Origin: Octopus vulgaris
Lineage: Eukaryota
Reading direction: 5' to 3'
Length of the DNA stretch: 64,000 nt
Assembly (NCBI GenBank): GCA_951406725.2
Contig: OX597817.1
Span: forward strand, 29,388,001 to 29,452,000
The notes under the pieces were generated by a model. That model ran no database searches, was not told the DNA's origin, and saw nothing but the letters and a program-made list of their open reading frames with translations. The number at the start of each line of letters is the position of its first letter. Positions within the stretch are counted from its first letter, which is position 1. This document shows, in pieces, positions 1 through 64,000 of the stretch. A program made the position numbers and the translations under genes.

Positions 1-14
1 TGATGGAACATTAA

Positions 15-236
15 CCCTTTTGAAGCCCAACCCGCGTGAAACAACCTCTGGCTCTGAGTACAAACGTCTTGTTTTCAAAAGTTCTGAATTAAAATCTTCT
101 ACCAAACCTTAGTCACAATTTATGTTCCTAACACTAGGTTAATGATAACGAAGTTATTTCATTAATTTCTTTGTTGTATTTAAAATTAATTGAAAGAAAC
201 ACAGGGCATCTCAACAGAAATATGGTAACGAAAGGG
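15..236. mobile_element. Non-autonomous piggyBac-like MITE
   Basis: TTAA at 11-14 and 237-240 flank CCCTTT...AAAGGG termini (imperfect TIR CCCTTTTGAAGCC vs CCCTTTCGTTACC). TTAA TSD with CCC ends is the piggyBac signature. Confidence 0.75.
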
Positions 237-500
237 TTAATGACTTCATGTTTTTAACACTTTCAGAAGACCTGTAATTCTCATTGTTGCTGCTCCTTCC
301 TTCAAACTCAGCAAAAACAAAAACAACACCACAGTGTTCCTAATCTCTAACTTCAGACATTGACTTACTTCTATTCAAACTAACAAAACAATGTGATAAA
401 ACTAGAGCTAAAATACTTACTTTTAACAGCTTACATGACAAAAGACAGAGATTCCACCAAGTGAAATGTACAGAGCTATGAAACTTTAACTGAGAGATGC

Positions 501-851
501 TCTCTTTACTTGTTTCAGTCATTTGAATGTGGCCATGCTGGAGCACCGCCTTTAGTTGAGCAAATCGACCCCAGGACCTATTCTTTGTAAGTACTTATTC
601 TATTGGTCTCTTTTGCCAAACCGGTAAGTTACAGGGACGTAAACACACCAGCATCGGTTGTCAAGCAATGTTGGGGGACACACACATACGACGGGCTTCT
701 TTTAGTTTCCATCTACCAAATCCACTCACAAGGCTTTGGTCGGCCTGAGGCTATAGTAGAAGACACTTGCCCAAGGTGCCATGCAGTGGGACTGAACCTG
801 GAATCATGTGGTTGGTAAGCAAACTACTTACCACACAGCCACTCCTATACC
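501..851 (-). mobile_element. tRNA-derived CORE-type SINE (family A)
   Basis: Reverse complement has A box TGGCTGTGTGG, B box GGTTCAGTCCC, CORE-like CCTTGGGCAAGT and tail GGCGGTGCTCCAGCATGGCC...CTGAAACAAGTAAAG. At least 8 copies in the window. Confidence 0.9.
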
Positions 852-1542
852 TAGATATAGAAGAAAAGAAGCAATATAAAGGTCAGGAAAGAAACAATGT
901 ACAAATACTAGCACTTTTATGCTTCCATACTTGAACAAGATTTTCTTGCATCTTTGATCTTCCATCATAGGTTTGGGTTAACCAATACCTTGTGAGTAGA
1001 GTTTACTAGGTGGAAACTGTATGAGACTTTATTCATCATCAACATCCCACAGAGCAAACGCCGAACGACGAGACGGCGGCGGCAGCGACGGCAACGACGG
1101 AGGGCGGCGGTTGCTCGGATGGAGGAGACGCGGACTGGATGAGGATATGCGAGACGAGTTGCGCGGCGACGGAGCGATCAGCGGGCGTGCTCTTAGTCAT
1201 CGTCGGCGTCAGCGTCCGCGGGTGTGCGGCCTCACTGTCATTGTTGTTCCTCCTCCTCTGTGCTTCCACTTGTCGGGCTCCCTCCGCGTGTCGTCGTTGG
1301 CCGTGCGATTCGGGGCAGCAGCACTTCGCAACGATGACGGTCTGTATGTACTATTAGTTATTGTAAGTATTGTTTTATTTGTTTCAGTTATTGAGCAGCA
1401 ACAATGAAGTGACACTGGTTCCATGGGTTTAATCAGTCTTATTGACCCTTATAATTATTTGTTTCTTGTAACACTGGTATTTATTTCAGAAGCCCTATTT
1501 GTCAAACTGCTATGTAATGTGACAAGTGCAGACAATATTTTT

Positions 1543-2484
1543 GGATTTTTACCTTTTGACCGGCAGATTTGGAAAATAATTTTTTGTAACTAAACATTTT
1601 CAAACTTCGTATACTGGTAGAATGTGTCATATAAAACATCTTTTACTCTCAGCGTTTTTGAGAAAAGTTTATATTTACGAAGTTATTTTGTGTTAAATTT
1701 GGCTGTGGCCATGCTGGAGCACCCCCTTTAGTTGAGCAAACCGATCCCAGGACTTATTTTTTGTAAGCCTAGTACTTATTCTATCGGTCTCTTTCGCCGA
1801 ACTGCTAAGTTACAGGGATGTACACACACCAGCATTTTCAACCAATCAATGACATGTATTCAGTTCAATAAAATTACTGTCATTGTTTATCAAAAACAAC
1901 TTCCGGTGGTGTATATTTCATTTGTCACTGTTATTTATGACATATTTCATCTCAGTTATGTTTGTATGAATAAACGAATGTATCTGAAGCATGTTTGCTT
2001 CATGGCACCACCATAATCGTTCGTGCATTTCTACTGCTTTTAGTCTTTTTTTCCTGTTTTTCAGCTACTATTTTCGGAAAGACTTTTTTGCCCCCTACAC
2101 CTCCAATTTCTTCCTTTTTCTTTTTTTCCATAACTAACCCTAAAACCAATCCTAAAACCCTAACCCTAAAATCTTAAAGCTAAAGCCAGTACAAATGCAC
2201 AAACGATATCATAAATAACAGTGACAAATGAAAAATACACCGCCGATAGTTGTTGACAAACAACGGCAGTAATTTTATTCAGCTGAATACACGTCATTGA
2301 TTGGTTGAAATTACCGAAATACGACTATATTAACATGAAATAACTTCGTAAATATAAACTTTTCTCAAAAACGCTAAGAGTAAAAGATGTTTTATATGAC
2401 ACATTCTACCAACGTCCGAAGTTTGAAAGTGTTTAATTTACAAAAAATTAATTTCTCGATCTGCCGTTCAAAGGGAAAAGATCC
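1543..2484. mobile_element. Long-TIR (foldback) non-autonomous DNA transposon of the GGATC-end family, with a SINE-A fragment at about 1700-1835
   Basis: About 1543-1945 (minus the SINE piece) is the reverse complement of about 2205-2484. Ends GGATTTTTACC...GGAAAAGATCC are related to the short GGATC MITEs. Internal CCCTAA-like repeats at 2130-2170. Confidence 0.8.
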
Positions 2485-2749
2485 CATTTTTTTTTTATAG
2501 CAGTATCAATAATATAGATATAGTGATATAGAGACTGACATATATAAACTTATACACATGCATGTATGCACACATATGTGCACACATACATGGTGGGCAT
2601 TTGCACAGCTTCAGTCTACCAATTTCACTCACAAGGCAATGGCCAGCCCAAGGCTAGAGAAGGCTTTTGCTAAAGTGCCATAAAGTGAAGCAACCATATA
2701 TTTGCTAAGTGAACTTTCTAACCACAAACCCATTCTTGCACTTAGTGCA

Positions 2750-3470
2750 AATATGTATGTGTGTATGTATGTATGTATGTGTGTATGCATGTGTGTGTGT
2801 ATGTGTGTTTGTAAGCATGTGTATGTGTATGCATGCATGCATGCATGTGTGTATGCATGTATACATATATGTATGTATGAATGCATGCATGCATGTGTGT
2901 GCATGCATGTGTGTATGTATGTGTGTATGTGTGTATGCATGTGTGTATGTATGTATGCATGCATGTATGCATGTATGCATATATGTATGCATGAATGCAT
3001 GCCTGTATGTATGCATGTATGTATGTGTGTGTGTGCATTCATGTGTGTATGTATGTGTGTATGCATGTATGTATGCATGTATGTGTGTATGCATGAATGC
3101 ATGCATGTATGTATGTATGTGTGTGCATGCATGTGTATGTATATGTGTATGTATGTGCGTATGTATGTTTGTATGTATGTATGTGTGTGTATGTATGTGT
3201 GTATGTATGCATGTGTGTATGCATGTATGTGTGTACGTACGTGTGTATGTGTGTATGTGTGCATGTGCGTGTTTGTGTTTAGTGAGCAGCAACCACATCT
3301 TGGATACTCTCATTGACTATGTCCCACTACTATGTCTGTGTATGCGCATGAGTTTGTATGTGTGCATGAGAGAGTGTGTATGAGTGTGTGTGTGTGTGTG
3401 TGTGCGTGTGTGCATGTGTATGAGTGAGTGTATATATGCATGAGTTTGTGTGTGTGTGTGTGTGTGCTTG
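2750..3470. repeat. Compound ATGT/GCAT/GT microsatellite
   Basis: Seen directly; produces the His/Thr and Cys/Met/Val ORFs in all frames. Confidence 0.95.
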
Positions 3471-3849
3471 TTTGAGCCTGTATGTATCTTTTTGCAGACA
3501 TATATTGGCAAAAGATTTTAAAATACCAGGGAACAAACCTGAAAAGCATAATGCTTTAAGAATTAAATCCGCAGAGATACACCGTTACTGGCTTCCCTTT
3601 ATCACTTGCAACCAGAAACTAGATTCAGTGAACCAGCAATTGGAAACTTATAACCAACGATGCTGATGTTCGCAATTTGCAATATAAAATAAAATGATGA
3701 AATAAAGTTAAGAGAATACGCATAAGTAAAAAAAAAAAAAAGTATTATTTTACAATTTCATACCTGCCTTAACACAGCATTATACCTTTTTTACGAAAGA
3801 AATTATTTCCACTTTCCTATATGATTTTACATGATGGAAACACAAAGGC

Positions 3850-4460
3850 CATCATCACCATCATCATCATTATCATCATCAACATTTAATGTCTGTTTTC
3901 TGTACTGGTATTGGTTGGATGGTTTGACAAGATCTGAGAAGCTGCAGGGCTGCGTCAGCTCCAACATCAGCATTGTCATGAATTCTACAGTTGGGTGCCC
4001 TTCCTAAAGCCAGCCAATTTACAATGTGTGTTGGGCCCTTTTTTCATGTCGCCAGCACTCGTGAGGTTGCCAAGTAACTTGCCAGACAGGAAAAGAAAAG
4101 GAAAACAGTGCCCTTGATTAAGTAGTGGTGGTAGTGGGTGGGAGGAGTATTTGAGATGAGGAGGTGGTTTCGGGAGGTTAAAATATGAAAGGGTGTCATA
4201 TGCTGGGTCCCTTGCTATAGAGGAGACACATGGCTACTCTGTGTTATATAAGGATGGGGAGGAATAGCTCAGAAGAAAAATGAGATGGTGGTGATGGGGT
4301 GCTGGAGTAAACCCTCCAGGACCAAGGAGGTGAGTATGAGAGGATATTGACAGTGGGTCATGAGGGGGGGAAAAAGAGTGGGAGGAAAGTACCAGATGGT
4401 TTGAGATGATGGGTAGAAGCAAATGTAGTGAGTGCTGAATAGAGATAGAGGGTGCAACTT
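3850..4460 (-). mobile_element. Decayed RTE-type 3' UTR and tail
   Basis: (CAT)n run followed by the degenerate reverse complement of the GGAAGGGCATCCAGCTGTAG...GACGTTAAA tail seen at 25.7 kb and 23.6 kb. Confidence 0.55.
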
Positions 4461-4489
4461 GATAAAATATATTAGGTTGTTTCACATGA

Positions 4490-5405
4490 AATGTATTTGA
4501 AAGGTAACAATAAAATGTTTCAAAAGTGTTAAAGGACTGATTTATTTATTCAATGTATGATCCAAGTTTATGTATGATGTTTACCCAATGTTTCTCTCTG
4601 TCATATGTTCTATCTTTAAAAAAAAAGAATTCATCTTTTGCTGTGATAAACTGTCCGAATGCTTCAATTACCTCTTCTCTATTTAAGAATGTTTTATTGC
4701 TTATGAAAAGCTCAAAATGCTTAAATAAGTGATGATGAGTAGGAGAGATATCAGGGAAATAGGGAGGATGTTGCAAAATCTCATAATTCAGGCTTTGCAA
4801 CTTTTGTACCATACCTTGAGGTGTGTGAGGACATGCATTATTGTGGAGCAAAATTGGGCCATCTCTATTCACTAGTCTGGGTTGCTTCATTTACAAAGTC
4901 TCATGCATGCAATAAATTTTCTGTCAATACGATTTTGCTGTTACCATTTTTCCTTATTGCAAAAATGAATAATGAATAACTCACTTCACAGACCACCATA
5001 CAGTGACCACTAACTTCTTAGGGTGCAATGGTGGGTTTGGGTGTTTCTGTATCTAATTACTGTCCTGTTCTGCTATTGTCAAAGAGTATCTATTTCTGAT
5101 CACAAGTAATAATTTGATGCAAAAGTGGTCTTTTTTCAGCCGAGAAAACAATAAGGAGCACACTTCGAGACGTCTGTTTTTTTAAATCTAGTTCAGCTGA
5201 TGTGGAACAAACCTATCTGTTTTCTTGACTTTTCCAATTTTTTACAGGTGTCCAAAAACAGTTATGCGAGATGTTTGGAGTTCTGATGAAATTTTTTGAA
5301 CCTTTGTTCTTGGATTTCGTTCAACCAAAGCATTTAATCCATCATGCCGAATAACTGATTTTGGCCTAGCCCTTGGTTTATTTTCAAGGCTATCATCTCT
5401 GAACA
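4490..5405 (-). mobile_element. mariner (DD34D-type) transposase fossil
   Basis: Minus-strand peptides SLENKPRARPKS...VERNPRT (HTH), PILLHNNACPH and HPPYFPDISPTHHHLFKHF (decayed HDNARPH and YSPDLAPSDY motifs), with stops and frameshifts. Confidence 0.85.
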
Positions 5406-6360
5406 GTTCTGATGTCAACAAAACCCTTACCAAAGGCCTGCTTGATATTCTGTAGAATAGTCTTGAAAAGGTTGCAAGACGCAATGAAAATTTTAGGAAA
5501 ATAAAATAAGAAATAAGTGGAAATTTTACCTGTGTGTGTGTGTGTGTGTGTGTTAAATTATAAGGTACAAAAAGAAAATGACTCTCCCCAGACACAACAG
5601 CTTATCAAACATGTTGAGCTAAATAAAGAGGTTAGGTGATGCCTGGAGGTGGAGATTAGAACCTTTGTGTGATGTAGTTGATGGCTAATTTGAATTGCAG
5701 TACAATATTCAGAAGGGAAACACTGGCAGGTTGTAATTTATAGAGAATGCACTTCTGATAAGTTAGTATTAACCATAATGATTAGGAAAAGATCTGGAAG
5801 GTGAGAATAAGAAGGGATTAGAGGTAAATATAGACAGAAAGTTCAGGTGCAAGTTCACTTATTAGCAATTATAATAAATGTATATTGTTGTTCACAAATA
5901 TTCTTTAAATTGTTTATGCCAAGATATATGCCATGTCATTGCAGATATAGTTTCATTGAACATTTTAAGTGGGATTTCTAGGAAACTGCACAATACATCA
6001 CAAATACTAACTGCAAAAAAGCTCCAATGTATAACCCTCTAGATGGTTTGGTCGAGATTATTTATATTCCTCATTTGTAATTTAATTTTCTTATTCTTGT
6101 AGAAAACACTGTATCTACTTAATGCTAACAGCAAGTAAATTAAGAGCAGGAGATGATGAAAATTTATTATGAGGTATATAGCAGAAATAAATCTTAACAC
6201 TGAGTTGTTAGCGAAGAGATTACATCACTCATAGTATTTTACAATAATCTAAAAGTTACAGAACATGACAAGAAGTGGATGATTCTGAAATGACAAACAC
6301 TATTGAAGAATTGTAACAAAGCTAACTTGAAGATGAAGTGTGGTAGAATACTCAATAAAA

Positions 6361-6787
6361 GTAGGAGTGGCTGTGTGGTAAGTAACTTGCTTACCAACCA
6401 CATGGTTCCAGGTTCAGTCCCACTGTACTGCACATTGGACAAGTGTCTTCTACCATAACCTCAGGCTGACCAAAGCGTTGTGAGTGGATTTGGTAGATGG
6501 AAACTGAAAGAAGCCTGTCGTATATATGTATATGTATACATACATATGTGTGTGTGTGTGTGTGTGTGTTTGTGTCTCGGTGTTTGTCTCCCCTGCCCAA
6601 CATCGCTTGACAACAAATGCTGGTGTGTTTACGTCCCCGTAACTTAGCCGTTAGGCAAAAGAGACCAATAGAATAAGTACTAGGCTTACAAAGAATAAGT
6701 CCTGGGGTTGATTTGCTCGACTGAAGGCAGTGCTCCAGCATGGCCACAGTCAAATGACTGAAACAAGTAAAAGAGAGTAAAAGAGAG
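6361..6787 (+). mobile_element. SINE family A, full length
   Basis: A/B boxes, CORE-like segment, internal TA/TG microsatellite, tail ending in AGTAAAAGAG repeats. Confidence 0.92.
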
Positions 6788-6896
6788 CAAAAGTTACAAT
6801 ATCCAGATAAAAATTCAAATGCAGACAGTGTCCAATACTAAACTAAGCACCAACTGGACAAAATTTGCTTCAAAAGGCAAACGGAAGAATGTATTA

Positions 6897-7086
6897 CCTC
6901 TGTATACATATCACTGTTAATATATCACTATATTTGACTGCCGTAAAATAAGTCTGCATAAACGTAAACAAGGAAATGTTAACTACAGGTTTCCTGTTGT
7001 TTATACTTTCTAGTTTAACTTTCTGCAGACTTATTGTATGGAAGTCAAATCTAGTGATGTATTAATCGTGATATGTACACAAAGTG
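6897..7086. repeat. Imperfect inverted repeat of about 190 bp (decayed MITE or hairpin)
   Basis: TACATATCACTGTTAATATATCACTATATTTGACTGCCGTAAAATAAGTCTGCA pairs with TGCAGACTTATTGTATGGAAGTCAAATCTAGTGATGTATTAATCGTGATATGTA. Confidence 0.75.
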
Positions 7087-8292
7087 TTAGAGTACATAAG
7101 CATAATAAACAAACCAAAAAAAAAAAAAACTGCAGTGTACAAATACAGATAAGAAAAACAGAATAAATAAGAATGATAGCCATTTGAATTATTTTATTAT
7201 AATATTTTCTCTCATCTGTTGCTTTTTCTCTAACAGACTATATTATAGATTAAGCTAAAGCTTATGTATACTTTTCAAGAAAAAACACAGAAACATTTCT
7301 AGTGAAAAATTCAATCAAAACTATTTACTCTGCATAATATACCATTGTCAAATCTATGCTTTTACTCCAGCTATTTATCAAAGAACCATGTAACATTTTG
7401 TGTATGCATTTATATACACGTACATGTATAAGTGCACATGTGTGTACATGTGTATGTATGTATACTTTACATATATGCACACGTCTTATTGCAAAAATTG
7501 AATTATTACATGTCACTAACAGTAATTTTTGTTTGTTATTCTTTGAAGTAGTTTTGACAAAAGACATAAAAAAAAAGCACACACATTTTTTTTTTAATCT
7601 GCAGGGAGATATATTAAAACAAAGAAAATGATTAGTTTAAACTTTGTCTGTAATAAATAACGTCAAAATGTTTGTACTGTCACTGTAATTTGTTTTTACT
7701 GTCCTAGTACCTATCAACTCCACATTCTAAATTGTGATTTCAAACCAGTTCAACACCATATAGTGTGCATAATATACTGAGAACTTACTTATTGAACATG
7801 CTTTAGCTCTCCTGACAGAGAAGCAAATATATTAACATACAATGTTTTCTTAGTCAAGCAAAAATACATTGGAAAAACAAACAGTACTTTTATTCTAAGT
7901 GGCTTATGTTACCAAGCTGATGTTTGAAAGATCAGAGAATTTAGACAGTTACAAAACGTTTATTTTAGAATTTGGAATGTGGATTTTCGAAATCTATTGT
8001 GTCACTGACACTATGCTATATCCATTAAATTCTGATTCTATAATTGGTCATGAATTGCCATTCAAAGACCCCAAGATGCAAATGGTACCTAAAAATAGGA
8101 ACAAGTTACTGCTGTAAGTGGTAGCTCTTTAGAATTAGCTTGCAGTACTGACTTCAATTCCTTCCATATGACGTTTACGGAAAATGAGATGTGCTAAGTT
8201 GAAATGTCTAACATGCCATGTGTTTCCACACCACCACCTGGTTCTTATGTGCCTGTAGCAGAATTCATTCTTTTGCAAACATTCAGATCATA

Positions 8293-8687
8293 GGCCCCGG
8301 ATTGGCTGTGTGGTAAGTAGCTTGCTAACCAACCACATGGTTCCGGGTTCACTCCCACTGCGTGGCATCTTGGGCAAGTGTCTTCTACTATAGCACCGGG
8401 CCGACCAATGCCTTGTGAGTGGATTTGGTAGACGGAAACTGAAAGAAGCCCATCGTATATATATGTATGTGTGTGCGTGTATGTTTGTGTTTGTCCCCCT
8501 AGCATTGCTTACCAACCGATGCTGGTGTGTTTACGTCCCCATCACTTAGCGATTTGGCAAAAGAGACCGATAGAATAAGTACTGGGCTTACAAAGAATAA
8601 CTCCTGGGGTCGATTTGCTCGACTAAAGGCGGTGCTCCAGCATGGCTACAGTCAAATGACTGAAACAAGTAAAAGAGTAAAAGAGAG
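8293..8687 (+). mobile_element. SINE family A, full length
   Basis: Same architecture as the other copies. Confidence 0.92.
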
Positions 8688-10035
8688 TATATACTTGTAC
8701 CCTCTTGGACCACATTTTTCTTTCAGGTATTGGTCTGCATGTAGGTATCAATATTGTTAATCTCACAACCCTGGACAACCTCCAGAAGTCATGAGTGCAA
8801 CCCACTTCTTTGCCTGGTTAACCTACAAGCGAAACTCTGACTTGCCCTTGATACAGAAATGTGAACCTTTCAGTACTGTCCCCTTCAACACAATTAGGTT
8901 ACAAGACTCATCAACTTCTGTCATAATCTCTTGGAGCAAATATATCTTATAATTATAATCCTCTACAGTACCAAGTATTCTGAATCCTAATCAATTAAAC
9001 TTTGTAATTGAATAGTATGAAATTTCCTTTGCATCAGTAATGTTCTTTTAGAAAGTAATGTTAGAAGGTGTGTTGACTTATAGTTTCAGGTTGGGTTTTG
9101 CAGGAGTTTAAATACAGTATGTGTAGAAATTAATTATGAATAGATATTTGATAATACCAAGTGACATGACAGATAATTGATGAAATGGATATCATAAGAC
9201 TATAGAGCAAGACAAGCAGATCTGATTACAGTGTGTTGCAGCTGCTGATATTTTTACCTCAGTTAGTTGTCTATTTCATTGATAAAATAAAAGTAAAAGG
9301 CTGCAAAACAACTTTCCGCTATTTTGTCCAGTTATTAGTAGTGTAATTTATTGCATGATAACAACTATTAGGTTTCTCTTTTTCTTCTCCCTCTCTTCAT
9401 CAACCACAACATCTCAACAGCAGCAACACCAACAACATATACAGAACATCAATTTTTTTTTTCAGTACTGGTTATAAGTTACATCGGTCATTTACTTTGT
9501 AATTCTTCTGCAAAACCTAATATTTAAACTTGTAATTAACTTGACATAATTTTTGCCTCAATGAATCACAACGTACTTTTCTTTTATATCTCCGCCCATT
9601 TTTTATTGCTAGCTATCACTCTCTCTCTCCTCAATTATTTCTTCTCTATCACTCATTATTGACATCTATCTATCACAACCCATAACATCCACTTTCGTAT
9701 CATCACTCATCTTTTCTGCTATCCATTATTCTCTCTCACATTACTCCATCACATGATTTATTGTTTACAACTATTTCTTCTTCCTATATTCTTTCACTTT
9801 CACTCTCTTACTCTTATAACTCTGGTTCTCTTCAATTATCCTCACTTCTGTCATACTTTCACTCCAAATGTCTTCCATCCCTCTCTTTTACTTCCAAGGG
9901 ATGAGACAACCTTTGGGTGCTCTTACTGGTGAACAAATAAATGGAAGCAATATAGGGTAGAAAGTACCTTTTAGTCATACATACAATAAGAGCTTTAGTC
10001 ATATATACAATAAGATCTTTAGTGTGGTGCCTCTA

Positions 10036-10540
10036 TCAGATGTACCCAGTAAATCCTGCAAAGTTTTTGGTAAACAAGCACAATATAGGGCAAAGAGGCT
10101 CTTTCAATTTTGTTGCAGATAAAGATGGCTGATGCCATATGAAAGGAACCCAATACACTGAGTAAGGTGGTTGGCAGATAAATGGGGACAAGATAGTAAA
10201 GGGAGGACTTTTAGTTTTGCCAGGCACAAGATGCTCTCTCTCATGCTTGTGCTGTCGCAATAAGATGTACTCAGTAAATTTGGTAAAGCGATTGGTATTA
10301 GGAAGGATGTTCAGTTGAAGAAGTCATGACAAAAAAAATAGTGTACAAGTGAGATATGGTCACTAGCTTCTCTAAGAAGGCAATATCTTTGAATAAGCTG
10401 ACTTGGTAATGATATGAGCAACCTGTGCTAGCATAGAAAAGCAGACATAAACACAACGAGGATCCTCCTCCTCCTCACCACCACCACTACCACCAACAAC
10501 AACAATGACAACAGCAACATCATCATCATCATCATCGTCG
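10036..10540 (+). mobile_element. Decayed RTE-type tail
   Basis: TTGGTATTAGGAAGGATG and CCTGTGCTAGCATAGAAAAGCAGACAT match the RTE-tail family, followed by trinucleotide repeats. Confidence 0.5.
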
Positions 10541-13349
10541 TCATCGTGGACGTCATTTCCATATTACCACCTTTATTATCAGAACCATCTTTACCTCATT
10601 GCCTAGAAATTGTCTTTGTTCATTATTTTGGGGTTTGAAATGTAACAAAATATTTAAAACAAATTCTTCCTTTATTCTTATTAAATCTTAAACCATCTTT
10701 ATTGCATGCATCATGCAATCACATTGAGAATCAAAATACTTTGGTCTAATTTTGAAAGTTGGACAAAAGCCGTTATCTTGAATGTAGAATAAACATAATT
10801 ATACTATATTAGGGTTGTATAGTTTCAATGACATGTTATGTGCTCCATACTCCATTTTCTCTAATAAAAGTGTTTTAAATCTTGGAATATTGAAACAAGG
10901 TAAAATATATAAACCAGCATTTTGTCTTCCACACATCTATTTTCAGTCCTGTATCTCACACCTGCTCTGTAATGGAATTTTCAACAATTTTAATAATAAA
11001 AATAAAACAATATCAAAATGTTAAGTAATGTTAACAATCATTGCCATTCTTAGAAAAGTTATAGCTTCACCTTGAAACCATTCTTTCTTAAATTTTTCAG
11101 TTTGTTAGTTCAAGAAACAAGAGCTGAGCTCATTCTTCAATAAAACATTTTCTTTTGAAAATTGAATAATCAAGGGCCATTAATATAGCTAATGTTTAAT
11201 TTATTTCTTAAGTTGCACAAGCAGTAATTTATTAACCATTGTACTATTCCACCAGTACAATACACATGTTCACTAATATTGTATAAATTATAACCTGAAG
11301 CAATTTAATACGCTGGCTTAAAAGTTATGGCTAAGGTAGTTTCAACTGTTGAATGTCAGACAAATTTCCTTCACCATATAGTTTACTGAATGTTTTACAC
11401 CATGCTGTACAGTCTTTTATTGATGGGTTTTAACTTTTATCCTTCTCAGGGTTAAAAGGGTTTAGTATATCACTGATGGACTTATCCCGCACGGTGTTAA
11501 TGAAATAAGGGTATTGCTTTAACAATATGGTTAGTTAGACTATATCTTATCCAACAATATCTTATCTTGCAATAAAGTGGTTAATGATGAAGAAATTTCA
11601 ATTGCATTTAGATTGGAAAATCTCTCAAAAAATTTGGAAATCACTTATCTTTATTAGAAAGTACTTTTCCTTATTAAATTTAAACAACCGTATCTGAACA
11701 AATCAAGAAACAGTGTGGCATTAAATATACTGAAATATATTTATACACAATCTGTACTCTGTCTATACGATATAGGTCCAGTTCTTCACTATGGCAGCAA
11801 ATCCGGAAATTGATATGTCAAATAAATATTTTTGTAAAAATGACAAATGAACATAAAACAAACAAATGTGGAAATAATTTAACTCATAATATGAATAATC
11901 AAAAAGATGTTTGACTGTTTCTGAAAAATTTTTATGATCCAAAGTATTGATGGTAGAGAAAAAAATCTTAAAAATCATGCAATGCTGGTGATATATTAAT
12001 TTAAGTGTTATATTGACAGCAATAGTCAGTGGGGGAGAAAAAAACCAGATGATTAATCTAATAACAAGATTATTTTCTAGTCAATATGCTGTGTCTTTAA
12101 TCAATAGAAATGCTAATTGTAAAATTAAGTGAAGCATAATAAGTTGTCAGATCAATGAATCATTAAACTAATAGATTTGAAATCTGAAGTAAGTGGATAT
12201 AATGGCAAATTGGTGGAGATGTTTGACTTTCAACTTCTGTCTGCAAAATTATTTATAAAAGACAAAAGTAATCCAATTGGTTTACTTAAAGTTTTTGTAA
12301 CAGACTCAAACCTTAAACTGTGCTTTAGATTAAGTTGTGGCTTTTGCCATAGCAGTGCTGTTTATAAGACATTTATATATTTTGAAAACAGTCATTGAAA
12401 ATGATATTATAAAGAATGTGAACTGTGATTATAAAAACTGAAAAAGAAAATAACTTTATAAATAATATAATGTAGTTGTTTCATTTTGTTCTTTAAGGCC
12501 AAATATTATTTGAGAGACTTGTATCAAATTTAATTAACCACCTGTATTATAACTGATGCTTATTACTTATTTCCAGCCATTTATCTAGTGGATGGAGTCA
12601 AAGTCTACCTGGACAGAGTTCAGACTGAAAGGAACAAAACAAACTACTGTAACTGTAGTGCTTTTAGTTCAGTTTTCTAATTATTTGGTAGTTACCATTT
12701 CTGAGAAAATGTCTTAAAAGTTATTACAGAAAATAATAGCAAGTTAACAAAAAAATGACATAATAAATATGATTAAAAATTATTTTCTTTCACCAGGGAG
12801 ATGGAGAAATATATAAAAAAAAGATGGATCTAAAGAAACAAGGATTTTTATTCTTATTCATCTGTTAAGAGAAAAGTACCTTCACAATTAAAAAACTAGA
12901 AAAGAATACATCATATAGCTAGAAAAAGTTCCTATATTGCCATTACAAATCAGAGACCAAAATACTAATATAGCCCAGCAAAACCATTCACTGGAGCTCT
13001 GTTGAAAATTTGTTCACCACATAACATCAGCTTCACAATTTTGATGATTGTCAGTTAACTGTGTCAAGTTAAAATAGTAAATGCATTCTTTTTGGATATC
13101 CCTGAAAATAAATCTTTCAACAAAATTGATGACTATATATACGGGGAAAAAAAGGTAATATTACAAAATTGTTATAGAAAACAGGTGGTCAGGACAACTG
13201 CCACAAACAGGAATATCAACACAAAGAAACCAAAGTACCCAGTTACTAGAGAAGGAATGGTGTTGATTACAACATAATATAATAATCAAAAAGTGTGCAG
13301 AACATGGCAAAAAGTAGCTGGTTTTACCATTTGTCTCAAATTTTGGCAA

Positions 13350-13545
13350 AAAGCCAGCAATTTTTGGGAAGGGATTAAGTCAATCATATTGGCCCCATTG
13401 CTCAACTGGTACTTATTCTGTTGACTCTAAAGGAATGACGGCAAAGTCAACCTTGGTGGAATTTGAACTCAGAATGTAAAGTTGGATGAAATGCTGCTAA
13501 ACATTTTGCCTGACAAGCTAATGATTCTGCCATCTCATCGCCTTA
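13350..13545 (-). mobile_element. SINE family B, decayed
   Basis: GGCAAAGTCAACCTTGGTGGAATTTGAACTCAGAA is the reverse complement of the family B B-box region. Confidence 0.75.
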
Positions 13546-14306
13546 GCTGGTTCTACTATTAGAACTATTTTGAAAGATTGTATTCACCTCATTGAAGAAT
13601 AGTTAATAGATTACCCGGTCAGAAATATCACTCCAAAAACAGTATTCAATTCTAAAATGCACATCAACAGGACCACACAAGAAAGGTAGGAAGACGAGAG
13701 AGAGAGAGAGAGCGAGAGAGAGAGAAGGTAGGTGTTTCCTCTACATCCATATTACTATCATAACATATTGCTATTTTTAACTTCCAGCAAATAAGATTTA
13801 TGTACACCAGGAAGTGACAAAGACATAATACTGCCAGACATGACTGTACGCAGACATTGAGATAAAGGCTAACTACCCAGATTATTGTTAAATGCTAAAT
13901 AGATAAGAATATCTGCTGATAAATGATTCAATTATAGAGTAAAAAAAATATCACATAGAAACAATTGAAGAAACATACTATAAAGATGTAGAAATATCAA
14001 GAATTGGAACGTTGAAAACAAACACTGAATAATGGGTAAATCTAAAAGAATACATAAATTTATCTAAAATAATACAAAAAGAAAAGATATTGTGATAATG
14101 TCAATTATACAACAGAAAACAAAAAAACTATTAATGCTACAAGGTTACAAGCTAAAAAGGAAGCCACTAGACCAGGGATGGATACCATTTTATTTCCAGG
14201 TGTATTGCACAAAAACCTGTAAGGAAACATGAAAAATTTTTAACTTTACAAATTCATAGGTATGTAAATTTAAGTAGTTCCAAAGCCTTAAAGCTTAAAC
14301 TAATTA

Positions 14307-14695
14307 GGAGTAGGAGTGGCTGTGTGGTGAGTAGCTTGCTTACCAGCCACATGGTTCCGAGTTCAGTCCCACTGCGTGACACCTTGGGCAAGTGTCTTCT
14401 ACTATAGCCTCGAGCCGACCAAAGCCTTCTGAGTGGATTTGGTAGACAGAAACTGAATATGTATATATGTATATATATGTGTGTATGTGTTTCTGTGTCT
14501 GAGTTTGTCCCCCAACATTGCTTGACAACTGATGCTGATGTGTTTATGTCCCCGTAACTTATTGGTTCGGCAAAAGACACCAATAGAATAAGTACTAGGC
14601 TTACAAAGAATAAATCCTGGGGTCGATTTGCTTGACTAAAAGGCGGTGCTCCAGCATGGCCACAGTCAAATGATTGAAACAAGTAAAAGAGTAAA
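14307..14695 (+). mobile_element. SINE family A, full length
   Basis: Same architecture; several CpG>TpG changes. Confidence 0.92.
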
Positions 14696-15989
14696 TGTTT
14701 TTAGAGATTTTATATTAGCAGACTGCACATTTAAATGCAAGTAAAATTTTGTCAGTTGATGAAGGATTTCTTAACTTTATTTTATACAGTTACTTGAACT
14801 GACAGAAATAATAGTTATTTCCCCCTCACATCATATGACCACATGGAAGGAGGATATTAAATGATGATGATGATGATGATGCTGATCCCACCTAGTTCTA
14901 AAAACATTACGTTTGAAAAAGCAAATAACGAAAAGATATTTCTATCTCTGTTAGAATATTTTTAATTGCTTTGCTTGATTAGAACCTATCTGGATTAAAC
15001 TATAAACCTAACTACTGCAGTTAAATGCAGAACATGTCAACAGTCAGTTATAAAATATATTGACTTTAAAGCACATAAAACTGTACAGAACTGATGTTTA
15101 CTGACAAAGACAAAGAATAATCAACTTTATTCTGTAAAACATTTGTATCACACACACACACACACACACATATATACGAAGGAACATCACACAAAAACAA
15201 AACCTATGTAAAAGCTATATATGCTGAAAGCATAAAACTGCTGTGAACAGCAAATAGAAGCAATTCTGTGAAATACCTGAATAATTAGTAAGGAAGCTTC
15301 AATCTCATGAAAGGAAATTATGCATATCTTTATGCCTTTTCCAAAGGTTTGAGGAAAATTAATCAAATGCTTCTCATTTCAAGCTGAAACCAGCAAATGG
15401 TCAATTTTCTTATTTGCAGAGAACATATCATGTGCAATACAAGTGCATCAATTGGAGTAACCTTTATATGTAGACAATGACCTTCTTGGATGAAGATGCT
15501 AAATATACAGCAGATTCATTTTAGAATATGTAATTTTATTTTAAGGTACAATAATTAGATAATATTCACATGCAACTCACACCAGTTTCATACTGCCGTG
15601 TTTTCTTCCTGCTTTAATATTGCTAAGAGATTAAACTGTTTGTGAGATGTAGATTATATAGCCTGATTATACAGTACGTATTTCCTACGTATGTAACTTA
15701 AAAGGAAAAATAAAGTGTTAAAATAAATTTAATAAATACATGAGCAACATAGATAATAATTTACAGACTATCGATTGCAAATAACGAGTTAAATATAATT
15801 TCATATATTGATTCGCATAGTAGCTACTGTAAAAATTTCATCACAGTTTTACCTCCCTAGAGGAAAGGTAAAATCATAGCATGGTACATTTGCTAAAGAC
15901 GTGTACAATGCCATTTCTTAAAAAGACTGCCTTGGGGTAAACAAAAAAATGTGACTGATTTCATCAGAAAAATTAGTAGTAGAAACTTC

Positions 15990-16410
15990 GGATCTTTTCG
16001 GTTTGAACGGCAGTTTTTTCTAGTGGTGTCATGAAATTGTCACCCATAATTATGACCCTAGTATCGATCTATTGCATTTCAATCTATTTTAGGGTTAGAA
16101 TTAGGGTTAGGGGTGGGGGGAAGGGTATCTTTTTTTTCTTCAGAAATGTAAATAAACCCAATCTGTTTCTTAAACGAGGGACATATTTATACGGCATAGA
16201 ATGTTTTCACCTCAATAGACGTCATTGATTGGTTGAAATTGCAGAAATTGAAGAAAATAAACAACAAATATCTTACAAACTATAGAATTTTCTCAATAAA
16301 GCCAAGAGAAAAAGATGTTTTATAAACACATTCTACAGTATACAAAGTTTAAAAGTGTTTAGTTACGTGGAAATTATTTTTAAAAACTGCCGGTCAAAAC
16401 GAAAAGATCC
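15990..16410. mobile_element. GGATC-TIR MITE with 8-bp TSD (Merlin/MULE-like; superfamily uncertain)
   Basis: TIR GGATCTTTTCGGTTTGAACGGCAGTTTTT; TSD GAAACTTC at 15982-15989 and 16411-16418; internal TTAGGG-like repeats. Confidence 0.9.
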
Positions 16411-16780
16411 GAAACTTCACTTCAAAGTAAATTCTCAGTTGATTGGTTGGTAATCTTTATAACAAAGAAGAGAATCATCATACCAGGAGTCCATATTTTA
16501 TTTCTTTTTATTTTGTTTGTGATGTGAAAGGAATATTATCATTATACCTTTATTTGATTAAGTTTTCTTTCTTTTGAATTTCCTTTTAATCATAGATTTC
16601 TAAACAATCGTATATAACTGCTATATCGATCTAGTTGGATGTCATCAGTAAAACGTGGTCTGGAATCTAGGGTAGGTTAAGCATTGCATTGCATTAAATT
16701 AAAGTAATTTTGCAAAAGGAGGCGGAGAATAGGGAAGGTTTATTCATCATCGTTCATAGTTCATTATTATATTAGAAAAA

Positions 16781-16814
<34 letters not shown>

Positions 16815-17534
16815 TAAACCTAATTTGATATTTACATATGAGTTCAAATATCAAAACATCTAAATGTAAATACACCAGAAAACAAAAAGAAAACTAAGAG
16901 ATTTCATTCTACATAACCATAACGTTTTTAGTAAAGCCAGAAAATTTGGATAAATTAGTAAATTTGGAGATGAGAGTATGGAGCAAAAACATTTTTTCAG
17001 AGGGGGAAACTTACTAAAATAGGACCAGCCAAGACACTGTGAGAGGAGAAGCTGAAGAGACAGATAGAGTTTGAGACTGGATAACAGAGATCAGATATAG
17101 TCATGTGTTAAGTTGGGTGAAATTTAAGTTGTTCAACAACCAAACTTGAACAATCTGCGATACAAACTGCTAATGACTTGAAATTCGCACTCTGGCAGGG
17201 TACATTCGCATTTAGTCAGTCACTGCTACTCTTTCTATACATCTTTTTCATCTATACATAACCACTTAAGCCGGCCAACTCAGTAACTATCATAAACTGA
17301 AGTTGTTGACACTAGTTTGTTCTTCAATGAACCGTTGCTTCCAATGCAACATTTTACCAATAAAAACGTGATTAACCGAAAACAATTTCTCCTTTCTATT
17401 TAACACACTGATATTCAGTAACGACTCATTTATTTCTACCCTTGTTTCACACAATTTTTTTATGTTACACACGCACACAGAGGTACATATATTTTATACA
17501 GAGGTATGTTCATCGTTTATAACACATACTATAT

Positions 17535-18152
17535 ACATATAAAAGTAGTTTTAGAGACAACCACCTTCAACTCAATCAAAACAAAGACTTTATACCCGAC
17601 CACTCCATACAATGTTAAAAATTAAATCTTATACTAACTATATCTATTCTGAATCCCATATTTTCTGTTTAAAAACCTACACGTTTCATGAAAGTACGTC
17701 GGTATTGATTAGATACGAAGTATCTAGTTTCAATACTTAATCGGGTCGACATACTCCCAATCTTCAGGTCTGGATTCCTCAACATTACCCCTACGTCTTA
17801 TATACCTTCATGATACTCTATATCTTCAATATAACCTTACTTAACATATGCAAATGAATAGAAATACAAATAATAAATTTTAAAAAATGAATATTAAAAA
17901 TTTAAGGAGTAAAAATTTAAGGAATAAAAATTCAAGGAATAAACATTTAAGGAAAAAAATTTAAAGAGAAAAAAATATGAGTAAAAATTACGAATAAAAA
18001 TTATGAATAAAGAATTGCGAATAAACAAATACGAAATAAAAAATGAAATAATAATGATGAAATAAAAATAGAGACGAAAATAAAACGAATGTTAACTTAT
18101 CTTTTCTTTCCACGGCGAAAATTAGACATAGCTACATCTTTCAAATAAGGTT
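17535..18152 (+). repeat. Unclassified dispersed repeat of about 620 bp (possible Helitron 5' portion), copy 1
   Basis: Colinear high similarity to 52235-52891. Starts in TATATAAAAG like the local Helitron 5' ends; internal AAAAATTTAAGGAAT minisatellite. Confidence 0.8.
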
Positions 18153-18766
18153 ATCGTTGTTTATTTTATTCAATCTATGAATTATCGCAAACAACCAATC
18201 TAGGTTACTTCTTTAGGTTCTCAATTAGAATATTTTTGGATACATAAGAGTTACATTTTATATTATTTAATATCTATTATTAATATTATAATACTTAAAT
18301 ATTTGACGGGACATTTAAACTAAATTCCAAAATTTAAGTTTAAAAATTTCAATTACAATTGTGTTATGTACGGCTAACAATTTAATTAAAAATCTAAAGT
18401 ATCGTAAATTAACTAATTAATATTATATATTTTAGTATGACTTAGTGCTACTTTCCAGTAGTAACGGTTAGTATGTAATTATAATTATAACGTTAGCTAA
18501 AAAAAAAAAAAACATGACTGAGTTTTCATACTTTATAAATAAGGTTTAGTTTATTTACTAAAGAATCTAATCTTAACTCATCTTATTAATTAAACAATTT
18601 ATCCTATTACGTATATTCGTTTAGCAAGATTCTTGATATGAAATCGTGTGAAGGGATGGCCATATTGCCAGTTTAGCCAATAAAAACACACGCATATATA
18701 TATATATATATGTACATACACGCGCATATGTATATATATATATATATATGTACATACACGCGCATA

Positions 18767-18815
<49 letters not shown>

Positions 18816-18926
18816 TTATCCGTAATAATGAAATAATGAAGTTAATTAATTTGGAATAATTATCAATTACACCAAGTAGTCTTCGGCATGTAAAAGCCTC
18901 ATTCGAGGAAAATTTAAGTAATACTA

Positions 18927-19087
18927 AGCAATAAAGGGTTTAGCAACGAATTGCCTTACCACAGACCGAATTTAGAAATAGCAGTCAAAGAGTTATAGCT
19001 ATTTCTAAGAAATAGCTATAACTCTTTGACTGCTATTTCTAAATTCGGTCTGTGGTAAGGCAATTCGTTGCTAAACCCTTTATTGCT
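18927..19087. repeat. Perfect palindrome with 80-bp arms and a 1-nt centre
   Basis: 18927-19006 is the exact reverse complement of 19008-19087. Confidence 0.95.
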
Positions 19088-19126
19088 ATATATATATATA
19101 TATATATATGCATACATATCTATATA

Positions 19127-19729
19127 CGAGGGGTATCCAAAAGAAACCAGAAATTTGCAATATTATTTTATTCACTTAGTTTTACATGTTTACATAGTTA
19201 TCCATCTGAAGCAATGCAGGAACTCTTGGGAAGTGATGTCTTTTAACGCTTCTGTCGTTCTTTTCTTCATCTTCAAGTTCCGTAGCACCAGCTTTCATCA
19301 CCAATGATGACCTTCGAAAAAAGGCCCGGATCAACATCCGGCTGTCTTTCAGTTCCCAACATGCATTCTGTCATGACTGGTTTTGATCTTCCGTGAGCAA
19401 GCGTCACACAAATTTTGCTGCAATGCTCTTCATTCGCTCAAACTTCGTTGGCAGGAGCTCCAGGACACACCAGTCATATCAACGTTTTCGTCAATTTTTC
19501 GGTGATGGTCCTCCAAGAACAGTTCATGAATTTTCATGATGTTCTCATTTTTTCGGGGAGATCGATGGTCGTCCTGAACAAGGATGGTCATAAAGTGACA
19601 AGTAACCATTCCTAAAGCGTGGAAACTACTTGTAAACTTCACATCAAGTGGAATCTAGTGGTGGAAGCCTGAACTACAACGGGTTTGTCCCACAGAGAAC
19701 GTTTACGGTTACTTTTAGGTACCTCCTGG
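19127..19729 (-). mobile_element. Internally deleted mariner (same family as 43063-43976)
   Basis: TA-flanked CGAGGGG...CCTCCTGG ends; transposase fragment NENIMKIHELFLEDHHRKIDE. Confidence 0.85.
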
Positions 19730-20197
19730 TATATATCCAATAGTTCTGAATGGCCAGCAGAAGTAGTTCTTCCCTTTACACATTTTTTGTATATAATGTG
19801 TGTGTGTGTAGATATAGCATGCTTAAGAAATCCCTTGAATTGTTAGGCAATTCCAATCACAATCACGAGGTCCTTGGTCCGATCTCATAAACTGATAGCT
19901 TCTGAAGGCTTCCTTTGCTAAAGTCTAGATATAAGCATATGCCCCACGGGTGAAAATGGGTTGATGGAAACTGTGTGAAAGCTCGATGGATGGACTGTTC
20001 CTGTAAGTTAAAAATTAACGTTCAGCTTTGTCATATAATGCCACGGTGGAACTATGCGAGAACTACTTTATGAATACACGTGTCTGTCGAATATCTAGTA
20101 AAATTATTTAGTAACTTCACATGAATTCAAAAAGCAGATAAGTTAGTCGATCATACAACTGAATACTAATTTTCGAAACTAATGGAAATTTATTATC

Positions 20198-20375
20198 GGG
20201 AGAGTTTACGAAAAAACAAAAAGACGAAGACAAGTGGTGTACAAAGCAAACAGATGTATTAGTATAACGCTCAGGAATAGAAAAAGTCTTTTACGTTTCG
20301 AGCCTACGCTCTTCTACGGAAAAAAAAACAAGGAGAGAAAAAATATGTGCAGTGGCTAACGATCTATCATGGCAC
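20198..20375 (-). mobile_element. Penelope-like terminal repeat fragment
   Basis: Similar to 60902-61110, which abuts a Penelope ORF. Minus strand reads GAAGAGCGTAGGCTCGAAAC, a hammerhead-like core. Confidence 0.6.
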
Positions 20376-20574
20376 TGAATCACGAGAGGGGAAAGTAGGG
20401 GAGATAACAAAGTAAAGATGACCCCTCCCCAACACGAAGGTGCGTGCGTGTATAAGAGAGTATGTATGTGCGTGTGAAAGAGGGCTGGTGGTCTGGACGT
20501 GTGCGTGTATGTATGTGTAGGTGTGAAAATGTGGGGATGGGTGTGTGGGCAGTGTGTTGTTATGTGTAATGTTG

Positions 20575-20752
20575 TGTGGCCAGGAACAGTCTTCGCTACA
20601 TTTGCGGTACCTGCCAGAGGGAGTGTTTGTCCAGGATAGGACTACACAGCCACAGCAGGAAATGTATCAGGACATGAAATATAAAAGCCGGACTAAACCA
20701 CTTTATGCGCAATCCATTGTCTCCCGAGACGGAAAGGATGCCAACCAACCAT
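20575..20752 (+). mobile_element. RTE LINE 3' end
   Basis: Translates YICGTCQRECLSRIGLHSHSRKC, the C-terminal C2HC finger typical of RTE ORF2, then a short tail CCATTGTCTCCCGAGACGGAAAGGATGCC with AACC repeats. Confidence 0.8.
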
Positions 20753-22429
20753 GTGTGGTGTAATACACACACGGCCACGTGTGTGCATGCCACATACACA
20801 CACACTAATATATGTACCTTACTTAAAGTGTGATAATCAGACGTGACCATTCAATGCTGACTCTATTCTTACCTAATACAAAACACTATGCTAAACCCAC
20901 ATACATTTATATTTTTCTATCATAGCGATGATAATACATGTTACGAATATTCAGTAATTGACATTAAGAAGATAGACAATAGTAATATTCTTTGAAATGC
21001 ATTTGTGTTTCTAGCAAGTTTGAAGCATGTTTTACTGATTGTTCATCTCTCGATAGCGAACAATAGTTTCCATGTATATGTGTCCTATTTTTGAAAACAA
21101 AATAATCAATAGATAGCACAAAATAATTTGTAGTTAATTGCTTATGAGAAATTAATATGAAATGAAAAGACCACCAAACAGAAAAGCGAACAATGATCGT
21201 GCGGAGGGAGAAAGATATTTCTGTCATGTCACATATTTAATAACACTGATGAAAGTAGTAGTAGTAGTAGTAGTAGTAGAAGATTGTTATGAATTTTAAA
21301 ATGTGTTAGAAAATATGACCAAAGTTTTACTCATGTGCAAAGTGATATAATATAGGTTGAATCGTACAGTGAGTGTAAGGATTTCCCATTGAGGAGTTTT
21401 ATGGTTTCCTCAAGCATACATACAGCTGTACAATATACGAAACAAGGCTTTACACTAATATGTATGTTTATGTATATAAGTATGTACACACACAATCAGA
21501 GTATATACGTATAAAAACGCACTCACACACACATGTTAGTGGAACCTAAAAGGTTCTTGAATTGTAACTCTGAATTTCAGGTTTCCAATTGTTCAGGCGA
21601 CTGAGATTAGGTAACAGAGTGATAATAAAAGAAACAAAATTTTTTCTCAGAAATGTTAAAATATGATAGACTACAATAGATTGACATTTTATCGGTTGTC
21701 AGAAAAAAATTCATGAAATGCATCCCATAAATAATTTTAGTGCTATGCGTGGAACACCCGTTGTTTTCATTCTATACACGCAATAAAAAAACCTTGATAT
21801 TGCTCTCTCTCTCTCTCTCTCTCTCTTCGGTGCTATGTGTATAAAATATACAAAAGAATTTGAAGTATATTTGATGGTGAAATTTTAATTTCGATAAAGA
21901 AATAATTTTTTTTTTCCTTCTATGAAATATATAGTCATATTTCAGAATGTGGCATATCTCCTATCTAGAAAATAAGATATTCTAGTCAGTTGGTAGTTTG
22001 CAATTTCTCAATAAGTAGTTATCGATTTATTTTCAAGAATTACTCAATTTTGATCTTGCATCCTGAATTGCAATCAGTTGTAACAGAATGTTGTACTTCT
22101 CCAGGTGAAAGAAATTGCACACCCTAAAATTAATATATATAATGTCTGTGCCGTATACAGGAAGTCGATTTTATAAATGCTAATATAATTATCCTTTCAA
22201 CTCCAGATATACTCAGAGAGTGAAGTGGAATGTCGTATATTTTTTAGTATTTTAAGTGAGATATACATCGCTATTTCTTATCCTCTTATCTGCAAGGAGT
22301 CGATTGATAAAGATATACCTTGGAGAGTGCAAGTTTACTGGAATCAAATAGAGAAAAAAGCTTTGCATGTTCGTATTGAAAAGGTTTCTTCTGTTGCACT
22401 GATAATTGAAGCAACAGTGATGCGTATGA

Positions 22430-23775
22430 ATGAGTACAGATGCATAAAGAAGTGCTGATAACTGAAAGAAGGAGACCCAGAAAGATGTGGGATGAAGTGG
22501 TAAGGACCGATCTCAAGAATTTGGGCCTCACGGAAGAAATGGCAATGGACCGAGATGTCTGGCAATATGAAGTTCTTGGAAAGACCTACGTCGGTAGAAC
22601 TGAGTTCTAGAAGTGCTGTGTGTCCCACTCACACTTTGCAAGGAAACTTCTCATACACTCTACTACAACAAACCGAACCATGTCTCTACATATCTTCTCT
22701 TCCTCACATTTCCATTTCATGTACTTTGATTACCCCCACCCCACTCCCCAATCCTGTTCTCTTGGCCCTGTGCCACTGTATCATTGCTCTCTGCTGCCCC
22801 GATCTGTGCGTTCGACCTACATGCCTTGTCTCACTCTATTATTGCTATTTGCTAGCCCCTGACCTCTATGTTCAATCCACACGTAACTCCTTCATACAAT
22901 ATACCTCGCTCTCACTCACCAATTCTATCTTCACACCCCTGTTCCCTTGTATCATTGCTATCCGGTAGCCCCCCCCCAACCCTGTACACACCCTGGTCTT
23001 TCGCCACTTACTCGCACTCTTTAATCACACTCCCTTCGCAGTATCCTGCCTCTTATATCATGGCATTTGAACCTCAAGGGTATGCCCTGGCACTTGCCAC
23101 CATCTATATCTCTCTCTTCCTTTTCTCATCCACCCCATTTATATTCTGATCCCTGTTCCTTGTGAGTATGCTTGGAATTTTGCCACCATCTCTACCCTGA
23201 TGTCTCCCACTCTCTCTCCTTCTCCTGCACTTCCCTCAGGTTGGACAACCGTGTATTTCCTTTGCAGTAGCACACCTGTTTCTGTCTTCATTCCTGATCT
23301 TTCTCTCTCCAGCCAGGTAACCTTGTACTTCCTCTGCAGCAAGACACTTGTATCTGTCCCACTATAACCTTTTCATCATTCAACACAAAATCACCTCCTC
23401 CTCTCTTGAAAGTTTTTTTTTGTCATGCAAGTACTTGGTAATCCTGTCAGTGCAGGTATCACTTAAAAGCATCCACTCCCCACTGTTAAGCGGTTGGTGT
23501 TTGGAAGGGCATCCAGCTGTAAAAACCTTGTCAAAACTGACTTTACATGTGCTTGTGTCATGCAAAAAGCACTACTCACCTTGCCTGTGCTTGTGCCATG
23601 GAAAAAGCACTAAGTCCACTCTGCTGAGTGATTGGTCTTAGGAAGGGTATCCAGCTGTAAAAATCCTGCCAAAACAGTCATGGAAGTCTGGTGCAGGCTT
23701 TGGCCTTGTTGGCTCTTGTGAAACCCATGCTAGCATGGAAGGCGGATGTTAAACGATGATTATAATGATGATGAT
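22430..23775 (+). mobile_element. 5'-truncated RTE LINE (ORF end, long CT-rich 3' UTR, (GAT)n tail)
   Basis: RRRPRKMWDEVVRTDLKNLGLTEEMAMDRDVW at about 22468-22562; tail GGAAGGG(C/T)ATCCAGCTGT...CCCATGCTAGCATGGA...GTTAAACGATGAT. Confidence 0.8.
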
Positions 23776-24057
23776 TATGCCATATAAAATTTTTTTCCTA
23801 TTTTGTATCTGTATATAATCTATTCTCTCAAGAAACAAAGAAGAGATCACCAGTATTCGATGAATAGTATTAGATAAGGTGCAAGCATTTAAGAATGGAA
23901 CTAAGCAATGCAAATTTTGTCTTGAGACTGCAGCACACTGCCAGTGGTTGAAGTGTATTGCACTAATCAGTTGAAGGGTGTTTCGTTATTTATTCTGTTG
24001 TGTTTTATTCTGGAACTGTAACACTACTTCTTATATCTGAATAGTTTACAGTTTATA

Positions 24058-24234
24058 GGCTAAGGAGTGGCTGTGTGGTAAGTAGCTTGCTTACCAACCA
24101 CATGGTTCTGGGTTCAGTCCCACTGCGTGGCACCTTGGGCAAGTGTCTTCTACTATAGTTTCTGGCCGACCAAAGTCTTGTGAGTGGATTTGATAGATGG
24201 AAACTGAAAGAAGCCCGTCATATATATGTGTGTG

Positions 24235-24277
<43 letters not shown>

Positions 24278-24512
24278 GTGTGTGTGTATATTTTTGTGTG
24301 TCTGTGTTTGTTACCCCAACATCACTTGACAACCGATGCTGGTGTGTTTACATCCCCATCACTTAGCGATTCGGCAAAAGAGACCGATAGAATAAATACT
24401 AGGCTTACAAAGAATAAGTCCTGGGGTTGATTTGCTTGACTAAAGGTGGTGCTCCAGCATGGCCACAGTCAGATGATTGAAACAAATAAAAGAGTAAAAA
24501 GAGAGTAAGAGA
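24058..24512 (+). mobile_element. SINE family A, full length
   Basis: Same architecture. Confidence 0.92.
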
Positions 24513-25151
24513 GCTGTTTATTTTGCAGTGGTAAAGTTTTCAAAGAAAAGTTATAATATTTAAGCTGTTACTGTTTAATTCCAGCTCAATCAGCCTCCTG
24601 CAGACTTATGATCATATGAATTGTGGGATTAATCCATATCTTTAAGTGTATTTAGGTATATTCAATGTAATGGTAGTTGATGTTTTTGAGAAAGATTTGG
24701 TTGCTATTTCTAGCAGGTCGAGCAAGTGTTAGAAGGTTCTGTGATTGCCTCAACTACATCACAATAATTTTCTCATACATCAAAAGATTTAATTTTTTGT
24801 GCAGAAAATAAATTTGGTTTGCAATTTTGCTATGCATATTATATAAATACCTAACTCTGCCTTCTGCTTTGAATCAATTTATACTTAATGCACTATGTGT
24901 TCACCCTTTCTCTACTGCAAACCACCACTCTCTCTCTCTCTCTTTTGGGCCACTGCTATCGTCACTCATTACTTACTCTTGTTTGTCCATCACACTCCTC
25001 CCGCTTTCCATCTCAATAATATTATTTCATTGTACTCTTGTTCCTTTCACTCACCAATTCTGGCCTTTCTACCAACACTGCCCTCTTTCCTATTCTCCTC
25101 CTCATTCACCTGAGCAAAAGTACATATTTTTTGTTACTTAATTGTCTACAG

Positions 25152-25816
25152 CAGTGTTTCTCAACCTTTTTACCCTTGCGTAACCCTTAAAATAAATTAC
25201 ATGTCTCAAGGAACCCCTGCACAAATGCAGTTATACACCACATCTTATATTTTTTCATCGTACTTCATATGGTAAATATTATATATAATATATATGATGT
25301 GTGTGTATATATAAGAAACTAAAAATAGGAAAATACGCACACTTTATGTATATATATATAATTACAAATAAGAAAAAGGAGAAACAATTTAGTTGGTTTA
25401 TCAGCTTTAGGATATTAGAATGTTGACTTATTTATTTAACAAAATGAGAACCAAAAGCACCATCCGAACGTGGCCGATGCCAGTGCCGCCTTGACTGGCT
25501 TCTGTGCCGGTGGCACATAAAAAGCACCATCCGAATGTGGTCGATGCCAGTGCCGCCTCGACTGGCTTCTGTGCCGGTGGCACATAAAAAGCACCAACCG
25601 ATTGTGGCCAATGCCAGACTCCCCTGGCACCTGTGCAGGTGGTACGTAAAAAGCACCCACTACACTCATGGAGTGGTTGGCGTTAGGAAGGGCATCCAGC
25701 TGTAGAAACACTGCCAGATCAGACTGGAGCCTGGTGCAGCCCCTGGCTTCCCAGACCCCAGTCGAACCGTCCAACCCATGCTAGCGCAGAAAATGGACGT
25801 TAAACGATGATGATGA

Positions 25817-25883
<67 letters not shown>

Positions 25884-26118
25884 GTTCATAAATTACAGAC
25901 ATCACTAAATATATCCGCAATGGTTGTTATATTTTTTTGATAACATAATAGGTGAGATAGGATGATGTCTATATTACAATATTACAATATCTTGTGCATG
26001 AATAGTAATGTTATGATCAAGAAATTAGCACTAGCTTATTTCACTCTTTCTTGTGGAACCCCTAGGAACTTTTTGAGGAAACCCTAGGGTTCCAGGGGAC
26101 CCCAGTTGAGAAATGCTG
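25152..26118. mobile_element. hAT (Charlie-like) MITE with nested insertion
   Basis: TIR CAGTGTTTCTCAAC / GTTGAGAAATGCTG; 8-bp TSD GTCTACAG / CTCTACAG, close to the NTCTAGAN Charlie target. Confidence 0.85.
25454..25820 (+). mobile_element. RTE-tail retroposon with tandem units of about 67 bp, nested in the hAT MITE
   Basis: Three AAAAGCACC...GGTGGCACAT-like units, then GGAAGGGCATCCAGCTGTAGAAAC...GGACGTTAAACGATGATGATG. Confidence 0.85.
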
Positions 26119-26317
26119 CTCTACAGATACACTCATGCTTCTTCCACCGACCCATTCTGGCCTCTCTGCTTTCATTGTTCTCTCTCCTAAACAGAGAAAG
26201 TGAAGGATTGTGAGAATAATCTAATCATGCCTTGGAACCACAAGAAAATTGTACCCAGTATACTCTGTGAAGTTGTTGGCAATGAAATGGGAATCCAGTT
26301 TCAGAAAGCAAGCCAAA

Positions 26318-26560
26318 GGCGGTGAGCTAGCAGAAACGTTAGCACATTGCGCAAAATACTTAACGGTATTTCGTCTGACTTTATGTTCTGAGTTCAAATT
26401 CCACCATGGTCAGCTTTGCCTTTTATCCTTTCGGGGTTGATAAATTAAGTACCAGTTATGCACTGGGGTCAATGTATTCGACTTAATCCCTTTGTCTGTC
26501 CTTGTTTTTCCCCTCTATGTTTAGCCCCTTGTGGGCAATAAAGAAGTAAAGAAATAAGAA
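26318..26560 (+). mobile_element. tRNA-derived SINE family B (Meta-domain-like centre)
   Basis: Head GGCGGTGAGCT, B box GAGTTCAAATTCC, central GCCTTT(C)ATCCTTTCGGGGT(C)GATAAATTAAGTACC, tail AATAAAGAA. The Meta-domain resemblance is from memory. Confidence 0.85.
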
Positions 26561-39841: not shown

Positions 39842-40221
39842 CAGGAGTGGCTGTGTGGTAAGTAGCTTGCTTACCAACCACATGGTTCCGGGTTCAGTCC
39901 CACCGCGTGGCACCTTGGGGAAGTGTTTTCTACTATAGCCTCGGGCCGACCAAAGCTTTGTTAGTGGATTTGGTAGATGGAAACTGAAAGAAGCCCGTCG
40001 TATATATCTATATGTATAGATATGTTTGTGTGTCTGTGTTTGTCCCTCCAACATCGCTTGACAACCGATGCTGGTGTGTTTACGTTCCCGTAACTTAGCG
40101 GTGCGGCAAAAAAGAGAACCGATAGAATAAGTACTAGGCTTACAAAGAATAAGTCCTGGGGTCGATTTGTTCGACTAAAGGCGGTGCTCCAGCATGGTCG
40201 CAGTCAAACAAGTAAAAGAGA
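39842..40221 (+). mobile_element. SINE family A, full length
   Basis: Same architecture, CpG-intact. Confidence 0.92.
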
Positions 40222-40395
40222 ATGAAATTATTTAACATTCACTTCGAAGTCTATTAATCGTATGCTATGCAGTCTTACCCATTAAATACCAGAAGTGGAC
40301 TAGCGCAAGTTTTTAAAAATCTTTTTAAATGGGAAGTAGCTGCCTGCACAACAGACCCACTCTCTCATTCGCACGCAATATATCCAGTAGGAAAC

Positions 40396-40968
40396 GGGGC
40401 GAGCTGGCAGAAACGTTAGCACGCTGGGCGAAATGCTTTGCGGTGTTTCGTCCGCCGCTGCGTTCTGAGTTCAAATTCCACCGAAGTCGACTTTGCCTTT
40501 CATCCTTTTGGGGTCGATTAAATAAGTACCTGTTACGCACTCGAGTCGATATAATCGACTTAATCCGTTTGTTTGTCCCTTCTGTGTTTAGCACCTTGTA
40601 GGTAGTAAAGAAATAGGTATTTCGTCTGCCGTTACGTTCTGAGTTCAAATTTCACCGAGGTTGACTTTACCTTTCAGTTACGCACTGGGGTTCGATGTAT
40701 TCGACTTAATTCGTTTGTCTGTCCTTGTTTGTCCCGTTTATGTTTAGCCCCTTGTGGGCAATAAAGAAATAAGAAACGTTAGCATGTCGGGCGAAATGCC
40801 TAGCGGTATTTCGTCTGTCTACATGTTCTGAGTTCAAATTCCGCAGAGGTCGACTTTGCCTTTCATCCTTTCGGGGTCGATAAATTAAGTACCAGTTTCG
40901 TCCTGGGGTCGATCTAATTGACTGGGCCATCTCCAAAATCTTCGGGCCTTGTGCCAAGAGTAGAAAAG
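40396..40968 (+). mobile_element. SINE family B tandem multimer (3 units)
   Basis: B box GAGTTCAAAT occurs three times; tail-to-internal junctions at about 40615 and 40771. Confidence 0.88.
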
Positions 40969-41385
40969 AATATATCCAGTGGGAACTAACATAAAATGAG
41001 CATGCAGAAGATGACAAAGTAACTAGAGAGAGACATCCAGTACCATTTAATTTGTTTGTATCCATGCATTAAAAAAAAAATCATACACTATGTATTTGCT
41101 ATGCATCATAGCATATTGCTTTGTTGTCGATTTCTCAAGCTGCTTCCATTAGCCTGCTTCCGCCAATTTCAAATTTGTGGAAATAAAGGTCACTTATGTC
41201 TTTCATACCTCATCTAAATAAAACATGAACAAACCACTAGTTTCATGAGCATATATACATATTACTGGATGGCTGTTCAATCTGATGAATTCTGACAGGT
41301 TATGTTTAGATTAATGAATCTAAAGCCCAAAAGACAAGGGCTTCTGTTACAGGCCGGCAAAACTAACTATTTTAAACAATATATA

Positions 41386-41432
<47 letters not shown>

Positions 41433-41681
41433 CAAGGAATCTAATGCGCTTGGCTTAGATTTTCCTTTGGGGCTGGCCAGGTCGGAGCAATCTAAGAAGT
41501 CAAGATTAATCAGCCGAAATTGCGAGGATGATCCGGTTCTTGACTGAAGATTGAATGTCCCGTCCGTGTTTTTTGTATCGTCTTCTAAATGTTTTGCGTT
41601 CTTGTCCCAGTTTGTGTTTTTTTTACATATACACACACATATATATATATATGTATGTATACACACGCACGCATATATACA

Positions 41682-41980
41682 CAGGGTGCGGTGGGTAAAC
41701 TGTCACCATTTTATATGTTTAATTTCACGCGTGCGCATTGTTTGTTTTTGATTTTGTCGACTACACAGTATAGTAGGGTCAGTTGGGTATCGTCTGTGAG
41801 AAAAACAGCACCACGACGCAATTCATTCTGCCAGAAATTTGGAAACGACATGCTGTACTGCTTGGTACTTCGCGCTGAAGCTCCAATACGAATATTTCAG
41901 AGTGTTTGGCTGTCAATTTGTGGACAGCGCAATCTGAGGACATGTACTGAGAGTGACAAAAATCAAATGAGGAGGGTTGC
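41682..41980 (+). mobile_element. Tc1/mariner (maT-like) left end
   Basis: CAGGGTGCGGTGGGTAAACTGTC resembles the terminal repeat CAGGGTGCGATGAATAAACTGTC at 62623; followed by a transposase-start-like peptide (PEIWKRHAVLLG). Confidence 0.6.
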
Positions 41981-41984
41981 AAGT

Positions 41985-42278
41985 CGCTAGGGGCAATCGT
42001 TTGGTTGCCATGGTGAGGAATATGGGAAAAATTGAGTTTTATGGGATAGACAGGTTGCGCTGTCTATGGTGGCTTTTCATGTTGCTGCAGGGGCTACAGG
42101 CGGTTATCTTTAATTGCAGGTGTAAAAATTTGGGGGATTTTGGAAAGGGAGGTAAAGAAAAGGGCAATAAAAAGAACCAGGCAAAGAAGACGAACAAAGA
42201 AGAAAGGGAAAAGGAGACAACACGCACAAAACAACACCACCACCAAAACCCGAGCGAAGCACGGGTCAAAATAGCTAG
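41985..42278 (+). mobile_element. Helitron 3' end
   Basis: Hairpin CCCGAGCGAAGCACGGG followed by CTAG|T at 42275-42278; 5' boundary not defined. Confidence 0.6.
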
Positions 42279-42709
42279 TCTTAATATATATATTTGAGTG
42301 ATGCTTCTCAGTCCGTTACGTTTTTATGTTCGTTAACTCCTCCTAGACCGTTGGTACAAGGACAACGAAACTTAAACCAGCACCTCCCTTAATCCCAGGG
42401 AATGTCCTAAGAGGGTTTATGTTTTTAAGGACCACCTAATTGGGGCACCACTGACTCCCCTGCTTTTACTGCATTTTAAACTAAATACATAGCAATGCAT
42501 AGCAACCGGAGCAATGGCAATGAATTACATACTATGAACTCCCAGGGAGCATCGTAAGGAGGTTCAATTTCTGAAGCGTCACTTAAATGGGGCCACCACT
42601 GTTCTCCCCCCACCCGTTTTACTGCATTTACCTCACTCCTACACTTGTTGATTAAACTATGATCAGCATCAGTGCTTAGCACATTTACAGAAATAAGTTT
42701 CATTACACG

Positions 42710-42847
42710 AGGCTAGAGGGTCGTGAAGCAGCCCGATAGCGGGGCCAAAGGCCTTAAAGGTGAACCGAGATTAGGCAATATTTTCCAGAGACATTTAGAA
42801 TACAGGTGCTAGACAGAATGCCATCCGTAGGGCGGCTTCAAGGCTAG
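42710..42847. other. Direct-repeat-flanked, inverted-repeat-bounded cassette carrying an exact 36-bp copy of 45447-45482
   Basis: AGGCTAG at 42710-42716 and 42841-42847; TGAAGCAGCCC (42724-42734) pairs with GGGCGGCTTCA (42830-42840); 42769-42804 is identical to 45447-45482. Confidence 0.7.
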
Positions 42848-42965
42848 TTGAATATATTTTCTCTTTGGTAATTCAAGATATTTTTGTATATTTTTGATAA
42901 ATAAATCTGTGAAAATGAGATGTCAGTGGTATTTTCATTTTTAGACGACAATATTCACTGACCCC

Positions 42966-43026
<61 letters not shown>

Positions 43027-43062
43027 TATATACACATACATACATACACACACACACATATA

Positions 43063-43976
43063 CGAGTGGTTACCCAAAAGAAACCGGAATTTTGCAATCT
43101 TATTTCATTTACTTAGTTTTACATGTTTACACTTTTATCGCCTTCAGAATATTCTCCATTTGAAGCAGTGCATTTTCCACAGTTCGAAGCAGTGCTGGAA
43201 CTTCTGTGAAGTATTGCTGTTTAAAGTCTCCGTCGTTTTTTTCTTCACCTCTTTCACATTTACCAATTCCGTAGCACCTGCTTTCATCATCAAGTGATGA
43301 CCTTCGTAAAAAAGTCTGGGACGACTTCCTGGTATTCTTTCAGTTCACGACATGCATTCAGTTCTGACTACTTTTGAGCAAGCGAGGCTCAAATTTCCGT
43401 GAGGAAGTGAGGCACAAATTTCCGTGACCAAGCGAGACACAAATTTTGCTGCAACTGTTTTCATTCGCAACTCCTCGCTCAAATTTTGATGGCAGGCGCT
43501 CCAAGATACGAGTCCAGTTGTTTGGTAACGGTCCTCCAAGACCAATTCATGAAATTTCATGATGTTTTCTTTTGAACGGGAGGTCGACGGCCGCCCTGAA
43601 CGGGGTTGGTTTTCAAGTGACAAGTAACCGTTCCTAAAGCATGAAAACCACTCGTAAATTTGTGTTTTGCTCATGGCAGCGTCCTTGTAAGCTGTTTGAA
43701 GCATGACAACTGTTTTGGCCGCCTTTTTTCCCCAGCAGGAAACAGAATTTCACGGAAGCACGCTGTTCTTTCGTTCCACCCGTCGCAAAAGTCGACAAAG
43801 TAGGGAGAAGCACTGCAAAACAAAGACACACCACGTGGTAGTACGACCTCACCTAACGCCGCTGGTCGGCAGACTGAAGCCTGAGGTTTGCATCAAGTAG
43901 ATTCCAGCAGCGGAAGCCTGAACTATAATGGGCTTGTGTCAGAGAACGTTTCTGGTTACTATTGGCTAGCGCCTCG
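43063..43976 (-). mobile_element. mariner (irritans-like) deleted fossil
   Basis: TA-flanked CGAG...CTCG TIRs; peptides EQRASVKFCFLLGK, MLQTAYKDAAMSKTQIYEWF, PRSGRPSTS, AAKFVSRL. Confidence 0.9.
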
Positions 43977-44013
43977 TATACACACACACACAGACACACA
44001 CACACAAGCATAT

Positions 44014-44275
44014 ATCATCATCATCATTTAATGTCCGTTTTCCATGCTAGCATGGGTTGGACGGTTCAACAGGGGTCTGGGAAGCCAGGAGGCTGCACCA
44101 GGCTCCAGTCTGATCTGACAGTGTTTCTACAGCTGGATTCCCTTCCTAACGCAAACTACTCCATGAGTGTAGTGGGTGCTTTTTACGTGCCACCGGCACA
44201 GGAGCCAGAAGAGGCTGGCAACGGCCACGATTAGTTGGTGCTTTTTACGTGCCACCGGCACATGGAAACCAGCCA
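44014..44275 (-). mobile_element. RTE-tail retroposon
   Basis: Reverse complement of the 25454-25820 family, beginning with (CAT)n. Confidence 0.85.
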
Positions 44276-47099
44276 TAAATGTATATATATATATGTATAT
44301 ATATATATATACACGTATATATAGATATATATACATTTATTTTTACATTATATATATATTATACACACATATATACATATATATTATTTGTAATGGTTTG
44401 ATTCAGCTTCATATATATATGCGTGAATGTATTTTGGAAAGAAAAGATTACTGTTATTAATGCTACAGCAACACATTGCTCTTCAACTTATCAGATTCTG
44501 CCCAGTATGGAAGCTGGACATTAAATGATATTGATGATAATAATGATCACACACACACATTTTATCGACAGGTAGCAGGATAGCTATTCAAATATTCATG
44601 TACAACCACGTAGTTATACACATCTAAAGATAGATACTTATGAATTTACTTTATATCAATGTACAATGCGGCAAGAAAGTGACTAGAATTGGAATTGGTT
44701 CTTAGTCTCAGATGCATAAATATACTGTATGACATGTGCATACATACACACTGCATGACTATTCAGGTGATGTTGGTAGTAAAACTGTTCCATACTTCAA
44801 AAATCAAGGATTAGTTGATTGGTAAAATATCTAAGTGTGTTACGAAGCAAACACATTTCATTATCTTGATACCAGAAATCGGTAACGTTCCCAAAATAAC
44901 CACCTACTCATTCTTGTGAGACAATGTCTTCTTGTAAACAGTTTATATTTTGCTTTATGTCTTCTCTGACAGAGACACCAAAATCACAATAAATATAGAA
45001 TTTATAACTTTAAATATAAAAAAATAAAATAAAGGTGCAACATTCAAGTAATTTCTGTTGCTCTTTGGGGCATGAAACAAAAATTATTCATTGCCTTAGA
45101 GATCAACATCTCTAAACACATGAATTTGGGACATTGTTCCAATGTCCTATCTATGACATTTCATAGATTTAAATATACAGAATTTCATCTATAGCATATT
45201 TAGTCTCCATACCTAAGGAGACAAAATACATATGAATGAAATTTTGTACACCTATTTTTATTTATAACCAGGAACAGAAAATGCTTTAAAAAAATTACTT
45301 AAAGGATATTAGCTATTAGTTCATCTGGGCTAATGATATATTCATCCAATTCTTAATGTGTTGATTATTAATTATTGCTGATTAGCTATTATTAAAAGAA
45401 CCCATTTATTTCAGAATTTGTTCAGAGTTATTTGTAAATGTTATTGGATTAGGCAATATTTTCCAGAGACATTTAGAATACAAATTCTTTGAGAAAATAA
45501 AAATCTCCATATTCTATTCTGCTATCCTTTATGCTTAAATGAAATTACAGCTATATTTCCAACTGACTTTTGACACAGCTATTCACATTTTCCTTCAGAT
45601 AAAGTAGAAACTGTTGGCATGACCACATACAGTCTATGATTGAGAGAAATCATCAAAGACTTGTTTCTCAAAAGGATTCAAATCTGTTGGATTCCAGTTA
45701 ATAGATTTAACTATAACAACATTTTTGAATGGAACTCATACAAAATTTAGTGAAATATTTCTCCAATAAAAACATTTCTAAATGTATGCACTAAAAAACA
45801 AACCCAAAAGAACAACAATATTTTTCTCTGGCTTATAATATGGATATATTTGCATTAGGAGGGCACATTTTTTTCTTTGTAATACTGAGTTTTAACTTGA
45901 ATAAAAGATTGAAATGCATTTTAAAATTCACCATCATAAAGCCAAATTGCCTAATATTCAGCTTTTCATCACATAATAAATTAACAGTAGATATCAAAAA
46001 AAAAAAAAGAAAATATATATATATATACACATGTAAAATATAGAAACAAACTGACTCCAAAATTAGAAGTATAAATGTGACTATAAAGCTTCATTTCTAC
46101 TTTAGATTTGTGAGATTTATGGAGCTTTTGTTTTCTGGTGCCATGTTGTAAATGAAAATTCATACTTTTGAGGTTAGTGATGAGGAATACTGCTATTTCT
46201 AGTTTGAAGATTTTTGAGTCATAATGCACAGAAGATCTATATGGAATTTGTAAATAAGGACCTATATATAATAAAAGACAGTAATTTCAACAATTTCAAG
46301 ACTTTTAAAACACATACAAAGGGAAATTTCACAAGACAGTCAGTCACCCACTGACACTCATTGACACTACATCGAAGAGGCCAGGGAACAGAAGAAAGAA
46401 GAAGAAAGAAGACATGCACCCAACACCAGAGCTGAATACACCTCCGAAAGGAGGGGGCCCGCCACGTCAAAACGGTAGACGAGTAGGGGCCGAAACCGGA
46501 CATGGTTCCTCCTGATGATGTCTTGAGCTAACTGGATCCTAAAAAGGAGCTGTTGTAGTAGCAGACCACGAAACACGGTTGAAATTCCTCAGAAAGAAGA
46601 TATACATTCAAAGATGTTAACAATGCAGTGGGTTTTTTTTCATGACATGACACAATTTCTGCAACAGGAACTACAAGGATAGGATCAACTCCAGTAGATT
46701 ATTATTTTTACTACTGACCTGAGAAGGAATGAAGTGTATTGACTAAGGAGTCAAAATACTTTTTGGTGTTTAGTTATGTTTAATATGTCTCTCTTGATTT
46801 TATGACAGGGACACAACATTCCTGTTTGTTATGAGAAGTGACTGAAGGAGTTGGATCCAAGAAGAGCAGCTGGCAGTAAAACACTAGAAAAATGTATCAA
46901 AAGTGGATGTAAAACAATGATGATAAGAATTATTCATCAACTACATATTTTTATATTCAGAGTACAAAGGCTGCTAGTGTCTATTTCACAGTTTATATTT
47001 CTGAGGTTGATGAAGTATGTACCATTTATTTACAGGAATTGATATAATTAAAAACATGCTCTCTCAAATTGGTAGCCTTGTGCCTATATTAGAAATTCT

Positions 47100-47402
47100 T
47101 TGTTTATTCTCGAGCCATGCCAGGCTCATAAGGGCCAGTTTCCCAGTTTCCTTGGCATATAAGTTCCCCACCTGGACGGGACGCCGGTCCATTGCAGGTG
47201 AGCTGCAAGATGCAGGTGGAAAGAGGGAGAGAAAGTTGTGGCAAAAGAGTCAGCAGAAGTTTGCCATTACCTTCTGCTGGCGCCACGTGGAGCTTAGGTG
47301 TTTCACTCATAAACACACACACATATCGTCCGGTCTGATATTTGAACCCGCGATCCCTCGACTGCGAGCCCACTGCTCCAACCACTAGGCCATGTGCCTC
47401 CA
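47100..47402 (-). mobile_element. tRNA-derived SINE family C
   Basis: Minus-strand head GGAGGCACATGGCCTAGTGGTTGGAGC...GGGTTCAAAT (A/B boxes); later GCAATGGACCGGCGTCCCGTCCAGG, resembling V-SINE-type 3' regions (from memory). Confidence 0.8.
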
Positions 47403-47825
47403 CTTATGTTAGAAATGGATATTATAAATTTCAGAGAAACACAGAATACAAAGCAGGCTATGTGAAGTCTGAAGTTAAAACTAGTTAAAAATAATACTGT
47501 AAGTCAAATAGCACAGTTCTATACTGCTTTTGCCTATTCACCTTTTTCACAAGAATAACACATACACACACACATTCGTTACAGGATGCATTAGAATCTA
47601 GGCATATCAACAAGTAGACACTAAGACTGGCTGGGTACCAAAGCATTGAGTTTACAATAAGGTAAAGACCGACCAGGTGTATTTGTTGACGGTGTACTGC
47701 AGGTATGTATACATTTGGGTAGCAAATCCCAGTATAAACCATAGATACAACTCAAGGATTGTTTCCAGGTGTGGCATAAATATGAAAGAAGAGCAAAAGA
47801 TATATACATACGTACATGTATATAT

Positions 47826-48300
47826 TATCATCATTGTTTAACGTCCACTTTCCATGGTGGCATGGGTTGGATGGTTTGACTGAGGGCTGGTGAGCCAGAA
47901 GGCTGCACCAGGCTCAATCTGATCTGGCAAAGTTTCTACAGCTGGATGCCCTTCCTAACACCAACCATTCCAAGAGTGTAGTGGGTGCTTTTACATGCCA
48001 CCGGCACGAGGGCCAATCAGGTGGTACTGACAACGACCATGCTTGAAAGGTAGTTTTTATGTGCTACCTGCACGGGAGCCAGTCCAGCAGCACTGGCAAC
48101 ATCCATACTTGAATGTTGTTTTTCATGTGCCACCAGCACATGTGCTGGTAAGGCAATGCTGGCAACAATCACGCTCGAACAGTGCTTTTTATGTGCCACC
48201 AGCATGGGAGCTAATCTGTGGCTCTGGCAACAATCACGGTCGGATGTACTTTTAACGTTCCACTGGCACGAATGCCAATCAGGCGGTACTGTCATCGGCC
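47826..48300 (-). mobile_element. RTE-tail retroposon with about 5 tandem units of about 62 bp
   Basis: TTTAACGTCCACTTTCCATG...CAGCTGGATGCCCTTCC followed by repeated TTTT(A/C)ATGTGCCACC-like units. Confidence 0.8.
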
Positions 48301-49627
48301 ATATCGTTTTGATTTGATTTCACTTCTTCACAAGAAAAGTTTATTATCCAATGAATGAGGGGTATGTATATATTGCATTTCTCCATTTGAATATGTAAGA
48401 TTTTATGAAGTCATTAAAATCATGTTCACAGGTATTGAACTCATTCTACATTAGCTGTAAAAGGAAAATATGATAAAACTAAGTCCTATATTTGAGTTAA
48501 ATTATTGCATTTCTTTTGAAATTAAATGATTGGATGCAAAGGAGTTTATGTAAAGAAAAGAAAATTGCTTTATTAGAACCATTAGTAATGTAATAAATTT
48601 TAGAAAGATCATTCATTAGTTCAGTGAAGACACTTCATAATACAGAAGTTGTGTAATTTTCCTCTTCAATTTTCTATCATTTGATAGTTATTCACAACTA
48701 TCCCTTCTTTTGAAAATTATTTTTGTCATTTCCTTACAATACTAAATTACATTAGTTCCATCACTAAATTGCATTAGTAATGATTTTGTAATCTAATATG
48801 AGTTTCTTTGAGGTATGTGGAGAGGTGAATAGTACTGGTCATGTGTTGGATATACCTTTCCCAGAATCATTAATTGAAGTTAATTTTATCATTTTAGATG
48901 CTGAGATTGAAGTACATACCTTAATAAATTTGAGAGATAAACTTAATCAGTTATTGAGTTTCCCCATCACCTTGCACTTGGCTCTCTCTAGCAGAGAACA
49001 CTATGTTGCATGCATTGAAGCTAGCTCTCCATCCCGGGAAAAATTTTATCCTTTCTTCTCAGTAATAATGTAGACATTGTAAATGCCATAGTTTCTGTCC
49101 TAACTTTTCTGACTAATCCATTAAAAAGCCAAAAAAATGATGCATGTAATAATAATTGTATTGTTTTCATCACTAGAGAACTCAAGATTGAGGTTGTGTC
49201 GAATTATTCGACTAAAACCTTCGATGTGGTACCCCAGAATGAAACAAATAAATAGTATAAAATAAAAGATACCTTTGCTTTCTACTTGTTTCAGTCATTG
49301 GACTGAAGGGCTCGAAGGGTTAACAAAATTAATGTAGCAACCTCACTCAATAATTTAAATTAAGACTAAATCTATAGACAGGACAATGGTTAACTAAACA
49401 AAACAAAGACAACGAGTTAAGAGCAAACGGAATGTTTTTATGAATTGATAATCAAAAGTGGAGATAGTTTAGGTGATGTTTTGGTGACAGTGTAATGCTA
49501 ATAACATCGTTTTCGGCGATATTCGAATCTGTCAGAAAATCAGCTTTGTGCCCCATTCATTGCTGTGAAAAAAGGTAGAGCACACCTTAAAATTCATTCA
49601 GCACTTACGAAACATTTCATTATATTA

Positions 49628-49980
49628 CTAGCACTATGACCGGGCAACGCCGGGTCACAGTGCTAGTGCATGCATTTACAGCTGCGTGCACACATACACG
49701 CGAGTACTGTCCAAATCTCCGACCAATCACATACAGCTAGCTGGCATTCAATTGGCGTATCAAGTTTCGGGCATTTTGATTGGGTTTTGGATAGAAATTT
49801 CACAAAAAAGTCACTTCTATTGATTTTTTTAATCGCTTTAATCTGGGGAAATGTAAAGATGTGCACGACCACCCTTGGACGGTTTTGAATGACCGTAGAA
49901 AGTGCGAGCCCTCTAACTGAAAAATTGTGGATTTGTATAAAGGACACGCACGCAGACATTTTGCCGTTTATATATAGAGA
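49628..49980 (-). mobile_element. Non-autonomous Helitron (family H3) with extended terminal hairpin
   Basis: 5' TCTCTATATATAAA on the minus strand; the 3' end is the near-palindrome CTAGCACTATGACCGGGCAACGCCGGGTCACAGTGCTAG. Confidence 0.78.
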
Positions 49981-50616
49981 CTAGCAGTATCGCCCGGCGT
50001 TGCTCGGGTTTGTAAGGGAAATAACTATATAAGCATTTTTAGAGAGTTATAGCCAAAAAATAGCAAAAAATGCATTAAAAATGGAAAAAAATGATGGTAA
50101 ATTTTTTTTTAAATCGTTGACTCATCGTAGACATTTTTAGAGAGTTACTTCCCTTATATAATAGCGAAAAAATGCATTAAAATGGAAAAAAAACGATGGT
50201 AAATTTTTTTTTAAATCGTAGACTCATGTAGACGCTTTCTTAGCCATTTCTGTTTTGGTGTCTTCAAGCCATGAAGTCGTTGTTCTAAAAGAACGCTGGT
50301 CTCCTTGACAACGCATTACGACGTTGATTTCCTTACACTCCCTTCCCCACAGGTGCAGGTGTGAGCGTGGACGCCAACTCCGCCACCATCGACACACGAA
50401 AAATTATGCATTAAAATGGAATAAAAAATGATGTTAAATTATTTTTAAAATCGTAGACTCATCGTAGACGCGCGCTAATACTCAGACGGGCTCGATATGA
50501 ATCACGACTATAAGATACCCGAATTTGGTTAAACTGCACCGCAAAATGTGGGAGTAGTTAGGAATCTAAATCGAAGGGGACAGACACTCACACAACTACA
50601 GTTTTATATATATAGA
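49981..50616 (-). mobile_element. Longer H1 Helitron with internal duplications and an extra segment
   Basis: Same termini as H1; repeated AAATCGTAGACTCATCGTAGAC-like blocks; extra sequence at about 50235-50400. Confidence 0.85.
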
Positions 50617-50699
50617 TATACATAGCGCAGTAGTGGTGAGATGTGACAGCAAAGAAAAGCATACATTCACTCTCTGCATGCAATTAGACTCGGAAAGTT

Positions 50700-51228
50700 C
50701 GTGAGGAACCCATTGACCCAATTTGCTGACTTTTCCGATAGCACACAGGTCTCAATGAATGGTTGAATGACCAAATCCAAGCTTCTCTGCTAGTTCCTCA
50801 ACAGTTACGATGAGATTTTGTTCCACCAGGGTTTTCAGGATGTCCTTGTCGAGTTCTACAGATCTTTCAGGATGAGGCTCGTCTTCTAGGCTGTAGTTTA
50901 TGGCTCGGAATTTCTGGAACCACCATTGACACTGCCTTACGCTTATTGTCCAATCCCCATATACTGCATTAATATTTCTTGTACTTTCCGTTGCGTTGTT
51001 GTCTTTATTGAACTCATAAAGCAAAATATGCCAAATATGCTCCTTTGTTACTTCCAACATAGCTTTGAAAAAAATAGCTGTTAAAATCGAAATGCACTCT
51101 TCAAAAACTTGCACTATGAATAAGGACAAGATAAAATTACTACCTGCTTTTATAGCAAGTTAATATAAGTAGTTTATCCCATTCCCCTCTGACTTTTAGT
51201 TCAAGCTGTTGAAAAAACCGCATTATTA
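50700..51228 (-). mobile_element. mariner 5' portion (Mos1/Hsmar1-like N-terminus)
   Basis: KEHIWHILLYEFNK...NINAVYGD...CQWWFQKFRAINYSLEDEPHPERS bipartite HTH. Confidence 0.88.
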
Positions 51229-51469
51229 TATATATACATACATACATACATATACACACACACTCTCTCTCTCACACACATGCACACATTTATATTCTGT
51301 TATTCTTTTATATGTTTCAGCCTTGAGGTTGTGGCCATGCTGGATCATGTGTGTGTGTGTGTGTGTGTGTCTATCTGTCTGTATGTATATATGTATATGT
51401 ATGTGTGTGAACAATAATATTTTCAACAGATGTGTTGCAAATGTATCTGATTGTTCTCAAGCTTCAATA

Positions 51470-51662
51470 CTGTGTGTGTGTATGTGTGTGTATGTATGTA
51501 TGTATGTATGTATGTATGTATGTGTGTGTATGTATGTATGTGTGTGTATGTGTATGTATGTATGTATGTGTGTGTATGTATGTATGTATGTATGTATGTG
51601 TGTGTATGTATGTATGTATGTATGTATGTATGTATGTATGTATGTATGTATGTATGAGTGTA
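51470..51662. repeat. (ATGT)n/(GT)n microsatellite
   Basis: Seen directly. Confidence 0.95.
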
Positions 51663-52234
51663 TGTTTACTTTATTACTAACACAAGCCACTACGGTTATT
51701 TAATGTAAAGTCTTCCTCAAATCACTCTCTCTCGCTATTTACTCTCTTCCAAGAACATTTTCACTCACTCTTATGTGTTAGCTTCCCATACATTTTACTC
51801 ATGTATCTATCAGCATCATAGACAGAAACAAATATTACATCGCCATCGTCACCGCATTCTATTGTCTACCTATCAACACACTGAATTACTTTCACTTTAT
51901 TCGTAGCACACTGTGTGTGTGCGTTTGCGTGTGCTGTAAACCAGACTAAGAAAAGCATTTGACATACACACCAGAATGTGAGTTTTCTGTAAATTTTGCT
52001 TAATTGGAGTTTAAATTTTAAAAACTGGACCTGGCATGACCCGATGCATTCTACTCTTAAAAATGCTAGGTAAATTGTAATTGAAGAAATCCTATATTGT
52101 AGATTTCTATAAGATACAAAGGGAGGCAGATAAAATCTGCCTTTTATAATAAGAGATATCGTGGGTAATTAAGTGATGGCAGAAGAATATGCTAAAGAAA
52201 GATTTTAATGATTTTGAGGTGGTCAAAAGAGATA

Positions 52235-52891
52235 TATATATATAAAGTAATTTTAGAGACAGAACCACCTTCAACTCAATCAACACAAATATTTTATACC
52301 CGACCACTCCATACAATGTTAAAAATTAATTCTTATAATAACTATATCTATTCTGAATCATGTATTTTCCGTTTATAAGACTACACATGTTTCATGAAAG
52401 TACGTCGGTATTGATTAGATACGAGGTATCTAGTTTCAATACTTACTCATGTCGACATACTCCTAATCTTCAAGTCTGGATTCCTCAACATTTTTCACTA
52501 CTCCTACCTCTTATATACTTCCATTATACTCTATATCTTCAATATAAACTTACTTAACATCTACAAATGAATAGAAATACAAATAATAAAAATAAATAAA
52601 TAAATAAGAATAATAACTGAATATTAAAAATTTAAGGAGTAAACATTTAAGTAATAAAAATTTAAGTAATAAAAACTCAAGTAATAAATATATAAGGGGA
52701 AAAACATTTAAAGAGAAAAAAATACGAGTAAAAATTACGAATAAAGGTTCCGAATAACGAATAAAGAATTGCGAATAAACAAATACGAAATAATAATGAA
52801 ATAAAAATAGAGACGAAAATCAAAACGAATGTTAACTTACCTTTTCTTTCCTCGGCGAAAATTAGACAAAGCTACATCTTGCAAGTAAGGT
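52235..52891 (+). repeat. Unclassified dispersed repeat of about 650 bp, copy 2
   Basis: Colinear with 17535-18152. Confidence 0.8.
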
Positions 52892-52945
52892 AAAATCCGC
52901 GTTTGATAATACCTATGTTTAGGAGGTACTACAAATAAACGTCAG

Positions 52946-53640
52946 AATTTCTTTATTTGGCACCACGGCCACAGTATAGAGGGGGAACAATACAAGGGCA
53001 GACACAACACTACAATGGGGACATAAAATATAAAAGGAATGAAATGGCTGCAGAGGCCCCATTTCCATTTGAACGTTTATACACACTGTTCACAATCGTT
53101 CTATTTTTCTATTGTTTTTTCTTAATCATCTTTTTTCCCTCTTCTTTTCCATTGAAACACTTTTACTTTTTCCTTTTTTTCTTTCAGCAAAATAATTTTA
53201 CTTACTCTTTTTTTTTTACATTTTAATACCTCATGAAAGGCTCCACGTCTCTGAGTTCAAGTACGGTTGGCAGTTCATCGAACTCCAACAATACTCCGGG
53301 CGGGTCAATCTTGTCTCCGCACATGTCACTCAGTCTATTGTATGTGTCTTTGTCGACCACAATGGCCTTTCTATTTTCTGAATATATATCCGTGGGCAAC
53401 TTCACTCTTATGATATGCTTAAATTTTACAATTTTTCTTTCCACCTCTTTGTTTAATGCATATGTTACGAAGTTCCATTTATTTTTTCCTCTTCTTGGTT
53501 TTCTCTTTTCTACTATTTCTGGTACCTTTTCCTTTTCTATCTCCACTCCGAACAATTTTTTCCATTTCATCCTCATACAGTTGCACTCCTGAAAGTTTCT
53601 CCTTCGCTGAATAAACCGGCGTCTACAAGACTAAATTAAA
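52946..53640 (-). mobile_element. Possible Tx1/L1-like retroposon 3' portion with an open 117-aa frame
   Basis: ORF 53576-53223 is non-repetitive, followed by a 3' UTR ending TGTCTGCCCTTGTATTGTTCCCCCTCT...AATAAAGAAAT, similar to the SINE-B tail. Clade assignment is inference. Confidence 0.45.
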
Positions 53641-53664
53641 ACACCTTTTTACACTAAATTATTG

Positions 53665-55750
53665 ACCCACTAAACAACAATGGAGCACAATATTATTGAA
53701 TTATGACTACAAAATGGAATATTTACCCTAAAAAACCTAAGGTATGCGGATGGCATGTCCAGACTGATACTGAAACACCGCGAGCCATTCAAACATATGG
53801 TAATCGCAGCTTTAAGAGTAGAAGGAGAAATAAAAAATGCAATGAGAAATGTGGTACGCAAAATAACAGTAACCCTAGAAGACATAAAGCGAAATGTAGT
53901 AAAAGACAGATTCATAAGAGAAGTGAAAAGAACATTGTGGTCAGAAAATGTAAATAGGAATAATATTGGTGCGAAACAAAACCAAGACGTGAACCTATAC
54001 TCAATGTGTGATGGTGTACAGAGAGTAGTGATACTTGAAACACTACGAAAGAAAATGTCGAGGGAATTTCATTTTGGACATCCTGATATTTCGAGGATGA
54101 AAGCTTTAGGATCTTTTCGGTTTGAACGGCAGTTTTTAACATAATTTCTAGGTAACTAAAAAATTTTAAACTGGTAGAATGTGTTTATAAAACATCTTTT
54201 TCTCTTGGCTTTATTGAGAACATTCTATAGTTTGTAAGATATTTGTTGTTTTTTTTTCTTCTATTTCTGCAATTTCAACCAATCACTGACGTCTATGTCC
54301 CTCGTTTAAGAAACAGATTGGGTTTATTCACATTTGTGAAGAAAAAAAAATACCCTTCCCCTAATCCTAACTAACTCTAAACCTAAAACAGATTGAAATG
54401 CAATAGATCGATACTAGGGTCATAATTATGGTTGTCAATTTCATATGACACCGCTAGAATAAACTGCCGTTCAAACCGAAAAGATCCAAGCTTTAGTGTG
54501 CAGCTGTGAGTACTGGCCAAAACTAGATACAGAAATCGAAAATTTAGTGATAGGCTGTTGAGGATGTGCTCTAGTAGCAAAATTACCGATGATAAAAAGT
54601 GAACCTTGGCCAAAAGTAAATGTTCAGTAGTCGAGACTACACATCGATTTCGCTGGTCCTTTAAACGGTTCAACTAGTTAGTGGTAGCTGATAGTTTCTC
54701 CAAATGGCCAGAAATTTGTAAGTGCAAAAAACCAACCTCTTCAACCGTGACAAATTTTTTATGTGAGCTGTTTGTGAGATTTGGCGTCCCAGACGCCATG
54801 GTGTCTGATAATGGGATGCAATTTGTGTCTCGAATTCTGCAAAACGTTTGCTGTAGAACATGTAACTACGGCGTCATACCGTACTGGATCTAGTGGACGA
54901 GCCGAACGCTTTGTCGATATATTCAAGGGAACCCCTAAGGAAGTCAAATAAGGAAGTCATGGATGAGTTAGATCTGCAACAATTCTTAAGTGTATATCGT
55001 GTGACAGCAAATTCAAATATATCTGTATGTATGTCACCAGAAGAGCTTATGTTTTCAAGGAAAATAAAATCAGTCTTCGACAAATTACTCGTTGGTAAGA
55101 AAAGAAAAATTGCAAAGGAAAATGCAGCAACATCTTTCAGAATTGGTGAAAATGTATTTGTGAGGGCATCTAAGAATGGAAAACAGAGTTGGGTAGATGG
55201 CGTGATTACCAAACACATAAAATAAATGCTATACTTGGTAGAAAGTAGAAAAGGCGTATACAAGAGACACATGAACCAGCTGGAAAAAGATTCGTTGACA
55301 GCGAACCCAAGAGAATGGAAGAATCAATGGAATGCTTATAAGATACTTTTCAAGTACAATGCTACCACAGGTGATTAAACCCAGACGCACAAACGTAAGA
55401 AAAATGTATGGAGTTCCTGGGAGTAGATGCCAAATGGAAAATATATTAAATGTGTAACTAAGAAAAAGAACCAAAAAAGGGAGGTCGGGTGATATAAAAA
55501 GTATTGCTATTAAAAGAAATAAAATGACATTCTCTAAGAAAAAAAGAAAAATCTGAAGGGGAGATGTTGTGGGGATAATAGAAATAATAGTACACCCCTC
55601 TCACGTGACAAGTGGTTTGTGACAGTCATTATAAATAAGGTGATGTCAGCCAGTATATATAGAGAAAGTACGAAGTAGACGCTCATAGATAGTCGTGGTC
55701 TTCCTTGTCTAACTATACTGCTGATATAGTTTTTGCAAGGTAGTGAACAT
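53665..55750 (+). mobile_element. Gypsy/Ty3 LTR retrotransposon remnant (RNase H end, integrase, PPT, 3' LTR)
   Basis: LLNYDYKMEYL...ADGMSRL, HFGHPDISRMKAL, YWPKLD..C..C, LHIDFAGP, DSFSKWPE, FGVPDAMVSDNGMQF; PPT GAAGGGGAGA then TGT at about 55565. Multiple stops and frameshifts; LTR end approximate. Confidence 0.9.
54109..54487. mobile_element. GGATC-TIR MITE nested in the Gypsy integrase HHCC region
   Basis: Perfect 8-bp TSD AAGCTTTA at 54101-54108 and 54488-54495. Confidence 0.93.
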
Positions 55751-56282
55751 TTGTGAAAAATATTTTTTCGAAGTCAAAAGTGCCGTAAATATTACACACT
55801 GTACTCCACCTATCCCTACTGGAAACTGGAAAAACAGACTTTCGGAAATAGCTGCTTGATTTTTTCTGTTTTTATCAGGATTTCCCCCACTTATTTTTCT
55901 TGCATTGCAAAGCAAAACAATGAAGAGAAATCGTTTTGAAAGAAGAATCCATGTCTTTTAAATGTTAGTGTCTCTATCCCCCCCCCACACACACACATCA
56001 TGTGTTTGGAACAGCAACAACCATAAAAATGATTTCTTTTCTTTTTCGAAATTTTCTGTCATGCTATCTTATTCCACATTCTGAAACATTTGCAGCTTGC
56101 ATTAAAAGGAAAAAAAAACTTACCCCTTCTTCCCCACTTCTTTGTACTTTTCACAATGAAAGAAAAGTCAAATATTGCAAGTGGGTGTGTGAAAAACGAA
56201 ATTTGAATTTTGAAAGTGTACCTAAAAGCGACATTTTCAGTCATTATTTAAACTTTCTCTGCTAATTCTTCAAATTCAATTA

Positions 56283-56941
56283 CCGTAAATCCTCGAATAT
56301 AGTCCGCCCTTGAGTATATATATTTTTTTACTACCCACAAGGGGCTAATCACAGAGAGGACAAACAAGGACAGACAAACGGATTAAGCCGATTACATCGA
56401 CCCCAGTGCGTAGCTGGTACTTAATTTATCGACCCCGAAAGGATGAAAGGCAAAGTCCGCTCTTGAGTATAATACGCAGGGGATTTTTAGGGGGCTGTAC
56501 CACTGGAAAACCTAAACCTTGTGTATAATACGCACCCCTTCTCTAACTTGAGTAAAGGAGGTCTATATAACGTCTTTGGTTTGTAAAAATGTATACGATA
56601 ACGTCCTTTATTATTATGGTATATATATAACATAATGCAAAAGTGTAGCATTTTTGTGCATTTTGTTTGCAGAAATAACAGTAATAACGTTTAATAAATG
56701 TTGCTTACTGCAAGTTATGGATGATTTTTTTTATGACTTCATTGCTTTCAAGCTTAGCTTAAGGTATTTTTGCGCCCGACATCACAACATGCGTCTGAAT
56801 AAACATTGCCGTACAGCAAATAGAGATTCGGACATTACTTAGAAAATAACTTACATTTTTAACCTCGTATATAGTACGTATTAGGGATTTTGACATTTAA
56901 ATTTTGGGATAAAAATGCGGGTTATACTCGAGGATGTACGG
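56283..56941. mobile_element. Tc/pogo-like MITE with nested SINE-B fragment (about 56322-56455)
   Basis: TA|CCGTAAATCCTCGAATATA ... TATACTCGAGGATGTACGG|TA; the SINE piece is flanked by duplicated AGTCCGCYCTTGAGTATA. Confidence 0.85.
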
Positions 56942-57074
56942 TACATGAAATAGATGGGTTTCGAGATTTGAATTTGGTAATTTGCTCAGATTTTACTTCT
57001 TGTGTATAAGGGGCCCACCAAACTTGAAGTTCCACGGGCCCCCCCACCATGATTTAAATCCGGTCTTGGTTTAT

Positions 57075-57385
57075 AGGTGCTAGAACACCCTACCTACAAC
57101 CCAGATTTCGTCCCTTCCGACTATGATATCTTTGGACCGCTCAAAGATGGTTTACGAGGTCGCCGACTTCTTACGGATGATGTGCAGGAAGCGGTGCATA
57201 AATGGTTGAATGACCAACCGAAAGACCTTCTTCTTAGAGGGAATACGCAAGCTTGTGAACCGCTAGACCAGGTGCGTCGAAAAACAAGGAGACTATATAG
57301 AAAAATGACATACTTGTTTATCCCTTGCTTTTGTGTAAATACATTGTAAAAACAAGAGTGTATAATTTTTTTATTCTTCCTCGTA
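57075..57385 (+). mobile_element. mariner 3' portion
   Basis: LEHPTYNPDFVPSDYDIFGPLKDGLRGRR (YSPDLAPSDY motif), ending CCTCG|TA. Confidence 0.88.
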
Positions 57386-57403
57386 CATATATACATACAT
57401 GAT

Positions 57404-57404
57404 C

Positions 57405-57496
<92 letters not shown>

Positions 57497-57579
57497 GTAT
57501 ATGTAGGTGTGTGTGTGTGTGTATATATATATATGTATGAATATATATATATATGTATATATATATGTATGTATATATG

Positions 57580-57618
<39 letters not shown>

Positions 57619-57730
57619 CATATATATGTATGTATATATGTATATATATATGTATATATATATATATGTATGTATATATATATATATATATATATGTGTA
57701 TATATATATATGTATATATATATATATGTA

Positions 57731-57766
<36 letters not shown>

Positions 57767-57780
57767 TGTATGTATGTAGG
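57404..57780. repeat. (ATCT)n followed by a TA/ATGT compound microsatellite
   Basis: Seen directly. Confidence 0.95.
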
Positions 57781-57899
57781 TGTACACACACATATGAGAA
57801 AGTGGCATTCAATATAAAAAGTACAGAGAGGAAATGCATGTAGTTATAAACTTCTGCCACATATTAAGCTGATATCATTCATGTCATATAGTCTCATTC

Positions 57900-57936
<37 letters not shown>

Positions 57937-57954
57937 TATAGGGCATTAATATAT

Positions 57955-58670
57955 TTATTTCTTTATTGCCCACAGGGGGCTAAACGTAGAGGAGACAAAC
58001 AAGGACAGATAAAGGGATTATGTCGATGACATCGATCCCGGTGCGCAACTGGCACTCAATTTATCGATCCCGAAAGGATGAAAGATAAAGTCGACCTCTG
58101 CGGAATTCGAACTCACAACCGAAAGACATACAAAATACCGCTGAGCATTTCGCCCATCGTGCTAACGTTTCTGATTTCTTTACTGTCTACTAGGAGCTAC
58201 AGGCAGAGGGGACAAACAAGGACAGACAAAGAGATCAAGTTGATTATACCGACCCCAGTGCGTAACTGGCACTCAATTTATCGACCCCAGAAGGATGAAA
58301 GGCAAAGTCGAGCTCGGCGGAATTCGAACTCAGAACGTAAAGACAGACAAAATACCTATTTCTTTACTACCCACAAGGGGCTAAACACAGAGGGGACAAA
58401 CAAGGGCAGACAAACGGATTAAGTCGACTATTTCGACCTCAGTGCGTAACTGGTACTTAATTTATCGATCTCGAAAGGATGAAAGGCAAAGTCGACCTCG
58501 GCGGAATTTGAACTCAGAACGTAACGGCAGATGAAATACGGCTACGCATTTCACCCGGTTCTGCCAGCTCGCCGACTTTTATTGAACTCAGAACGGCAGA
58601 ACGTTACGGCAGACGAAATACAGCTACGCATTTCGCCCGGCGTGCTAACGTGTCTGCCAGCTCACCGACT
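57955..58670 (-). mobile_element. SINE family B tandem multimer (3 units plus a partial head duplication)
   Basis: Three GGATGAAAG(G/A)..AAAGTCGA units; junctions at about 58170 and 58355. Confidence 0.88.
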
Positions 58671-59155
58671 TAGGACATTAATATATTGTAATATAGTAAG
58701 ACATTCATTTGCAGTTAAAATTTACATAGACAGACGGAACAAATAAATTCAGCGAATGAAATCGTCGCAATAAACAGAATGAAAGAGGTAAATTGACAAT
58801 GTCATCTGATAAACTAAAAAGATAGTGAATACGTGACAAGAGATTTAATATCACAATAGCCGTACATACAGATATATATGTGTATGCATACAGGCACAAA
58901 CGGAACAGAATGTGAACAGATGATAATCATTCATGCACATATACCTATATGTTTATATCTACCTATGTATATATAATATGTATGCGTGTGTGCACGCGCG
59001 CGCGCACACACAAACATATATTTCATTTATATAAGTATATACACACAAAAATATACTTAAATTAATCCTTCATAAATCGTGCAAGTAATTTAAATATCCA
59101 ATATACTCTACATTTCTTGATAGCGACATAAGCTGACGCAACATATTTATACAGT

Positions 59156-59218
<63 letters not shown>

Positions 59219-59255
59219 CATACATATATACACACATGCATACATACACACACAT

Positions 59256-59296
<41 letters not shown>

Positions 59297-59329
59297 ATAT
59301 AAAAGAGTGAAAAAACTACAGAAGGCTTG

Positions 59330-60880
59330 TGTTATAAGGTTAAAGAATATATTTAAGTCGTTATGTTAGAAAAATGTCATAAAATTTTGTGCATAATAAC
59401 ATAGTTTTTGGAGAAATAATCGGTTTCGTATTTTCTTTTCAAATTTCTTTACCTACATCGTGTCATGTCTCCGCTATGTTGTGAAATATGGTGTTCGAGA
59501 CAGGGGAAGGTAATCAGGGATTTATTCCGGTATAAAGGAGATAATCAAACATGTTGGGTATGACTAAATAAACATTAGTTTAGAAGGAATAGAATGTTGT
59601 TAGGTTTTTCTTTATATTTTTTTCAATGAGATGAGTTTCCTTGTTTAAAAATGCTAGAAATGGTTAAGATTTGACTTACATTTTTCAATGAAGAATGTTT
59701 CCTTGTTTAATCTAACTTGTGCTGGTGTTACAATAGCACATTGATAGAATGAAAAAATTATAAATTGCGGTAGTAGCTGCTTTGCGCATTTCTCAATATG
59801 TTCACTAAAGGGTATCATTCTGTATTCTGGGAATGTAATCTGTTGTCGATGCAGAATGCATCTGCATCTGAGCGATGATCCCGTGGACACTATGTAGTTT
59901 TGGTGGCAGCCTAAGCATCTTATGACATAAATTAGGTTTTCTGAAGCACAAGTAAAATTAGATTTGATCTTGAATTTTTGTCCCTCTTTGAAGAGGAATT
60001 CTGATCCTTCTAGAAGGTTTGGGCATGTTGCGCAGTTTGATCTACCACATTTTTTGCTTTTGCATCCGTTATTTCAGAAAACAATTTTGCCTTTGTGAGG
60101 ATCTTTTTTTTAGCGATTTAGGTTGTTTGTAGCTTTTGATGATTTTATGTATGTTTAAACTTTCCTTTAATTTGGGGTCCTTATGTAGCATGGGTAAATT
60201 CTGGGTGATGTTGGTGAAGGCTCTTTGTTTCTGGGGTTGTATGTGGATATGTACGGCAGTATTTTCGGGGAAGATGTGTTGCTGTGTTGAATTTTTCTTC
60301 AGGTTTCTATGTCGATTTCTGTTGCACGGCTGATTCCATCCTCTATGAGTTGAACTGGGTAGCGTCTGTCAATTAGGGTGCTTTTGAGTTCTTGTAGTCT
60401 AATGTTTCTGGTATTTTGTTCTGACACTATTGTGCATATCCTTCTTGCAAGGTTGAGGGGATGTTTGTTTTAGTGTGTCTTGGGTGGAATGAATAAAAAA
60501 GTAGATATTGTTTGGTGTCAGTGGTTTTGTAACATATGTCCGTTTTTATTTTTAGGTTTATTTTTTTTATTAGTATATCTAAGAATGGAAGCTCCTTTTG
60601 GTTGTATTCCATTGTGAAATGTATATTTGGGTTGACACTGTTCAATAGGCTTTTGAATTTTAGGAGTTTATCTGTGTTTTTATTCCAGAGTACAAAACAG
60701 TTGTCTAGGAATCTTTTCCAATTCTCTTTTATGTATTGGGAAAGGTGGTTTCCAAAGGTAGATAAAGATTCCTGGTATATTATTACCTCCAGGTAGCCCA
60801 TTGTTAGGTTCGCAATGACTAGTGCTGCCCTAGTACCCATAGTAATTTCGGATTTTTGACGGTAAAACGTATTGTCAAAC
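59330..60880 (-). mobile_element. Penelope-like element remnant (RT and GIY-YIG)
   Basis: FDNTFYRQKSEITMGT..ANLTMGYLE, WKRFLDNCF, FTME..LPFLDILI, YKTTDTKQYL..SFHP; downstream FTCASENLIYVIRCLGCHQNYI endonuclease motif; frameshifted. Confidence 0.9.
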
Positions 60881-60901
60881 ACACACACACATATATATAT
60901 A

Positions 60902-61110
60902 ACGGGAAGCTTTATGAAAATAAACAAAAGACGAAGGCAGGTGGAGTACAAACAAACAATTGTATTAGTATGGCGCTCAGGAATATAAACAAAACAAGTC
61001 TTTTACGTTTCGAGTCTACGCTCTTCAACAGAAAGATACACAGAAAAGAAACACGGAGAGAAACAAGGAGAGAAAAAAATGCGTGCAGAAGCTAGCGATT
61101 CAACATGGCG
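60902..61110 (-). mobile_element. Penelope-like terminal repeat fragment
   Basis: Homologous to 20198-20375; minus strand TGAAGAGCGTAGACTCGAAAC hammerhead-like core. Confidence 0.6.
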
Positions 61111-61121
61111 ATCTATATATA

Positions 61122-61316
61122 TATTAACCGCACGCATATTCATATCGTTGGTAGACAGGAATCACCTGCTATGGACACCGGAGCTGGCAGATCCCTTGAT
61201 TTTGAGGTACTGCGTCTCTTCAACGGCAGCTGCCACCAGCTCACCGCAAACCAGCTAAATCTCACTGATAACGATACATAGCATTATGCATATAAATAAC
61301 ATACATGCGGTTAATA
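61122..61316. mobile_element. Small MITE-like element
   Basis: TATTAACCGCACGCATATT pairs with AACATACATGCGGTTAATA; inner ATCGTT/AACGAT pair. Confidence 0.55.
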
Positions 61317-61689
61317 GATGTATTGGTAATATAGATATAATGATAAGCTTTACAAATATCTTGATTATGTTCCTTTTCAGAGATTTGGATATTTTTTTGC
61401 TTGATGATTATTTTAGCTAAATTTAGATTATTTATTAAGATGATTAATATGATGATTATTTTAGCTAAATTTAGATTATTTTGATATTTCTTAGTCTCTT
61501 ATGACAAAAATGTCGGGGAAATTGTCGGTTTATTAAAGATTTCCATGCTGTATCTATGCCTGCATTTTTAGTGAAAATTTCCATCGGATGTATGTTCAGT
61601 CTCAGTTGTTATTCTTGAAGTGTAGAGAAGTGTCTATGGGGTTTGGAGAGTAATAGAATATCCCCCTCCTCTAGATTGAAGAGTGAAAT

Positions 61690-62190
61690 ACATAGACACA
61701 ATCACGATTCCTTGCCATATACTCTGGCCTCATGTTCCACTAGGGCCATCCACATCTAGTTTTTGATGTTATCTTAACGTCTTCGTCTCTTAGCCATAAG
61801 CTTATTTCCCATTCATCTAGACTTAGCGGATGTAAGCACGGAGATTCTGTGTCTTAATAACGTAGTCAAAATATTGAGGTTTTCACCACCTGATACTTAC
61901 CAACTGCTTTTGTTCTGAATCATTTGTTCTCCAAGCCGCCCAACTGATCCCCAGCATCGACTTTAGCTTGTCATCTTGCACGTCCCCACTCTCGTCACTT
62001 GGTGTCAGCCATCGTTAGATTCCTTGATTCACAGCCATACAACGCATTTGATGCATTTGCTCAGGGAGCAGTTTCTCCGTGTTGTATTGAGTGACCTCAG
62101 AGCTAAATTCGCTACACCAAATTTTGCTACAGATTCTTGGTTGCCGTCTGCTGATTGGTCACCAGAAGTGCCTAAGTAACTGAACTTCTC
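61690..62190 (-). mobile_element. Highly decayed RTE ORF2 fragment
   Basis: Weak residual similarity to the 34430-34830 remnant (GATGACAAGCTA) in pyrimidine-rich sequence. Confidence 0.35.
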
Positions 62191-62222
62191 AGTCCTTTCC
62201 TATATATATATATATATATATA

Positions 62223-62525
62223 TCTTTATATATAAAAGTGAAATTGTGTGAGTGTCTGTCTCCTACGATTTAGATTCCTAACTACTCCCACATTTTGCGG
62301 TGCAGTTTAACCAAAAGCGGGTATCTTATAGTCGTGATTCATATCGAGCCCTTCTGGGTATTAGTGCGCGTCTACGATGAGTCTACGATTTAAAAAAACA
62401 TTTACCATCATTTTTTCCCATTTTTAATGCATTTTTTTGCTATTATATAAGGGAAGTAACTCTCTAAAAATGCTTATATAGTTATTTCCCTTACAAAGCC
62501 GAGCAACGCCGGGCGATACTGCTAG
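62223..62525 (+). mobile_element. Non-autonomous Helitron H1 inserted in a TA repeat
   Basis: A|TC...CCGAGCAACGCCGGGCGATACTGCTAG|T. Confidence 0.9.
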
Positions 62526-62573
<48 letters not shown>

Positions 62574-62587
62574 TGTATGTATATATG

Positions 62588-62618
<31 letters not shown>

Positions 62619-62622
62619 CTTA

Positions 62623-63155
62623 CAGGGTGCGATGAATAAACTGTCGTCTAAATTACGCAAAAATGAAAATAACACTGACATCTCATTTTAAGAGATATAT
62701 TTATCAAAATTACATAAAAATATCTTGAAATAATATCGCCATTGGCTTCAACCACGGCCTCCAGACGACCTCGAAACCTCCTGCAACTCTTCAGGGCGGT
62801 CTCCTTGTTTAGGTTGGTGAATGCTGCCATAATCCTTGCCTTCAGTTCATCTTTAGTGTATGTTACAAGGAGTTTTGTTGGTCTCTCGCTCAACTGCACC
62901 CCACATGTTAAAATAAAGGGAGTTGCAGTCTAGGGAGTTAGTTGGCCAGATGTTAGAGGTGAAGTGGTCGCAGAAATTCTCTGACAGTCATCATTGGATT
63001 CTCCTGCTTGTGTGGCATGGTGCAGAGTCATGTTGCCAGACATTGGGTCTTCTAGCAGCCATCTTCTTGACCCAGGGCAGCACGACCTCCTCCAGGCACT
63101 TGATGTAGGCCTCTGTTGAGTCTGAGACCGTGTATGAAAATGAATGGAAGCATAA
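62623..63155 (-). mobile_element. maT/DD37D transposon 3' portion
   Basis: Minus strand WQHDSAPCHTSRRIQ**LSENFCDHFTSNIWPTNSLDCNSLY: 37 residues from the second Asp to the (mutated) third Asp position. Terminal TA|CAGGGTGCG. Confidence 0.85.
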
Positions 63156-63504
63156 TGTCTTCAGTTATCGGGCCAAGCTACTGAATAATTGTAACATTAT
63201 ATTTACAGATAAATTACTCTATTTACATAATATCGAGGTCTCTTTCATTCTTTTGTTGTCTTACAATTTCTATCAATACTTACTTATACATACATACATA
63301 TATATATATTACGGAGATGTACTTGCAGAGCAAGTGACCTGATCTGAGATCGTGTGTTGGAACGAAAACAATTGCTGTGTGGAAGGTGTTTATAAGCCAT
63401 TTAAGAAACACACAAAACCGTTAGATTCACTTCAACATTTAAATTTAATTTGCCAAAATATTTTCGTCGCTTTGAGACCTCGACCTGTTCACTGACAAAA
63501 TGCC

Positions 63505-63554
<50 letters not shown>

Positions 63555-63558
<4 letters not shown>

Positions 63559-63830
63559 CATTCCGTTGGTTATGACGACGTGTGTTTCAGTTGATGCGAT
63601 CAACGGAATAATCCCCTGGTGAAATTAACGTGCAAGTAGCTGAGTACTCCACAGACACGTGTACGTAGTTCTCAGGGATATACAACGTGACACAGAATGG
63701 GACAAGGCTGGCCCTTTGAATTACAGGTACAATTCATTTTCACCAGCTGCGCGGACTGGAGCAACAGGAAATAAAGTGTCTTGTTCAAGGATACAACGTG
63801 CCGTCAGGAATCGAACTCACGATTATGTAA
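63555..63830 (-). mobile_element. CORE-type SINE family D, head truncated
   Basis: Minus strand GAGTTCGATTCC (B box) then CCTTGAACAAGACACTTTA (CORE-like); decayed relative at about 19820-20165. Confidence 0.7.
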
Positions 63831-64000
63831 CCCTGCGCTCTTCAGAGATAGCTGTTATGGAATTAAGTATGGCGACTGATTTCTATTGTTGGTGGTGAAA
63901 GGACACATCTGGTTTGTGGATGCTGTGAAAAAGATGATGAAACGAATCTAGCTGGGGATTAAGTTAAAAGTTATGACCCCTGATACGAAAAGCATCAACT

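Follow-up and report, generated by a model that had tools for sequence, protein, structure and literature searches.

How does a short stretch of single-copy DNA come to stand, letter for letter, inside a hairpin-bearing tract less than 3 kb away from its twin? The question is raised by positions 42710-42847 of the window (the whole stretch of 64,000 nt from Octopus vulgaris analysed here), where an AT-rich 36-mer lies between the arms of an inverted repeat and a pair of AGGCTAG heptamers. From the letters alone, the original prediction had taken this tract for a self-contained 124-bp unit, either a guide or spacer held in an RNA scaffold or a miniature Pack-type element, and had named templated filler DNA from break repair as the mundane alternative. 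It is this mundane alternative that the analysis supports: the feature is real but ordinary, another instance of an already described templated-insertion process.

The 36-nt Duplication and Its Donor

The exact copy in the same orientation, between unrelated flanks, is confirmed. The 36-mers at 42769-42804 and 45447-45482 are identical on the same strand, extension by a single base fails on both sides, the surrounding sequences of the two copies are unrelated, and the window holds two matches to the 36-mer vs none in 100 shuffles. Searching the 2.8-Gb genome (227 contigs) with the 138-bp unit and with the 351 bp around the second copy returned only these two places for the 36-mer, in keeping with the requirement that it should not belong to a common repeat; because very common words are skipped in such genome searches, their counts are lower bounds. 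The region 45300-45650 around the second copy likewise matched only itself and the insert. The two copies can be described as follows:

42769..42804, forward strand: templated insert of 36 nt with the same sequence as 45447-45482; 15 of 15 aligned sister copies of the host repeat lack it; net gain 33 nt
45447..45482, forward strand: likely donor; single-copy AT-rich DNA, 2,678 bp downstream of the insert, with no protein-family support for coding

The donor copy had been placed in a putative exon, a claim which is unsupported rather than excluded: the 50-aa frame over the donor found no match in Pfam, and its best Atlas score was 0.78 (low recognition), so that neither search supports a coding role. 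In the same Pfam scan, covering 25 frames, the sole match over the cut-off was a broken mariner-type transposase fragment (HTH_48, E 1e-6) at 43348-43749 on the reverse strand, between insert and donor.

An assembly or polishing artefact, with the 36-mer mis-joined into the repeat, has to be considered in a region which is repeat-dense and adjoins a long AT run. Public contigs were compared from 4 of 14 listed runs. One contig of run X1 covers 42769-42941 without differences and bridges the right junction, with 36 nt to its left and 137 nt to its right, and two contigs of run X2, from another study, cover 42671-42798 and 42775-42902, again without differences; each includes 30 nt of the insert, one nucleotide below the 31-nt bridging rule. 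X1 or X2 may itself be the source of the assembly. Joints skipping the insert were absent among 15 of 106 joints listed, and the listed pieces of runs X4 and X5 miss the site. With contigs from two studies in agreement, the duplication is not an assembly error, and we regard an artefact as very improbable.

The Host Element

The halves of the presumed scaffold match seven other loci in the genome, and at these loci the two halves are adjacent. Homology to these sister copies does not stop at the left edge of the 124-bp unit; it reaches about 430 bp further left, to 42279. With 42280-42768 as query, 440 first-look candidates were obtained, of which 40 were scored, the best sisters having 80-86% identity. 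The homology starts at a 5' TC terminus at 42279-42280 (TC preceded by A is plain by eye in about 10 of 29 sisters, the rest being blurred by AT runs or decay) and ends at a 3' terminus at 42844-42848, CTAG followed by T, the T after the end being found in 16 of 16 aligned copies. The 3' end made of hairpin and CTAG before T defines one subfamily of the copies sharing the 5' TC end. Apart from AT runs, the 5' flanks of the sisters are unrelated, as are their 3' flanks, so that by eye there is neither a target-site duplication nor terminal inverted repeats; flanks of occupied sites, rather than empty sites, were compared. The element, its subterminal hairpin and its neighbour are listed below:

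42279..42847, forward strand: full-length copy of a non-autonomous Helitron-type family (about 535 bp without the insert); TC start, CTAG end followed by T; sisters share these ends
42820..42836, forward strand: subterminal hairpin of the Helitron-type end; 17-nt palindrome, 11 nt from the end, decayed in the window copy and almost perfect in several sisters (judged by eye, covariation uncounted)
41968..42278, forward strand: neighbouring 3' part, truncated on its 5' side, from another and younger family of Helitron type (3142 first-look candidates, about 92% identity), its CTAG end abutting the TC start of the element at 42279

TC start, 3' hairpin, CTAG end before T and absence of a duplication make up the Helitron feature set given in PMC6544945, and the family matches it. 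Since homology runs about 430 bp to the left, the TC and CTAG-T ends are shared and the flanks are not duplicated, the 124-bp unit is, judged by sequence, the tail of an old, non-autonomous Helitron-type copy of about 535 bp. The claim that local sequence had been captured thus holds in its plain sense; as an insertion with boundaries of its own it fails, those boundaries being part of a longer repeat. We found no name for this family in the literature listings, to which the comparison was confined.

Several further observations concern the family and its surroundings. In about a dozen of the 29 sisters the first ~420 bp are common and the 3' part carries a different CTAG end, and two longer members (L008 1430-2130 and L026 800-1530) have two hairpin-plus-CTAG ends in series; alternative and serial ends are as expected of Helitrons. 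At L038, as in the window, a CTAG stands directly before the TC start (~1490-1505), and this abutment may reflect, at both places, insertion at the A-T of the older element's 5' boundary. Helitron Rep genes are abundant in the genome: 150 of 1172 candidates were scored as matches to Helitron_like_N, many of them in open frames of more than 1000 aa, and none was matched to this family. For many of these matches the frame runs 1000-1700 aa without a stop, many are identically scored, and several cluster on C29 (examples are C29 27.64-27.83 Mb and C7 48-59 Mb); from their sequence, such stop-free matches are likely to be young autonomous Helitrons. A separate small element with terminal inverted repeats of 27-31 nt about 350-390 bp apart occurs at 34010-34410, 54109-54487 and 15990 of the window, and has several copies in the window and its flanks.

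Occupancy of the Spacer Across the Family

A guide-loading system would combine a constant scaffold with variable inserts, and the sisters make this prediction accessible. Between the two halves they carry a spacer of 9 nt in 15 of 15 aligned copies (out of 29 fetched, the ones with this end that were retained for aligning) vs 42 nt in the window, a net gain of 33 nt. With exact anchors applied genome-wide, the empty-spacing pattern gave 20 matches, 19 of which are family copies by eye. With the spacing widened by +6 to +36 nt, these anchors returned two matches, the window and one without similarity to the family, and a second expanded pattern (about +5 to +35 nt) gave five, the window and four without similarity to the family. 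Scanning 34 distinct loci for both anchors revealed L038 as the sole other large expansion, 16 of the 34 having no right-anchor match at the threshold used. L038 was set aside as a second filled copy: its insertion of ~230 bp (~1965-2195) is bounded by TTAA, lies close by on the 5' side of a spacer that is itself intact, and is likely another small transposon.

Within the limits of these anchor patterns, the prediction of a constant scaffold with a variable spacer fails in the sequences compared. The halves are indeed not unique, recurring genome-wide as the tail of the family, and no variable inserts stand between them in the copies found. A wider proposal would make the tail stem-loop a hotspot for breaks or template switches, at which host machinery, or RepHel acting in trans, would repeatedly load short local sequences into the spacer, the window copy being a caught intermediate of Helitron capture; we hold this to be distinctly improbable.

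Inverted Repeat, Heptamers and RNA Fold

All the features described earlier are present at their stated places: the inverted repeat of 11 bp (42724-42734 / 42830-42840), both AGGCTAG heptamers (42710-42716 and 42841-42847) and the small hairpins. What they were taken to mean does not survive comparison with the sisters, as seen for the left member of each pair:

42724..42734, forward strand: left arm of the 11-bp stem, pairing with 42830-42840; an internal inverted repeat found family-wide in the sister alignment, not specific to this copy
42710..42716, forward strand: left AGGCTAG; part of the element's interior, differing by one private change from the version commonest in the family, the heptamer being carried by 0 of the 14 sisters having the position

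Other contigs read G at 42713, inside the left heptamer, and the right heptamer is the family's own terminus. A reading of the two as direct repeats marking an insertion was hence dropped, the left one being an internal variant and the right one the element end. A Pack-type element having terminal inverted repeats and a target-site duplication was likewise rejected, for the stem is internal to a longer element and the left heptamer is element sequence, without any duplication around the unit. Nor is the scaffold a structured one by the measures applied: the RNA fold of the unit, on both strands and with and without the heptamers, was no better than that of shuffles (z -0.71, -0.39, -0.31 and -1.50), and a search of Rfam over 41500-46500 at E up to 5 gave 26 weak matches, none of which lies over 42710-42847.

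These results bear on a programmable cassette, in which a structured RNA scaffold would stay constant while its 36-nt spacer varied, the spacer targeting a nearby locus or being derived from one. In its favour, the exact match and the surrounding inverted repeat are genuine, and the occupancy survey had its limits, the patterns reaching net gains up to 36 nt and exact anchors seeing only part of an 80-85% diverged family. Nevertheless, one filled copy faces 19 empty ones by pattern and 15 of 15 by alignment, the unit folds no better than shuffled sequence and matches no Rfam family, its boundaries are not those of an independent unit, and no target-site duplication surrounds it; the probability that we would assign to such a cassette is close to nil. 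No RNA run was among those listed as containing the sequence, an outcome that speaks neither for nor against a discrete transcript.

Timing of the Insertion

Whether the 36 nt arrived together with the element or later can be approached through divergence. Against a leave-one-out family majority, the window copy differs at 59 of 517 positions (11.4%), and it differs by 15-21% from each sister; the insert is identical to its donor. Under base-specific rates of the family, the chance of an unchanged 36-mer is 0.056 if one lineage is considered and 0.003 if both are, weakening to 0.056 if the donor is under selection, and an empirical check found 286 of 7,888 36-nt windows unchanged on one lineage. 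As the copy is 11% diverged whereas the insert equals the donor, the insert likely came long after the transposition of the element, an argument from sequence which assumes that no young sister subfamily was missed among the 440 candidates, 40 of them scored. Since no empty allele was seen at the locus among the listed joints, the order of events rests on this divergence argument.

The main competitor is filler capture in the course of transposition, by which the Helitron, as it inserted, would have picked up 36 nt as a copy of DNA close to its landing site. A filler-DNA model of Helitron capture is described in PMC6544945, the genome abounds in Rep genes with long open frames, and the insert is near the 3' hairpin. 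Set against this are the identity of insert and donor in a host copy diverged by 11% (chance 0.003-0.06), the absence of the 36-mer from any amplified copy in the genome search, and the occurrence of comparable duplications without such a scaffold (described below). Filler capture is accordingly judged unlikely, though the least so of the alternatives.

Junctions and Proposed Mechanism

At the right junction the insert closes with CA, the dinucleotide that also terminates the spacer in 12 of 15 sisters; a microhomology of 2 nt is weak evidence by itself. At the left junction there is no microhomology; about 7 family bases are replaced by 6 others there:

42763..42768, forward strand: six left-junction bases without a match in the donor or in the 7 nt usual for the family; either untemplated or diverged

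A template for them was sought with 8-mers across the six bases, which have no second copy within 5 kb of the junction on either strand. Neither poly(A) nor a duplication accompanies the insert. The marks of templated gap filling and of class 2 insertions are consequently found at the junctions (microhomology, a micro-deletion or untemplated bases, without target-site duplication or poly(A)), the CA being the weak part, and also at the donor, a unique one in cis, single and 2,678 bp away.

We consider it highly probable that the duplication is a product of templated gap filling, in which breakage of the resident element's tail in the germ line, or a fork stalled there, was repaired with 34-36 nt copied from 2,678 bp downstream and rejoined via CA. 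The break would have occurred in the germ line, inside the tail, long after the element had inserted, and about 7 family bases would have been lost or changed. The broken end would then have switched template to the nearby donor, copied 34-36 nt and been rejoined on the right through the two bases common to donor and family, the 6 nt on the left being untemplated or diverged. Polymerase theta-type end joining, synthesis-dependent annealing and fork template switching are candidate routes between which the sequence does not distinguish. The product likely has no function.

Background Rate of Short Local Duplications

An exact-match survey of 264 kb (the window and its 200-kb flanks) gave 21 isolated pairs, 20 of which are parts of repeats, leaving only the window case; that no second case was found in the 200 kb flanking the window speaks against the repair reading. 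A mismatch-tolerant survey of 664 kb gave 48 candidates, reduced to 9 rows by the uniqueness filter and to 7 distinct pairs, namely the window case, five comparable ones and a 25-nt low-complexity pair which was set aside as likely chance. The five comparable isolated pairs, in 600 kb of other DNA, are 31-139 nt long and 290-2,055 bp apart. The longest (L128 7266-7404 / 9321-9459, on C19) is an exact 139-nt inverted copy at 2,055 bp, with only two full-length places genome-wide, its middle also matching a simple repeat elsewhere. One of the L128 copies stands between two microsatellites, and the other runs into a SINE-like repeat. The remaining four (L092 9059-9103, L062 1177-1221, L100 8869-8910 and L100 2743-2773) are isolated duplications too, 31-45 nt in length, whose copies differ by 2-4 mismatches and are separated by 290-1,176 bp; that of L092, on C1, is a 45-nt pair 376 bp apart and unique genome-wide over its full length. 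For three of the five comparable pairs the check extended only to the surrounding ~0.8 Mb, and these three may belong to low-copy repeats. On these small numbers, short local duplications recur in the genome at roughly one per 100-300 kb, and with comparable cases found elsewhere the scaffold is not needed for such events.

Comparison With Described Systems

The closest likeness is with single-copy captures in animal DNA transposons of the Pack-TIR type, for which PMC8277862 reports that 56.9% of donors lie within 15 kb, mostly at less than 5 kb, with a median microhomology of 2 bp and capture after transposition, and that an orthologous element without the capture was present in 91 of 97 primate cases. 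As there, a unique host fragment stands in one copy of a DNA transposon, with a donor in cis at less than 5 kb, a 2-nt microhomology, a small loss of element sequence and a capture that probably followed transposition. Unlike those captures, the present one is in a Helitron-type host, without terminal inverted repeats or target-site duplication, and its 36 nt fall below the 100-bp cut-off of that survey.

Class 2 templated sequence insertions, as set out in PMC5110952, also resemble the present case, being genome-templated patches without target-site duplication or poly(A), and with a junction micro-deletion, microhomology and few untemplated bases. Their donors are described as distant, an RNA origin is proposed and they occur as polymorphisms; the present donor lies 2.7 kb from its insert. 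The host itself agrees with a non-autonomous canonical Helitron (TC...CTRR) as presented in PMC6544945, with its TC start, 3' hairpin, CTAG before T, lack of target-site duplication and of coding capacity, and internal foreign sequence; it departs from the filler capture described there in that later transposition did not multiply the captured piece and no autonomous partner was matched. Finally, an AT-rich insert forming a direct repeat, with short microhomology, recalls the templated insertions (TINS) of polymerase theta. According to PMC7165422, TINS tracts are rarely longer than 10 bp, their templates lie within ~30 bp, and distal templates make up less than 0.1% of repair; classical polymerase theta insertions being shorter and more local, this narrow class fits poorly.

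Significance

The duplication belongs among the ordinary scars of a genome rather than to a guide system, and as such matters little; its importance would rise only if loading of this one spacer proved recurrent across the family. A Helitron tail, with its hairpins and CTAG end, can mimic a scaffold-and-guide cassette once it has received a repair insert. The locus offers a tidy single example of a short local patch in a dead transposon copy, and a possible marker for dating or population work.
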